A DNA stretch of 64,000 bases from a virus, in the IMG/VR virus record IMGVR_UViG_3300027861_000016, positions 31,931 to 95,930 of that record. The stretch is one strand, 5' to 3'. This document shows positions 1-64,000 of the stretch, in pieces. The notes below the pieces were generated by a model, which did not search any database, was not told the origin of the DNA, and saw only the letters and a list, made by a program, of their open reading frames with translations. A program made the position numbers and the translations under genes. Within the stretch, counting starts at the first letter, position 1; the number at the start of each line of letters is the position of its first letter.

Positions 1-1901
1 GCTTCAATAGTAGTTCCTGTTATTTTATTATTTCCTGGAATATGGTAAGTATATGAATCAGATCCATCCTTGAATTTAGTTTTTATAGCATAAGAATATA
101 CTTCTTCTCTCTTATATCCTTTTCTATATGTTGTGAAGAACTCGTCTTTATAAGCTTGTGATTCATTATCTGCTAATATTCCAGTAATTTCATAATCTAT
201 TTCATTCTCTACTGATGCTTCTAATTGTGTAGTACTATATGATTTAGAACCATCCCAGTTTTTAATGTCAAATATTTGAAAATAGTATTCGGTATGTGTG
301 TCATAATTAAAATAAGCATAAGCTTTATTTCCTTCTACTACAATATTTGTAGGAAGTATTTCCTTATCCTCTAGAGGAGTTCCCCCATCAATACCTGTAA
401 CAGTTAATTCTAAACTACCCGCTGTTGTAGTTATTGGGAAAGTTTCATCTCCTGGTCTTATGGTTACCATTGTTACCAGACCTCCTAGAGAACTACCTCC
501 AAAATTAAAGACTGTCCCTAGTCTACTATTTTCCATAACAGTCTTTAAAGTTATGGTAGTTGCATTTATATCTACTCCTATTAATACATCATTAGAATTA
601 ACAACACTTGTCACAAAGGTGAAGATCTCACCGTCTACTGTAATAGTATCATTTTCAAGAGTAGCAATATCTAATATTGTTATAGACCCAGAAGATCCTC
701 CTACTTCATAAGCTTTAATAGAATCTAATAAAGGTTCTAGTTCTACATTATCTGTAAATGTAAATCCTACAGTATTGGGGAAGTATTCTGTTTCTTCTGC
801 TTTCCATATACCAACTAAATTAAAGTCCCCAACATTCTTATTAGAATATCTATAAGGAACTTCTTCTATCTTATATCTTAGATTAATGTTATTAGCTATA
901 TTCTGTAGCTCATCATCAAATTGATTAGTAGCTTCACTTAGATTTCCAAGTATTAGTCTATTATCTAATTGTTCTATACACTTAGCTTTATTATAACTAA
1001 TCAATACTTCTCTTACTTCCTCTAATGGAATTTCTTCATCTTCTAATCCAATACCTGTAAAGTTATAGATGCTAGTAGTAGCTGTTAATTCTTTAGGAGG
1101 CAAAGCATATGATTTTAATACATTACCATCATCAGTGTATCTATGAGCTATTAATTGATATTGTTTATAATCTTGATCAAGATTAGTTAAGTTTATCTTT
1201 ATAGATTTTGATACTACAGTAGTAGTAGTATTACCATCCTTCTCTTTTCTTTTAGCTCCTACAGCTTCATCTACAATTGGTACAGGTTGAGTTGTACCTA
1301 ACATAATAGTATTAGATAAATCCTCTTTTACATATCTTAATGAAAACTGATAAGTACCACAATATAGTTCTCCTCCTCCTTGAATAATTTCAGAAGGTAC
1401 GATGAATGGCTCATCAAGATCAGCAATCAATTTACTATTCTCTTCCAAACTATCATCTTCAGGAGGATTATCTAAATTGACAGAACCAAAAGGTACATTG
1501 TCATCTGTATAATATAATACTCTTTCCCCTGCATAAGTCTTCTTAGCTACACAATCTACTGGATGATCTGTTGTAAAGCCTAATTGAGACCCTAAATCAT
1601 CAGAAGGTGCAATTCTAGTATAAGTCTTATTATAGTCGATTATTCCCACCTGAGAATAGCCCAGATCACTTGCTAGTACTACTATTATATCATTGTTAAG
1701 AACAGTTTGTCCCATTAGTTTAAATCCAGAAGGGAATGATACTCTTTGATTAATTACACCATTCTCATTTATTAAAGAATAGGTATCTCCATCCTCAGAT
1801 ATTTGAACCCAATGTTTCAATTCCTTTGCTGTATTCTTAGGTTGAAATAAAGGATTACTATCTTTATTAATACCTTTATTAAATTGGTTTACACTTTCCA
1901 T
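1..1901 (-). CDS. Tail stabilization/muzzle protein (crAss-like), runs off window start
   Basis: Not in ORF track. ATG at 1901 reads MESVNQFNKGINKDSNPLFQPKN...YYTDDNVPFGSVNL, matching the F-x-KG-x-NKD start of crAss muzzle proteins; directly follows a ring-protein gene. Confidence 0.75.
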   Translation of the reverse strand, partial: MESVNQFNKGINKDSNPLFQPKNTAKELKHWVQISEDGDTYSLINENGVINQRVSFPSGFKLMGQTVLNNDIIVVLASDLGYSQVGIIDYNKTYTRIAPSDDLGSQLGFTTDHPVDCVAKKTYAGERVLYYTDDNVPFGSVNLDNPPEDDSLEENSKLIADLDEPFIVPSEIIQGGGELYCGTYQFSLRYVKEDLSNTIMLGTTQPVPIVDEAVGAKRKEKDGNTTTTVVSKSIKINLTNLDQDYKQYQLIAHRYTDDGNVLKSYALPPKELTATTSIYNFTGIGLEDEEIPLEEVREVLISYNKAKCIEQLDNRLILGNLSEATNQFDDELQNIANNINLRYKIEEVPYRYSNKNVGDFNLVGIWKAEETEYFPNTVGFTFTDNVELEPLLDSIKAYEVGGSSGSITILDIATLENDTITVDGEIFTFVTSVVNSNDVLIGVDINATTITLKTVMENSRLGTVFNFGGSSLGGLVTMVTIRPGDETFPITTTAGSLELTVTGIDGGTPLEDKEILPTNIVVEGNKAYAYFNYDTHTEYYFQIFDIKNWDGSKSYSTTQLEASVENEIDYEITGILADNESQAYKDEFFTTYRKGYKREEVYSYAIKTKFKDGSDSYTYHIPGNNKITGTTIE

Positions 1902-1902
1902 A

Positions 1903-2760
1903 TTATCTTCTTCCGTCTAAATCTAAATTCTGTGCTAATCCTATATCTGTATAATCAGTAAGTGAAGCAGATACATCTCTTACTTGTCTCCAAAGAATAT
2001 TCTTTAAGTTCTCTATTTGATGTACATCAGGCATGTTAGCATAAGATCTTGCTTGTCCACAATACTTTTCCCACATCTGTCTACAGTATTCCATATCCCT
2101 CATTCTCTGGTTAGGAAGCATATCAGGATTTCTCATAGATATATGATAGGCTATATTCCAAAACATAGCTTCTCTAAATCCCACATCATCTGGAACTAAT
2201 GGATAACCTTGTTCATCTGTAGGTATTCCTATATATTGTACAGTTATTTTACCTGTCTCGAAACCCATGTTAATTTTATTGGCTTGGATGTTATAGTCTA
2301 GATCAGTAATAGAATTACTCTTAACATCACCAAATAAATGTTTATTATATTTCAAAGACTGAGGTCTTTGTGAGCTAGCTCCAGCCATCATCCTAGGTTT
2401 AGCAGGATTTAGTATCAAGTTCTGATCATAAATGTTTAATGAACTAAAATCTCCTCCTGACTTCTCTACTATCTCTTGATAGGTACAATCATAGAATGTT
2501 TTATCACAACAAGAATCATCTTGTTTACATCCTACTTGTAATCTAACTAGTTTATATAGATCACAAGGTAATATTCCAGAATAGTCTGTAATATCTACAA
2601 CAGCCTCCATTTCTTTAAATTGAGCATAAGCTCCAATTTGTAATAAAGCATCAGCTACCCATTCTACAAAATCTTGGTAAGGAATATCTTGATTACCTAA
2701 TCCAAGATCTCTTACGATCTTTGATATTACTACATTAATACTTTCTAATTTATATATCAT
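1903..2760 (-). CDS. Tail ring / tail tubular protein
   Basis: 285 aa; IQYIGIPTDEQGYPLVPDD motif and position just before the muzzle gene are typical of crAss ring proteins. Confidence 0.7.
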   Translation of the reverse strand: MIYKLESINVVISKIVRDLGLGNQDIPYQDFVEWVADALLQIGAYAQFKEMEAVVDITDYSGILPCDLYKLVRLQVGCKQDDSCCDKTFYDCTYQEIVEKSGGDFSSLNIYDQNLILNPAKPRMMAGASSQRPQSLKYNKHLFGDVKSNSITDLDYNIQANKINMGFETGKITVQYIGIPTDEQGYPLVPDDVGFREAMFWNIAYHISMRNPDMLPNQRMRDMEYCRQMWEKYCGQARSYANMPDVHQIENLKNILWRQVRDVSASLTDYTDIGLAQNLDLDGRR

Positions 2761-3173
2761 CTTATGTAATTTTTATATCCATTCTTAATAAACCATTTAC
2801 GCATCATTTGGACAGCAGGTTCTCTAACATATATTCTCCAGTTTCTATGTCTTTTCCAAGTCTTATTCTTTCGTAAGTTTATTCTTGGAGCCATGTCATC
2901 TGTCTCTGGACTAGTTTGTATAACTACATCTCCAGGAACAGTTTCTTGCCAGTTAATACAACTCATCTTTCTAGCGTGCATGTGTAATACTCCTACAGGA
3001 AGTCTAACCTTCTTCATATGAACAATTACATCTTCCATAACCATTTGAATAAAGTCTTCAAATATATCCTGTCTTTCAAAAGAATGTACTCCTTTAACTC
3101 CTTCCTTTTTATAAGATTCTGTATAGAATTTATTATAGCCTTTATGATGTCTATTCCAACTATATTTTATCAT
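2757..3173 (-). CDS. IHF/HU-like DNA-binding protein (crAss tail-region type)
   Basis: Basic 138 aa; helix then KVRLPVGVL hairpin; sits between ring genes as in crAss-like phages. Confidence 0.5.
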   Translation of the reverse strand: MIKYSWNRHHKGYNKFYTESYKKEGVKGVHSFERQDIFEDFIQMVMEDVIVHMKKVRLPVGVLHMHARKMSCINWQETVPGDVVIQTSPETDDMAPRINLRKNKTWKRHRNWRIYVREPAVQMMRKWFIKNGYKNYIR

Positions 3174-3865
3174 TTAGTTGTTATATTAGATGTCTCACTT
3201 AAAGCATTATTAGTTGTATCTGTTTGATTTACAGGTACTCTCAATTCAGAATCCATAATCATTTTAAATAATGTATCTTCTAAATGAGCAGGGATTGGAT
3301 ATTCAAAGTCATAACCTGTATCTGAACATTGCTCATTATTCTGAGAACAATCACAAGTTCTAAATTCTTCTGCTATTTGAGGATCTTCAAAGATACCTTG
3401 AATGTTAATATAACTCAACATTATGTTAGGTACATTAACTAGATAGATATATCCATTTTGATAATAGTATCCCGGAGACTTAGCTGTGTACTTATTAAAC
3501 TGTTTCCAATATGCAGAATTTGCATTATACCTTTGGAAAGGAGTACCGTTAATCAACCCAACAAAAGATAAATTCAATCCTATATTAGATTCTAATGGTT
3601 TAGGTATTTTAAGTTTAGTTCTAAGAGTACAGTTCTCTATCTCACAACATTCATTCTTATCAAACTTGTCTACATCTAGTTTACCTAAGTTCTGAATATA
3701 TAGATCTTTTATTCCTTTACTCTTCTCTTGTTCTTGCTTTATTAACTTAGCTCTATAGTAATTTATAATATGTGCCAGTTGGGAATCTGATAAGTTAATA
3801 TCATCAGATTGAATACCACCACTATATAAATTCTTTATGTTATATATAATTTTTGATAATAGCAT
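3170..3865 (-). CDS. Tail ring protein
   Basis: SDD...I..YRAKLIKQ N-terminus, YYYQNGYIY and GIFEDP...YPIP motifs of crAss ring proteins. Confidence 0.7.
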   Translation of the reverse strand: MLLSKIIYNIKNLYSGGIQSDDINLSDSQLAHIINYYRAKLIKQEQEKSKGIKDLYIQNLGKLDVDKFDKNECCEIENCTLRTKLKIPKPLESNIGLNLSFVGLINGTPFQRYNANSAYWKQFNKYTAKSPGYYYQNGYIYLVNVPNIMLSYINIQGIFEDPQIAEEFRTCDCSQNNEQCSDTGYDFEYPIPAHLEDTLFKMIMDSELRVPVNQTDTTNNALSETSNITTK

Positions 3866-3903
3866 ACTTTACATTTTATAGATTATACTCATAAAAGCAA
3901 AAA

Positions 3904-3927
3904 GGGTTCTAAAATTAATTAGAACCC
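3904..3927 (-). terminator. Intrinsic terminator after auxiliary capsid gene
   Basis: 9-bp stem GGGTTCTAA/TTAGAACCC with UUAAUU loop, then a U tract on the minus strand. Confidence 0.7.
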
Positions 3928-3966
3928 CCAATGAAAAATATATTAATAAACTAAAACAGAGCCATA

Positions 3967-5283
3967 TTATACATCCAAATTCAATGCTGTAAATCCTAAT
4001 ACTCCATTGAAGTATGAATTCATAATAGCTGCAAAGCTATCGCCAGTATCTTCATCAGACTGAGCAAGACCAGTTGGAATATAAACAGTTGCTCTTTGAG
4101 GAGCAGGCATTGGTCGACCAAAATCTCCAGGAATCATATTCTCATACTCAATTGTAATTGAATCATATCCAACAGTGTCACTAACCAATGATACAGGTTT
4201 TTTATGCCAGTAATCAGTCTTAGCATGCCATCCAGCAAATGTTTGTGCTTCACGTTCAGCAGCTCTTACTTGTCTATAGTAACCATTTCCTGCGAAAGGA
4301 TTAGTAGCATAAGTAATTGTAGCAGCAGCATCTAATGCACTTTCTTTTCCCATCTGAGCAAAAGTTGCTTCAAATCTTGTAACAGAATATCTATCGTAAT
4401 CTTCTAGTAATGGTTCAATTGGTAAACCTGTAAGTTTGATACCAAAGCCAGGAGCAGTAACTATAGCAGCGGCACTTATTTGTGTTAGTAAAGTATCTAC
4501 AATTGTAGCACTAGTACCCACATAAGGTGTATCTAAAGTCATAGTGTCAGCAGCATCGTTAATACTTGCTATTTTATAAACAGCATTAGTATCTGCTGTA
4601 GCTCCAGCACCAATAACAATATAAGCTCCTACTATTAATTTAGCTCCTCCACCTGTAACATCATCAATATTACCGTTACAAACAACAACGTTTGAACCTT
4701 TTACAAAATCAAAGCTTGTAGTAGCTGTTCCTAATACAGTTTTAGCAGCATCTGATACTCTTTCAGCAATTACATAAGGATTAGCCCCTACAGAATTTGC
4801 ATAAAAATCATCTACTAATTTACCTGCAATTGTTTCTTGTGTTACACTAGTACTACCAGTAGAAGCATAAGAATCAAAGAACCAAGGTCCACGAGGACTA
4901 AGTACTTTTGCACCTTTGAACACTACTCTTAATCTGAATTCTTCATCAGCAGTTGTTGGAAGTGAAGTCCCCGATCCCGTAACACCGTCAAATCCTACAT
5001 AAGCTACTTGTTCTACTGGAGCATCGTATTTATTACCCAAGTATGTATTTACATCAACTCCTTTGATAGGCATTGATAAGATTGCTTTACCATTTTCAAA
5101 GCAAGAAACGATTTGTACTGTATCATTTTTAGTCAAAGCAGCAGCTTTAGCATCAGTATTAATTAATGCACTACCTTTGATTAAAAAAAGATCTCCTTTT
5201 TCTATTGTTTGTAATGTGGTTGCTGCGCTATTAACACCATCACCAATAAGTACCTGAGGTACTCTCTTTGTATTCTTTCCCAT
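3967..5283 (-). CDS. Auxiliary capsid / structural protein
   Basis: 438 aa, Ala/Gly/Thr-rich; GNGYYRQVRAAE...YDSITIEY C-terminal motifs; downstream of MCP. Confidence 0.6.
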   Translation of the reverse strand: MGKNTKRVPQVLIGDGVNSAATTLQTIEKGDLFLIKGSALINTDAKAAALTKNDTVQIVSCFENGKAILSMPIKGVDVNTYLGNKYDAPVEQVAYVGFDGVTGSGTSLPTTADEEFRLRVVFKGAKVLSPRGPWFFDSYASTGSTSVTQETIAGKLVDDFYANSVGANPYVIAERVSDAAKTVLGTATTSFDFVKGSNVVVCNGNIDDVTGGGAKLIVGAYIVIGAGATADTNAVYKIASINDAADTMTLDTPYVGTSATIVDTLLTQISAAAIVTAPGFGIKLTGLPIEPLLEDYDRYSVTRFEATFAQMGKESALDAAATITYATNPFAGNGYYRQVRAAEREAQTFAGWHAKTDYWHKKPVSLVSDTVGYDSITIEYENMIPGDFGRPMPAPQRATVYIPTGLAQSDEDTGDSFAAIMNSYFNGVLGFTALNLDV

Positions 5284-5305
5284 CTTCTTTTTAATTTAGG
5301 GGTTA

Positions 5306-6019
5306 TTATTCAATTGTATTTAAGTTATTCTGATAAGTATTTCCTCTTGGAGATTCTAAAACTTCTATAGCATCTTTGACAGCCATCTTCACTATTTCTT
5401 CATGAGTGTGCTCTGGTAAATCAAATTCTACTATTGGTCCCCGTGTAATGTCTACGTTTACTCTAGCAGGTTGTTTTAGAAATGTTAATTTAAAATTATC
5501 TATTGTATTAGTTTCTGCACATTTAACAAAAATATCACCACTTTCAAAGTAAAGTATTACTCTATCTTTAGTTGGTTTATTAAATGGATCTTTTAAGACC
5601 TTGTTTAAATCATCTTGTTGAATCTGTTTACACTCTTTATATTTCAATCCACAATTAATATCATTTACTAATGCTCTACTTTTTAAATAGAACCAATAGA
5701 CTTCATCAACACTAACTTGTTTTTCCTCATCACTAAATAATGTAGAAGTACTAATTCTATATGTATTATCTTCATAAGGAACTTCTGTTAGTTCTGGGAA
5801 CCTAGTTACAACTAATGTACGTAAATCATCAGTACGTTTTTGAATCTCTTCAAACCCAGCACGATAGACATTATTCTTTCCGTATCTAGTCTTTGCAAAT
5901 TCATCAGATGCGTTCTGTAAAAATATATCTATTTCTAAAGAACTAACCTCTGCATAACTTTCAGAGGCTAGTTTATCTAAATAGATCTTGAACATTCTAT
6001 GTGCTTCGGTTAATGTCAT
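5306..6019 (-). CDS. Ring/adaptor structural protein (crAss gene 73-like)
   Basis: F...LDK...EIDIFL, GFEE.QKRTDDLRTL and LPEHTHEEIVKMAV motifs. Confidence 0.7.
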   Translation of the reverse strand: MTLTEAHRMFKIYLDKLASESYAEVSSLEIDIFLQNASDEFAKTRYGKNNVYRAGFEEIQKRTDDLRTLVVTRFPELTEVPYEDNTYRISTSTLFSDEEKQVSVDEVYWFYLKSRALVNDINCGLKYKECKQIQQDDLNKVLKDPFNKPTKDRVILYFESGDIFVKCAETNTIDNFKLTFLKQPARVNVDITRGPIVEFDLPEHTHEEIVKMAVKDAIEVLESPRGNTYQNNLNTIE

Positions 6020-6837
6020 TTAACTGTTTTATACTGAGTTTCTATAGCTTGTTTAATCTTAGAATTCTTTTTATCTAATATGAATCTTGCTACTTGTTCA
6101 AGTGTTAATCCTAAAGAGTTACCTTCATATAATAGTTCTTGATCAAATGTTGGTTTAGCAGATCCTTTTTGAAGTACTCCAGCATTTACATATCTAATCA
6201 CTGTAGCTTTTGATTTATAAATCTCATCATTAAGTAGATTAATAAATACAGCAGGATTCTCTTCCATTTTATCTCCAAGTTCCTTTTTAATTGTATCTGG
6301 AACCATGTTCTGAAGAATAGTTAATGACTTACCATATAATGATAAAGCATCTTTCATATCATTCTCAGATAATGTATTGAAGATTCCATAAGCAGTACCA
6401 ATTAAATCTCTACGTTTGTTTTGTGTACTAGCTTCAATTTGTTCAGAAAGTAATATATAAATATATTTATGAGGTGCTTTTGCATATTCTATTTTAGAAT
6501 TAGCTATACCTTTATCTGCTTTTAATATCTTAATTCTTAATCTATCTAAAGGTTGATTGTCATCTAAAGACAAACCTTGATCTGGTACATCTATTTTAAA
6601 TAGATCCCACCAAGAACTATTTGCTTTTAATTGTCCTTGATTTAGTTGTAGTTCTTTTTCAAACTGTTCACGTTCTTTTACGGATTCATCTGTGTGATCA
6701 AAACTTGTATTTAATGATCCACTTTTACCCATACATAATGAATAAGTAGAATTGCAATTACCAAATGATTTCATCTGTTTGCCATTCTTTCTTATTGGCC
6801 CACCTATTACAGGAGGTATTTCTAATTTATAATTCAT
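6016..6837 (-). CDS. Conserved capsid-module protein (crAss gene 75-like)
   Basis: 273 aa immediately downstream of MCP; synteny. Confidence 0.55.
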   Translation of the reverse strand: MNYKLEIPPVIGGPIRKNGKQMKSFGNCNSTYSLCMGKSGSLNTSFDHTDESVKEREQFEKELQLNQGQLKANSSWWDLFKIDVPDQGLSLDDNQPLDRLRIKILKADKGIANSKIEYAKAPHKYIYILLSEQIEASTQNKRRDLIGTAYGIFNTLSENDMKDALSLYGKSLTILQNMVPDTIKKELGDKMEENPAVFINLLNDEIYKSKATVIRYVNAGVLQKGSAKPTFDQELLYEGNSLGLTLEQVARFILDKKNSKIKQAIETQYKTVK

Positions 6838-6872
6838 TTTCTTTTCTGTTTAGCTCTTATTAATATTCAAAG

Positions 6873-6900
6873 AAAGTAGGAGAAATTAATCTCCTACTTT
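6873..6900 (-). terminator. Hairpin/terminator after MCP
   Basis: 11-bp stem AAAGTAGGAGA/TCTCCTACTTT, UUAAUU loop on the sense strand. Confidence 0.7.
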
Positions 6901-6906
6901 TATAAT

Positions 6907-8376
6907 TTAGTCTACTCTTAAAATCAATTCTCCACAAGTTGTTGGATCTTGAATCTGAACACCAAACTCAGAAAGCCAATGTGTTTCATATCCATCATAA
7001 CCAGTTGCTCTTGATGTACCGCCTGTAGCAATACCTGATGTTGGACTTTGTGAACCTTCAACATGCCACATTAAGTTCTTACCATTCTTCATTACTACTT
7101 TTCGAATGTTAGATTTCATATCTTTAGAACCCATGTTCAAGATAGTATATCTATAAGACTCTACAGGATAACCTGTTACTGGATGTTTCTTTCTGAAACG
7201 TTGAGTATCATCATATGGAGGAAACTCTTTAACAGTTACTTTAATACCATTCTGTAATACAACAGAAGTATAGTAACCACTCAATGTGATATTATCGCCA
7301 TTGAACTTCAAGAAGGAAGCATCATTCTTAACAATGTTTCTATCATCTGATTCTTTAGAGATAGCATTATGGAAAGCTCTAATTCCTTGCTTACCTGTTA
7401 ACATGATAAACTCAGCATTTCCACCCCATTCTTTAATCTTATATGATAACATTGTAAAGTAATCATCAATTCTAGCATAAGTAAGCTCGCCAGTATAATA
7501 AGAAATGTTACTCTTAGCAATTTGTTGTCTAACTCCTGCACCTTCATATGCTGGACGACCATTGTTATCTTTATCTAGTACATGACCTTCTGGGTTCTTG
7601 TTGTATGTAGAATACATCAATACTTTATCCATCTCAGCATGCCAGTTTTGGATAGCTACTAATTCTTGATGATTAGTCCACAACTTAGTTGTTTTAGTTG
7701 GGTCATTAGGATTAGGTAATTCCATAACCATTACAGCATCACTAGCAGATCTAGTACAACCAATAGTCTTACGATAGATACCTAAAATATTCTTCATACC
7801 ATAAGGAGTATGATAAACATCAGAGTTACCTCTCATTGATCCTTCACCAACTAAAGTATAATCTTTAGACCATTGTGCATCTGTATCAAGGAATTCAACT
7901 GGACAGAATCCATCAAAACCTCCACCGTGTACAACAGCAGTATAAATTACAGCTTCACCATCTTTAACACCATCATCAGTTAATCTGATTCTAGTAATAG
8001 CATCATCAGCTACTAAAATATCATTTTCACCATACCAATCTCTATCCAAGATAATACGGAAGAAAGTACCATTGATACCAGGTTGAGACGCATCATTAAT
8101 GTAATCAGGTGATTTAACTAATACATTAGAGATCTCTTCATCTTTTGTATAGATGTCCCATTCGTACTCATTCGAATCTACTTCACGTACAGCACCCATT
8201 CCGCCTGTAAGGTATTCAAAAATATTGATACCTTGATGTCCCATCATTTGGGCCATTACTGGTTCAATTATTTGTGGCTTAGTCAAGTAAGCGTTTGCAA
8301 GCATATTGGTTTCTCCAAGTCCGTGGAAATCCGTAGACCTTTTAAACTGCAATACACTATTCATGTCTTGTTGCAT
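6907..8376 (-). CDS. Major capsid protein (HK97 fold, crAss type)
   Basis: 489 aa; EYEWD, GAGVRQQI, HPVTGYPVESYR and DPTTCGEL motifs; follows portal and scaffold. Confidence 0.9.
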   Translation of the reverse strand: MQQDMNSVLQFKRSTDFHGLGETNMLANAYLTKPQIIEPVMAQMMGHQGINIFEYLTGGMGAVREVDSNEYEWDIYTKDEEISNVLVKSPDYINDASQPGINGTFFRIILDRDWYGENDILVADDAITRIRLTDDGVKDGEAVIYTAVVHGGGFDGFCPVEFLDTDAQWSKDYTLVGEGSMRGNSDVYHTPYGMKNILGIYRKTIGCTRSASDAVMVMELPNPNDPTKTTKLWTNHQELVAIQNWHAEMDKVLMYSTYNKNPEGHVLDKDNNGRPAYEGAGVRQQIAKSNISYYTGELTYARIDDYFTMLSYKIKEWGGNAEFIMLTGKQGIRAFHNAISKESDDRNIVKNDASFLKFNGDNITLSGYYTSVVLQNGIKVTVKEFPPYDDTQRFRKKHPVTGYPVESYRYTILNMGSKDMKSNIRKVVMKNGKNLMWHVEGSQSPTSGIATGGTSRATGYDGYETHWLSEFGVQIQDPTTCGELILRVD

Positions 8377-8406
8377 AATCTATTTAATTTAGTTGTTATT
8401 TAATTT

Positions 8407-9498
8407 TTACTTTTGCATATAGTGTTCTAACGCATCGAATACAGCAGATTGCTCTTCAATGTTATTATCCATTGTTCTTGTGGTATTAGCTGATCTAGAA
8501 GCTCCTACTGTTTTGGCTCCTTCTAACTTCTTTTTAAATACCATGTTATTAGTTCTTTCAGCTTTCTTCTCTAACTTCTTGAAATCAAAGTTCTTCATTT
8601 GCATATAAGCAAATAAGTATCTTGATTCATCATTGTCATCTAGTTGTAATTTAGTCTCACCATTCTTACCAATTGGTTTAGTGATGTATTCTAATAACTT
8701 CTTAGACTCTTTCTCATCTACTTTGATTCCTTTTATGTCTCTAAGACCTAATACTTGTTTTTCAAAGTTCTCTTTTTGAATTCTATCACTCTCAGTCTTT
8801 GCTTCTATGTCAGCTAGTCTTTGAGTTTCTTTCTGAGCTATTTCATTCTCTTGAATAGTTTTCAAAGAAGCTTTAGATGCATTGGCCATCTTATCTAATG
8901 AACCTGCTGATTTAAGAGCTTCAACTTGTTCAGCTATATCTGCATTCGATAGTCCTTGTTTTTCTAAAGCATATTCAACAATCATTTGTTGATTACCTTC
9001 TTCTGACATATCTATACCATCATAATCTATAACAGATTGTTGGTCCTTAACAAAGTCATCTATTGAGAATCCTTGTTCAACATGTTCTAATAATCTAACA
9101 CCTTCTTCTGATAAGCTTTCTTTATATTCTGAAATAGCATCTACTTTGCTATTCTTTAAATTCTCTTCTATAAGTGTTACTAACCCATCTTCAGAATCTT
9201 CATACTCACCTTCCTCATTGAACTTTAATAGTCCGCTATCAACAAACTTCTTTGCTGCTTCTCCCCATTGAGTTTCTGGTCCACCTTCTTCAGGTATTGG
9301 GTCTGTAACTGGTTCAGTAGGAACTTCTAATTCCTTCTCTTCTGGTTCGGGTATTACTTCAGGTTCCTTTTGAAGTGGAATATCCTCTACCGGTTTATCT
9401 TCAATAACTTTAGTTTCCTCAACCTCTGGTTGTAAGTCACTGAATGCATCAAAGAGTCTCCCCTCATCTAACATACTTGCTTGCTCTGCTCTATCCAT
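8407..9498 (-). CDS. Capsid scaffolding-like protein (crAss gene 77-like)
   Basis: Very acidic, Pro/Glu-rich N-terminus and coiled-coil; directly upstream of MCP. Confidence 0.7.
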   Translation of the reverse strand: MDRAEQASMLDEGRLFDAFSDLQPEVEETKVIEDKPVEDIPLQKEPEVIPEPEEKELEVPTEPVTDPIPEEGGPETQWGEAAKKFVDSGLLKFNEEGEYEDSEDGLVTLIEENLKNSKVDAISEYKESLSEEGVRLLEHVEQGFSIDDFVKDQQSVIDYDGIDMSEEGNQQMIVEYALEKQGLSNADIAEQVEALKSAGSLDKMANASKASLKTIQENEIAQKETQRLADIEAKTESDRIQKENFEKQVLGLRDIKGIKVDEKESKKLLEYITKPIGKNGETKLQLDDNDESRYLFAYMQMKNFDFKKLEKKAERTNNMVFKKKLEGAKTVGASRSANTTRTMDNNIEEQSAVFDALEHYMQK

Positions 9499-9549
9499 TC
9501 TATTATGTATTACGTAAATAAATTATTTTGTTCACTTTTTTAGTTAAAA

Positions 9550-9580
9550 ATTTCACATATTTAGTGAAAATATGTGAAAT
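9550..9580. repeat. 13-bp AT-rich inverted repeat
   Basis: ATTTCACATATTT-N5-AAATATGTGAAAT. Confidence 0.7.
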
Positions 9581-9757
9581 AATGTAGGATCACCGGCTAA
9601 ACCTACTTGCATACTAAAGTTTAAGTCGGTGTGTATGCTTCCCTTTAACACCTAGGCAGTTTTGTTATATCCTATCCCGTAGATAGAAAGCGGAACTTTA
9701 GGTATTCCGATTGTAAGAACAAGTCTCTAACCATGTCCTTCACCCTTTGAGTGATGA
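9581..9757 (-). ncRNA. Candidate structured RNA in head operon
   Basis: GC-enriched intergenic stretch with six hairpins and two loop-loop complementarities (see findings). Confidence 0.55.
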
Positions 9758-10177
9758 CTAAAAATTCTCTATTCTTTCTACCAATATAGTTAAATAGTAT
9801 TTCATTGCTAAAAGTTGTTGAGTAAGTCTCTCTTGTTCCTTCTCATCTAGTTTCCCGAAGAAGGGATTATCATTTATAAAAATTCCTAAGTCTTCTACCT
9901 TAACACTCAATTCCATTGATTCTTTTATAACTCTCTCTTGATGTGGTTGAAGTTTTTCACCTAAATCCGAATGAACTTGTAATTCAATTCTCCTATAAGC
10001 TTTTTCAAATACCTCTTTTGGACTCCATGATTCGTAACCGTCTTCGTATTTTACTTTATATCCTAATGTTTCATAGTCCTCTCTTTTTATGAACTTAACA
10101 CTTCCTTGTCCTTCTCGAAAGTCTCCTTGCTTCATAAATTCTGCTTCAATTAATTTTACTCCTAAATATTGCTCCAT
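9758..10177 (-). CDS. Two-domain protein: GYxVxYxDGYxSWSPK domain plus crAss001_48/Acb4-like helical domain; putative anti-defence sponge
   Basis: GYKVKYEDGYESWSPKEVFEKAY followed by HQERVIKESMEL...QLLAMKYYLTILVERI. Confidence 0.55.
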   Translation of the reverse strand: MEQYLGVKLIEAEFMKQGDFREGQGSVKFIKREDYETLGYKVKYEDGYESWSPKEVFEKAYRRIELQVHSDLGEKLQPHQERVIKESMELSVKVEDLGIFINDNPFFGKLDEKEQERLTQQLLAMKYYLTILVERIENF

Positions 10178-10200
10178 CTTTATTTATATTTAATTATTAT

Positions 10201-12549
10201 TTACTTTTGTCCTACAACTTTATTTTTTAGAGCTGTGGCATTCTTCTCTTTCTCAATCTTCTCTTTAGACTTGATCTCTTCTCTCTTCAAGTTTCTATCT
10301 TTCTCTTTATTCAAGTTATCAGAATTTATCTTAGACTGCTCAAGAGCAGTAGAAGCATAATCAAATACTTCTACAGTTCCGCTATCTTGAGTGTCTGTAT
10401 CGAATCCAGCAGATTTCATTGCCTCTACTTGTATCTTATTCTCTCTATCTAATTGATTTTGGTCTGCTTCAAATTGTTGAGCAGCTTGTTGTAATTGTTG
10501 AGCACCTTCTCTTTCAGCTTCAGCTTGTTGTTGTTCTGCTGCTTTCTTATTAGTCTCAGCATCTTTAATAGCATGAGATATTTCAGCAATAGAATTAGAT
10601 TTAACTAAATCAACTATACCTGAGAATTCAACCATTCCAGATGATAAAGCTGTCTCACCTAATCTTTCTAACTTATTAAGTATGTCTCTATCTTTGCCAG
10701 AGTTAGTAATGAATACTCCATAATCAGAATCGGGAAACTTTTCCATATCTATATCCATAAATACTCTAGATATATCATTCATTACATAAGTTAGTTTCTT
10801 CTTACCTTGATAAGCAAATTTAGATACTTCTAATAATGCTGTAAGAACATCTTTCTTAACTATGTTATGTTGGTAGAACCAAGGTTCGGTTATGTATGTT
10901 GAATTGGCTATTGCTGCTTGAGTTCCAGAAGCTGTTTCAGAAGCTTTAGTTTGACCTTCTCTTTGTGGAGTAATACCAATTACTTTATCTATCAATTGTT
11001 CAATCTTACTAAGTATATTAATATACTGCCCTACAGATTCCGACATAGCCATATCTATAGATTGGAATTGATTAAAGTTTGGTTGTTGTTGATTCTTTCC
11101 TTCTTCTAATGAATTAATAACTGCTATATCCATGTTAGAAAACATGTACATCCATTTATTCATATCTATACCTTCTGATCTAGGTATCTGTGCCATATCC
11201 ATTACAAACTTCTTACCTTGAGCTTTATTCATTTCTCTTTCAAGATTGAACCAAGTAATCATGTACATATATTGAAATGGTTTTAACAAATCAACAACTG
11301 ATGTAGGAAGAGTATTTGTAGTATTATGTACTTTACCTATGTAAGGTAATTGTACTTTTCTAGGATTATCCATTGAACGCCCTTGATATTCTAAAGCTGA
11401 TATATTTAGATAAAGATCAGACTCTACTTTAGTTCCTTGCCATACTTCTGGAATCCAAGTCCAGTCTATAGTAACTCCTAATTCTTTCATCTCTTCAGTT
11501 AATTTGAAAGATTCATCAACCATCATAGACTCTTCAGGATTTTCAGGATCTAATAGAAATCCTATCTTCTTTAGTGACTTCCAAGTAACTGTAGATACAG
11601 TGTATAAATTATTATTAGTATTATCCTCATTAAACATATCTAATTTATGTTTAGGTAAAGCATAACCTACTGGTTGATTTACATTAAATGATAATCCTAT
11701 TTCCCCCTTATCTAATTTTCTAACTTCAGAATCAGACATGAACTCACCGTACTCATCTATAATCTGTCCAACAGTCATTAGTCTATCTTCTCTAAACCAA
11801 TCACCATCTTGAATAGTGTTGTTAGAAGGATTCTTATCATAATCACAATATAGAGGATTACAAACTCTTACATTAGGTTCACCATTAACAATTCCTACAT
11901 GAGCAATCTCATGAGAAGATATTAAAGCGTGTTCCCATAAATCTTGGAATACATTGTGTAAGTCTAATTCATATTCTAAATACTTCAATAGATCATTAGC
12001 CCATACTTCTCTAATATCTTGAACTGAATAATTAATCCATTTCTTTAATTCTTTGAATGATTGAGGTTCTCCTTCTTGTTGTTCCGGAGGATTACCAAAT
12101 TCACCTAAAGCTTTTGCAAATTCAGATTGAGCTACTTTCTTAACCATATCAGCTACCATCTTTTCTTTGATAGTAACAGCATTACCATTTACAGCAATTG
12201 CTGAATAGTTGAAGGGTCTAGATAACTCTTCACCTTTTAAAAGATTAATCTTATTTATAATAAGGTTATAATCTCTCATCTTAGAAGGTTGATTCAAATC
12301 CATAGATGAACCATCCATACCATAAGGCTGAGTTACATAGTTGAAATCTGCTGGATCATATATAGAATTGACTAGTCCATAGTTTGCTTTCATTTTAGTC
12401 TTACCTGAACGAAAGCTCATATCAACTCCTGACATTCCTAATATACCGTCCACATTCTGTTCTTGCCATTTCTTAGTGTTCTTCACTGATTGTGAAACAG
12501 CTTGAGCAGGTCTTCCAATATTTTTATATATTTTTTTTGTAGTATCCAT
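10201..12549 (-). CDS. Portal protein
   Basis: 782 aa; LLKGEELSRPF, WIPEVWQGTK and GITPQREGQ motifs; directly downstream of TerL. Confidence 0.9.
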   Translation of the reverse strand: MDTTKKIYKNIGRPAQAVSQSVKNTKKWQEQNVDGILGMSGVDMSFRSGKTKMKANYGLVNSIYDPADFNYVTQPYGMDGSSMDLNQPSKMRDYNLIINKINLLKGEELSRPFNYSAIAVNGNAVTIKEKMVADMVKKVAQSEFAKALGEFGNPPEQQEGEPQSFKELKKWINYSVQDIREVWANDLLKYLEYELDLHNVFQDLWEHALISSHEIAHVGIVNGEPNVRVCNPLYCDYDKNPSNNTIQDGDWFREDRLMTVGQIIDEYGEFMSDSEVRKLDKGEIGLSFNVNQPVGYALPKHKLDMFNEDNTNNNLYTVSTVTWKSLKKIGFLLDPENPEESMMVDESFKLTEEMKELGVTIDWTWIPEVWQGTKVESDLYLNISALEYQGRSMDNPRKVQLPYIGKVHNTTNTLPTSVVDLLKPFQYMYMITWFNLEREMNKAQGKKFVMDMAQIPRSEGIDMNKWMYMFSNMDIAVINSLEEGKNQQQPNFNQFQSIDMAMSESVGQYINILSKIEQLIDKVIGITPQREGQTKASETASGTQAAIANSTYITEPWFYQHNIVKKDVLTALLEVSKFAYQGKKKLTYVMNDISRVFMDIDMEKFPDSDYGVFITNSGKDRDILNKLERLGETALSSGMVEFSGIVDLVKSNSIAEISHAIKDAETNKKAAEQQQAEAEREGAQQLQQAAQQFEADQNQLDRENKIQVEAMKSAGFDTDTQDSGTVEVFDYASTALEQSKINSDNLNKEKDRNLKREEIKSKEKIEKEKNATALKNKVVGQK

Positions 12550-15365
12550 TAATATCTATAGTTTGTATTTTGAGTTGGATTATTTGTAAAATAGTTTTCT
12601 AAGTTATCGAAGAACGCATCTACTTTAGTTTCTTTAACCATGTCTACTCTTACTTTATAATTATCTAACTTATGTGTTATTACTAATAACATTGCAATGA
12701 TTCTATCAAAGTTACCAGTATCATTATAATTAATAAGTTCATCTAGTAATGGTAACGAATAAATCTTATTAAGGTTTAGTTTTCCGTCTTGATCTTCTTC
12801 CATTAACCAATCTCTAAGATACATTTCCATCTCTAACTTAATATCCTTAGTCATATGAATACCATATTGTCTGTTTACTTTAGATCCTTCTGTTGCTTTT
12901 AGAATAGTAGGAGTCTTCTTTAATAGATGTAAACATCTTTTAAATTCTAAATGATATTTTAATGTGTTCCTCTCATTCTCATATAAGTCTTTTGCATTAT
13001 AATACATCAAAAGCTTTCTAACATTTTCATGATGTTCATGTGCTGTATCAGGTCTAGCTGTATATTCAGCTACTAACCAATGATTAATCTGATCTAATCC
13101 TCCAAATGTTTTATAGATATACGTAGATCCTAATGAAGTTGTTGTGGATTGATCCTGATCATATGGATCTGTTCCTGCTATGTAAAGACCAAACGGAATA
13201 TTCCCTTCATTATCTTTTTTAGGATGTTCCCATATTTGTACACAGCCTGTAGTATCATCAGTCTTTTGCATATTATATTTACAAGGAACTAATTTACCTT
13301 TTAGATCTGGTTTCCATATTACTTCATTAGCTGTATCTGGTTTTATAAATAATTCACCACATTGACCTTGAACTAATCCATCAGTTTGTATAGCTGATTG
13401 AACCCATCCTCTTTGTTCCATTAACTCTGCTGTGGGAAATATATTTGAGTTACTAACATGAAATGCTTCAGTTGGTACATCAGGGTTATTCTGTATCTCA
13501 GCTTCATATTTGTATCTATCCTTTTGATTTAGTAGCTTTTCACGTTTATCTTCTGTAAACATACTAGCTCTAGATAGATCAATGACTCCATTAGAATCTC
13601 TATATTCATCAAACTTAAACTGATAAGGTATAAAGAATCCTACATTCCCATTACCTTCCCAAATATCTTCAAAACATAAAGCATCATATCTTTCAGGATG
13701 AAAGAACATATCTTTGATTCCTTCTGATACTCCTTTACCCATATCTCCACCAGTCCCTGTTGCATAGATAGTACCAAACTTATTTAGTCCATCTTTAGTA
13801 GCATCTGTAAGTGCTGAGAATGTTTCTATAATATTAGAGAAGAATCCTACTTCCTCTAATACTATTAAGTTAGGTCCAGTACCATTACCTGCTAATGGGT
13901 TATCAGCAAATGTTCTATGATGTATTTTAGATCTAGACCCTTTAGTTACCCAGCCTCCAGGAAGTTTCTGATCAAACGCTGCTTCTAAGAATTTACCTGG
14001 CATTAGAGATCCTCTACTTTGTTTAGCAAATGGAGAAGGTCTTTCAATACCATTGAAAGTCATATTTCCTTTTAAATTCTCTAAGATTAGTTTAGTCTTA
14101 TTTAGTAAATCTCCAGAGTACTTGGAATCAATAGCTCCTACTAATGTTTCAGAAGAAGGTATAGTACCTGTATTCTTAGCATTTAGAAACATATCATAGT
14201 CAGTGGCTCCATCAAATAAATAGTTATGAACTATCATAGATCCTGCACTTCCCCAAGAGTTATGTGTAACTACATAATCATTGACTAAGAACAAAGAATC
14301 TTTATTATCCACTCTAATACATACTGAGGGTTTTATATCTAAAGGTTTAATATCATGTATTGCACACCAAGAGACTCCTAGCTCTGGAAGATACGAAGGT
14401 ATATCATATTTATAATGCTTTATACTACAATCATAATCATAAAAGAATTCAGTTCTAAAATTATCTAGTTCTAACGTTACTTCCTCTTCTGTTTTTCTGT
14501 CTCTTACTGTCCATAAATGTCCACCACCACATGTTACAGTTCTACCGTCCCTCAAAGTAACTTCATATTGTAACTGATCGTCAAAATCAATTCTCTCTAA
14601 AATAGTAGTTGGTTTACCGTCACCTCCAAAGATAATATCCCCTACCTTTACATTTTTAATAACTCTCTTTGAACCATCAATATAATGTAATAAACTATCT
14701 TCATGTAGATCTTTTCCCATACGTCTAGCTTGTATATCCACTACGTTAGAGGCATTATTCTCATATAAAGGTTTACCATAATTCTTAGGATGTATCCTTC
14801 TTAAATAATCTCTAGGATGTACAAAGGTTTTAAACTTACCGTCCTTCTTATAAGCTGTTGGGGGTATAATAGCAAGTTCTAATTTTCTTTTATATTGTTC
14901 TTTATCTTTATTACTAAGTTCTTCTAATTCTTTTACTATATGTAAGCAAGTGATAGTATCATCCCCATCGAATCCAGAGAATCCTCTAGACTCCATATAG
15001 ACATAAGCTTTCTCCCATTCTATATCTCTAAGAAATGGACTACCTAATGATTTACCTTTAGAATTAGGTAGGTTCAAAAGTATCATACAGAAATTAGTAT
15101 AGAAATATAAATTACCCGGCATCCATTTACCTTCAACCCAATATCCTTCTATACACTTTCTCTTCTGTTCTTTCCAGTAATTTGTGTATTTATTTGTATG
15201 TGGATTCATGTAACTAGGAAGTTCTATAATGAACTTATTCCTATCTACACCTTTACTATGTAAACCTCTTTCAGCATATTTCCAGTAGTCACAACTAGCC
15301 AGTCTTTTATGTAATTTATCAGCAGGTACTATTTCAATTCCTGATCCGCTTTCCACTTCAGCCAT
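12549..15365 (-). CDS. terL: Terminase large subunit with intein
   Basis: Walker A ARRMGK|S, Walker B LIVLEEVG, TGTGG coupling motif, GTDPYD nuclease motif, GNFDRI C-terminus. Confidence 0.92.
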   Translation of the reverse strand: MAEVESGSGIEIVPADKLHKRLASCDYWKYAERGLHSKGVDRNKFIIELPSYMNPHTNKYTNYWKEQKRKCIEGYWVEGKWMPGNLYFYTNFCMILLNLPNSKGKSLGSPFLRDIEWEKAYVYMESRGFSGFDGDDTITCLHIVKELEELSNKDKEQYKRKLELAIIPPTAYKKDGKFKTFVHPRDYLRRIHPKNYGKPLYENNASNVVDIQARRMGKDLHEDSLLHYIDGSKRVIKNVKVGDIIFGGDGKPTTILERIDFDDQLQYEVTLRDGRTVTCGGGHLWTVRDRKTEEEVTLELDNFRTEFFYDYDCSIKHYKYDIPSYLPELGVSWCAIHDIKPLDIKPSVCIRVDNKDSLFLVNDYVVTHNSWGSAGSMIVHNYLFDGATDYDMFLNAKNTGTIPSSETLVGAIDSKYSGDLLNKTKLILENLKGNMTFNGIERPSPFAKQSRGSLMPGKFLEAAFDQKLPGGWVTKGSRSKIHHRTFADNPLAGNGTGPNLIVLEEVGFFSNIIETFSALTDATKDGLNKFGTIYATGTGGDMGKGVSEGIKDMFFHPERYDALCFEDIWEGNGNVGFFIPYQFKFDEYRDSNGVIDLSRASMFTEDKREKLLNQKDRYKYEAEIQNNPDVPTEAFHVSNSNIFPTAELMEQRGWVQSAIQTDGLVQGQCGELFIKPDTANEVIWKPDLKGKLVPCKYNMQKTDDTTGCVQIWEHPKKDNEGNIPFGLYIAGTDPYDQDQSTTTSLGSTYIYKTFGGLDQINHWLVAEYTARPDTAHEHHENVRKLLMYYNAKDLYENERNTLKYHLEFKRCLHLLKKTPTILKATEGSKVNRQYGIHMTKDIKLEMEMYLRDWLMEEDQDGKLNLNKIYSLPLLDELINYNDTGNFDRIIAMLLVITHKLDNYKVRVDMVKETKVDAFFDNLENYFTNNPTQNTNYRY
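14259..14711 (-). mobile_element. Class 3 mini-intein (151 aa, no endonuclease) in the TerL Walker A
   Basis: GK|DLHEDS...VKVGD...TCGGGHLW...VCIRVD...VVTHN|S; W-C-T triad present, ends His-Asn with +1 Ser. Confidence 0.85.
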
Positions 15366-15643
15366 CTTTCTCTATTTCTTTTTTGAATGTATAAGTATCC
15401 TCTATATCTATTTTGACTAAACTTCATTTTAAAGAAGCTACCAAAGAACATTTCCATATCATCAGTATCTCTGGTTATTCCTTTACTAATTAACTTAATC
15501 CAGTTAAAAGGAGAATTGAGGAATACGTATAGTTCTTTTTTAGAATACTTTGGATATTTCTCATGTAGTCTAGCTGCATAATGATTTAATGTGTCCTTAG
15601 AGGATAAGTGTAGTGACTTCTCTTTAGATTGCTCCATCATCAC
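15329..15643 (-). CDS. IHF/HU-like small basic protein
   Basis: Helix-turn-helix then FFGSFFK strand; lies upstream of TerL as in crAss-like phages. Confidence 0.4.
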   Translation of the reverse strand: MMMEQSKEKSLHLSSKDTLNHYAARLHEKYPKYSKKELYVFLNSPFNWIKLISKGITRDTDDMEMFFGSFFKMKFSQNRYRGYLYIQKRNRERWLKWKADQELK

Positions 15644-16175
15644 TTAGTGAGGTTTCTATACCTCCTTTATTAGTTCCTTTGTCTTTTTCAGCCATTACTT
15701 TCTTTCTAGCATCTTCTAATTCATTTGCTATCTTAGAAGTAGCAGGTAATAGCTTTTCTAGTATATCACAATGCTCTTTGTAGTTTAGTCCATTAATATA
15801 TTCTGCTCTTTCTATAAACTTGTTCTCATGATTTACCAATGCCTTCTCTAACTTAGAAGTAGTAAGGTCAGTATATGCTTTCATTAAGTTATTTAGCTTA
15901 GTCCTATACTTTACATGCCAATCCTTTTTAGTAGTAGAGATACTACCAATCATGTCATCAAAGATTTCATTGATCCTATCTTCTAAAGGACTTTGTGCAA
16001 ATTCAGAATCACTATCACATATTTTAGTAATAGACCACATAACAGTAGAAGTAAATATCTTCTTAGAAGTTTTATCTGTAAAATGAAATTCCTTAAAAGG
16101 ACCAGTCACCTTGAATATAGGATACTCTTCCCAAAAGGAATGTTTTACATCTATAAAGTTTTTATTGAATCCCAT
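15624..16175 (-). CDS. Conserved helical protein upstream of TerL (possible small terminase)
   Basis: 183 aa helical; position only. Confidence 0.35.
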   Translation of the reverse strand: MGFNKNFIDVKHSFWEEYPIFKVTGPFKEFHFTDKTSKKIFTSTVMWSITKICDSDSEFAQSPLEDRINEIFDDMIGSISTTKKDWHVKYRTKLNNLMKAYTDLTTSKLEKALVNHENKFIERAEYINGLNYKEHCDILEKLLPATSKIANELEDARKKVMAEKDKGTNKGGIETSLSDDGAI

Positions 16176-16405
16176 TTGTCTAATTTACATTTATTCTCTA
16201 TTCTAATAATCTTAGCTGGAAGATAACATCCACAAGCTCCACATATATTTAAAGTCTTCTCTTTACAGTTGGTACAAGCTTCGACACGTTTAACAACTAT
16301 GTCCTTTTCCTTATCTGTTAGTTCTATCATATTTAGATTAAGTCTAATTAACTTAGCCCAACTATCATAGACTGTTTTCCAACTAAACTTATAGTTCTTT
16401 CCCAT
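16151..16405 (-). CDS. Cys-rich zinc-binding protein
   Basis: CTNC...CGACGC.LPAK...CKLDKW. Confidence 0.6.
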   Translation of the reverse strand: MGKNYKFSWKTVYDSWAKLIRLNLNMIELTDKEKDIVVKRVEACTNCKEKTLNICGACGCYLPAKIIRIENKCKLDKWDSIKTL

Positions 16406-16727
16406 TATAAAATACTGTTTTATCTGTGAATTCTAATAATTCTTCTTTCCAACCATTGGGAAGGAATGATTTAATATAATCTTTCAGAATCATAGAATGA
16501 CCTATATGAGATCTAACAAACTTATTAAGTCTTTTAATCTTAGCTACACCTTCTGGAGAATCATCAGTAGGATCAACTTGTTTTACATTCTTTAGTTTAC
16601 GCATATGAAGTCTATACTGTTTAGCATAGAATTTCTTCTTAGCTTTCTGCTCTTGACTACTATTGATTGTTTTAAATTCAACAACCTTTTCCTTCATTCC
16701 AGAATCATCTATTTCATTCTTGCTCAT
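16389..16727 (-). CDS. Hypothetical protein
   Basis: ORF overlapping neighbours in a tight operon. Confidence 0.6.
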   Translation of the reverse strand: MSKNEIDDSGMKEKVVEFKTINSSQEQKAKKKFYAKQYRLHMRKLKNVKQVDPTDDSPEGVAKIKRLNKFVRSHIGHSMILKDYIKSFLPNGWKEELLEFTDKTVFYNGKEL

Positions 16728-17094
16728 CTTCTATCTGTTTAAATTTAAAACCTATCGAACTTTGTGGTACTAATAATTGATTAATTAGTAAATTATCTTT
16801 TACTTTAAACAATGCTTTCTTCTCTAATAATGCATTCTTAATATTATGGTATTGATTGATGCTTAATCCCGTCTCTTCACAAAGTTTAATTATTTCACTC
16901 TTACTAAATACCTCTTTATTTAAAAAGAATACATTATGTTTAGGATATTGTTTTTTAAATTCTAAGAGAGATATTATTAAGTACAACATAATACGTATCT
17001 CAGTATCTGTTAATTTAAGTTCTCCTTGATATAATGATAAATACTTTGAGTAGAAATCATCGGTATCTTTATATGGTATTTCTAGTATTCTCAT
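16714..17094 (-). CDS. RepL-like winged-helix DNA-binding protein
   Basis: LTDTEIRIM...LCEETGLSINQYHNIKNALLEKKAL...LLINQ wHTH pattern. Confidence 0.5.
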   Translation of the reverse strand: MRILEIPYKDTDDFYSKYLSLYQGELKLTDTEIRIMLYLIISLLEFKKQYPKHNVFFLNKEVFSKSEIIKLCEETGLSINQYHNIKNALLEKKALFKVKDNLLINQLLVPQSSIGFKFKQIEDEQE

Positions 17095-17354
17095 ATTTGT
17101 ATAAATTGATCATTATATATTGTTGCTCCTCCTATATTAAGTAAAAGTGTTGCTCTGTTCAGTTTACTTAATGAGGTTCCTAAAGTCTGTCTAGAAATAT
17201 CTAGTTCTTTTTGTAGAACTAAACGTACTTGAGAATTAATAACAACAAAACCCGATTCCTCCATATAAGGAACCAGGCTAAATAACACTTTAATATCAGA
17301 GAGAGTTAACTCTCTGAATATTTCATTTGCTCTATCTTTAGTTATCTTTATCAT
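17091..17354 (-). CDS. RepL-like winged-helix protein
   Basis: LQKELDISRQTLGTSLSKL...IYN HTH pattern. Confidence 0.55.
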   Translation of the reverse strand: MIKITKDRANEIFRELTLSDIKVLFSLVPYMEESGFVVINSQVRLVLQKELDISRQTLGTSLSKLNRATLLLNIGGATIYNDQFIQI

Positions 17355-17671
17355 TATTTATCAAAATGTCCAGCATATGATGTAATAGGTAATTCCCATT
17401 TCTCACCTTCTTCAAAATTGAAAGATTTCATACCCATAATATTTTTTAATAGAATATACTGCCCTTTATTAATTGTTAACTTACCATCACTCGATACAAA
17501 ATCTTTAGCTACCAATAAAGGCTTGCCATCATCTACCCAGTCCATCTTTTCTTTTTGTACTACAGTATCAGGTTTAATAGTCTCACTTTTACCTACAGTC
17601 ATTTTTACAATAGGGACATCTAACATAATGTTGTTAGGAGCAGGTACATACTTACTTAATGGTAACGTCAT
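17354..17671 (-). CDS. Possible GroES-like co-chaperonin fold protein
   Basis: 105 aa; YVPAPNNIML, mobile-loop-like segment, LLVA...INKGQYILL. Confidence 0.3.
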   Translation of the reverse strand: MTLPLSKYVPAPNNIMLDVPIVKMTVGKSETIKPDTVVQKEKMDWVDDGKPLLVAKDFVSSDGKLTINKGQYILLKNIMGMKSFNFEEGEKWELPITSYAGHFDK

Positions 17672-20190
17672 CTTTCTTTACTTTAACTTTTTTAACTTTC
17701 TTTTCTTCAACTACAGCTTCTAAAACGAATTCATCTTTATCAGCTACTACTTTAAATGGAACTACTTTACCATTTACTTTTAATACTACATCCTTATCTC
17801 CTGGATAAGAGTTTAGTGTTTTTACTAGATTACTCTTTTTCATATAATGTTAAATCAATTTAACTTGTTGTTAATTCTATTACTCATAATGTTAAATAAA
17901 GGTTACACAAATCCTACTTTCTTTTTCTCAGGCTCATCTATGTCTATACATTTATTATCTACATTAGTCTCTGCATCATATACTTTAATTCCTAAGAAGT
18001 ATATTCTCTTTCTAAAATTTCCTGTAGGCATTGCATATACACCTATATCAGGATTCTCTTTATACGTTTGATTCTCTTCGTACTTAATCTTTATCATATT
18101 GTATTAGTTTTAATTATTTCTTTTGCATCCTCTATAGCTTGTAGTCTTTCAGCATACTCATAGTTTGTTTCCAATCTACCTGTATAAAACACTAATCGTT
18201 CTATCCCATCATCTCCTTCTTCTATACTAACTTTATCAATTCGCCATTTGGCTAACTCATCACTTGATCTATATATAGTACCATAATCAAAATATGGTTT
18301 ACCATCTTCCCAAGAATCAGCCTTGACTATTAGTCTTCTTTCATAAATTACTTTCTTGTTATTCTTTATCATATCTACTTGTTTAAATAATAATTAGCCG
18401 CATCGTTAAATGCTAAGTTTACATCTTGAATTTTTTGCATTCCTAATCCTTTATGTATATGGGAATGTACCATACTTAGTTCTTTAAAGGGATTAACCTT
18501 AACGGTCTTTCCTTTCCTCTCCTTAATATACTGCTCAATAACATATACTTGTTCTTCTATAGTATAAGTCATTGGTTGTCTATTTACTATCTCTGTTACA
18601 TCCATTACTTTCTCTTTTTAGCTTTTCCATAGAAGTATTTCTTTACTGGTATATAATGTTTAACTACTATTGGTTGACCTACTAAATCAACTCCTATTAC
18701 ATATTCGTGTATCATTTCTTCTCCTCCTTTTTATTATTAAACCCAACTATTACGACATATAATATATAATTCAAAAAGCTCCTCTTCGTTGAGAGATTCA
18801 AGATTTCTCCATTCTGTACTTCCATATTGATCTCTATATAGATGACCAGCCTTTATTGTTAGCGGATTATTAAACGCATTATAATTTGGATGACTTCCTT
18901 TAACTAGAGCCTCTAAACCTTCTCTATCTAAATCTATTTTCATTTCTTCTCCTCTATTATTTGTTTATTCCTTTTAATTATTTCTTGTAGTAACTCACTA
19001 GCTACTACTTTATCTTTACTTAGTATATCTACAGCTAATTGTCTTAACTCTGGTGTACTTAGATTAGAATAGTATGCTTTATTAATTACTTTAAAGTCTT
19101 CTTCTGTGTGATGTACTAATGGTGAATCTTTACTCATAATTTATATTTAATTGTTTAAATAGTTTCTTTAGTTCACTTTTGTTTTTAATGGTTCCTGCAA
19201 ATATCTGCTCCCCATGAGAAGGTTCATAAATAAAAACTAACCCCTCTTCTAACCAAATCTGATCTCCTTTCTTATTCACAAAGAACTCAGGATTCTCTTC
19301 AAAACCTAAACTTTCTATATCTAAAGAGTCTAAGTGTTTTACTCTGACACCACATAAACCATTATCTGCATTTTTACCAAACAACATTCTTTCTATATAG
19401 GGAGAATCTTGGCTTCCTGTGATACGTTCTATCCATTTGGCTTTATCATATTCTTCTTGTGTTTTAACTGTACCATCTCCGAAACGTTCTTTCATTTCAT
19501 ATTCAAATCCAAAATAAAACTCAGATATATCTGGCGTATAATATTTATTCATAGTATTCATTAAAATTGTTTATAAACTCTATATAGTCCTTCTTCTTTT
19601 TAGGATAAGGAACTCTTATTTTTTTATATTCTTCAAATCCACAGTTAGGACAACTAAACTGACCATCCATCATTGATATTGATTCTCTTTTATATTCAGT
19701 ATAACATCTATGATTTTGGCATTTAATTACTAATTCATATTTACCTTCATCATCTTCTAACATAGTTATTTACTTACTGGATACTTTCTATCTAAATCCT
19801 CTCTAATCATTTCTTCTTGTAAAGGATCAATCTCTTCTCCATACATTTCTAGAAGTTCATATCCTGTTACCCATTTAACTTTATCTCTATACTTTAATCT
19901 AGAGTCTAATTTATGTTGTTCTATTTGATCTTCTACATCCATCTTCCAAATCCCGGTTTAGTTTTTAACTCTTTTCTTTGTAAATATATTTGATTACTTA
20001 ATCTCATTTGTATATCAGTAATATGATCCATTAGTAAATCAAATTCTATAAGTTCTTGAGTATACTTTTGATAGATTTTATCAGCAGGAGGTCTTTTCCA
20101 AGTATGTTCTTTTGTAGTATCTATTGGGAAATCCTTTATTACTCTTCTATAATTTAATTGGAACCATTTATTAATTCTAAACTCATGCAT
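17652..20190 (-). other. Run of about 11 small hypothetical ORFs (17652-17843, 17903-18097, 18094-18372, 18375-18605, 18737-18943, 18940-19137, 19130-19561, 19545-19763 with zinc ribbon, 19933-20190)
   Basis: Tightly packed or overlapping co-oriented ORFs; no recognisable function except CxxxxC/CPNC in 19545-19763. Confidence 0.6.
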
Positions 20191-20199
20191 AGTTTTACT

Positions 20200-20502
20200 T
20201 TATTTATATAATTTACAACAACATTCTTCTTTCTCATATCCATTGATACATAATTGATCAATGGTAATCTCATAAGGTAATTGACTTTCAAAAGGACAAT
20301 TACTCTTAGGTGTTCTTTCTACTTGACATGGACAATAACCTTCTTTCTTTTCTATACCATCTAATATCTTGTGTACATATTTAATATCTTGGTTAATTGT
20401 TAGTTTTTCTTTCTTCTTAGCTTTTTGCTTCTGTACTATTCCTAATACTTCTTTCATGGCTGCGTCTAAATCTCTAACTACTGTTTCTTTATCTAATATC
20501 AT
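20200..20502 (-). CDS. Ferredoxin-thioredoxin reductase catalytic-chain-like protein
   Basis: GYCPC...CPF...C...CCCKLY. True start is probably ATG 20502 (MILDKE), 4 nt after a -7 promoter box. Confidence 0.65.
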   Translation of the reverse strand: MILDKETVVRDLDAAMKEVLGIVQKQKAKKKEKLTINQDIKYVHKILDGIEKKEGYCPCQVERTPKSNCPFESQLPYEITIDQLCINGYEKEECCCKLYK

Positions 20503-20506
20503 ACAC

Positions 20507-20537
20507 CAAATGTACACTAATAATTCTATAAAACAAA
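20507..20537 (-). promoter_or_regulatory. Bacteroidota primary-sigma promoter (TTTG-N19-TACATTTG)
   Basis: Matches the -33 TTTG / -7 TAnnTTTG consensus. Confidence 0.7.
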
Positions 20538-20568
20538 AAATCCTCTAACATTAATTTGTTAGAGGATT
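20535..20568 (-). terminator. Intrinsic terminator
   Basis: 12-bp stem AATCCTCTAACA/TGTTAGAGGATT followed by a U run on the minus strand. Confidence 0.75.
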
Positions 20569-20670
20569 ATAATTTTCCACCAGGAAGCAAACCTTGGTTT
20601 GTACATTAATTTGAAAGGACTTATTCATACTTTACCTTTCTTGTATAACCTATCTATGACATAGGCTTCG

Positions 20671-20725
20671 TGGAAGTGAAAGAGTCGAACTTTCTTTATA
20701 CCCTCTAGTAGTAACCATTACTTCC
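20671..20725 (-). ncRNA. tRNA-like mini element (acceptor stem plus T-arm only)
   Basis: GGAAGT...GAAAG TTCGACT CTTTC ACTTCC A; only about 25 nt between acceptor and T-arm. Confidence 0.55.
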
Positions 20726-20733
20726 TTATTCTG

Positions 20734-20741
20734 CAAATATA
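20734..20741 (-). promoter_or_regulatory. -7 promoter box TATATTTG upstream of the tRNA-like element
   Basis: Exact TAnnTTTG match, 8 nt before the element. Confidence 0.6.
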
Positions 20742-20769
20742 ATATTATTAATTTAGAATCCTAATGTTT

Positions 20770-20922
20770 CTATAGTAAAAGGATTAAAAATACTATCAAT
20801 ACTATGATAGGTAAGAATCTAAATACTTCAAGTACTAATATTACTATATAATACAGAAGTAATAAATTGATGTAAAATACTACTATAAGTAAGAGTAGTA
20901 TTATTTCTATAAATGTTTTCAT
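20770..20922 (-). CDS. Very hydrophobic 50-aa membrane peptide
   Basis: MKTFIEIILLLLIVVFYINLLLLYYIVILVLEVFRFLPIIVLIVFLILLL; below the ORF-track size cutoff. Confidence 0.45.
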   Translation of the reverse strand: MKTFIEIILLLLIVVFYINLLLLYYIVILVLEVFRFLPIIVLIVFLILLL

Positions 20923-20924
20923 AT

Positions 20925-21549
20925 CTAAAATCTAAATATATCTTTTTGTTTTATTCTCTTTATAAACTGTGATGGACTAATACCTCTCTTATGTATTTCT
21001 GAAATATCCATAACAAACTTACATCCTTGTCTTTTCTTACACCTATCAATATTAATTAAAATTCTTCTATAGAATTCTTTCTTCTGTTTTCTTGGTAGTC
21101 TGCTCATATTTATCTGTGTTTAGCTAAAGGTTTTAAATACTCGTGTACATCTAATATAGTTTTACAATTGTATGCTGTAAAGCCTTCAAGATTCCATACT
21201 ATAACATCATCTGAGATTCTACTGTCTTCTTCTTTAATTTTTCTATTGAGATCATTTATAGTTTCTTCTTTCATAGTGTAAAGTTAAACATATTATTCTT
21301 TTATCCAAAAATTATATACCCTTCTTCTTTATATACCTTCTTTCTTTGTTCTGTTATAATACTATCCTTATGTATATATGTTAACTCTGTACCATACTTT
21401 CCTTCTTTATGTGCCCATAGGAAGTAGTCATCAAAATCCTTTACTGTAGTAGATACTTTAAGTCTAGACATCTCCTGTACTGTCATATATTTACTCCAGT
21501 CTACATCTGTTAGTAACACTTTTATTTGTTTGAATTCATCTTCTTTCAT
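20925..21549 (-). other. Three small hypothetical ORFs (20925-21107, 21110-21274, 21301-21549)
   Basis: Co-oriented ORFs; two are preceded by -7 boxes 4 nt before the ATG. Confidence 0.55.
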
Positions 21550-21753
21550 AAGTCAAATATAATAATTTTTTTTATTTTTTATAATACAAAGTAGATTAAT
21601 TTATATAGGGAGGTGTACAAATTGTATGAAGGGTTACAAATACCATGGTCTCTATCATACCCTCCCCTAGTCAGCGGTGGAGATTGGCTGTACCCCCATG
21701 TTTATCACAGCTTTAAATTCAATTCATTTATTAATAACTTAATACATAACATT

Positions 21754-22281
21754 ATGTCTACAACAAACACAGTAATCGGATCAGTTCTTTTATCAACATT
21801 CCTTAAAGAACAAACAAACTTTACCTTCAGAGCAGTTCCTAACAAAGAAAAGCAACCAACTGAAGGTATCATGAATAAAGAGAGTGACAATCCTATTAAC
21901 ATGGGTAAGTACTCTATCTTACTTCCTCAAGTAATGAGTGACTTCACTATGATTACTCCTCAAATATCAATGGAAGTAACTGAAGATGGTAGGACTTACA
22001 CTAAAGTACAAGAGAAGGGTTACATCAACTTCTGGGCATTCGCAGGTTTATCTGATAAAGAATTCTCATTAATACCTGATAAGTGTCACGTACAGATCGA
22101 GAAGTCTGTTAATGAGGATACTGGAGACGTGTATTACAACACTAACCTTGTACCTGAAGATGGTGGTTTAACTCTTCCTATTGCATCTAAGACTACTAAT
22201 AAGTCTAATGCACAAACTAGTAAAGCAGGTATTCCTGAAGTACCTGTAAAACAAAAAGAGACTACTGATGAAACATTCTAG
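21754..22281 (+). CDS. First gene of rightward arm; hypothetical, possibly OB-fold/SSB-like
   Basis: Likely start MSTTNTV (ATG 21754) after an A-rich leader; beta-rich core with acidic ...TTDETF tail; followed by a terminator. Confidence 0.45.
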   Translation: MSTTNTVIGSVLLSTFLKEQTNFTFRAVPNKEKQPTEGIMNKESDNPINMGKYSILLPQVMSDFTMITPQISMEVTEDGRTYTKVQEKGYINFWAFAGLSDKEFSLIPDKCHVQIEKSVNEDTGDVYYNTNLVPEDGGLTLPIASKTTNKSNAQTSKAGIPEVPVKQKETTDETF

Positions 22282-22290
22282 TAGATTCTC

Positions 22291-22320
22291 CTCCCTTCGG
22301 GGAGTTTCTCTTTTATTTTA
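22291..22320 (+). terminator. Intrinsic terminator (cUUCGg)
   Basis: CTCCC TTCG GGGAG then a T-rich tail. Confidence 0.7.
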
Positions 22321-22341
22321 ATTACTTAATACTATAATATT

Positions 22342-22680
22342 ATGAATATTCCTACAATAAATACAGTTGATACTGATTGCAAATTAATAAAAGTAGATTC
22401 ATTCCAAGCTACTCAAATAGCTTGTGGACTTGTACATGATAATAACTTTGTTGAGTTATCAACTCTCAAATCTACTTGTGGTATTCCAATGTGTACATGG
22501 TTATCAATAACTAATGAGTTGCCTCAATCTATTACATTCCATGAATCTAATAGAACTGTTCTTAGAGAGGCTATCATTTCACGAATTAGACATTGCAAGA
22601 AAGAACGAGATAATGGTGGATTTGATTTTAATCCTCGTACTTATAATGCACAGCTTACTCTTCTGGAGAAATTACTTTAA
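22342..22680 (+). CDS. Hypothetical early protein
   Basis: 112-aa ORF with A-rich leader. Confidence 0.55.
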   Translation: MNIPTINTVDTDCKLIKVDSFQATQIACGLVHDNNFVELSTLKSTCGIPMCTWLSITNELPQSITFHESNRTVLREAIISRIRHCKKERDNGGFDFNPRTYNAQLTLLEKLL

Positions 22681-22919
22681 TTATCTAACTACAACTTAAT
22701 TACTTAATAACTAACTACTATGAACAAGATTATATTCAGAGCACTCGTAGAAACAATGACTGACGAAGAATTATCAATTCTTAATAAAGATAGTGAGTTT
22801 AAATCATTCTATAAGACTTTATAATGCATAAACTAAAAGAATTAATCAAACAAGCAATACCTTACACATGTTGTGTAGGGTTCTTTGCGGTATTTTACTT
22901 TATAACAATAGTGTTTAAC

Positions 22920-22946
22920 TGACCTCTTCGGAGGTTATTTTCTTTC
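22920..22946 (+). terminator. Intrinsic terminator (cUUCGg)
   Basis: TGACCTC TTCG GAGGTTA then TTTTCTTT. Confidence 0.7.
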
Positions 22947-22986
22947 ACTTCTGATTCCTAGGAATCATAATTTAATCGACTAAAAG

Positions 22987-23150
22987 AAATGATTGTTCCT
23001 CGATATTTATCACAATAGTTAGAAACCTTAGATAAATGATTGTCTCTTGATATATTAATACAACAGTCAGAGAACAATCTATTCATAGATTAATACAACA
23101 GTTTATACAGATATTAAGGCAACAGTCTATTCATGTATGAAATGATTGTT
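22987..23150 (+). repeat. Degenerate direct-repeat cluster (iteron-like)
   Basis: AAATGATTGT three times and GAT(AT)TAATACAACAGT-like motif four times in a gene-free stretch. Confidence 0.55.
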
Positions 23151-23243
23151 TGTCGAATTTGAGCTTCGAACTGGTCTTCGATGTGATTACCTCAACCAAC
23201 GTGACTACCTTGACCAAGGTGGGTATAAATAAAAATAAAAGAT

Positions 23244-23450
23244 ATGACAGTAAATATGTTATTAATAGGAGTGGGATGTGTGATTTGGTGCTTCCCTTTG
23301 TGGACAGTATTATCTAATATGATAACGACTCCTGTGCAGTTTTACCAACCAAAACTATGGGAAAAGTGGGTATTCTGGTTAACTATTGGTATGATAGTTG
23401 TTTCTGTGATAAAGATCATAGTTAACTATGGAGATTACGCATTGTTTTAG
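23244..23450 (+). CDS. Small two-TM membrane protein
   Basis: Two hydrophobic segments. Confidence 0.55.
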   Translation: MTVNMLLIGVGCVIWCFPLWTVLSNMITTPVQFYQPKLWEKWVFWLTIGMIVVSVIKIIVNYGDYALF

Positions 23451-23915
23451 TTAAAGTATTACTTTAAGTGGGTGCTATAAGTGGTTGAGTGTTAAGAAGT
23501 TAACGTGTTAGTCTCACTCCTTCCTATTCCCTCAACAATCCTCAATATTCACACTTCCATAACTAACCAACATTCTTTACCATTTAAACACAATTACAAT
23601 ACAACCCAATTGACACAGACTCTTCATATTACACCCAATAAAGAATATAAATCAATACCAAAACTCTTAAAAATATGCTTTACAATACAGTAAACGTACA
23701 ATTAACACTAAACCAATGGAAATACTAGCTCTATCAATAGGAATGTTATTAGGTTTAATAATATGGTTATTAGATGTTCTAACAAAGAAAGCACCAATAT
23801 TTGCTCTAATAATACTACTAGCAATTATAATTTCACTTCTAACTTTAATATTTAATCAATAAAGTTCATGAAAGAAAGACATGTATTAAAACAACACAAT
23901 TTAAACTAATCAAAT

Positions 23916-24860
23916 ATGAAAATAAAAAGATTTAATAGCTCAGAAGGTAATGTGTGGAAGTATGTATTTGACTTCAAAGATGCAATTGCAGAAGCAATAT
24001 TATATAAATATGATACATTCACAAAAAGAACAGTATTATGCATCTCTGTACAATCAGGATGTCCAGTAGGATGTAACTTCTGTGGAACAGGAAAACAATT
24101 CATTAGAAACCTAACATCTGATGAAATAGTGAATCAAGTACGACATGTACTAAAAGATATGAATATTGACACTGATGACATAGAAAGATTCCAAATCATG
24201 TTCATGTCAATGGGTGAACCTATGTTAAACTTCGATAACGTTAAATGTTCTATTCATGACTTACATTATCTTTACTCAAATACTGAATTACTATTATCTA
24301 CTATTGGTGTATTAAATGCTGAAGTAGTAGCTGATCTTATTACTTTAAGTAGAGCAATTGATAAAGTAGGTCTACAATTTTCAGTACATGAAGCAATTGA
24401 TACTAAAAGAGATGAATTAATACCCTTTAAAAACAAATTAACTCTTCGTCAAATAAGAGACTTTGGTATACTTTGGAATCAACAAACAAATAGACCTGTT
24501 TATATCAATTATTGTGTAACAGATACAAACCAAAGCGAAGAAGAGTTATATAGACTAATGGATCTATTTCCTCCAGCCATATTCAATTTTACATTCTCTG
24601 TAGTATGTTCAGACGATGAAACTATGAAAGATAAAGGGTATAAAGACTTAGGCGCAATAAATAAAATATCTTCTTTATTCTTATCCAATGATTACAATGT
24701 CAGAGTATTTAATCCAGCAGGACAAGATGATATTGGAGGAGGATGTGGACAACTATGGTATGTGCAAGAATGGATGAAAAAGAATAAAAAATGTTTAACC
24801 AACACTAAATATGATGAACAGTTAAAACTTGGAATACCTTTAGATAAAATAATAAACTAA
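23916..24860 (+). CDS. RlmN/Cfr-family radical SAM RNA methyltransferase-like protein
   Basis: LCISVQSGCPVGCNFCGTG (CxxxCxxC plus resolving Cys), MSMGEP, DDIGGGCGQL (methyl-carrier Cys). Confidence 0.85.
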   Translation: MKIKRFNSSEGNVWKYVFDFKDAIAEAILYKYDTFTKRTVLCISVQSGCPVGCNFCGTGKQFIRNLTSDEIVNQVRHVLKDMNIDTDDIERFQIMFMSMGEPMLNFDNVKCSIHDLHYLYSNTELLLSTIGVLNAEVVADLITLSRAIDKVGLQFSVHEAIDTKRDELIPFKNKLTLRQIRDFGILWNQQTNRPVYINYCVTDTNQSEEELYRLMDLFPPAIFNFTFSVVCSDDETMKDKGYKDLGAINKISSLFLSNDYNVRVFNPAGQDDIGGGCGQLWYVQEWMKKNKKCLTNTKYDEQLKLGIPLDKIIN

Positions 24861-24873
24861 CTATTTAAACCAT

Positions 24874-27119
24874 ATGAAAGTATATCTTTTTAAATTCGAT
24901 ACAAACTATGGAGAAGCCGGTATAATAGTAACAACAGTTCTAGGATTAGAACATGCTAAGAAACTAGCTTTAGAACAAGGTGCTTGGGATACAAATTGTA
25001 TTACAGAACTAAGCCCTAAAGAAGGAGCTATAACAAGTGTAAACTTTGGAGTACAAGGTAATTATGGTAACTACTAATAATACTAAAACAAAAACCAATG
25101 AATAAAACTATAGAATTCGTAACTACATGTGTAAAACATGATAATGATATACTAAGAGAAGACTCTTCTCCTTACTCTGAACTTTTAGATATAAATGAAT
25201 TAATAATGAACAATATCCCTGAAGATGAAGAGTATACTCTAACTATTAAACTAGAAAAGAATGAATAAAACAATCTATCTAATACTAGCAATAATACTAC
25301 TCCACTCATGTGGTGAAAGAATACCTATACTTGATGGAGAAGAGCCATTTGTTGTAGAAAGTATAACAACTTATAATGACACCCATTGTATCTATGTAGC
25401 ACATGATTGGAACAGTGGGTATAGTTTTTGGGCAATGGGTGAGCCACAAATAATACTCCCAACAGGATTATATCAAATCAATGATACTATAAGTATTTCA
25501 CCTAACTAACAATTAATATCATGAACAATCTACCAGAGAACTGGTGTGTAAAAGTGACCAAGGAGAATAAATCAGTAATCAATAAATGGAAGATTAAACA
25601 AGACTTAAATGCTTCATTATTTGACTATGATTATCGTTTTGTTAAAAACAATGGTTGTGGAGATGTAACAGAACCAAGACATTTACAACTAATAACATTC
25701 GAACAATTTAAAAAATATATACTTATGCAAGAAGAAGAAATAATAGGATATAAACTAAAAGACTTTGTAAATATTGAAGACGCTACGAATCTTTTTGAGT
25801 GTGAGTTAATACTAAGAAATAATTGTAATATACAAACAGATCAAATTGGATTAGTAAATATGGCTAAAGCCTTAAAAATATTAGACATATGGTTCGAACC
25901 TGTTTATGCACCTAAACTTACTTTACCTATAATTGGTGATTATCATGGATCCTTAGCAAGAGGTAACCTTAGTGTAGAATATGGTTGTAAAAATATATCA
26001 CTTGAATTTATCCGAGGACTACTTGCAATAGGAGTCGAATCTCTTAAAATTGAAGGAATTCCTATTTCTAGGAAACAATTAGAACAAATAGTTAAATACT
26101 TTAATAATCTATAGTCATGAATCAGCCAATAACAGAAACAGTAATAACAGCACCAGAAGGATTTCAAATAGATCCTGAAGCTTTAAAGAATAATGAAGTA
26201 AAGTTTATACCTATCAATGAACTAGATAACTTACCTGAAAGTTGGGAAGAGTTAGAGGAATTAACAGGTGAATATATATCAGAAGGTTCAGATGTAAGGA
26301 TTGCAATTGAACATAGTACAAGAGCATACTTTAAAAACATAGTACCAAAAGGTTACGGAGAACCAATGTTAGCACTCTGTCAACTCTTACAACTAAGAGA
26401 TAGATATAATGGTGATTGGGAACCTGATTATAATGCCGAAACACCTAAATTCTTTATTAACACTGCTTTTAATACCATAGATTATGGTTGGACAAAGAGT
26501 ATAAACCATAGTCTAGCCTTCAAAACAGAAGAACTAAGAGACAAATTCTTCAACGCTCCTAAAATAAGAGAATTAATAGAAATTGCAAAACCACTTTTAT
26601 AAACAATTAAAAATAGAAAGATATGGAAATAGGAATGATTGTAATAATGTGTATAGTAATGTTAGGAATAATAATAAGCTCTGCTGTACTAGAAGGAACT
26701 GATGGTGTATCGGTTATAGGTTTGATTCTACTTCTTGCTTTTTTAGGTTTTCTATTGTGCATAAATAATGAGCTAATAACTACAAAAGCAGAACAACAAA
26801 CTTATCACAAAGCCTTAATACATAACCCATATGAAATGACTATTTTATACGATGCACTTAATAATCCTAGAGATACAATTTATGAACTAAAAGAAATAAA
26901 ACTATGACACTACTAATAATAGGAACAGTATTTGGATGGTGGGTTCTAGGATTTCTAGCAGCTTATATAGCACATAGAATAGAAAATGTAAACTATAAAT
27001 TTTATGTTATAATGTTCATTACGCTCGTTGGTGGTTTTAGTTTGTGTATAGTTTTACTACTTATACTCTTTACACTCATCCCTTGGAATAAAACTATCTG
27101 GAAAGCCAGAAAGAAGTAA
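24874..27119 (+). other. Accessory ORFs (24874-25077, 25261-25509 lipoprotein-like, 25521-26114, 26117-26602, 26623-26907 TM, 26904-27119 TM)
   Basis: Co-oriented ORFs; LLHSC lipobox in 25261; TM helices in 26623 and 26904. Confidence 0.6.
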
Positions 27120-27138
27120 AATAATTTAAACTAAACAT

Positions 27139-27582
27139 ATGAAAAGAATAGTAATAGTAGGCATAGACGGTACAATATCTAAAGTAGGAGATAGATTAAA
27201 ATACTTAAATCAAACACCTAAAGATTGGGATAGTTTCTATAAAGCATGTGATGAAGATGAGCCTATAGATGATGTACTTAACCTGGTTTATACATTAGAT
27301 CAAGAAGATTATGATATAATATTCTGTACAGGTAGAAGATCATCAGAAAGAACTAAAACAATTAAATGGATAGATGAAAATATAGTACTTTCAGATTACA
27401 AATTATTAATGAGACCTACTAAAGACCATAGACATGATACAATTGTTAAACCTGAATTATTAGAAAATCATGGTATTCCTCTTGATAATATAATGTTTGT
27501 TTTAGAAGATAGAAATTCAATGGTAGCTAAATGGAGAGAGTTAGGTTTAACTTGTCTACAAGTAGCTGAAGGAGATTTCTAA
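27139..27582 (+). CDS. Polynucleotide kinase-type 3'-phosphatase (HAD), first catalytic Asp replaced by Gly
   Basis: GIDGT (normally DIDGT), CTGR, LLMR...D...K, EDR...W...GL.CLQVAEGDF. Confidence 0.8.
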   Translation: MKRIVIVGIDGTISKVGDRLKYLNQTPKDWDSFYKACDEDEPIDDVLNLVYTLDQEDYDIIFCTGRRSSERTKTIKWIDENIVLSDYKLLMRPTKDHRHDTIVKPELLENHGIPLDNIMFVLEDRNSMVAKWRELGLTCLQVAEGDF

Positions 27583-27612
27583 AATAATTTATAAATAACT
27601 AAAAATAATAAA

Positions 27613-27816
27613 ATGGAAATAATAGGAACAACAATAGCAGTGATAATTGGAGTAGTAATAATGGCATTAATATATGCTTTACCTGTAATGTGGTTATGGA
27701 ATTGGTTATGTCCTGATATATTTGGGTTAACTGAACTAAGTTTCTTACAAGCATTAGGTCTATCATTATTATCAGGCATTCTATTTAAAAGTAATATTTC
27801 AAACTCTTCTGATTAA
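27613..27816 (+). CDS. Small membrane protein (MWLWNWL.P.IFGL family)
   Basis: Common phage membrane-protein motif. Confidence 0.6.
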   Translation: MEIIGTTIAVIIGVVIMALIYALPVMWLWNWLCPDIFGLTELSFLQALGLSLLSGILFKSNISNSSD

Positions 27817-27819
27817 ATA

Positions 27820-27851
27820 TTTGCATTATAACAAAAATAATATTACTTTTG
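27820..27851 (+). promoter_or_regulatory. Bacteroidota promoter TTTG-N20-TACTTTTG
   Basis: Perfect -33/-7 consensus at the start of a 690-bp gene-free region. Confidence 0.8.
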
Positions 27852-27938
27852 TCTCACTTATTTGAAACTACTATAGCTGGTAAACGTTTAATTAAATGTT
27901 CGCCAACAACACATGTTTATTTCATTTAAGTAAATACG

Positions 27939-28011
27939 GAAAACCCTAATATACCCCTTAATAGACTTGTTGATTTGGCGATCAAAATTCTTATTAAGGG
28001 TTTTCTTTTTT
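27939..28011 (+). terminator. Long terminator/attenuator hairpin with UUGGCG loop
   Basis: CCCTTAATAG...TTGAT TTGGCG ATCAA...TTATTAAGGG followed by TTTTCTTTTTT. Confidence 0.7.
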
Positions 28012-28400
28012 ACACTCCCTTATAAAAACATATTAAACGGTGTGCTGAATTGCACCTTAAAAGAAGGGTAAGAAATTGCCTGGGCCGAAGTCTCGAACAA
28101 AGGGAACAAAGACTACACTCAATAGCTTGATACGGTTGAAATCCGTGCTCGTTCTCTTTTATCCAGTAGTTTATAACTTACAACTATAAACTAACAGCTT
28201 GAATTTAAGTTCACACTTATTACTTGAGGCTTCTATAATATCTTTTCTGTTCCCTTTTAAGATATATGTCTCAGACCTGTTGTATTCTATTAACTTCTAT
28301 AGTAGACAATGATAGTAAATCTAAATTGTCGAAGAAGTGGCCCTGCGAGATACTAGGAGTGTAGCAAGCATTGAAGAGTGCTTAACTATTAAACTGGATG
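28011..28400 (+). ncRNA. Large structured non-coding RNA candidate
   Basis: More than 10 helices with G-U pairs, a GAAA tetraloop and crossing long-range pairings; no ORF. Confidence 0.65.
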
Positions 28401-28503
28401 GGTGATTCTCCTACAATCAAAATAACAAATCTTCATTTCTATTATTCTCACCAAATTTGACAGAGGGCGATAGCTATATCTAATAACTAAATAACTAACA
28501 AAC

Positions 28504-28839
28504 ATGAAACTAAAACTAATAACAATACTACTATTAATTAGTAGTTATGCTTTTGCATTTGAACTAGAAATAATAGCAGTTAAACAAAATGATTCTTTAG
28601 TAAAAGTAACAGGAAGTATATTTGGTAATGATGACCACATATTCATTAGTAAAAATGGTGAAGATTATACTTTCATAATTACTAAGATTATAAAAACTGA
28701 GGAGACATTACAAATGTATTGTGATGATGTTATCATAGGTATGCAATTTCTAAGAGAATGTGATGGTAATAAATTATTCAATATTACAATAATATTTGAA
28801 GATGGTACTATAGCATTTTTAACTAGAACTAATAACTAA
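28504..28839 (+). CDS. Signal-peptide-bearing hypothetical protein
   Basis: MKLKLITILLLISSYAFA signal peptide. Confidence 0.55.
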   Translation: MKLKLITILLLISSYAFAFELEIIAVKQNDSLVKVTGSIFGNDDHIFISKNGEDYTFIITKIIKTEETLQMYCDDVIIGMQFLRECDGNKLFNITIIFEDGTIAFLTRTNN

Positions 28840-28845
28840 AGAGAT

Positions 28846-29325
28846 ATGAACATAGGTATGACTAAAGAAGAATACATCAAGGCACAAGAAATGTTTCCAG
28901 ATGTAGATTGGACTAAAGAGTTCCCAAGAGAGATGTTGGTTACTGATAATTTAAAAGGATTGAAAACAAAAGCATTAGTACATGGTATATTTCCTAATAG
29001 ATTAAATAAATGGAAAGTAATAACAGATAAGGATAGTTTTGTATATGCAAAAGAACTACCCACAACAAAGAAAATGACAGTAGCTGAACTTGAAGAAGAA
29101 TTAGGATATAGTATAGAAATAGTTAAATAAAAATAAAACATGAACATAGATAGAAAAGAACTAATAAGATTACTAGAATTTGCCCAAATAGGTATTGATA
29201 GAGATATGTGTTATACTCATTGTGCAAAGACAGAGCAAGACAGAGTACAAGACCTCAAAGATGTAAATAAACTAATAGATGAGTTAGAATCTATTGAAGT
29301 AGATGATATAGAAATAGTTAAATAA
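28846..29325 (+). other. Two small ORFs (28846-29130, 29140-29325) ending in the same 21-bp sequence
   Basis: Both end IEIVK*; TATAGAAATAGTTAAATAAAA at 29112 and 29307. Confidence 0.65.
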
Positions 29326-29331
29326 AACAAT

Positions 29332-29452
29332 AAAGGGATAGCTCAGTCTGGTAGAGCAAGGTATATTAGACGACAAACGGTCACTAGATTTATACTTTAA
29401 AGATAAACTAAGTCGCTTACCAAGGTCGTAGGTTCAAATCCTACTCCCTTTA
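29332..29452 (+). ncRNA. tRNA-like RNA with 54-nt structured insert replacing the anticodon loop
   Basis: AAAGGGA/TCCCTTT acceptor, GCTC-AGTCTGGTA-GAGC D-arm, GGTA/TACC anticodon stem, AGGTC variable loop, GTAGG-TTCAAAT-CCTAC T-arm. Confidence 0.8.
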
Positions 29453-29684
29453 CTAAAACTTATAAACAATGAAGAAAAGAAATAAAGAAACACAAGCTAT
29501 AATAGGCTTTACAATATCAATATTATTATTCATATCAACAATAGCATGTATAACTTATAATGTATGAGACAAAGACTAAGAACACCTGAACCGAAATGTA
29601 TCTATTCTACTAACCCAATAGAATTATCTGGTAGAAAACAATTACAAATAGCTACTAACACTTTAAAACAAGAAAGGATAAGAG

Positions 29685-29879
29685 ATGAACGAAGACAATC
29701 AAACAAGACTAGACAAGTTACAAAAGTTGAATGCAAATATCCTGGACAATCTAAAAGACTTGAAAGATTTAAAGGATCTAACAACTCAGAAGATGTGCAT
29801 GAGCTTATCATCGGTTTCTAAAGAACTAAATTCTCTAATTATAAAAGAAATTACAGGAGATATAGAAGATGAAAGTTGA
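29685..29879 (+). CDS. Small coiled-coil hypothetical protein
   Basis: Heptad Leu pattern; overlaps the start of the next gene. Confidence 0.5.
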   Translation: MNEDNQTRLDKLQKLNANILDNLKDLKDLKDLTTQKMCMSLSSVSKELNSLIIKEITGDIEDES

Positions 29880-31050
29880 AAATTTAATAGAAGGAGAGTA
29901 TTATTACTGTGATTGGGATGGTTTTTCTCACATTTTTGAATGTAAATATAATGGAGCAAGTATTGATATTGATGATAATAGATTTACAGATAGATGTTGG
30001 AAATTTTGGGAAATGAAGGCTACAAACATAAGACCAGTAACTAAAGATGAAAGAGAATGGTTAGATTTATGTATAAAAGAAGGAAAGTTTGTAGATAAAC
30101 CTGATAAGATTAAAGAAGGATTTAAAGTTGATGATTGGGTTGAACATATTGATAGTTCAGATCCGAAACCAGAACAAATAATAGGATTTCATTCAAATGG
30201 TTGTTTGTCTTTAAAAGGAAAGAAAAGAGAACATTGCTATATAAAAGATTATAGACTAGCAACTCCTGAAGAAATAGCTAGTGTTGAGAAGTCTAAGTTT
30301 GAAATAGGTAAGTGGTATAAACTCAAAAATTCATCAGGAACCAAGTTTCTAGGATATATTGATAAAAAGAATCATTACTATGGGTTTGGTCCTACAGGTA
30401 AATGGATTGAATCTGACTTAGTAAAACCAGATCATTCTAAATATATACAGGCAACTGACTCTGAGGTGAAAGATCGTTTACTGTTTTATGCTAAAGAGAA
30501 ATATCCTGTTGGGAGTTTCTATAAATGTTTTGTAAATAAAGATAAATGTGAAATAAGATTTGATGATGTACAATTTACAGATAATTTGGACGGGATTGTG
30601 GATTCTGATATAGGTTATATTTATCATGATGGAAAATGGGCAGAGATAGTAGAAGAATCTAAACCTAAAAATGATACTTGGTGTATACAAATTACTAAAG
30701 AGAATAGAGAAGTAGTTAAGAAGTGGTATGCTCGTACTAACCCATCATATAATATAGGTGCTTACTACGGTCTTAAAGAGAATGTAAAACATGCAAGAGG
30801 TAGTAACATGGTTCCTTGGACAAAGGATGATATTATATCAACTGAAGAGTTCTATAAAAAGATAGGACATGTTCCACCATCATTTGGTGAAAATCCTTGT
30901 AAACAAGTAGCTGTAGATTCATTAAAAGATGACTATCCAGTAGAAATATATGGAGGATGTAATGATGATGGAGCTTTAGATGATTTCATGAAAGGTCAAG
31001 AAGTTGGTAGAGTAAGAAAAAGAAAGAGATTTAATCCTCCAAAAATTTAA
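29869..31050 (+). CDS. Modular hypothetical protein built of repeated small beta-domains
   Basis: FKVDDWV, FEIGKWYK, AKEKYPVG and WCIQITKEN modules. Confidence 0.6.
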   Translation: MKVENLIEGEYYYCDWDGFSHIFECKYNGASIDIDDNRFTDRCWKFWEMKATNIRPVTKDEREWLDLCIKEGKFVDKPDKIKEGFKVDDWVEHIDSSDPKPEQIIGFHSNGCLSLKGKKREHCYIKDYRLATPEEIASVEKSKFEIGKWYKLKNSSGTKFLGYIDKKNHYYGFGPTGKWIESDLVKPDHSKYIQATDSEVKDRLLFYAKEKYPVGSFYKCFVNKDKCEIRFDDVQFTDNLDGIVDSDIGYIYHDGKWAEIVEESKPKNDTWCIQITKENREVVKKWYARTNPSYNIGAYYGLKENVKHARGSNMVPWTKDDIISTEEFYKKIGHVPPSFGENPCKQVAVDSLKDDYPVEIYGGCNDDGALDDFMKGQEVGRVRKRKRFNPPKI

Positions 31051-31094
31051 GTAATTAATAATTTTTAGTAAATAATAATTAAAAGTAAAGTATT

Positions 31095-31559
31095 ATGTCA
31101 AAAGAAAACAAATCAGTAGTAGAAGTAGTAAGTGAGTTTGCATTAGTAAAGAAAATAATGGCTACATTGAAATTAGATGATGCTGGTAAAATGGATAAGT
31201 TCTTTAAAGGTGAAGTAAGAACATGTAATGATATTATTACACAGTTTAAAGCAGATATGTCTGGAGATACATTGCAACACGATATAGATCAAAGTAAATT
31301 AGACAGAGCTATTGAGGATGCTATTGAAGCAGTAGACCAAGCTTACCAAGCTGTTACACCTGAGAATATTGTTAATAATGCAGCTTGTACTAAGTTTAGT
31401 AGTGTGTATTGGGCTAATATTACTAGAGCAGAACATAGTTTAGATAGATTAACAGAAGATAAAGAAGAGGATATAAAAATGTATGAAGAAACAAAGAAAG
31501 AGAATCTAGAACAAATAGAGAAATATAACGCTAGAATAGTAAAGATTTCTAAGAAATAA
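31095..31559 (+). CDS. Coiled-coil hypothetical protein
   Basis: 154 aa helical. Confidence 0.6.
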   Translation: MSKENKSVVEVVSEFALVKKIMATLKLDDAGKMDKFFKGEVRTCNDIITQFKADMSGDTLQHDIDQSKLDRAIEDAIEAVDQAYQAVTPENIVNNAACTKFSSVYWANITRAEHSLDRLTEDKEEDIKMYEETKKENLEQIEKYNARIVKISKK

Positions 31560-31569
31560 AAGAATGGTT

Positions 31570-31647
31570 AGTAAACAGGCGTAATGCGGAATTGGTTCCA
31601 AACCCTATTATAGGTCGCTTATCCAGGTTCGAGTCCTGGGTTTACTT
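31570..31647 (+). ncRNA. tRNA-like RNA with non-cloverleaf interior
   Basis: AGTAAAC/GTTTACT acceptor and CCAGG-TTCGAGT-CCTGG T-arm; interior AGGCG/CGCTT helix encloses two small hairpins. Confidence 0.7.
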
Positions 31648-31798
31648 CGAAAAGTATTAATTAATAAAACTAAAAGATATGAGTTATACTAAAGAACAAG
31701 TAGAATCACTAATAGTTAAATTCAAAGGAGATAATTTCAAGCATTTATATATGACTATTGCTCAATTACAAGAATGGTTTACTAAAAACTTATAGATT

Positions 31799-32986
31799 AT
31801 GAATGTGCAACAATTGATAGAACAACTTCAACAATATCCTAAGAATATGGAAGTAAAGGTTCATAATGGATTAGTTGATGATTGGCAACTGTTTAATCTT
31901 ACTAGATATAGATTAGAAAGATGGGATGAGAATTTTATCTATAAAATGGCTATGCGTCAATGTTTAGATAGAGATAAGAATACTGAACTTCCTTTTAGAA
32001 TTAAAAAACAAGTATGGGAATATTCAGAGTCTTGCAGTGAGAATAAGAATAAAAAGTATAAAAATATATTATTACTTACTCCTATACCAAGAGGTATAAC
32101 TTCATCAGATAGATTAGGAACAATAGATTATTAATTAGAACAACATGAAAGAATTCTTTAAAATTAAGTATTATTTAACATCTTGGGAATATATATTAAA
32201 AGATTCCAGTAGATTACATTACGATAGAATATTAACAAATAAGTCTTCAAGAGGAGATCATTTGTATAGTTTTATAGTTACTAAAAGAACATGGTTAGAT
32301 AGAATACCTTTCTTTAAAATAGAAGATAGAAGGTATCAAGAAGAAGTATGGTTAGCTAAAAGTAGTTATCCATTTGTATCTGGTCAAGAATTAATAGGAT
32401 TTACATTCAAAGAAGATATTAGAGTATATTAAAAGATAAAATAGTTAGTTTAAATTAGGTTGTAATCCCAGAGAAGTAGTTAGCTCTGGGATTTTTACTT
32501 TAAAACAGATGATATGAAGAAACTAGATAAGAAAGAGATAGATTTTATAATAAATCTATTAAAGACAACAGGACTAGAACATGAAATAGAAGGAACAGTT
32601 GAAATTACCTTCACAGGCGTTCCAAGTGATAAAATACAAGGAGAAACTTGGATGATGAAAGGTAGTTATGCTCAAGGAACAGATAAATTAATAGCAACTG
32701 TAATAGACTTTGATCTATCTAGTTCAAAAATAGAAATACCAGATGAATTTTTAAACAGTTATGAGATATGAGAAAAGAAGTAGAAGTAGATGGAAATAAT
32801 TTCATAGTTCAATATGATTTCCAACCAGAAGAAGTACCTGAAACAGGACCAGAAGCACAATATCCTGGATGTGGAGCAGGTATAACAATTGAAGGTATTA
32901 TTTATAAAAGTGTAGATGTTTCGGAGATAATAGATGAGTATTTATATGATAGAATAGAAGACTTACTTTGGGAGGATCATAGATGA
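31799..32986 (+). other. Hypothetical ORFs 31799-32134, 32145-32432, 32514-32771, 32768-32986
   Basis: Co-oriented ORFs; terminator hairpin at 32464-32496. Confidence 0.55.
32464..32496 (+). terminator. Intrinsic terminator
   Basis: AATCCCAGAG/CTCTGGGATT then TTT. Confidence 0.7.
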
Positions 32987-34908
32987 GGAAGGAATTCATA
33001 GTATATGATATAGAAACATATATGCATTGTTTTATCCTTGTTGCTTATAACATCAATACTAACGTAATATATGTATTTGAAATATCTAAGAGAAAGAATG
33101 AACTAAATGTGATAAAGAACTTTATCAAGACTAATAGTAACAATTACTTTGTTGGTTATAATAATATTGAGTTTGATTATCCTATAGTACATTGGATGTT
33201 AAGTCATGAAACAATAGAATCACATGATATTTATTATAAAGCTCAAGATATAATTGAAGCTGAAGTTAAATGGCATATAGTAATACCAGAGTATAAGCAA
33301 AAATGTAAACAGATAGATCTATACAAGATTCATCACTTTGATAATGCAGCTAAAAGAACAAGTTTAAAAGCATTAGAGATTGCTATGAAGATGTCTAATG
33401 TTAAAGATTTACCTTATGATATAGGTCAACCTTTAACTAATGATCAAATTGAAGAACTAATTGCATATTGTAAACATGATGTAAAAGCTACAACAATGTT
33501 CTTCTTTAAATCTAAAAATGAAATACAACTAAGATTTGATCTATCTAAAGAATATGGTTTAAATCTAATAAACCATAATGATCCTAAGATGGGAGAAGGT
33601 ATATTTATGAAATACTTATCTAAGTCTACAGGAAAACCTAGGAAACACTTTGTTGAAAATAATACTCGTAGAAAGTATGTAGATTTAGATGAATGTATTT
33701 TAGATTATATCAAATTCGATACTAAACAATTTCAACTTCTAAATGATTGGTTGAAAAGGCAAAGAGTATATTATACTAAAGGCTTCTTTACAAGACTTAA
33801 ACATGAAAACGTTAAAGAATTGTTACCTTATATGAATAAGAAGCTTGAGAAAGGTTTAATAAAGAATCTAAATGTAATTCATAATGGATTTCAGTATGAT
33901 ATAGGAACCGGAGGCTTACACGGTTGTATAAAAGCAGGTGTGCATGTTGAAACAGAAGAAGAATGTATCATTGACTATGATGTCAGTAGCTACTATCCGA
34001 ATCTTGCTATAGTAAATAAATTTTATCCTGAACATTTGAATGAAACATTTTGTGACATATACAAAATGATTTATGAAATGAGAAAAGCAATACCTAAATC
34101 TGATAGTAGAAATGGTGGATTAAAATTAGCATTGAATGGTACTTTTGGTAAAGCTGGTGAAGAAAACTCTCCATTCTTTGATAATAAATTCTTATTATCT
34201 ATTACTTTAAACGGTCAATTACTTTTATTAAAGTATGTAGAAATGCTAACAAAAGTTGTTCCAGATGTATTAATATTACAAGTCAATACTGATGGTGTTA
34301 CTTTTAAATGTAATAGAAAATATATTGACATTGTTGATAAGATTAGTAAAGAATGGGAAACTCATACAAATTTAGAATTAGAACGTGCTTTCTATAAGAA
34401 AATGGTCATTAATAATGTAAATAACTATCAATCTGAATACACTAACGGTGATGTTAAACTTAAAGGATTATTTGAAGTAAATAAAGCTTGGCATAAAGAT
34501 CATTCTATGATAATTGTACCAATAGCTTTAAAGAAATACTTTATTGATGGTATATCTATTGAAGAAACTATTAGGAATCATGATAATATTTATGACTTCT
34601 GTTTAAGACAGAAATTTAATAAAGGTTTTCAAGGAGAACTACATTCTGTAAATGGTTCAGACATATTAATAGAACCTACTCAAAAGAATACTAGATATAT
34701 AATTTCTAAAACAGGTAAATACTTCTGGAAGAAGAAACTAGAAACTGGTAAACTTTCAACAATCAATGAAAGGATGAAAGTAATTGATTCTAACAATATT
34801 GATGAGACTACTTCAATATCAGATTATAATATTAATTATGATTGGTATATAAAAGAAGCTAGGAAGATACTTAATATTATAGAAGATAAACAACTAACCT
34901 TATTTTAA
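32983..34908 (+). CDS. polB: DNA polymerase family B with 3'-5' exonuclease
   Basis: YDIET, GYN..FD, YCKHDV, DVSSYYP, KLALNG.FGK, NTDG. Confidence 0.9.
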   Translation: MRKEFIVYDIETYMHCFILVAYNINTNVIYVFEISKRKNELNVIKNFIKTNSNNYFVGYNNIEFDYPIVHWMLSHETIESHDIYYKAQDIIEAEVKWHIVIPEYKQKCKQIDLYKIHHFDNAAKRTSLKALEIAMKMSNVKDLPYDIGQPLTNDQIEELIAYCKHDVKATTMFFFKSKNEIQLRFDLSKEYGLNLINHNDPKMGEGIFMKYLSKSTGKPRKHFVENNTRRKYVDLDECILDYIKFDTKQFQLLNDWLKRQRVYYTKGFFTRLKHENVKELLPYMNKKLEKGLIKNLNVIHNGFQYDIGTGGLHGCIKAGVHVETEEECIIDYDVSSYYPNLAIVNKFYPEHLNETFCDIYKMIYEMRKAIPKSDSRNGGLKLALNGTFGKAGEENSPFFDNKFLLSITLNGQLLLLKYVEMLTKVVPDVLILQVNTDGVTFKCNRKYIDIVDKISKEWETHTNLELERAFYKKMVINNVNNYQSEYTNGDVKLKGLFEVNKAWHKDHSMIIVPIALKKYFIDGISIEETIRNHDNIYDFCLRQKFNKGFQGELHSVNGSDILIEPTQKNTRYIISKTGKYFWKKKLETGKLSTINERMKVIDSNNIDETTSISDYNINYDWYIKEARKILNIIEDKQLTLF

Positions 34909-34910
34909 TT

Positions 34911-35296
34911 ATGAAAGAAGAAGAAATATTAGAGAATAATAAGTTGATTGCTGGCTGGATGGATTGTAAATACAGAGCTGATCTAAGTGGTACTATGTAT
35001 AACCATGTATCAGAAACAGAATTGTTTTTACCTTCTAAAGGTATTGTTCGATTTGATACTATAGATGTAGGAAAAGGACCTATAATCAAATACCATAAAT
35101 CTTGGGATTGGTTGATGGAAGTTTGGGGTAAAATTATGAGTATTGATGATTATGCTAATGTGGATGACGATTCTTCTTGGTCAGAGTTTTATATATATAT
35201 ACTGAAGCTGCTCAAGATGGATTATGGGCTTGTAATATATTAGATACTTACAAAGGAATCGTACAATTTATTAAATGGTATAATAAAACCAAATAA
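34911..35296 (+). pseudogene. Conserved phage protein (NKLIA.WM...YHKSWDWLM) frameshifted at a (TA)6 tract
   Basis: The family-like C-terminus IVQFIKWYN lies in another frame and is restored by deleting one TA at 35190-35201. Confidence 0.55.
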
Positions 35297-35403
35297 CTAT
35301 GAACAACTGGATAGAATTTGATAATTGGATGGAATCTGAATTTGAAGATTTAGATCCTATTTAAGTAGAGTAATTTAATAGTATTAATTTTAAAAAGACT
35401 AAA

Positions 35404-36435
35404 ATGTCACATATAAAAAAATATAAAGTAGGAGAAATAAAAGGTATTCTGGAAAAGATTTATAATAATTCAGAACTTAGACGGAATGTAGTACCTTTGT
35501 TTATGTCTGATTCTGGATTAGGTAAGACATATATTATTGAGGAATTTATGAAAGAAAAAGGTGTTTACAAACCTCCTTTCGTGTTATCTCAGAGAATGCC
35601 TTTCGAAGTTAGTGGGATGGCAATGGTCGATAAGGATATAGATAGAATGAAATATTATGACTTTGATTTCTTATTAGACTTAAAAGATGGAGATATTCTA
35701 TTTATAGATGAGACTTATAATGCAAATCCAAATACATTATCTGCATTTCTAACTTTTTTAGAAAGTAGGATAATGATTTCTGGGAAAGAATTACCTGATA
35801 TAATGATTGTAGCTGCGGCTAATCCACAAGGTATGCCCATACTTACACCACAAATCAAGAGAAGATTTCTACAGTATGATATTGAATTTGATAGCAACTC
35901 ATTTAATACGTTCATGTATAATAAGTATGAACTAATTAAACCTATATCAAATAAACTTTGTAGACTTATTAAGGATGAAGATTTTACCGGATATAATTTT
36001 AATACTCCTGCTGATTTAGATAAAGCTGTAGGAATGATCATCAATGATGTACCTACTCCTTATGAAACTGAGATAAAACCAATTCTCTCAACAATCATAG
36101 AGAATAAATTAGGAGGTAAAGTAGAAGATAAAGGTTTAACTGTAGAATCTAATGAAAAAATTACATGGTTAGATTTAATTAGATCTGATAAAGAGATAAG
36201 ATTAGAGGGGCCGGCGAAGGAAGAAGTAACATCTAATACTGATGAAATATTAATATTAAATAAAGATAAAGAAGAGATAGGATCAATTAAAGATATAGAG
36301 GCTTTGAAAATGATGTATCATTTTGATACTGATGATATTATAGATTTGGAAAAAGGCAAAGCAGTCTACTCCTCCTCCCGCCTCACCTCCTTCCAGGGTA
36401 AATGCTGCTTTTTTCAAAAAAAAATAAATAAATAA
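35404..36435 (+). CDS. MoxR/dynein-related AAA+ ATPase
   Basis: SDSGLGKT Walker A, LFIDE Walker B, AAANP sensor, RRF arginine finger. Confidence 0.8.
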   Translation: MSHIKKYKVGEIKGILEKIYNNSELRRNVVPLFMSDSGLGKTYIIEEFMKEKGVYKPPFVLSQRMPFEVSGMAMVDKDIDRMKYYDFDFLLDLKDGDILFIDETYNANPNTLSAFLTFLESRIMISGKELPDIMIVAAANPQGMPILTPQIKRRFLQYDIEFDSNSFNTFMYNKYELIKPISNKLCRLIKDEDFTGYNFNTPADLDKAVGMIINDVPTPYETEIKPILSTIIENKLGGKVEDKGLTVESNEKITWLDLIRSDKEIRLEGPAKEEVTSNTDEILILNKDKEEIGSIKDIEALKMMYHFDTDDIIDLEKGKAVYSSSRLTSFQGKCCFFQKKINK

Positions 36436-36451
36436 CACTAAATTATATGAA

Positions 36452-37462
36452 ATGGAACTATTAAAAAGTAAGAAGTTTAAGTTACCTACCTTATATTACA
36501 TAAGCGATAGAGAAAAAGTGAAAGACATACCTGTTGGTGTACCTTTCATCTTTGGAGAAGAAAGAAATAAAGAATATGTTATTCGATTATTAGAGTATGA
36601 GATTCTATATCAAAAAGCAGTGTCTTCTGGATTACCTTTTAATTTTAGAATGATCTTAGAAGATGAAGGTTATGATGATATGAAAGCATTCGGATATGAT
36701 CATCCTGTTTTCATGGATTATGGAACAGAAGGAGGTGATTATGATATAGATACAATTGAAGTAGAAGATATTACTATGGATATTGGTGAAGAATCAATGT
36801 TCAAAGAGTATGTAAAAGATTCCGCTGCTTATTTAGATGTAACCAAGTTAAAAGACTTAAACGTATTTCCTATTTGGTTAGATGCTATAGAAACTGCTGT
36901 TCATACTAATATTCATAACTTTGCTGTGTACAATAATAATATGTACAATAAGAAGTTAGGAGGAATGTATGGTAGTTTAGAATTAACATCTCCTGATAGA
37001 AATCTAATTATTATAGATATTTCTGGAAGTATTCCTAAAGGTGTATCCTCTACTTGTTTAGCTTTAGCTAAGAATTTAGCTGAGACATTCTATGCGGATC
37101 TTCTAATAACAGGTTCTATATCAACACTTTATCAGTATGAGAACTTACATGAATTAGATATTACAACTATCTATGAAGTAAATGGGATGAATAATGATCA
37201 GATCCATTTCAAAAAGCTTCTTACAGAAACTAAGAGACATTATAGAACAGCTATAGTATTTGGTGATAATGATCATCCTGGATGGAATTGGTCTGGTGCT
37301 AAAACCATTAGTGATAAAGAGGGTAAAAAGTTATGCCAATGGGAGATAGATAAACTTATATCATTTCATACTGGAGGAGTAAAACATTTAGCAGGATATA
37401 GTAGATGGTTTAGTCCAGAAGAAACTACCAGAATTGATAACTGGGTTAAATACCTTAATTAG
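36452..37462 (+). CDS. vWA (MIDAS) domain protein
   Basis: LIIIDISGSI (DxSxS), later IVFGD; partner of the upstream AAA. Confidence 0.7.
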   Translation: MELLKSKKFKLPTLYYISDREKVKDIPVGVPFIFGEERNKEYVIRLLEYEILYQKAVSSGLPFNFRMILEDEGYDDMKAFGYDHPVFMDYGTEGGDYDIDTIEVEDITMDIGEESMFKEYVKDSAAYLDVTKLKDLNVFPIWLDAIETAVHTNIHNFAVYNNNMYNKKLGGMYGSLELTSPDRNLIIIDISGSIPKGVSSTCLALAKNLAETFYADLLITGSISTLYQYENLHELDITTIYEVNGMNNDQIHFKKLLTETKRHYRTAIVFGDNDHPGWNWSGAKTISDKEGKKLCQWEIDKLISFHTGGVKHLAGYSRWFSPEETTRIDNWVKYLN

Positions 37463-37513
37463 AATTAAAAAAGTAATAAATAAATTAGTAATCAAATTTT
37501 AAATATAAATATT

Positions 37514-38008
37514 ATGACAATTTTCGTAACAGCAACAGAATTAGAATTAGTAGCAGGTGGATATGTATCAATCAAAGGTGAGAAAATCAACCCAGTAAGT
37601 AATGAAGAGTTTGAAACAGCACAAAAACAAGCTGAGTATATAATTACTTTAGCTGAGAAAGCTAAAGGTAAAGATCTTGTAGGTAAGAAAGCAGATACTA
37701 AAGAAAGTATTATAGCTGAGGTTGATAAAGCTCTTGCTGATAAAGCAACAGTATTTGTATCGAAACCTAAAGAAGTTAAACAAGAATTAACTGAGAAGTT
37801 AAAAGCTGAAGCATTAGCATTTATTGATTTCAAAGGAAACTCTGGTAAAACAGAGAAAATTAATGCATTCTTACAACAATTCAATATCTTAAAGGAATTT
37901 GAAGAATTTGGGTTATTCTTTGAACCTAAAGTAACTAAATTGAATAAGATTTATACACTTGATGAAGTTATTGTAGCAGTAACAGAAGTAATTGATATTT
38001 TAGACTAA
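37514..38008 (+). CDS. Helical hypothetical protein, probably highly expressed
   Basis: Ala/Lys/Glu-rich; followed by terminator 38031-38060. Confidence 0.6.
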   Translation: MTIFVTATELELVAGGYVSIKGEKINPVSNEEFETAQKQAEYIITLAEKAKGKDLVGKKADTKESIIAEVDKALADKATVFVSKPKEVKQELTEKLKAEALAFIDFKGNSGKTEKINAFLQQFNILKEFEEFGLFFEPKVTKLNKIYTLDEVIVAVTEVIDILD

Positions 38009-38030
38009 TTAAACTAATTTTTAACAAACC

Positions 38031-38060
38031 AAAGCCGGGTATATCTATATCCGGCTTTTT
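38031..38060 (+). terminator. Intrinsic terminator
   Basis: AAAGCCGGGTAT...ATATCCGGCTTTTT. Confidence 0.75.
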
Positions 38061-38070
38061 AATTTAATTA

Positions 38071-38469
38071 ATGATGGAAAATAACAACTTAGAAGTAGCC
38101 CTAACCAAAGAAATATGTTTTATCTGTGGCAATGAAGTAGATGGTCCTATAGTTATGAATAAAATTTTAACTAAAGAACATGCAGATCAAGCTAAAAAGT
38201 GCCATAATAAAGTTATAGGTTTTACAGAAGAACCTTGTAATGAATGTAAAAAGAACATGGAAAAAGCATTCATGATTATAGGGTTTGATGAGGATAAATC
38301 TGACTTAACTAATTTACCAGAAGGGTTTTATAGAACTGGTGCTATTATAGGAGTTAAGAAAGATATACCACTAGTTCAAGAATTTATCAAAGAACAACAA
38401 CCACAAGCAATAGAAAAAGGATATATATTTATGCCAGAATTAGTAATGGCTCAACTAAACTTAATTTAA
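38071..38469 (+). CDS. Zinc-binding hypothetical protein
   Basis: CFICG...EPCNEC...RTG. Confidence 0.6.
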   Translation: MMENNNLEVALTKEICFICGNEVDGPIVMNKILTKEHADQAKKCHNKVIGFTEEPCNECKKNMEKAFMIIGFDEDKSDLTNLPEGFYRTGAIIGVKKDIPLVQEFIKEQQPQAIEKGYIFMPELVMAQLNLI

Positions 38470-38474
38470 TTAAT

Positions 38475-39230
38475 ATGAAAAAGCAAATAGAAGCAGTAAT
38501 AGAATATTTAAAAGAACAACCTATTAAAGGAGTAATAACTGGTAGTTGTCTACTAGGAGAATATTGGTCGGGGATGGACGTAGATTGCTTTGTATATGAT
38601 GAGAAGTCATTTAATAAAGTACTATTCGCAATGCATCATAATCCTATGTTTCAGATACTTGATCCTTTGGAATTATGGAAATTCAACCAATTCATTAATA
38701 AAAATGGTGATCCTTTTAGTAAGCATGGAGTACTTACAATCAAATTTACTTACAATACAACCATACCTGTAAACATAATACTTAAAAGATCTTGTTATAA
38801 TATATTTTCTGTATTATCTAGTTTTGATTTTAATCTAATATCAATTGGTTACGATATAGAAACTAAACAGACATTAGATCTATCTGAAGATTCTATAAAA
38901 ACTAAAGTCGTAGGTTTTAATAAATGGAATACTTCTTTCTATGATCCAACTTTATGGAAGATGAATAGAATGTTGAGACAACTTGATAGGGCTTTCAAGT
39001 ACTATAGAAGAGGCTTTGACACTGATAATGTAGTACTTAAGTACATTGAACTGATTGATAAGATTCAAGCAACAACAGATATATTTAATTCAGAGAATTA
39101 TAGTGCTAAACTTAAAATCAATAAGAATAACACTAAGATCATAAGAAAGATCTGTGAAGTATGGTTAGATACTCATGAAATAACTGATAAAGAAATTGAA
39201 TTACTAAAAGAAAAACTTAGAGAAATATAA
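38475..39230 (+). CDS. Pol-beta superfamily nucleotidyltransferase
   Basis: hG[S] ITGS, DVD motif, FDFNLISIGYD resembling the class II DFT motif, R..KY..RGF. Confidence 0.7.
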   Translation: MKKQIEAVIEYLKEQPIKGVITGSCLLGEYWSGMDVDCFVYDEKSFNKVLFAMHHNPMFQILDPLELWKFNQFINKNGDPFSKHGVLTIKFTYNTTIPVNIILKRSCYNIFSVLSSFDFNLISIGYDIETKQTLDLSEDSIKTKVVGFNKWNTSFYDPTLWKMNRMLRQLDRAFKYYRRGFDTDNVVLKYIELIDKIQATTDIFNSENYSAKLKINKNNTKIIRKICEVWLDTHEITDKEIELLKEKLREI

Positions 39231-39232
39231 TC

Positions 39233-39436
39233 ATGGGAGAAGAAAAAGTATTTACAATTAAAGACTTATTGAATAGTCTTCAAAATCCAGATAAAGTTAC
39301 ATTACCTAATACTTCTGAAACATGGAACAGAATAGGTAAAAAAGATTCATTCGATGAATTAGGGTTAGAACCTTCTGAATTAGAGACATTTTTAAAGGAA
39401 TGGACAGCCGATAACGATTACGATTCCCTGACCTAA
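39233..39436 (+). CDS. Small acidic hypothetical protein
   Basis: Coupled to the NTase gene. Confidence 0.55.
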   Translation: MGEEKVFTIKDLLNSLQNPDKVTLPNTSETWNRIGKKDSFDELGLEPSELETFLKEWTADNDYDSLT

Positions 39437-39483
39437 TATTAAAATATTTTTGTATATTTGCATTTATTATAAAATATAAATAT

Positions 39484-39798
39484 ATGAATTGTAAATTAGG
39501 TGTAGTTTATATGATTATTAGTCCTACTAATAGAATATATATTGGCTCGACTATAAATTTAAAAAAGAGAATAAGTACTTATAAAAATAACAATAACAAT
39601 GGACAAATAAAAATTTATAACTCTATTAGAAAACATGGCTGGGTTAATCATAAATTAAAAATTATTTGGAGTGGCAATCCGCACAAGAAGCGGAGAAGGA
39701 GGAAGGATTTAACGGGAGTCATATTAGAAGTTGTTGTAGAGGTAAACGGAAAACGCATAAAAAGTTTAAATGGAGAAATAAATAAAGTGACTAACTAA
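39484..39798 (+). pseudogene. Internally deleted GIY-YIG homing endonuclease
   Basis: GVVY...IYIGST...R N-terminus; NUMOD1-like C-terminus (EWQSAQEAE...IRSCCRGKRKTHKKFKW) out of frame from about 39669. Confidence 0.75.
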
Positions 39799-39809
39799 AA
39801 AGATAAAAG

Positions 39810-40106
39810 ATGAATAAGATACAGAAATTTATAGAAGATAATTGTTTAGATTTAGAAGGAATAAATGATACAGCTACTAGTATAGACAGTGGTGTTAATG
39901 GGACACTTATAATAATAGCAGGATTTGCCTGTCATTTAGGTCTAGAAACTTATACAGAAGTATCGGAGCAAGTAGAAGAAGATGGTCTATATGATTTAAC
40001 AAGTGTAATATCTACTGAATTAGAAAGGGTATTTGATTATGCTGAAAATAATGGTTATGATATATGGTGGCAAACTACAGAAGCTCATGATCAGTATATC
40101 TTTTAG
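39810..40106 (+). CDS. Acidic hypothetical protein
   Basis: Coupled to the PrimPol gene. Confidence 0.55.
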   Translation: MNKIQKFIEDNCLDLEGINDTATSIDSGVNGTLIIIAGFACHLGLETYTEVSEQVEEDGLYDLTSVISTELERVFDYAENNGYDIWWQTTEAHDQYIF

Positions 40107-40108
40107 AT

Positions 40109-40558
40109 ATGAAGAGCTTCTTAGTACGTAACAAAGTACCGATAATTAAATGGACACATTTACCTGATAATATCTATTATGAAGGAGAAATTCCAGAAGG
40201 ATTTGATCTTGCAGTATGTCCTTCAGAAGGATATATAGTAGTAGATATAGATAGACATGGAGATAAGAATGGATTTGATCATGTCCCAGAAGAATTAGAA
40301 TGGGAATTATATTCAACTCTTAGTTATCCTACTAAAAATAAAGGATTACATTGCTGGTTCAAATATACTGGTAATGTAAATCTAGCTAATAAACCAAGTG
40401 GTATCGGAATTGATTTGAGAACGTCACGTGGATACGTGGTGTTTTATCCAAGAGATGATTTTAGAAAACACATACATGAAATAAAAGAAAGTTCAGAAGA
40501 AATGAATGAATGGTTAGAAATGCTATTCTATGGTAAATCACTAAATAGAAAGAAATGA
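40109..40558 (+). CDS. Bifunctional primase-polymerase (Prim-Pol) N-terminal domain protein
   Basis: VVDID, T...GLHCWF, IDLRTSRGYVV. Confidence 0.8.
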   Translation: MKSFLVRNKVPIIKWTHLPDNIYYEGEIPEGFDLAVCPSEGYIVVDIDRHGDKNGFDHVPEELEWELYSTLSYPTKNKGLHCWFKYTGNVNLANKPSGIGIDLRTSRGYVVFYPRDDFRKHIHEIKESSEEMNEWLEMLFYGKSLNRKK

Positions 40559-41604
40559 TATTATATAAAAGTGATCAAAAACAACGAATAAGAACATTAG
40601 AGATTATAGCTCTTAATGGGAGACTAATTCAAATCTCTGGACTAATCAATGGAAAGAAGGTAGAGAATAGTAAATTATGTAAGCCTAAAAATATAGGTAA
40701 AAGTAATTCTACAAGTTCAATTACACAAGCTTTTATTGAAGCAGATGCTTTGGTGACTAAAAAGCTGTCAGAAGGTTATTTTAAAACTATTGATGATGCT
40801 AGACTTACAGAAGTAATACTTCCAATGTTAGCTAAAGAATATGGTAAGGAACAACATAAGATTGATTGGTCCAAACCTGTCTTCGTACAGCCAAAATTAG
40901 ATGGTATGAGGGCATTATCTTTATCAGATGATAATCTTATATCAAGAAAGAATAAATCTATCAATACACTAGCTCATTTACAGTCAGAAATTAGTGAACT
41001 AAGAAGATTAGGTATTGATATTCCAGATGGAGAAGTATATGCTCATGGTTTAACGTTCCAAGAGAATATGAAGTTGATTAAGAAGTACAGACCTGGGGAG
41101 ACAGAGAAAGTTTGTTATCATATTTATGATCACATTAATTCTCTTACTTTTAAAGAGAGATTTGATATACTTCAATTAGCTTTTATGGGGACTACTTTTA
41201 AGTATTTAGAATTAGTGAAAACCTTTCAAATATTCTCAGAAGAACAGTTGAAAAAGTTTCATAGACAATTCCTAGCAGAAGGATATGAAGGTACTATAAT
41301 TAGACATGGTGATGAGCCTTATAAGGTAAATGGTAGAAGTTCTAATCTATTAAAGTATAAAGACTTTAAGGATATGGATGCTGAAGTAATAGATGTAGTT
41401 CCTTCTGACGCTAGACCTGAACAAGGAGTAATTGTATGTAAAGGATTTAAAGCTAATCTAAAATTCTCTCATAAGGAAAGAGAAGAAATACTAACTAATA
41501 AAAAGGATTATATTGGGAAAATAGCAAATATTAGATATTTTGAGATGACAGATGAAAAAGTCCCGAGATTCCCAGTATGTATTGGTTTTCATGAAGATAG
41601 ATAA
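40555..41604 (+). CDS. lig: ATP-dependent DNA ligase
   Basis: QPKLDGMR (KxDG), DGE, EG..IR, LLKYK, PRFP. Confidence 0.9.
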   Translation: MILYKSDQKQRIRTLEIIALNGRLIQISGLINGKKVENSKLCKPKNIGKSNSTSSITQAFIEADALVTKKLSEGYFKTIDDARLTEVILPMLAKEYGKEQHKIDWSKPVFVQPKLDGMRALSLSDDNLISRKNKSINTLAHLQSEISELRRLGIDIPDGEVYAHGLTFQENMKLIKKYRPGETEKVCYHIYDHINSLTFKERFDILQLAFMGTTFKYLELVKTFQIFSEEQLKKFHRQFLAEGYEGTIIRHGDEPYKVNGRSSNLLKYKDFKDMDAEVIDVVPSDARPEQGVIVCKGFKANLKFSHKEREEILTNKKDYIGKIANIRYFEMTDEKVPRFPVCIGFHEDR

Positions 41605-41618
41605 CTAAAAAGAGAGAT

Positions 41619-41831
41619 ATGAGTACAACATTTGCAGTAAAAGTTCCTTCACTATACGATGAAGAAGTAATTGAAGAAATAGATGTAGCATTTAGAAGTA
41701 ATTATATTAGATGGGAAAATCCATTAGCTCAATTACTTCCAGATGAGACAGAAGTTATTCCTACAGATAATTCCGCACAAGGGATCTATACTATAGGTGA
41801 TATTAAAAAGAAAATGAATGAAACAAAGTAA
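41619..41831 (+). CDS. Hypothetical protein
   Basis: ORF in operon. Confidence 0.55.
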   Translation: MSTTFAVKVPSLYDEEVIEEIDVAFRSNYIRWENPLAQLLPDETEVIPTDNSAQGIYTIGDIKKKMNETK

Positions 41832-43197
41832 ACTATTAAACATTGACATGACGGAATTTGATATGTCCCGTTATGTTAAACAATTAAGAGGTATTGTAAA
41901 ATGGAAGAGAAATAAAGGACGTGGATTGTTAAATTTTAATGTTGGAAGTGGAAAGACTCTATGTGGTATAATTGCTCATAAAAAGATGCAACAAAAGGAT
42001 AAAAATAGATCAACAATTGTTGTAGTACCTACACAGCCTTTATTAGAACAATGGAATAAAGAGATTAAAACATTCAGCTTAACTAAGATAAAAGTTTATA
42101 TTATAAACACTGCTTTAAAAGCTGATCTATCATGTAATTTACTGATCTTAGATGAGGTACATCTATTTTGCTCAAATGAAAGGATTAAGATCCTAAATCT
42201 AAAACATAATTGGTGTCTTGGGTTAACTGGTACTCCTTTCAGGAAAGATGGATTAGAAAGTAGAATGTTAGGCTATATTCCTATAGTCGATACTATTAAG
42301 TTTGATGATAGTGTAAAGTTAGGTTATGTTGAGGATGTTCAGATATATAACTTAGCTATTCCTTTATCTAAAGGAGATAACTATAAGTTGAAAGGTTTTA
42401 ACATTAAATTTATAGAGGCTCTAAAGTTCTTTGATGACTTTCAAATGATGATGGCTTGCATAAATAAGAATAATGCACAAAAGTATTCAGAAAAGTACTC
42501 TGGATCAGATTATATTGATCCTAAACTTATTCAGATTACAGCTCTTAATGGAAATAGAGCTATGCAGATGAGAAAGAAGCTGTTAAATATTAGTGAAGCT
42601 AAGTTACAAGGAGTAATTGATATTCTAAACACATTTGATGAAAGAGTATTGACCTTTGGATTAGATACTTCCTTTTCTGATAAGATAACTGAAGCATTTC
42701 CTAAAGAAGCTATAAGCTATCATACTAATGTAGAACCTATAATAATTAAACAAAAGAAAGAGAAACTATATAAAACAGAAATAGCTGCAAAGAGAAACAA
42801 AGAAAAGATACCCTACTCTAAGATAAAAGAGACAAAGGACGGTTTTTTACTAACATGGAATGTGGATAGGAAGTTACCTAGTAAAGATGCTTTAGAATAT
42901 ATTCTAACTAAATTTAAAGATTATAGAGCTAATCTTAGGATTATTAATACAGCACTAAAACTGAAACAAGGCGTAAGTATTAATGAACTGGGATTGGTTA
43001 TTATAACATCTAGACATGGTAGTTGGAATGATTTTGAACAGATATTAGGAAGAGCTTGTAGATTGTATGAAGGAAAGCGTCCTAAGTTAATTAATTTATA
43101 TCATCCTGGAACACAGGATGAGAAGTGGTTGCGTGAGGCAACAAAAAACTTTAAAGATAAAATCAAATGGATAACTAACATAAAAGAAATAGAATGA
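41818..43197 (+). CDS. Superfamily 2 (DExH) helicase
   Basis: GSGKT, VVVPT, DEVH, GLTGT, QILGRACR. Confidence 0.85.
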   Translation: MKQSKLLNIDMTEFDMSRYVKQLRGIVKWKRNKGRGLLNFNVGSGKTLCGIIAHKKMQQKDKNRSTIVVVPTQPLLEQWNKEIKTFSLTKIKVYIINTALKADLSCNLLILDEVHLFCSNERIKILNLKHNWCLGLTGTPFRKDGLESRMLGYIPIVDTIKFDDSVKLGYVEDVQIYNLAIPLSKGDNYKLKGFNIKFIEALKFFDDFQMMMACINKNNAQKYSEKYSGSDYIDPKLIQITALNGNRAMQMRKKLLNISEAKLQGVIDILNTFDERVLTFGLDTSFSDKITEAFPKEAISYHTNVEPIIIKQKKEKLYKTEIAAKRNKEKIPYSKIKETKDGFLLTWNVDRKLPSKDALEYILTKFKDYRANLRIINTALKLKQGVSINELGLVIITSRHGSWNDFEQILGRACRLYEGKRPKLINLYHPGTQDEKWLREATKNFKDKIKWITNIKEIE

Positions 43198-43832
43198 TAT
43201 ACACGAGAGTTACAGACCTAGAACTCTGTAAGAAACATAATATTACACCTAACCATCTACTAATGATTAAATTATATGTAGATGATCCATCTGTAACAGA
43301 AGAAAAGACTGCTGATGCGGAATTTATGAAGAATTTATATGCTTTTTCTAAGATATTTGGATGGGATATGACTAAACAAAGGTTATCTAAAGAGGAAGTA
43401 GAGGCTAAAGATAAATTCTTAGTAGAGATTGTAGGAGAACTAATTGATAAAGAGATATTAGTTCAACCTGAAACACCTGTTAGATATAAAGCAAGTCTAG
43501 ATACTTTTGAAATTAACTTTGATTTCTTACAAGATTTCACAGTTAATGTACATGAAATGCCAGAAGAGTTATTTGAAGCCTATCCTAGTCTATTTGGAAA
43601 CAACTATCCGGCTAGAGGAGTTACTGTGGAACAATTTGGAGTTAAATATTTAAAGCATATAAATAATGATAGAAAGAAACATGAAGAGATCATTGAATTA
43701 GTCTTATGGGCTAAAGAGAATAAGAAGATTATGTTTAAATTAGAGACTTTTGTAAACACTAAAGGCTGGGAAAGTTTAGAAGAATTAAGAGAGGAAGGAG
43801 GATCAATTGGCTTCAGCGCAGAACTTGTCTAA
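43194..43832 (+). CDS. Replication-associated protein (possible helicase loader/initiator)
   Basis: EELFEAYP motif; immediately upstream of DnaB. Confidence 0.4.
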   Translation: MIYTRVTDLELCKKHNITPNHLLMIKLYVDDPSVTEEKTADAEFMKNLYAFSKIFGWDMTKQRLSKEEVEAKDKFLVEIVGELIDKEILVQPETPVRYKASLDTFEINFDFLQDFTVNVHEMPEELFEAYPSLFGNNYPARGVTVEQFGVKYLKHINNDRKKHEEIIELVLWAKENKKIMFKLETFVNTKGWESLEELREEGGSIGFSAELV

Positions 43833-44871
43833 ACTATTCCCACCCACAACTCATATTAGAGATGTAGTTGATGAAGCTTATGCTTATGTGAAAGGTAGAG
43901 CCGATGGAACCATTGTATCTGCTAAAACTAAATTTAACTTATTTAATAATAAGTTAATGGGTGGACCAGAATTAAATACAATCTTAACTCTTTCAGCAAT
44001 GTCTGGAGCAGGTAAAACTACTATGGCTAAAGAATTAAGACATTCAATAGCTAAGTTGAATCCTAATATGAAGTTGAAACAGATTGTCTTTAACTTCGAA
44101 ATGATAATGATCTCTCAAATTAATAGAGAGGTTGTTACCCAATCTAAGATTAAGATGCAGGATTTATATTCAGTTGAAAAGATTTTAGAAGATACCACTA
44201 TAGAAGAGTTAAAGAAGTATTATGATGAGTTAAGAAAGGAAGATATACATTTAGTAGATGTTCCTGTCTCTGCTGAAATATTAGTAGCTATGCTTTATGA
44301 CTTTTGGGAAAGAGAATGTAAAGAAGGTGGTTATACTATGATCTATGAAATAGACAACTTAATGTTATTAGACGGATCTAATGAAAAAGAAAAGATAGAT
44401 GCTGCTAATTATGGTTTAGTTAAACTTAAAAAGCAAATTGAATCAGAAGGAGGATCATCCATTGGGATAGTATTAACTCAAATGAATAGAAATATTGAAG
44501 GTGTAGAAAGATTAAATACTCCAGAATTACATAAACCTATGGCTTCTGATTTAATGGCTGCAAGTTCTACTAATTTCTGTTCAGACTATATTATCTTTGT
44601 ACATGTTCCAGCTAAATTAGGATTAAAATCTTATACTCATTTAAAATTACCTACTAAAGTTATTTATCCAGGTGGAGCTCAAGTAGATATGGCTTATTTA
44701 GAGTTAGTAAAGAATAGATCTGGAGAACCTAATCTAACTTTTGCTCTACACAATCGTATGAAATACTTCTCATTTAATGAAATGGGTGTAAATGAGAAGA
44801 AATCTATTTACGGTAAGGAGATAAAGAAAGATGAAAAAACAAAATTACCAATAATTAAATTAGATAAATAA
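43807..44871 (+). CDS. dnaB: DnaB-like SF4 replicative helicase
   Basis: AMSGAGKT, FNFEM, LTQMNR, P..SDL, KNRSG. Confidence 0.85.
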   Translation: MASAQNLSKLFPPTTHIRDVVDEAYAYVKGRADGTIVSAKTKFNLFNNKLMGGPELNTILTLSAMSGAGKTTMAKELRHSIAKLNPNMKLKQIVFNFEMIMISQINREVVTQSKIKMQDLYSVEKILEDTTIEELKKYYDELRKEDIHLVDVPVSAEILVAMLYDFWERECKEGGYTMIYEIDNLMLLDGSNEKEKIDAANYGLVKLKKQIESEGGSSIGIVLTQMNRNIEGVERLNTPELHKPMASDLMAASSTNFCSDYIIFVHVPAKLGLKSYTHLKLPTKVIYPGGAQVDMAYLELVKNRSGEPNLTFALHNRMKYFSFNEMGVNEKKSIYGKEIKKDEKTKLPIIKLDK

Positions 44872-44879
44872 AGAGTAAT

Positions 44880-45677
44880 ATGGAATTACCAACGAAAGTA
44901 AGAAAAGCAGAATTAGTTAGTCCAGCATCAATATTAATATATGCTCCACCTAAAATTGGAAAAACTACCATTGTAAGTCAATTACCTAATAACCTAATCC
45001 TTGAATTGGAACCTAATGGTGCTAAGTTTGTAGATGCTATGGTGTTAGAATTGGACAAGCCTTCTAAATTTAATGAAGCATTGACCTCCATCGAAGCTGC
45101 AAATAAAGAAAAAGGAGGATTTGTATATGACTATATTACTGTAGATACTATTACAGTATTAGATGAGTGGGCTGAAATCACAGGTACATATAGATATATG
45201 AAGAAACCTCAAGGACAAAAATTTAATAGAGTTGATGAGAAAAAGGGAGGTAAATTAATATATCACAACGAAGGTAGTTTTGAATCAGTACATGAACTTC
45301 CAAATGGTTTTGGATATAAGCATAGTAGGGATGAGATGGTAGACTGGTTTTATAGACTATTAAAATTAGCTCCACATATCATTTTAATAGCCCATGTCAA
45401 GGATAAAATGGTTGAAAGTAAGAAGACCGGAGACACTGTAGAAGTTAAAGATATTAACCTTACTGGTAAAGTAAAATCAATATTTTGTTCTAAGGTTGAT
45501 TCTGTAGCTTTATTAGAAAAATCTGAAGGAAAAGGCTATTTAAACTTTGCTAATGAAAATAATAAAGTAGCAGGAGGTAGATGTTTACATCTTGACGGTA
45601 GATTACTTATCTCTGAGAAATTAGAAGATAAAAGCATTAAAACATTTTGGGAAAATATTTATATTGATAATAAATAA
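44880..45677 (+). CDS. AAA_24 / Sak4-like ATPase
   Basis: YAPPKIGKT, VDT, LIAH. Confidence 0.75.
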   Translation: MELPTKVRKAELVSPASILIYAPPKIGKTTIVSQLPNNLILELEPNGAKFVDAMVLELDKPSKFNEALTSIEAANKEKGGFVYDYITVDTITVLDEWAEITGTYRYMKKPQGQKFNRVDEKKGGKLIYHNEGSFESVHELPNGFGYKHSRDEMVDWFYRLLKLAPHIILIAHVKDKMVESKKTGDTVEVKDINLTGKVKSIFCSKVDSVALLEKSEGKGYLNFANENNKVAGGRCLHLDGRLLISEKLEDKSIKTFWENIYIDNK

Positions 45678-45761
45678 CCTTCAACTGGAACAAAATATTT
45701 ATTTAATAAAACAAGAGAGGTGAAAGTCCTCTCACATTTTTAAACAACTAAAATAAAAGAT

Positions 45762-46793
45762 ATGATTTTTGAAGTAAAAGATTTCTCAGGTTCAATAGTA
45801 GTTTCAGGAAAAGCAGTTGTAACCTTAGATGACGCAAGTCATAAAGTAATAATTTTTAATAAAAAGAATAAACCAACAGAAAATAAGAAGAAAGCTATTA
45901 TCCCAATCCCTTTACCACTTGAAACTATAGAAGTAGATAGAGTAATAGATCATACTATAGAAGATCCGCAGCCAAATTCAAAACCTATATCATTGAAAAA
46001 GGGGATATATACTTATAAATACTCTTCTTTACTTTCTGCTGCCTGTGGTTTAGGTCTTGTTTATCATAGACTAGTACTTGCTGTAAAAAATGGAGATAAA
46101 GAGATAGAAGGATATACAATTATAAAATAAATAACAAATAATTATGTAAGGAGATAAATTCTCCTTACTTTTACAAACTTTTAATAATAAATATATAATA
46201 TGAAATTACAAGAATTAGCTAAATTATCAATCGGAATCGTAGCAAATCAAGCAGCAATAACTATTGGAACAGGAAACAAAGTAACATTATCTAATGAAGT
46301 AGCAAAAACAAGACTTGGTTATAAAGAAGGAGATGTTTTATACATTGATAGATTAGTTAGAGATGAAGAGACTTATGATGTAATTGCTTGTTTACCTCCT
46401 GTAGAAGGAATTAAAACATTTGCTTTTAATAAAGGAGTATTATCTTTTGGAGATAAGTTATTAGCTGAGACATTAGGGGGTTTTGGTGCTGAATGGAATG
46501 TAGTAACTTTATTTGATACTATTGAATTAGAAGATAGAAATTGTTCATTACTAATTATAGAACAAAGAGAAGTAATTCTACCTACTAAAGTTGAGCCTAT
46601 TATAGAGAAAGTAATTGAAGTAGTAGAAACTCCTAAAGTAACTCCTAAAGTAACACCTACTATTGAAATCAAACCAGTGGAGCCTAAGATTATTACAAAT
46701 ACTGAACCTAAATATGGTGAAGAAGAGTTTGAGTCAGAAGCTCCTGAATTAGAAGGAACTCCTCAAGGACCATTTGGTAATTTAGTAAAATAA
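45762..46793 (+). other. Hypothetical ORFs 45762-46130 (NUMOD-like C-terminus) and 46200-46793
   Basis: Each is preceded by a hairpin (45715-45733, 46146-46168). Confidence 0.55.
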
Positions 46794-46840
46794 GAATAAA
46801 TAATAAAATATAATAATAATAATAAATTAAAATAAGACAT

Positions 46841-47650
46841 ATGTTTAATACAGAAGTAATTGCAGAGAAAAAACAATATACAGGAATAGCACCATGTAAA
46901 GTATTAGCTATTAATCCTAGTGGACAATGGTTAAAAGAAAATGGTTTTAGACGTGATGATACAGATTTAGATTATAGTTATGACTTTGGTAATGATAATT
47001 CTGGTACAAAGGTTATGATCTTTGTAGAAGGAATAGAAGATAAGAATGTTAGAGGTCAAGTAGACTTCTTAATATCAGCTAATGGTCAAGTAGCTAAATC
47101 AGGTAAGAATCTATATATAGATACTTATGGTAATAGTTCATGGGCAGAAAGCTTAGATGATGTACCAGAATGGTTTAAGAAAGATTCGGCAATTCATGGA
47201 TCTAAAGGATTAGAAAATCTAATTAAATTTATTAGAACTTGGGCAAGAATTGATAGAGAGAATGCAGTTTCTTTTGATTTAGCTAAAGTAATGACAGGTA
47301 ATATGTTAGATTTACAAGCTTTACCTAGTCAATCAGAGGCTATTTCTAAAGCACAAAAAGGATATGTATTTGGTATTCAATTAATGTTTGGAGTAAATGA
47401 TAAGGGATATTCAACTATCTATAATCAAGCATTTGTTAGAATAGATTCTAAGAATGTAAAACATTTAAAGACTGCTATTGAAGGTGAATATACTTTATTT
47501 AAAGCAGACTATCAAAAATCATTGAACTTCAAAGAATATGTTCCTTCATTAGATGTAGAAACACCTACTCCAGATGCTGAACCTAATAATAGCGATAGTG
47601 ATATTGGATTGCCTGATATTGCTAATAATGGAGATGATTTACCGTTCTAG
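46841..47650 (+). CDS. Putative single-stranded DNA-binding protein (crAss type)
   Basis: YTG...VLAINP N-terminus and acidic DDLPF tail; upstream of primase. Confidence 0.6.
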   Translation: MFNTEVIAEKKQYTGIAPCKVLAINPSGQWLKENGFRRDDTDLDYSYDFGNDNSGTKVMIFVEGIEDKNVRGQVDFLISANGQVAKSGKNLYIDTYGNSSWAESLDDVPEWFKKDSAIHGSKGLENLIKFIRTWARIDRENAVSFDLAKVMTGNMLDLQALPSQSEAISKAQKGYVFGIQLMFGVNDKGYSTIYNQAFVRIDSKNVKHLKTAIEGEYTLFKADYQKSLNFKEYVPSLDVETPTPDAEPNNSDSDIGLPDIANNGDDLPF

Positions 47651-47676
47651 TAACTAATTAATAATCAATAACTTAC

Positions 47677-47710
47677 AACCTTATCCTTAATTGGATAAGG
47701 TTTTTTATTT
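47677..47710 (+). terminator. Intrinsic terminator
   Basis: AACCTTATCC TTAATT GGATAAGGTT then TTTT. Confidence 0.75.
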
Positions 47711-47715
47711 TTAAT

Positions 47716-48711
47716 ATGAATCCATTCTTAGAATCAATAATTACTAAAGACTTTATACTTTCAAGTTTATCTCAAGAACAGATATTTGAAAAGTATTTAG
47801 GAATAAGTGTGGAATATAATAAATTACAAAGATCTGGATTAAGAAAAGATCCTAAACCTTCTGTAGCATTTAAAAAGATGATAGGAGGTGATATTATTTG
47901 CAGTGATTTTGGTGATGCTAGGATTAAAGGAGATTGTTTTAATCTTGTAGCAGCTATTCATAGATGTGAATATAAAGACACCTATAAAATTATAGCAAAT
48001 GATTTTAATATTATTGACACACAGATTACACCACAATCAATTAAAAAGATCTATAAATCAGAAATACTAAAAGATTCAAAAGAAAAAGAAGTAGTTCCTA
48101 TACAAATTAAGAAAAGGGAATGGTCTAAACAAGACATAGACTTTTGGAGACAATACGGTATTTCACTAAAAACACTAAGAAAATTTAATGTATTTCCTAT
48201 ATCACATTATTGGTACAATGATAATATAAGAACCTGTAGATCAATGAGTTTTGCTTATTTCTTCTATACTTTCTGTTATAAAATCTATTCTCCTTTGGAG
48301 AAAGTTTATAGGTTTATTAACAATAGTACTAGAATACAAGGATATGGACAACTCCCAGATAAAGGAGAATTATTGATAATTACTAAATCCTTAAAAGATG
48401 TAATGGTTTTGTATGAATTTGGTATAACCTCTGTATCATTACAAGCGGAGGGGAATATGTTGAATCAAGAATACTATGATGATCTATCTTCGAGATTTGA
48501 TAAGATTATCAGTTTCTATGATTACGATTATCAGGGTATTTCTGGATCTGGAAATTTAAAAAGAAGATATGGAATACCAAGAATAATGTTAAGTAATGGG
48601 AAGTATAATACTAAAGATTACGGAGCTAAGGACATATCAGATTATTATTTAGCTTTTGGTAAAGAAAAAACACAGTTATTAATTAATAAATTTAAAGAGA
48701 ATGAGTTTTGA
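47716..48711 (+). CDS. dnaG: DnaG-like TOPRIM primase (crAss type)
   Basis: R.D.KPS, DFG...GDCF, IITKSLKDVM, YDYD, KDISD. Confidence 0.85.
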   Translation: MNPFLESIITKDFILSSLSQEQIFEKYLGISVEYNKLQRSGLRKDPKPSVAFKKMIGGDIICSDFGDARIKGDCFNLVAAIHRCEYKDTYKIIANDFNIIDTQITPQSIKKIYKSEILKDSKEKEVVPIQIKKREWSKQDIDFWRQYGISLKTLRKFNVFPISHYWYNDNIRTCRSMSFAYFFYTFCYKIYSPLEKVYRFINNSTRIQGYGQLPDKGELLIITKSLKDVMVLYEFGITSVSLQAEGNMLNQEYYDDLSSRFDKIISFYDYDYQGISGSGNLKRRYGIPRIMLSNGKYNTKDYGAKDISDYYLAFGKEKTQLLINKFKENEF

Positions 48712-48892
48712 TCCTCAAGAAGGAGAATATGAAGATCATGAACTAATTAGAAGATCTGATTTTGAAATAGAAGAATGTTATTCAGCAATATGTCCTAATT
48801 GTCAAGGATATATTATGGTGAACCAAAGACCAACAGGAAAGGAGATAATATGTCCTAATTGTAATATAGTATTAACCTTATTAGATTGTTAA
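48701..48892 (+). CDS. Zinc-ribbon protein
   Basis: CPNC...CPNC. Confidence 0.6.
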   Translation: MSFDPQEGEYEDHELIRRSDFEIEECYSAICPNCQGYIMVNQRPTGKEIICPNCNIVLTLLDC

Positions 48893-48893
48893 C

Positions 48894-49508
48894 ATGGTAG
48901 AAGAAATAAAGTTTAAGTCCGATGAGGAGCTTTATTTTTCATGGTATTTAGAAGAACTACAAGAAGCAGGTTATATTGAATCTTGGGGATATGAAATCTC
49001 TAAGTTTCAATTGACAGAACCTCATTCAAGGAAGTATCTAAAACAAATGAAAACTAAAGTTAAAGAGGAAGATGAGTTTCTATTACATGGAAGTTCTATC
49101 ACTGCTGATTTTACTATAGACTGGAGTAAAAAAGCTTTAAATGTATTTGTGGCAGATAGTTCTATTCCCGTTGTAAAAATTAAAGAACTTCCTTTTAGAT
49201 TAGGAGAAGAAGGTTGGGAGGATTTTCTTATATCTTACATAGAAGTCAAGCCTATAGTAGAAATACAGAATTCCTCAGTAAGTTTCCCTTATAAACAGAA
49301 GTTCTGTTTAGATAGACATGGAATCTATATCCAAAAGATAAAACCTTTTGATACTAAAAAGAAATGTTTATTTTCAGATACATTCTTTCCTAAGAAAGTA
49401 TTAGAATGCCAGAAATATAAAGTCAATTGTAAAGGAGGAAAAATTGGTGAGTCGAAAATTAAACATAAAATAGTAAGAACACTTAAAGAATTTGTAGATG
49501 AAATATGA
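48894..49508 (+). CDS. PD-(D/E)xK nuclease
   Basis: FKSDEE, TADF, IEVK. Confidence 0.65.
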   Translation: MVEEIKFKSDEELYFSWYLEELQEAGYIESWGYEISKFQLTEPHSRKYLKQMKTKVKEEDEFLLHGSSITADFTIDWSKKALNVFVADSSIPVVKIKELPFRLGEEGWEDFLISYIEVKPIVEIQNSSVSFPYKQKFCLDRHGIYIQKIKPFDTKKKCLFSDTFFPKKVLECQKYKVNCKGGKIGESKIKHKIVRTLKEFVDEI

Positions 49509-50589
49509 AATAGATGAGCTAGCTAAAGATGTAGCTTGTAAATTAAGTTCTATACTTGATAAGGAAGTACAAAGTAAAATTCAAAGTATAGATAAATATA
49601 AACAGGCATACGAACAATTAGTACAACATATAAAAGATCAGACACTAAGTTATAAAGAAGCACATGAATATTTCAAAGAAACAAACATGTATATGAACAT
49701 GGTTGAGTATGAAGGTGGGAGATTAACTTTGGAAGGAGTTCTAACAGAGATTGAAGAGATTGATAAATATACACTTGATATAAAAGAAAATGAAAGATAA
49801 TATTAAAGTACCAAAGAAAGAATATAAAAGACCTTTAACAGGTGAAGAAGCAGCATTCCCCATAAATACCAGAGATGGTAAATGGAATCCGGGAATGAGT
49901 ACTACATTGTATATTGTAACTCAATTATTGGCGAGTGAAAATTATATAATGGGAGGAAGCACTAAAGAAATGGTTGAAGATGCTTATAATATAGCAGACG
50001 AAATAATAAAACAAGAAAATGAAAGAAGCTAAAGAGTATTTAAAATACAGATTTCAAGAGTATGATCCTGTAAGTCAAAAATCAATTTATAATGATGAAG
50101 GAGCAATTGAAGCCATACAAGAAGCACAAAAAGAAGCTGTAGAATATGCTTTGAAAATGGCTGCTAGTAATGCTGAAGTAGAGGAAGAACTTGGGAACAT
50201 GTTTGATCCTGAGTCTATTTATTACATTGTAGATGAAGATTCAATACTAAAACTAAAAGATAAAATATTTAAGGAGATGGGAATAGATGAGTAAAGAAAG
50301 AGAAATAATAAAAGGATTCACAGAAGAAGAGATTCATGAATTGATGTATGATGATACTCTTGATTATGGCTCTGTGAAACATACCATAACATCATGTGAT
50401 GAAGAAGATGGGGGTGCTGATAACTATTTAGTGATACAAAGAAAATCAGATAAGAAATATTTTCATGCACAATTTACAGATTGGGAATACAAACCAGATG
50501 GTCATAGTGAGACTGATGATGATAATGCTGTTTTAGTAGAATTTGAAGAGTGCTTTCCTAAACAAATAACTATAACTGAATATGTGTAA
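49498..50589 (+). other. Hypothetical ORFs 49498-49800, 49790-50032, 50019-50294, 50287-50589
   Basis: Overlapping co-oriented ORFs. Confidence 0.6.
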
Positions 50590-51490
50590 AAAGAAGATTT
50601 TATTAATAGATGCCGACTATATAGCCTACAAACACAAAGCAGAAGATATTCTGGAAGAAGCTATAAAGAAAGTAGATGAACATATAGCTTGGATATTAGA
50701 GTTTAGTGATGCTGATGGATATGCTATGTTTATTAGTGAAGGTAAATATTTTAGGTTTGATCTAGCAACTAAGAAAGGAGACTTCCAAAGCTCATATAAA
50801 GCTAATAGAGGACCTTCAAAACAGCCTTGGATAAAAACTATTAAAGAGTATTTAAAGTCTAAATATAAGGCTAAAAACTGTTATGGTGCTGAAGCTGATG
50901 ATTTAGTTGTGTATTTCAAGAATCAAGATTTACGTTATTGTTATCACTCTAAAGAGCACATCTGTAATCTAGAAGAGTCTAAGCAGTATGACGGTATTAA
51001 AATAGAAGAAGTAGAAACTACAATTGTAGCCTGTGATAAAGATGTAATTGGAAATACTGTTGGTAAACATATCAACCCTAATAAAAAGAATGAAGCTGGT
51101 ATGTGGGAAACTGTTTGGATTGAGACTAATTTACGAGAGGCTAGAAATCATTTCTGGACCCAAATGATTATTGGTGATACAGTCGATGGTATTAAAGGTA
51201 TTGAAGGAAAAGGTAAAGTATTTGCTGCTAAACTATTCATGGAAGAATTAAGTGACATAGGCGAGAGAACTATAGAAGATGCTTATCGAACTGCTACATT
51301 AAATGCTTACATTGATAAATATGGAGAATCTAAAGGAATCTATGAATTTCAAAAGAATTATAGATTATTAAAGATGTTAGAAACTGATGAAGAGTGGCTT
51401 AGAGAAATTGGTTACATTCCTGTATTAGATAATGTAAACTTTATAGAAAAAGAAACCGTAAACGATGAACAATTAAAATTAGAATTTTAA
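50582..51490 (+). CDS. 5'-3' exonuclease / RNase H (T5/T7 gp6-like flap nuclease)
   Basis: IDAD, YKANR, EADD, DKD, GDTVDGIKGIEGKG. Confidence 0.85.
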   Translation: MCKKKILLIDADYIAYKHKAEDILEEAIKKVDEHIAWILEFSDADGYAMFISEGKYFRFDLATKKGDFQSSYKANRGPSKQPWIKTIKEYLKSKYKAKNCYGAEADDLVVYFKNQDLRYCYHSKEHICNLEESKQYDGIKIEEVETTIVACDKDVIGNTVGKHINPNKKNEAGMWETVWIETNLREARNHFWTQMIIGDTVDGIKGIEGKGKVFAAKLFMEELSDIGERTIEDAYRTATLNAYIDKYGESKGIYEFQKNYRLLKMLETDEEWLREIGYIPVLDNVNFIEKETVNDEQLKLEF

Positions 51491-51493
51491 AAT

Positions 51494-53353
51494 ATGGATA
51501 TAAATAATGAAATATTATCGGACGTAACAGTCCATATGAAATATGCTAAATATACTCCTTCTGAGGAAAGAAGAGAGACTTGGGGGGAATTAGTAGATAG
51601 GAATAAATATATGCATTTGAATAAGTTCCCAGAGCAAGTAGAAAGAATTAATTGGGCCTATCAGTTTGTATATGATAAGAAGGTTTTACCTTCAATGAGA
51701 AGTATGCAATTTGCAGGTTTAGCTTCAGAAATAAATCCAGCAAGACTATTTAATTGTAGTTTTATGGCTATGAATGACATTAAGGTCTTTCAAGAGTTAA
51801 TGTTCTTACTTTTGAGTGGATGTGGTGTTGGAATTTCGGTACAAAAACATCATGTAGAACAATTACCTGAGATACATAAACCAACAGGAGAAAGAAAGAG
51901 AAGATATGTTATCGGAGATTCTATTGTAGGATGGGCAGATGCTATTAAAGCATTAATGAAGTCTTACTTTGGAATTAAGAATATATCTTTAGAATTTGAT
52001 TATTCTGATATTAGACCTAAGGGTGCAATGCTTATTACTTCTGGGGGAAATGCACCTGGACCAGACCCATTAAGAAAATGCATTTCTAATATTAAATTGA
52101 TTTTAGATGCTAAACCTAATGGTACGAAACTATCTACTACTGAAGTATTCGATGTTGCGTGCCACGTGGCTGACGCAGTATTATCAGGAGGCATAAGACG
52201 AGCAGCATTGATTACTTTATTTACTGTCAATGATGAAAAGATGTTGAATAGTAAAGTGGGTAATTGGTGGGAACAAAATCCACAAAGAGGACGTTCTAAT
52301 AATTCTGCTGTACTTGTAAGATCTAGAATAACTGAAGATAAATTCTATGAAGTATGGGAAAGAGTAAAGAATAGTGGATCAGGAGAGCCTGGATTTTCTT
52401 TTACTAATAATCCTGAAATGGGATACAATCCGTGTCACGAAATAAGTTTACGAGACATGCAATTCTGTAATCTAACAGAAATAAATGTTTCAGATGTCGA
52501 TACACAAGAAGAATTTAATAATAGAGCTAAAGCAGCTACTATATTAGGTACTTTACAAGCAGCCTATACAAACTTTCATTATCTAAGAGACGATTGGAAG
52601 AGGAATACTGAGAAAGATGCTTTATTAGGTGTGAGTATGACAGGTGTAGCTTCTATGAATATTTTTAATTTAGATGTAAAAGAAGCAGCTTTAATCACGG
52701 TTAAAGAGAATGAAGTACTAGCAGACGAATTGGGAATTAACAGAGCTAAAAGGATTACTACCTTAAAACCAGCAGGTACAACCTCTTTAGTCTTTGGGAC
52801 TAGTTCGGGTGTACATGCTTGGCATGATGAGTATTATATTAGAAGAATCAGAGTTAATAAGGCCGAAGCAATTTATTCTTATTTAGCTATATATCATCCT
52901 GAGCTAATAGAGGACGATGTATCAGCTCCAGATACAACAGCAGTAATCCAAGTACCTCAAAAAGCACCGGAGAATGCTGTAACAAGAAAAGAAAGTGCTA
53001 TTGATTTATTAGAAAGAGTTAAAACTGTTACTACCGATTGGGTAAATGTTGGCTACAAAGATGGATATAATCAACATAACGTTTCTTGTACAGCCTCTAT
53101 AAAAAATGATGAGTGGGATGAAGTAGGTGAATGGATGTGGGAAAATAGAGAGGTTTATAGCGGAATATCTGTATTACCTTATTCAGACCATACTTACAAA
53201 CAGGCTCCTTTTGAATCTTGTACTAAAGAGGAGTATGAAGAATTATCTAAATCTCTAGTTAATATAGACTTAACTAAAGTGATAGAAACTTCTGACAATA
53301 CAAATCTTAATGAGCAAGCAGCTTGTAGTGGTGGAAAAGGTTGTGAAATATGA
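51494..53353 (+). CDS. nrdJ: Class II (adenosylcobalamin-dependent) ribonucleotide reductase
   Basis: RRETW, PSMR, FNC, GGIRRAA, NPCHEI, TLKPAGT and C-terminal CSGGKGCEI; no R2 gene nearby. Confidence 0.9.
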   Translation: MDINNEILSDVTVHMKYAKYTPSEERRETWGELVDRNKYMHLNKFPEQVERINWAYQFVYDKKVLPSMRSMQFAGLASEINPARLFNCSFMAMNDIKVFQELMFLLLSGCGVGISVQKHHVEQLPEIHKPTGERKRRYVIGDSIVGWADAIKALMKSYFGIKNISLEFDYSDIRPKGAMLITSGGNAPGPDPLRKCISNIKLILDAKPNGTKLSTTEVFDVACHVADAVLSGGIRRAALITLFTVNDEKMLNSKVGNWWEQNPQRGRSNNSAVLVRSRITEDKFYEVWERVKNSGSGEPGFSFTNNPEMGYNPCHEISLRDMQFCNLTEINVSDVDTQEEFNNRAKAATILGTLQAAYTNFHYLRDDWKRNTEKDALLGVSMTGVASMNIFNLDVKEAALITVKENEVLADELGINRAKRITTLKPAGTTSLVFGTSSGVHAWHDEYYIRRIRVNKAEAIYSYLAIYHPELIEDDVSAPDTTAVIQVPQKAPENAVTRKESAIDLLERVKTVTTDWVNVGYKDGYNQHNVSCTASIKNDEWDEVGEWMWENREVYSGISVLPYSDHTYKQAPFESCTKEEYEELSKSLVNIDLTKVIETSDNTNLNEQAACSGGKGCEI

Positions 53354-53489
53354 CAACACTAACATTATTACTAATAATATGTCTTATATTTGGGTTTATA
53401 GAATATATAAATCCAAATATAGACCCTACAAGAGAGGGAGTTTACTATTTATATTATACAATTAACAATAAAAGAAAAACAATTAGAAT

Positions 53490-54308
53490 ATGGAAAAAGA
53501 GAGTAAATTAGTTTTAAAAGAAACAGGAAAAGAAGTAAAATTAGGTAGTAAATTACATGTAAATGGAGTAAGAGTTAATTTAACTAAAACATTTGTAAAA
53601 GAGAATAGTAGTTTATTTGAAGAAGTAGATAGTAAACAAGAATTATTAGCAGAAGCTAAGAAGAAATTTCCTATTGGGACTATCTACTTATCCCCCTTAG
53701 GTAATTTTAAAAGAGTAGTTGTTGGTAATTCACATATAACATCTAATGGAGATGTAGCTGATGGAGGGTATATTATATATAATAAAGATAAGGATAAATG
53801 GGCAACACCTATATTACCCTTATTCAAATCTGTTGATGGAGTAGATGTGTATGAAGGGGATGAATATTGGTTTATTCAGACTAAAATATATATAGACCGT
53901 GAAAAAGGTATACACTCTTTAGAACCTTGGGAAATATTTCATTCTTCGAAAGGAGTATATACAGGGAACACAGATATCAAAAGATTTAGTGAAAGATCAG
54001 AAGCAGAAGCTTGGTTAGAAGATAATAAACCTGAAAAGACTTTAGCTGATTATGAATTACCTTTACTAACTCATACAACACCTTTATATGTTGAGATGAA
54101 AGTTAAAGAGCCTAAATTATATTGGTATAAAGTTATGTTACTAATACAAGAAGATTTAGGTAAGGGTGAATACTTTGTTTTAAAATGTCAAACTGTAGAA
54201 ATGTATGATGCTAAATTTTCAGGTATTACAGATATAGGATTCAAATCCAGTGAAATAGCTTGGAAAGTAATCGAATTAATGGGAGATAAATTAGAATTAT
54301 TCAAATAA
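53490..54308 (+). CDS. Modular hypothetical protein
   Basis: AKKKFPIG...KWA module shared with 29869-31050; LFKSVDGVDVYEGD module. Confidence 0.6.
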   Translation: MEKESKLVLKETGKEVKLGSKLHVNGVRVNLTKTFVKENSSLFEEVDSKQELLAEAKKKFPIGTIYLSPLGNFKRVVVGNSHITSNGDVADGGYIIYNKDKDKWATPILPLFKSVDGVDVYEGDEYWFIQTKIYIDREKGIHSLEPWEIFHSSKGVYTGNTDIKRFSERSEAEAWLEDNKPEKTLADYELPLLTHTTPLYVEMKVKEPKLYWYKVMLLIQEDLGKGEYFVLKCQTVEMYDAKFSGITDIGFKSSEIAWKVIELMGDKLELFK

Positions 54309-54361
54309 ACTAAATAGGGCTTCTTAATTGAAGTCCTATATTTAATTACTAAAAATAGAGT

Positions 54362-54979
54362 ATGAAGATAGAAGTAACACCCTTTTGTGATTTATCTGCA
54401 ATGTGGTCTAAAGTACTAAGAGACTCCAGAAGAACAGTAGGTAAAGATGATTTATTAAAAGAACCTAGTCAAAATTTTAAGAATTCTATTATGAGAAGTA
54501 GACATTCTCCTATTAGAAAACTAAAGTTTGAAATCTTTATAGAAGAAGTACCTGCATTTGTATCCCAACAGTTTAGTAGACATCATATAGCATTAGCTTC
54601 AGATCCTACATCTAGTTTTGCAGAACCCATACATCCTACAGATGTAGAGCATTTTGTTCAGACATCAAGAGCTGACAGGACAGGAATAAAAAGAAGTGAA
54701 AGAAAGCAAACGGATATGGTTTCCTATAACTTTGAGGCAAATGCTCAAGGATTGTTAGATGCTTCTAAAAAAAGATTATGTTTAGCGTCTGATCCACAGG
54801 CTGTAAAGTATTGGTCTGAAGTTAAAATACAATTAGCCAAAATATGTCCAGAAGTAGCTGTAAAAATGCAACCAGAATGTGTATGTGTTGGTTTTTGCCC
54901 AGAAGATCCCAATTTAGTGAAATGTAGATATACTAAAACTAAACAATATGAAAAATTAAGAGAGGAGTATATACGCTAA
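54362..54979 (+). CDS. thyX: Flavin-dependent thymidylate synthase ThyX-like
   Basis: HSPI, QFSRH...SR, KRLC, GFCPE; adjacent to dUTPase. Confidence 0.75.
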   Translation: MKIEVTPFCDLSAMWSKVLRDSRRTVGKDDLLKEPSQNFKNSIMRSRHSPIRKLKFEIFIEEVPAFVSQQFSRHHIALASDPTSSFAEPIHPTDVEHFVQTSRADRTGIKRSERKQTDMVSYNFEANAQGLLDASKKRLCLASDPQAVKYWSEVKIQLAKICPEVAVKMQPECVCVGFCPEDPNLVKCRYTKTKQYEKLREEYIR

Positions 54980-55488
54980 TGAAGAAAAAGATAAAGATTA
55001 AGAATGACAAATTACCTATAGAAACTCATGGTAATTGGTATGATCTAAAAGCTACTGAAACTACTATATTAAAAGCTCCTCATTTAGAGGAGAGTGGTAG
55101 GATAGTATTTAATAATGCTTTATTGAAATTGAATCTATCAATTGATTTACCTAAATGGTATGAGATACATATAGAACCAAGATCAAGTGCTTTTAAAGAG
55201 TTCGGGATTATGATGGTCAATTCAGGAAAAGGAGTAGTTGATGGTCCTGATAATGATACTAAAGGATATATAGGTGATGGAGATGTTGTAAGATTTCATG
55301 CATTACCTTTTAGGAATCTAACAGTTATTAGAGGTGATAGAATTGCACAGTTTAAAATAGTTTTAAATCAAAAAGCTCCTTGGTGGGTTAAAATGAGAGA
55401 TTTATTTTATTCTGGTTTTGAATTTGAAGTAGTAGATATACTACATAATAAAAATAGAGGAGGACACGGTACAAGTGGTAGAAATTGA
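54979..55488 (+). CDS. dut: Trimeric dUTPase
   Basis: YDL, PRSS, GVVD...Y.G, RIAQ, RGGHGTSG. Confidence 0.88.
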   Translation: MKKKIKIKNDKLPIETHGNWYDLKATETTILKAPHLEESGRIVFNNALLKLNLSIDLPKWYEIHIEPRSSAFKEFGIMMVNSGKGVVDGPDNDTKGYIGDGDVVRFHALPFRNLTVIRGDRIAQFKIVLNQKAPWWVKMRDLFYSGFEFEVVDILHNKNRGGHGTSGRN

Positions 55489-55684
55489 GATTAAAGGAGA
55501 ACTAAGAAACCCTGATGATATATTTGATAATTGTACAGACACTATAGAATGTATTAAAGTAGCTCAAAAGAATGCTATAGAAGTATTCTCAAAGAGTTTA
55601 CCTCATACTAAGTGGAATGACATTGATGCTAATAACAGGGAGAAACTACAGTTAAAAATGAATAAACTAATAGATGAATCATGA
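55475..55684 (+). CDS. Hypothetical protein
   Basis: Resembles part of 50019-50294 (I..AQK.A.E). Confidence 0.45.
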   Translation: MVEIEIKGELRNPDDIFDNCTDTIECIKVAQKNAIEVFSKSLPHTKWNDIDANNREKLQLKMNKLIDES

Positions 55685-55896
55685 GTGAAACATTAGATAA
55701 ACAGATAGGAGGAGACCATTATAAAAAGGGAGGAATACAACCTATAGAATATATTACTTCCAATGACTTAGGTTTTTGTGAAGGTAATGTGGTTAAATAT
55801 ATCAGTAGACATGAAAAGAAGAATGGCTTAGAAGATTTAGAAAAAGCCAAACATTACATTGAGTTATTAATAGATTTAAAATATAAAAACAAATAG
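55681..55896 (+). CDS. DUF3310 family protein
   Basis: GGDHY...IQPIEY...GNVVKYISR..KKNGLEDLEKAKHY. Confidence 0.85.
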   Translation: MSETLDKQIGGDHYKKGGIQPIEYITSNDLGFCEGNVVKYISRHEKKNGLEDLEKAKHYIELLIDLKYKNK

Positions 55897-55899
55897 AAT

Positions 55900-56274
55900 A
55901 TGTATTTCGATATTAAAATAAGACAAGTAGTAGATGATAAAGCTAAAGTAAATCCTTATATCATACAATGTGATATAATAGAAGAAGTATTTACTATATT
56001 AGCAGCCCATGAAGATTTTAAAGATATTGAGTATACAGTAGTACATCTGAGTGAGGCTAAGTATATTAGTGATTATGTTGCTGAAGAATGTGGCTATTAT
56101 TGGAAAGTAGAGCTAGTTTTTGAAACTATAGATGGAAAAGACAATAAAGAGCTTTATGTAGTTGAAGGTGAACATATGAATAAAGTCAGAGATAAATTAA
56201 TTGAATCTGTTGAAGGATGTAGTATCGAAAACTTTAAAAAACATGATGAGTTAAAAATACTTGAGATTATTTAA
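55900..56274 (+). CDS. DUF4494-like protein
   Basis: YFDIKI and YWKVEL.F...DGK..K..Y.V duplicated fold. Confidence 0.55.
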   Translation: MYFDIKIRQVVDDKAKVNPYIIQCDIIEEVFTILAAHEDFKDIEYTVVHLSEAKYISDYVAEECGYYWKVELVFETIDGKDNKELYVVEGEHMNKVRDKLIESVEGCSIENFKKHDELKILEII

Positions 56275-56278
56275 AAAC

Positions 56279-56306
56279 AAAGGGAGGGCTAACGCCTTCC
56301 CTTTTT
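56279..56306. terminator. Bidirectional terminator at convergent strand switch
   Basis: AAAGGGAGGGC-TAAC-GCCTTCCCTTTTT. Confidence 0.8.
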
Positions 56307-56317
56307 AATGTTCTCGA

Positions 56318-57637
56318 TTACTTTTTAACATTTAAACTATAAGGCTCGAAGTATAAAGTAGAGCCATCACTCATTTTAATCCAGTTTGTAATAGTAACTC
56401 TTTGGTGATCTTCTCCTGAGTCTTGCAAAGCATTTTCCATATCAAGATTAAATTGTGCTTGACTAATACTTCCCATCTCTCCATCACCTTTTAGATCGTA
56501 TTCTGTAGAACTCCAACCATAAGAAGTCAGATTATCATATCCTATAAATGGGTTAGCTGTATCCATGAAATCCATAGCATCTGAACCATATCCTGCAATA
56601 TCCTGCATAACAGTTAATCCTAGATTAGTAGCCCATGTACCATTTGTGATTGTCTTAGTAAGTAAAGAATGGAAGTTAGCATTGGATGTTTCTCCTCCAC
56701 TACCTTTAGCTGGATATACAATTGTTTTAAAGAAATCAAACTGAGAAGAAGATGCTATAAATGCTGCATAATCTGTTTGATATAAACTTGTAGGAGATTG
56801 ACTCAATACACTACTTCCTATATAGTAAATAGGATCAGCTTCATCTTCAAAGATTACAAACATACATTTCTTATTTGTAACAGTTCCTATCTCTACACTT
56901 GTTGTTACAACACCTTCATTACTAGTGATTCTATCTGCTGTTTTCCAATTACTTTCTATATATTCTTTAGGAAATAAAACAAATCTTTCTTGGATATTTT
57001 GAGATAGATATTCAGAAGCATCTCTTAGATTACTATTTACTACCCCTGTAGATATCTCTAACATTCTTCCTTGATAGTTAGGATTATCATTTCTATACGA
57101 TGCGAACCAAGAAGTAATTCTTTCTTTAGCACTTGTTAAAGATGGGCCTATAAAAGAAGTTGTATCATATACAACAACAACGTCTGTATCAATAGGTATA
57201 TCATAAGATAAATCTACACCTCCTTCAACAGGAATAACACTTGTAATATCTGCTGATATTTTATATTTATTTTTAGTTGTAACTGTTGGATCTATTTCAA
57301 CTATAATATCTCCTTCACCAACTACTTCTGGTAATTGAGAAGGTTGAACAACCCTGGCTATATTATCTGATTTAACAACTCCGACTTTAGCTTGTTCATC
57401 TGTAGCTAATACAACAAAACCTTGCTTCTCAGATAATGGTTTAGAAGGATCATCTTCATAAGCTTTATCTGTTACTTCCCCTTTAAATCCTATACCTTCA
57501 AATAGATTTCTAAAAGCTGTTTCATCTGGTCTATCATCTGTTAAAAATCTACTACCTCTCTTTAAAGGTGAAGATGTCTTTTGGAAATACCAATCCTTTG
57601 ACTTGATAGCTCCCTTTACTAATTTATTTCTACTCAT
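56318..57637 (-). CDS. Virion fibre-like protein with vWA-like domain
   Basis: F.TDDRPDETAF.NLF fibre-attachment-like N-terminus; VVVYDTTS and VIFEDE vWA-like motifs. Confidence 0.45.
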   Translation of the reverse strand: MSRNKLVKGAIKSKDWYFQKTSSPLKRGSRFLTDDRPDETAFRNLFEGIGFKGEVTDKAYEDDPSKPLSEKQGFVVLATDEQAKVGVVKSDNIARVVQPSQLPEVVGEGDIIVEIDPTVTTKNKYKISADITSVIPVEGGVDLSYDIPIDTDVVVVYDTTSFIGPSLTSAKERITSWFASYRNDNPNYQGRMLEISTGVVNSNLRDASEYLSQNIQERFVLFPKEYIESNWKTADRITSNEGVVTTSVEIGTVTNKKCMFVIFEDEADPIYYIGSSVLSQSPTSLYQTDYAAFIASSSQFDFFKTIVYPAKGSGGETSNANFHSLLTKTITNGTWATNLGLTVMQDIAGYGSDAMDFMDTANPFIGYDNLTSYGWSSTEYDLKGDGEMGSISQAQFNLDMENALQDSGEDHQRVTITNWIKMSDGSTLYFEPYSLNVKK

Positions 57638-58248
57638 CGTATTATGTATTTAACTTTGCGTTTTCTAATATTTGAAAAATCTTTCTTTTGATAACATACT
57701 GTATTATTCATCTTATAGCATTTACCTTTTGTTTGAAAAGTATCTATTGTAATATGATCTATAGGTCTATCCATCTTTTCAATCTCTTCTATATATTCAT
57801 CATAACAATTACTATTGATAGCGTACGCATGACAACAGAAACTATTGGTTAATTTGGACCATGAGTTATTATATTTCTTAACTCTTTCCTTATCTATAGT
57901 TCCAAAGTGTAACATATCCCATTCATCGCTTTTTAACCACTTCAACCTGTCCAACATTCTAGAAGCATTTACTGTAAACTCTATATCGTCTTCAAATATT
58001 AGAATACTTTTGTAATTATTCTTCTTAGCATCCTCTAATATCTTTAATGTAGTCAGAGCTAATGCAGCAGAATTCTTATTCCACATATCAGCTCTTTTTA
58101 CAAAGTCTATCTCTTCTACATCTCCATCTATAGCTTTTACAACTTCATAAGTAACACCTATAGATTGAAGCTGTTCAGCTACAGCTTCTAATCTATCAGG
58201 TCTCCTTTCTAGGTTTATGAGGTATATATGTTCAAATTGATTGCGCAT
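57634..58248 (-). CDS. Glycosyltransferase family 25
   Basis: YLINLERRPDR, AIDG, LIFEDD, HAYAI, PID. Confidence 0.85.
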   Translation of the reverse strand: MRNQFEHIYLINLERRPDRLEAVAEQLQSIGVTYEVVKAIDGDVEEIDFVKRADMWNKNSAALALTTLKILEDAKKNNYKSILIFEDDIEFTVNASRMLDRLKWLKSDEWDMLHFGTIDKERVKKYNNSWSKLTNSFCCHAYAINSNCYDEYIEEIEKMDRPIDHITIDTFQTKGKCYKMNNTVCYQKKDFSNIRKRKVKYIIR

Positions 58249-58249
58249 A

Positions 58250-60445
58250 TTAATCTATTTTTATAGAGCTTACTAATTTTAATTGTGATAATGCACCTAC
58301 TACTACTTTTTTTACATTTATTATATAAGTAGCAGCAACTTCTATACTTACAGTGTCAGCACCTATTATAACATCAATAGCAGAACTATCTGTGTTTTTA
58401 ACATAGAAGGATGTTTCTATGTTTGCAGGTAATAAAATAAAACCATATAAAGCTGATGCTCCTGCTTCTATATAAGGGATTGTATGTTTTAGATATAAAG
58501 AGTAATCTAATACTATTGCTCCTGCTGATGTTACTATAATATCTGTAAGAATATCACCAGCAATTAACGTAGTTCCATCATATATATTATTTGCAGTATA
58601 ATCTTCTATATATGCTTTATTTACTGCTAATGTCTCGAAAGCAAGTATATTACAGTTGTCACCCATACTCAACTCTGATATAGCAACATTACTTGTGATT
58701 GTTGTATTATTATTACCTATTTTACTATTGCTAATAAGGGAAGTGAAAGTAAAAGAACTATTACCTTGTCCTATGATTAAATCTGTTACATTTCCAGAAG
58801 TAGGTATAATTGATATATTATCATTATAGTTACCTAATTTTATGTTTGTAAAATCAGCATCCTGTAGAGTAATATAACTATTACCAACATTCATTTGCAT
58901 AGCTACTACATTAGCATTACTTATAGTGATATTAGTACAACCATTATCTATTAGCACATCATCTATTGTTGTAGTAGATATATCTTCACCTATCGTTATA
59001 AGATTACAGTTATTACCTATAGTTAATCCTTCACAATTTGCTTTTATTGTAATATTAGTATTACGATCACCAATAGTATTTCCAGTACTTTGTATAATTA
59101 CTAAGTCCAAGTTACTACAATTCTCACCAATAGTGGACTCTTGTAGACCTTCTATATTGGAAATACTTAACCTACTTCCTATGTTACATAAATCCACATT
59201 ATCTAGGTAAGAAGATCTACATCCATTTTCTAAAGTGGTATAGTCTATACTTGTTAAACTTAGTTCATATCCATTTTTAATAGTACTTGATGATACATTA
59301 CCAGCTAATGTATAATTGGAAGATATGTTTGAAGTATTTATTATTCTAAAATAACCACTACTATCTTTAATATTGGTGTTATTTACATCCATATAGATTC
59401 CTAAAATATCTTGGAAACTAGATTTATCAGAATCTAATATATAACTATTAGAGCAACCAGCACTAAAATTTAGGTTTGTACTATTATCCACATGTACACC
59501 TGAAAAAGCACCATCTTGAAATTCTATATTAAGACAGTTCGTAAATGTGATGTTTGGATATGTTAGTGTTGATTCTTGATAAACATTTTCCCTATTGTTT
59601 ATTATAATATCTTGACAAGTAGAATCAAAAGTAAGCCTATCTATAACTGTATTACTTCTAATAATATTACTATTAAGACCATTTACAGAGAATGTAGCTT
59701 TAGGGAGCCACTCATCTAATTCCTTATCATCAAATATTAGATAGTTTATATCTGCAAGAGATTCTATTCCTGTAACATCTTTTAATACTATATTTAGTAT
59801 AGTCCCGTTATTATAAGTAAAAGTATCTCCTTTTAATAAATTGATATTACCTGCTGTAAGATCTAAATCAGTTATATCTTTAGTTCTAGAAGCTGCTACA
59901 TCCATTAAACCTCTTCTATAATAAACTCCTCTAAAATCATAATAGGTCTCTAGATTGTTTTCATGATCTTTTCTATAAATTACTTCGCCTGTTCTTGCAA
60001 TTAATTGTGTATCTGTATCAACATAATTAGCAGTAAAATCAAATACGATCATATCATAAATATGGTTATATGATTTAACAACTGCATGTAATTCATGATC
60101 ACTTATAGCTATAGCTTCAAATTGTTCTATCTTCACTACATAATCATTAGAAGCAGTGTTTAAGATAGCTGGATCTGCTGTGGGTATGTAATGTTTACAT
60201 TGGTAATCAAATACATATTTTTGACCAATAACTAAACTATTAGTATCAGCTAAGTTTATTAAATCACCATAAACAATACTAATAGGAGCACTTCCACCTA
60301 ATTGAGGCCAAAGTGTTTCTATAATATCATTCATTGCTGTCTGTTCAGCATCAGCGGAAATCTCATTATTGGTGTTTGTATATACTAAAGCTTCTACAGC
60401 ATCTAGTAAGGCCGGTTTAGTTCCGTAATCAGTTCCTTGACTCAT
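58250..60445 (-). CDS. Tail spike/fibre with beta-helix
   Basis: Repeated IG.NC..I.I Asn/Ile/Ser ladders; crAss-type Y.DL..L...SL..GQKY domain. Confidence 0.7.
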   Translation of the reverse strand: MSQGTDYGTKPALLDAVEALVYTNTNNEISADAEQTAMNDIIETLWPQLGGSAPISIVYGDLINLADTNSLVIGQKYVFDYQCKHYIPTADPAILNTASNDYVVKIEQFEAIAISDHELHAVVKSYNHIYDMIVFDFTANYVDTDTQLIARTGEVIYRKDHENNLETYYDFRGVYYRRGLMDVAASRTKDITDLDLTAGNINLLKGDTFTYNNGTILNIVLKDVTGIESLADINYLIFDDKELDEWLPKATFSVNGLNSNIIRSNTVIDRLTFDSTCQDIIINNRENVYQESTLTYPNITFTNCLNIEFQDGAFSGVHVDNSTNLNFSAGCSNSYILDSDKSSFQDILGIYMDVNNTNIKDSSGYFRIINTSNISSNYTLAGNVSSSTIKNGYELSLTSIDYTTLENGCRSSYLDNVDLCNIGSRLSISNIEGLQESTIGENCSNLDLVIIQSTGNTIGDRNTNITIKANCEGLTIGNNCNLITIGEDISTTTIDDVLIDNGCTNITISNANVVAMQMNVGNSYITLQDADFTNIKLGNYNDNISIIPTSGNVTDLIIGQGNSSFTFTSLISNSKIGNNNTTITSNVAISELSMGDNCNILAFETLAVNKAYIEDYTANNIYDGTTLIAGDILTDIIVTSAGAIVLDYSLYLKHTIPYIEAGASALYGFILLPANIETSFYVKNTDSSAIDVIIGADTVSIEVAATYIINVKKVVVGALSQLKLVSSIKID

Positions 60446-60448
60446 TTC

Positions 60449-61021
60449 TTATACGTTAAAATTAGTTCTTTCTTCATTTATAAATTCATTTAAGGTAAAT
60501 TCTCCATAAGCTTCTGGTATAGTTGGTCCAGTATTACAGATAGTTCCTCCTACTAAAAAAGCAGTGCATTCATTTTCACCATCAGCTATCATAGTACCTA
60601 TACCACTACAACATTCCTCACATTCTGTAGTTTGGAAGTTAATACCAGCAATAGATAAAATATCATCAAAGTATTTTAAATAGTCCTGACCGTACTTTAT
60701 TCCTATACATGGAAGATTATCTTTTACACAGTCTATTTTAAAAGGTAAATTAGATACACAGTTAGATAGAGTACTTTCTCTTTGAATATATCTTCTTATA
60801 ATCTTTACATATTCTAATAAGAAATAGTACATATTTACAGCTTTGTAGTATTTCAAACTACATTCTGTATTACCTTTTAGATCTTCTTGATAGGCTTTAT
60901 GTAAGAGTAATTCAATATCTTTTTCAACTAAATCAAAAGCTAATCTATCAAGATCATCTTCTTCATTAGGTTCTACCTTATTTTTATAAGGATATTTTAA
61001 GTTGTTTATGAACATCCACAA
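60449..61021 (-). CDS. Tail hub-like Cys-rich structural protein
   Basis: CEECCSGIGTM.ADG motif; located with fibre genes. Confidence 0.45.
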   Translation of the reverse strand: MWMFINNLKYPYKNKVEPNEEDDLDRLAFDLVEKDIELLLHKAYQEDLKGNTECSLKYYKAVNMYYFLLEYVKIIRRYIQRESTLSNCVSNLPFKIDCVKDNLPCIGIKYGQDYLKYFDDILSIAGINFQTTECEECCSGIGTMIADGENECTAFLVGGTICNTGPTIPEAYGEFTLNEFINEERTNFNV

Positions 61022-61887
61022 TCTGAATTAACTGTTAATTTACTTGTATCTCCACAACCACCATCTAGACAGTAGGTGCGATCACACATCTTAGCAATCT
61101 TAGCTAGTACTTGATCTATAGTAGCTAACTCATCCAATTTAGTATCTGTAAGAGCTGAGTATTTATTATTGAATCCATACTCTGATTGTAATTTCATGAA
61201 GTAAGTCTCCTTTAAAGCAAACATTCTTATTACTTTTACTTCAGCACTAGAGTCATATTCACAAGTACAATCTCTTGTATCTTGACATAATAAATCTTCT
61301 ATGAATGCTGTAAAACAAGCATCTAATTTACAGAAAGTATTTAGTACATATTCTGTGTGAGTCTCATTATAATCTACAGATACTATAAATAATCCTATTT
61401 CCTCAAATGTTATAGTAGCAGAAGTATTAGCTGCTAAAGCTGTACTTTCTACAATAGTGTCTCCTTGTACATTCTTAATACCATAAGTAGCATCTATTGT
61501 AGTAGATTTGTTACTCATTGAGAATGTATCACAAGCAATATAATCAAAAGTAATAAATTCTGAGGCTGGTATGATTACTTCATAAGTACTAGTTAATCCT
61601 GTTTCAACTTCTGTAATTACCACATCTACAGTGTAATCACCTTGTTTACTTAAAGTAACAGTATAACCTAAATTGTCTTGATCTGTTGTACTTGTAAAAC
61701 CTCTTGAATAAGGAGTTAGTTCTATATTATCTGGATCACTTCCTGAATACTCTATAGTATAACTATAAAGTGGATTTAATCCTGTTATTGTAGGCATTAC
61801 TTGTACATCACTATACAAAGCAAATTCATCTACTCCTCCTAATTGGTCTTGTGATGAATATATTGAAAACGTTGTATTTATAGCCAT
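61006..61887 (-). CDS. Tail hub-like structural protein (Ig-like N-terminus, Cys-rich C-terminus ...DCGCS)
   Basis: C.L..CF...C.C and CGC terminal pattern seen in crAss tail hub proteins. Confidence 0.5.
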   Translation of the reverse strand: MAINTTFSIYSSQDQLGGVDEFALYSDVQVMPTITGLNPLYSYTIEYSGSDPDNIELTPYSRGFTSTTDQDNLGYTVTLSKQGDYTVDVVITEVETGLTSTYEVIIPASEFITFDYIACDTFSMSNKSTTIDATYGIKNVQGDTIVESTALAANTSATITFEEIGLFIVSVDYNETHTEYVLNTFCKLDACFTAFIEDLLCQDTRDCTCEYDSSAEVKVIRMFALKETYFMKLQSEYGFNNKYSALTDTKLDELATIDQVLAKIAKMCDRTYCLDGGCGDTSKLTVNSDCGCS

Positions 61888-62267
61888 AATCCTATTAATG
61901 TTGTTATAGTTAAAATCATTATTATAGTTTTACCTATTTTAATAACTTTGGTTTGTTTTTTTATCTTATTATCTTTATGTTTTATTATCTCATCTCTATT
62001 ATCTATAGCATCTTTTAAGTTGATAGTGATCTCTTCATTAATACTATCCGATAGATTATAGTAATAGTTCTGACTCTTTAAATTTTTGATCTCGACTAGA
62101 GCTGTATCATACTTCTCAATATATTCTAATCTTTCAAGATTAGACCTAGCTAATATCTCCAAAGTATCTCTAGAGAAACAATATCTATAAGTGGTCTGTA
62201 CAGAAGAATATGAGCTTATTGAGAGAATCATTAGTAACAAAAATAACACCGTCTTTAGCTTCTTCAT
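61878..62267 (-). CDS. Spanin-like lysis component
   Basis: Signal-like N-terminus, coiled-coil, C-terminal TM; overlaps 62185-62478. Confidence 0.45.
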   Translation of the reverse strand: MKKLKTVLFLLLMILSISSYSSVQTTYRYCFSRDTLEILARSNLERLEYIEKYDTALVEIKNLKSQNYYYNLSDSINEEITINLKDAIDNRDEIIKHKDNKIKKQTKVIKIGKTIIMILTITTLIGLWL

Positions 62268-62478
62268 ATCTTTCAGTTATTATTATAGTATCTCTAATTT
62301 TATCTATAGCTTGTAAAGAATCTATTGTCTTATTTAAAGTATCTAATTCTTTATACTTCTCATTCAATACTTCTACTAAACTATCATTAGGTGTCACAGG
62401 TACATTTGTTCTTATTTTAATAAAAGTACATATAAGAACTACACTAATACTTAGACATATTACTATAAAGTATTTCAT
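62185..62478 (-). CDS. Spanin-like (inner) lysis component
   Basis: N-terminal TM plus coiled-coil, after the holin. Confidence 0.45.
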   Translation of the reverse strand: MKYFIVICLSISVVLICTFIKIRTNVPVTPNDSLVEVLNEKYKELDTLNKTIDSLQAIDKIRDTIIITERYEEAKDGVIFVTNDSLNKLIFFCTDHL

Positions 62479-62687
62479 CGTTTAGGTATAAGGTTATTAA
62501 ATAGATCTGTGAAGAATGAGTCTTTAGCCATAATGAATGCACAGCCAGCTCCAACTAATAAGATAGAAGCCCAAATACTCACAGGAGCTATAATACCAAA
62601 CATTCCTAAGAATATTTGTAATAAACCAGCAATAGATAGAATAGTTCCTATCATTGTAGTAATCCAATTTTTAAGTGCTTTTTTCAT
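62475..62687 (-). CDS. Holin
   Basis: KNWITT..G, two TMs and AKD motif; adjacent to the endolysin. Confidence 0.65.
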   Translation of the reverse strand: MKKALKNWITTMIGTILSIAGLLQIFLGMFGIIAPVSIWASILLVGAGCAFIMAKDSFFTDLFNNLIPKR

Positions 62688-62688
62688 A

Positions 62689-63363
62689 TCAAATTAAGTT
62701 TAGTTCAACCTTCTCCTCTACTCTACGTTGAGCTGACCAAGTTAGTTTCGCAACTATATCTCTAAAATGAGGATCATTCATTTTCACAGCATCTTTTCTA
62801 TTAGTATAGAATCCTATCTCTGGTAATATCCAAGGACAATGTGTTCTTACTAATTCCCAAAAGTTCTTTTCTTTATCTAAATCTTTTATAGATATGTCCC
62901 AGAAATCCTTTCTAAAATTCATATCTAAGTTCTCATAGAAGCTTCCAAATATGTCTGCTATTTTATCAGACTTAGTTTGTCCTATAGATGTAAATATCTC
63001 TACACCATTAGCATAAGCTGTACTAGCTGCATTACCATGTAATGAAATACCTATAGGATAAAATCCCTTCTTCCTTAAATCAAAGATTATTTTATTAGCT
63101 CTATATGTCTTCTCTCTTACAGATATATCTTCATCTTCTGGATTTATGATTACGAAATTACTATTAGAGTATAAATTAATATCTACTACTCTAGCAATAA
63201 TATCTCTACCATAAACCCATTCTTTTATTTGGAAATCATTTGCTTTATTATCTTGGAAGACTGGCCCTCTTTTACCAGGAGTATCTTTACCATGACATAA
63301 TGAATACAACCAAACTGTTTTCCCAGGTCCTTCTAAATGTTCTTTTATCATCCTACTCATCAC
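62689..63363 (-). CDS. Endolysin, N-acetylmuramoyl-L-alanine amidase (Amidase_3)
   Basis: HG..TPGKR...E, SLHGNA, G.EIFT, LPEIGFYTN. Confidence 0.88.
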   Translation of the reverse strand: MMSRMIKEHLEGPGKTVWLYSLCHGKDTPGKRGPVFQDNKANDFQIKEWVYGRDIIARVVDINLYSNSNFVIINPEDEDISVREKTYRANKIIFDLRKKGFYPIGISLHGNAASTAYANGVEIFTSIGQTKSDKIADIFGSFYENLDMNFRKDFWDISIKDLDKEKNFWELVRTHCPWILPEIGFYTNRKDAVKMNDPHFRDIVAKLTWSAQRRVEEKVELNLI

Positions 63364-63688
63364 AAATTTGCATTGATTCTACAGTTGTTTTTAATACAGT
63401 AATACATTGAAAAACTTCCTTATTGAAGTCTCCTTGTTTTTCATCTTTCCTTCTTTGCATATCTAAAGCTTGTTTTTGAAAAGAAGCTTCATTCTCAATT
63501 CTAGTATTCATTGTTTCAAGTAAAGCATATAATGTAACTATGTCTATTTTCTTCTCCTGTTCTGTTTCCAAAGCCATTACTTTCTCAGTAACAATTGAAA
63601 TATGTATTATAGAAGATATAATTACTACTCCAAAAACACCTACAAACCATTTTAACCAATTGGTTAGATTATTCATTGTCTCTCCCAT
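63353..63688 (-). CDS. TM/coiled-coil protein (holin- or antiholin-like)
   Basis: Single TM plus coiled-coil immediately upstream of the endolysin. Confidence 0.45.
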   Translation of the reverse strand: MGETMNNLTNWLKWFVGVFGVVIISSIIHISIVTEKVMALETEQEKKIDIVTLYALLETMNTRIENEASFQKQALDMQRRKDEKQGDFNKEVFQCITVLKTTVESMQICDE

Positions 63689-63690
63689 AA

Positions 63691-63999
63691 TTATATATTC
63701 TTTATAATTTGCGGAGTTATTGAAGTGTTATCTGAAATAAAGAAATAACTACAATAGTATACAAACTCTAAATCACATGTTTTAAACGCTCTAGTCGTAA
63801 GATCTACAGTATAAAAACCGCTTTTAATTTCTGCTTTTGTTTCATTCTCATTGATGAATTTATGAAGCTCTCTAAATGTTTTGTCGTAAACTTCAACATT
63901 CAAACTATCTGCTATTGATACTAATAAATCAATAGCTTCTTTTGCAGGAACAACATCTAATAACGATTTGTTAATGTCAAACCAAACATCACCGTTACA
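63691..63999 (-). CDS. Hypothetical protein, 5' end beyond window
   Basis: The frame of the 63691-63903 ORF stays open to the window end (CNGDVWFDINKSLLDVV...). Confidence 0.55.
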   Translation of the reverse strand, partial: CNGDVWFDINKSLLDVVPAKEAIDLLVSIADSLNVEVYDKTFRELHKFINENETKAEIKSGFYTVDLTTRAFKTCDLEFVYYCSYFFISDNTSITPQIIKNI

Positions 64000-64000
64000 A

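Follow-up and report, generated by a model that had tools for sequence, protein, structure and literature searches.

In a tightly packed gene block of a marine crAss-like phage, the longest gap without coding sequence (27817-28503, 687 bases) is tentatively read here as a control region of the plus strand, in which an attenuating leader is followed by a G+C-enriched untranslated stretch; the probability of this reading is put at roughly 40%. The 5' end is the best-supported part of the locus. According to RNA folding models, it most likely represents a terminator/anti-terminator attenuator, and the predicted switch between the two folds is fairly well supported. Positions are those of the window, i.e., the whole 64-kb stretch of DNA that was analysed, which was taken from a linear IMG/VR virus record of 95.9 kb (bases 31931-95930). 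The terminase, portal, and major capsid proteins of the phage belong to crAss-type PHROG families; the major capsid protein shares 32-34% identity with its counterparts in gut crAss-like phages and 43-45% with those of a few IMG/VR contigs. The public runs in which the stretch occurs come from seawater, marine, and sediment metagenomes. No close relative of the phage was found in the collections searched: relatives of its DNA polymerase reach at most 42% identity, and relatives of its PNK exist at up to 70% identity, with no synteny between the PNK loci from IMG/VR and this one. The locus lies inside the early small-gene block and upstream of replication genes, the DNA polymerase gene being located at 32983. 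The first downstream gene (28504-28839, plus strand) encodes an orphan of 111 aa, whose N-terminus resembles a signal peptide and whose only database match is the protein itself.

The absence of genes from this locus, as reported by a first-pass annotation, is real: neither strand contains an ORF of at least 45 aa under translation table 11. The same holds for table 4 and for TAG read as Q, which rules out coding with recoded stop codons. The period-3 power of the locus (0.39) is the lowest among all 411-nt windows of the plus-strand block, for which the coding median is 3.6. The locus is single-copy in the 95.9-kb genome, and no protein of this genome leaves a trace within it, ruling out a pseudogene or paralogue remnant. 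A reverse-transcriptase-associated ncRNA was rejected as well, since the neighbouring proteins match neither RT nor defence-system families in Pfam and PADLOC; the neighbouring 393-aa protein contains no recognisable RT motif. Elsewhere in the genome, intergenic regions are short and AT-rich, with a GC content of 0.06-0.32.

The evidence for an attenuator comes from the folding of the leader. A terminator-like hairpin is present at 27939-28005 and is directly followed by UUUUUU, to 28011; its energy is -15.6 kcal/mol versus -8.4 +/- 2.4 in shuffles (z -3.0). The TTGGCG loop noticed earlier was confirmed at 27975-27980, and the complementary CGCCAA lies upstream at 27901-27906. These segments would join in an anti-terminator on the plus strand, in which 27897-27921 pairs with 27960-27984 (including the UUGGCG segment) to form a duplex of -19.1 kcal/mol. 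Segment 27960-27984 is common to both structures, as it also forms the inner 5' arm of the terminator. The region 27890-27988 folds at -19.5 kcal/mol versus -10.5 +/- 2.65 kcal/mol in shuffles (z -3.4), with 1 of 400 shuffles folding as well, and the MFE of the leader has a z-score of -3.3 to -3.5. Stepwise folds of the growing transcript gave a first leader hairpin, P1 (27878-27905, plus strand), of which the 3' arm includes the AUG of a short leader ORF together with the CGCC that is also required by the anti-terminator. The anti-terminator becomes the MFE structure once the RNA reaches approximately 27985, and the terminator does so once it has reached 28006. In silico, the leader shows both features expected of an attenuator: a stable hairpin with an immediate U-tract, and a second possible helix that would tie up one arm of the terminator. 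Because CGCCAA is available in cis and accounts for the UUGGCG segment, there is no need to invoke a plasmid-style kissing complex.

The short ORF (MFANNTCLFHLSKYGKP, 27896-27949, plus strand) has 17 codons and is putatively translated. This ORF runs across the anti-terminator's 5' arm and ends with its stop codon at the foot of the terminator stem, so that ribosome traffic or a leader-binding factor would set the balance between termination and read-through. The 17-codon leader peptide contains no run of a single amino acid and hence no hint of classical amino-acid sensing, which counts against the attenuator reading. Other intergenic regions on the plus strand carry plain terminators, consisting of a hairpin and a T-run, approximately 5-40 nt past stop codons, indicating that the phage makes use of the intrinsic termination machinery. 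The locus terminator is located 120 nt past the upstream stop codon and is atypically elaborate compared with the other terminators of the phage.

Taken as a mechanism, a promoter-like site with an operator-like palindrome would give rise to a leader of about 150 nt that adopts mutually exclusive folds, namely P1, the anti-terminator, and the intrinsic terminator with its U6 tract. Depending on ribosome traffic or on a leader-binding factor, RNA polymerase would stop at approximately 28010 or continue. Before reaching the 111-aa gene, the read-through RNA would span a G+C-enriched untranslated stretch of about 490 nt, which probably folds into local and some long-range plus-strand helices. The first-pass annotation had proposed a promoter and an attenuator gating a downstream RNA as part of a plasmid-style replicon; the promoter-proximal terminator and the plus-strand polarity are supported in silico, but the replicon is not.

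The promoter-like site itself is a pattern match of Bacteroidota type, TTTG-N20-TACTTTTG, at 27820-27851 on the plus strand. It had been called a perfect Bacteroidota promoter; the motif is indeed present, but it does not stand out statistically, with 2 occurrences of TTTG-N17-23-TAnnTTTG found versus 3.96 expected in 64 kb. TAnnTTTG alone is mostly intragenic in the window. That the promoter pattern is not above chance counts against the attenuator reading. Operator-like repeats of AAAAGTAATATT occur at 27787 (plus strand) and 27839 (minus strand), with a one-mismatch copy at 27833 (span 27787-27852), and two of the copies make up a 22-nt near-palindrome (27831-27852) that overlaps the promoter-like site. 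Three of the four AAAAGTAATATT matches in the 64-kb window fall within 64 nt, and one other match lies elsewhere.

Two sigma-70-like sites, each with 11/12 matches, were also found on the plus strand: TTCACA-18-TATAAT at 28210-28239, inside the G+C-enriched core, and TTGACA-16-TCTAAT at 28457-28484, about 20 nt upstream of the 111-aa gene. They represent 2 of the 4 plus-strand sigma-70-like sites scoring at least 11/12 in 64 kb and could drive the downstream genes independently, which counts against the attenuator reading. The locus may consist of two unrelated neighbours, one being a stand-alone small RNA that starts from the promoter at 27820-27851, ends at the terminator at 28010 (about 150 nt) and possibly acts via its UUGGCG loop, the other a separate promoter region (28210, 28457) for the downstream genes, with no structured-RNA role for the core. 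This arrangement is plausible yet unlikely. It agrees with the strong hairpin and U6 tract about 150 nt past the promoter-like site, with the two sigma-70-like sites, and with the unexceptional fold energy of the core, but the significant anti-terminator pairing would be superfluous for a small RNA that is always terminated, and the G+C enrichment of the core would be left unexplained. The hosts of crAss-like phages are, moreover, usually Bacteroidota, whose promoter consensus differs from that of sigma-70. The few sigma-70-like sites in 64 kb with 11/12 matches (46170-46199; 3993-3966, minus strand; 28457-28484) are mostly intergenic and just upstream of genes, a pattern that is unexpected if the host belongs to the Bacteroidota with TTTG/TAnnTTTG promoters.

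Downstream of the attenuating leader, the non-coding core (28011-28420, plus strand) is a candidate structured RNA. Its GC content of 0.361 is within the top 2.8% of 410-nt windows, and that of 28040-28149 (0.445) within the top 0.1% of 110-nt windows. All perfect helices listed in the first-pass annotation were found where it had placed them, and perfect stems of at least 8 bp are in excess in 28011-28420 (5 versus 1.47 +/- 1.23 in dinucleotide shuffles, p~0.01), with two of the five using one and the same 3' partner. The annotation had named dinucleotide-shuffled controls as a check on fold energy: the leader folds clearly better than its controls, but the full core reaches a z-score of only -1.5 on the plus strand (-0.1 on the minus strand). 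The plus strand of the core is about 8 kcal/mol more stable than the minus strand, while shuffles of both strands are equal. This bias fits several G.U pairs in short hairpins, in line with the earlier suggestion that such pairs point to a plus-strand RNA. Within the core, the best nested domain, of 262 nt (28082-28343), is closed by GGGCC/GGCCC and by GAAGUCUCGA/UUGAGGCUUC. The z-score of this domain (about 28080-28345) is -2.5 to -3.0 (-2.5 with 200 shuffles), a value that applies to a region picked afterwards. Relative to all 260-nt windows of its own genome, with G and C content regressed out, the best local window has an ordinary z-score of -0.95. The fold energy of the core, being not significant at full length and ordinary relative to genome windows, counts against the attenuator reading. 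The G+C enrichment, the plus-strand bias, and the excess of long stems are counted in its favour.

It is plausible yet unlikely that 28011-28420 is a stand-alone large RNA of a new class, perhaps pseudoknotted and gated by the upstream attenuator, as the first-pass annotation had offered for its fallback reading. Such an RNA would be in line with the G+C enrichment, the plus-strand asymmetry, and the z-score of the 262-nt domain, as well as with the excess of long complementary segments, among which is a perfect 10-mer complementary pair, and with a GNRA-capped hairpin at 28066-28081. On the other side, the core has no terminator at its 3' end, its fold energy is ordinary for this genome, and several of the proposed helices are mutually exclusive: AAAGGGAAC can pair either locally or with a distal segment, and two partners are available for GGAGUGUAG. 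Of the large pseudoknotted RNA proposed earlier, the non-coding and compositionally unusual core stands; thermodynamic support is weak, and this RNA is a reasonable but unproven candidate.

Comparative evidence bears on the same question. A cmscan of Rfam, as had been suggested for ARRPOF, PAGEV, ROOL, GOLLD, and group I/II introns, was extended to all 4227 families, riboswitches among them, and gave no match; in 27700-28600, only hits with E-values of 3.4-9 appeared, far under gathering scores. The collection of homologues from related phage contigs, also suggested, yielded none in any collection searched. Distant-mode blastn against INPHARED phages found no homologue of the locus, and neither did nhmmer and blastn when run on 88 loci surrounding relatives of the PNK and the DNA polymerase. 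In IMG/VR, four scans for exact patterns gave a single match (L090) with no similarity to the locus; a 20-mer scan of JGI metagenomes gave four matches, all by chance, and a scan of GTDB genomes gave one archaeal match, also by chance. BLAST and a covariance model built from a single sequence (R1) found none either, whether in the five crAss-like records that are nearest to this phage, at about 45% identity of the major capsid protein, or in all other loci; the model covered 1.5 Mb of related loci. A search of genome contigs for the major capsid protein gave nothing beyond chance. As no homologue was found, the locus has no support from covariation or conservation, which counts against the attenuator reading as well as against a new RNA class.

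Near-identical fragments from three other studies, all of them short contigs of low depth, cover the core in part and are in favour of a new RNA class. Near-identical strains provide only four SNPs. In natural variant T28091C, the helix closing the 28082-28343 domain has G-C in place of a G.U pair, which was counted in favour of the attenuator reading; variants A28099C and T28298C affect terminal base pairs and cause a slight weakening, which was counted against it. In a variant from a sediment metagenome, 28014-28102 is swapped for 37 other bases and 28103-28153 is identical; what is lost comprises the two small 5' hairpins along with GGGCC and one copy of TACACTCC (that at 28011), a loss that speaks against a function of the core.

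That the locus is an ordinary spacer or decayed foreign DNA, with the terminator of the upstream operon as its sole functional element, is quite improbable. The locus is an orphan with conservation undetected beyond near-identical strains, and its fold energy is ordinary for the genome, as a spacer would have it. However, genes are tightly packed in this genome, its intergenic regions elsewhere are short and rich in AT, and residual coding periodicity as well as any paralogue or pseudogene trace is lacking. The distance of 120 nt between stop codon and terminator, versus approximately 5-40 nt for the others, and the significant anti-terminator also speak against a mere spacer.

The main proposal of the first-pass annotation, an origin at this locus that is RNA-primed or activated by transcription, is controlled by the attenuator, and permits a plasmid-like state, is very unlikely. 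As the largest non-coding gap, with dense promoter-like sites and upstream of replication genes, the locus would be suitably placed. A GC3-skew model that places a bidirectional origin within 26.5-30.1 kb also improves on a single-skew model by 21.5 log-likelihood units. Coding-strand GC3 skew is 0.25 in the left minus-strand block, -0.05 in the plus-strand genes at 21.6-29.85 kb (n=16), 0.28 in the plus-strand genes beyond 29.85 kb, and 0.07 in the right minus-strand block. The best skew break, however, is at 29821-29869 (~29.85 kb), approximately 1.4 kb downstream of the locus and favoured by 2.6 log units over 28.2 kb; the right minus-strand block is heterogeneous, its AT3 skew is of the wrong sign, and an early-gene class effect accounts for the skew pattern equally well. 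The cumulative GC skew turns at approximately 21.5-22.5 kb, at the divergent gene switch. The low GC3 skew over 21.6-29.85 kb and in the right minus-strand block, compared with about 0.25-0.28 elsewhere, would indicate either head-on replication or a distinct class of early genes.

The sequence elements of a replicon are missing, too. The genes at 16714-17354, previously taken to be RepL-like, match neither Pfam nor PHROG families, PF05732 finds nothing in the whole record, and no RepL or Rep protein was detected in these ORFs, in the genes downstream of the locus, or elsewhere in the record; a PF01719 match is weak, below cut-off, and inside a giant virion protein. Within 27817-28503, no direct repeats or iterons, no DnaA box at up to one mismatch, and no AT-rich unwinding element were detected, and the locus is G+C-richer, not AT-richer, than its flanks. 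With the skew switch elsewhere as well, the plasmid-style replicon or RNA-primer origin was not upheld. An iteron-like cluster is instead present at 22980-23160, in the ORF-free gap 22681-23243, 5 kb from the locus and near the cumulative skew minimum. It contains three AAATGATTGT-N-GATAT-type units of 20-27 nt, three units at 24-nt spacing (AACARTYTAT...ATTAA), and inverted copies. Judged by its sequence, this cluster is a better candidate for an iteron-type origin or operator array than 27817-28503.

In a preprint on the prototypic crAssphage (PMC10983915), RepL genes are proposed together with a pair of origins that enclose a stretch of near-zero skew. The parallel would favour an origin here, but it is suggestive only, and RepL, on which that preprint relies (PMC10983915), was not found in this record. 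Least probable of all is the combined scenario in which an attenuator-gated RNA of about 400 nt and of a new class primes or activates a second, plasmid-type origin, with 22980-23160 as the other origin and the near-zero-skew block between them.

Several other places in the window were noted. The iteron-like cluster lies just past a hairpin and T-run terminator at approximately 22921-22942. The same gap contains two small ORFs with ATG starts (22720-22924), one of 34 aa and a second, hydrophobic one of 32 aa, both shorter than the ORF length cut-offs used. The 265-nt ORF-free stretch at 23451-23715 appears by eye to be mostly C/A-rich and G-poor on the plus strand (unstructured, rut-like). An Rfam tRNA match at 29332-29452 (48.5 bits) extends over 121 nt, the model having 71 positions, and ARAGORN calls no tRNA there; the element resembles a tRNA-like gene whose anticodon region carries about 50 nt of inserted sequence. 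Inspection by eye suggested another tRNA-like element, with a T-arm-like CCAGGTTCGAGTCCTGG, at 31560-31660, in the 239-nt gap after a 154-aa gene, a region over which Rfam gives no match at E-values up to 0.5.

How crAss-like phages regulate their genes is poorly understood, and an early-region attenuator that senses translation or a factor would be a concrete control point. Should the G+C-rich core prove to be a structured RNA that is conserved, the phage ncRNAs would gain a class; at present, the core is an orphan candidate. The analysis also removes the unsupported reading as a plasmid-like replicon and points to a better origin candidate in the same genome.

Compared with known systems, the core resembles GOLLD, ROOL, HEARO, OLE, raiA, ARRPOF, and PAGEV in its length of 300-400 nt, its phage context, and a G+C content above that of AT-rich surroundings. 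Unlike the large ncRNAs of Rfam and group I/II introns, it has no covariance-model match (E up to 10), flanking exons, homologues, or covariation support. Promoter-like sites and a long untranslated stretch upstream of replication genes are shared with ColE1 RNA II, T4 oriF/oriG, and the T7 primary origin, from which the locus differs in having no unwinding element or evidence of an RNA-DNA hybrid site, in the position of the skew switch 1.4 kb downstream, and in that the iteron cluster elsewhere is the better candidate. In IncI-alpha/IncB plasmids, the loop of the Inc RNA is 5'-UUGGCG-3'. As in the R1 CopA/CopT and IncI-alpha/IncB Inc RNA replicons, a hairpin of the locus exposes UUGGCG, a likeness that serves as a lead only. 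In contrast to these replicons, the locus has no convincing minus-strand promoter for a counter-transcript (a scan found one sigma-70-like site on that strand, at 27866-27837, with 9/12 matches and at chance level), no downstream rep gene, and no RepL; unlike in the Inc RNA replicons, the complementary CGCCAA is found in cis, where it would form the anti-terminator. From the trp, his, and pyrBI leader-peptide attenuators, the locus departs in that its ORF has no regulatory codon runs, not a gene but a non-coding stretch of about 490 nt follows its terminator, and no family model matches it. It shares with them a promoter-proximal leader, a short ORF over one arm of an alternative helix, and a mutually exclusive anti-terminator and terminator with a U-tract, a switch that is here predicted.
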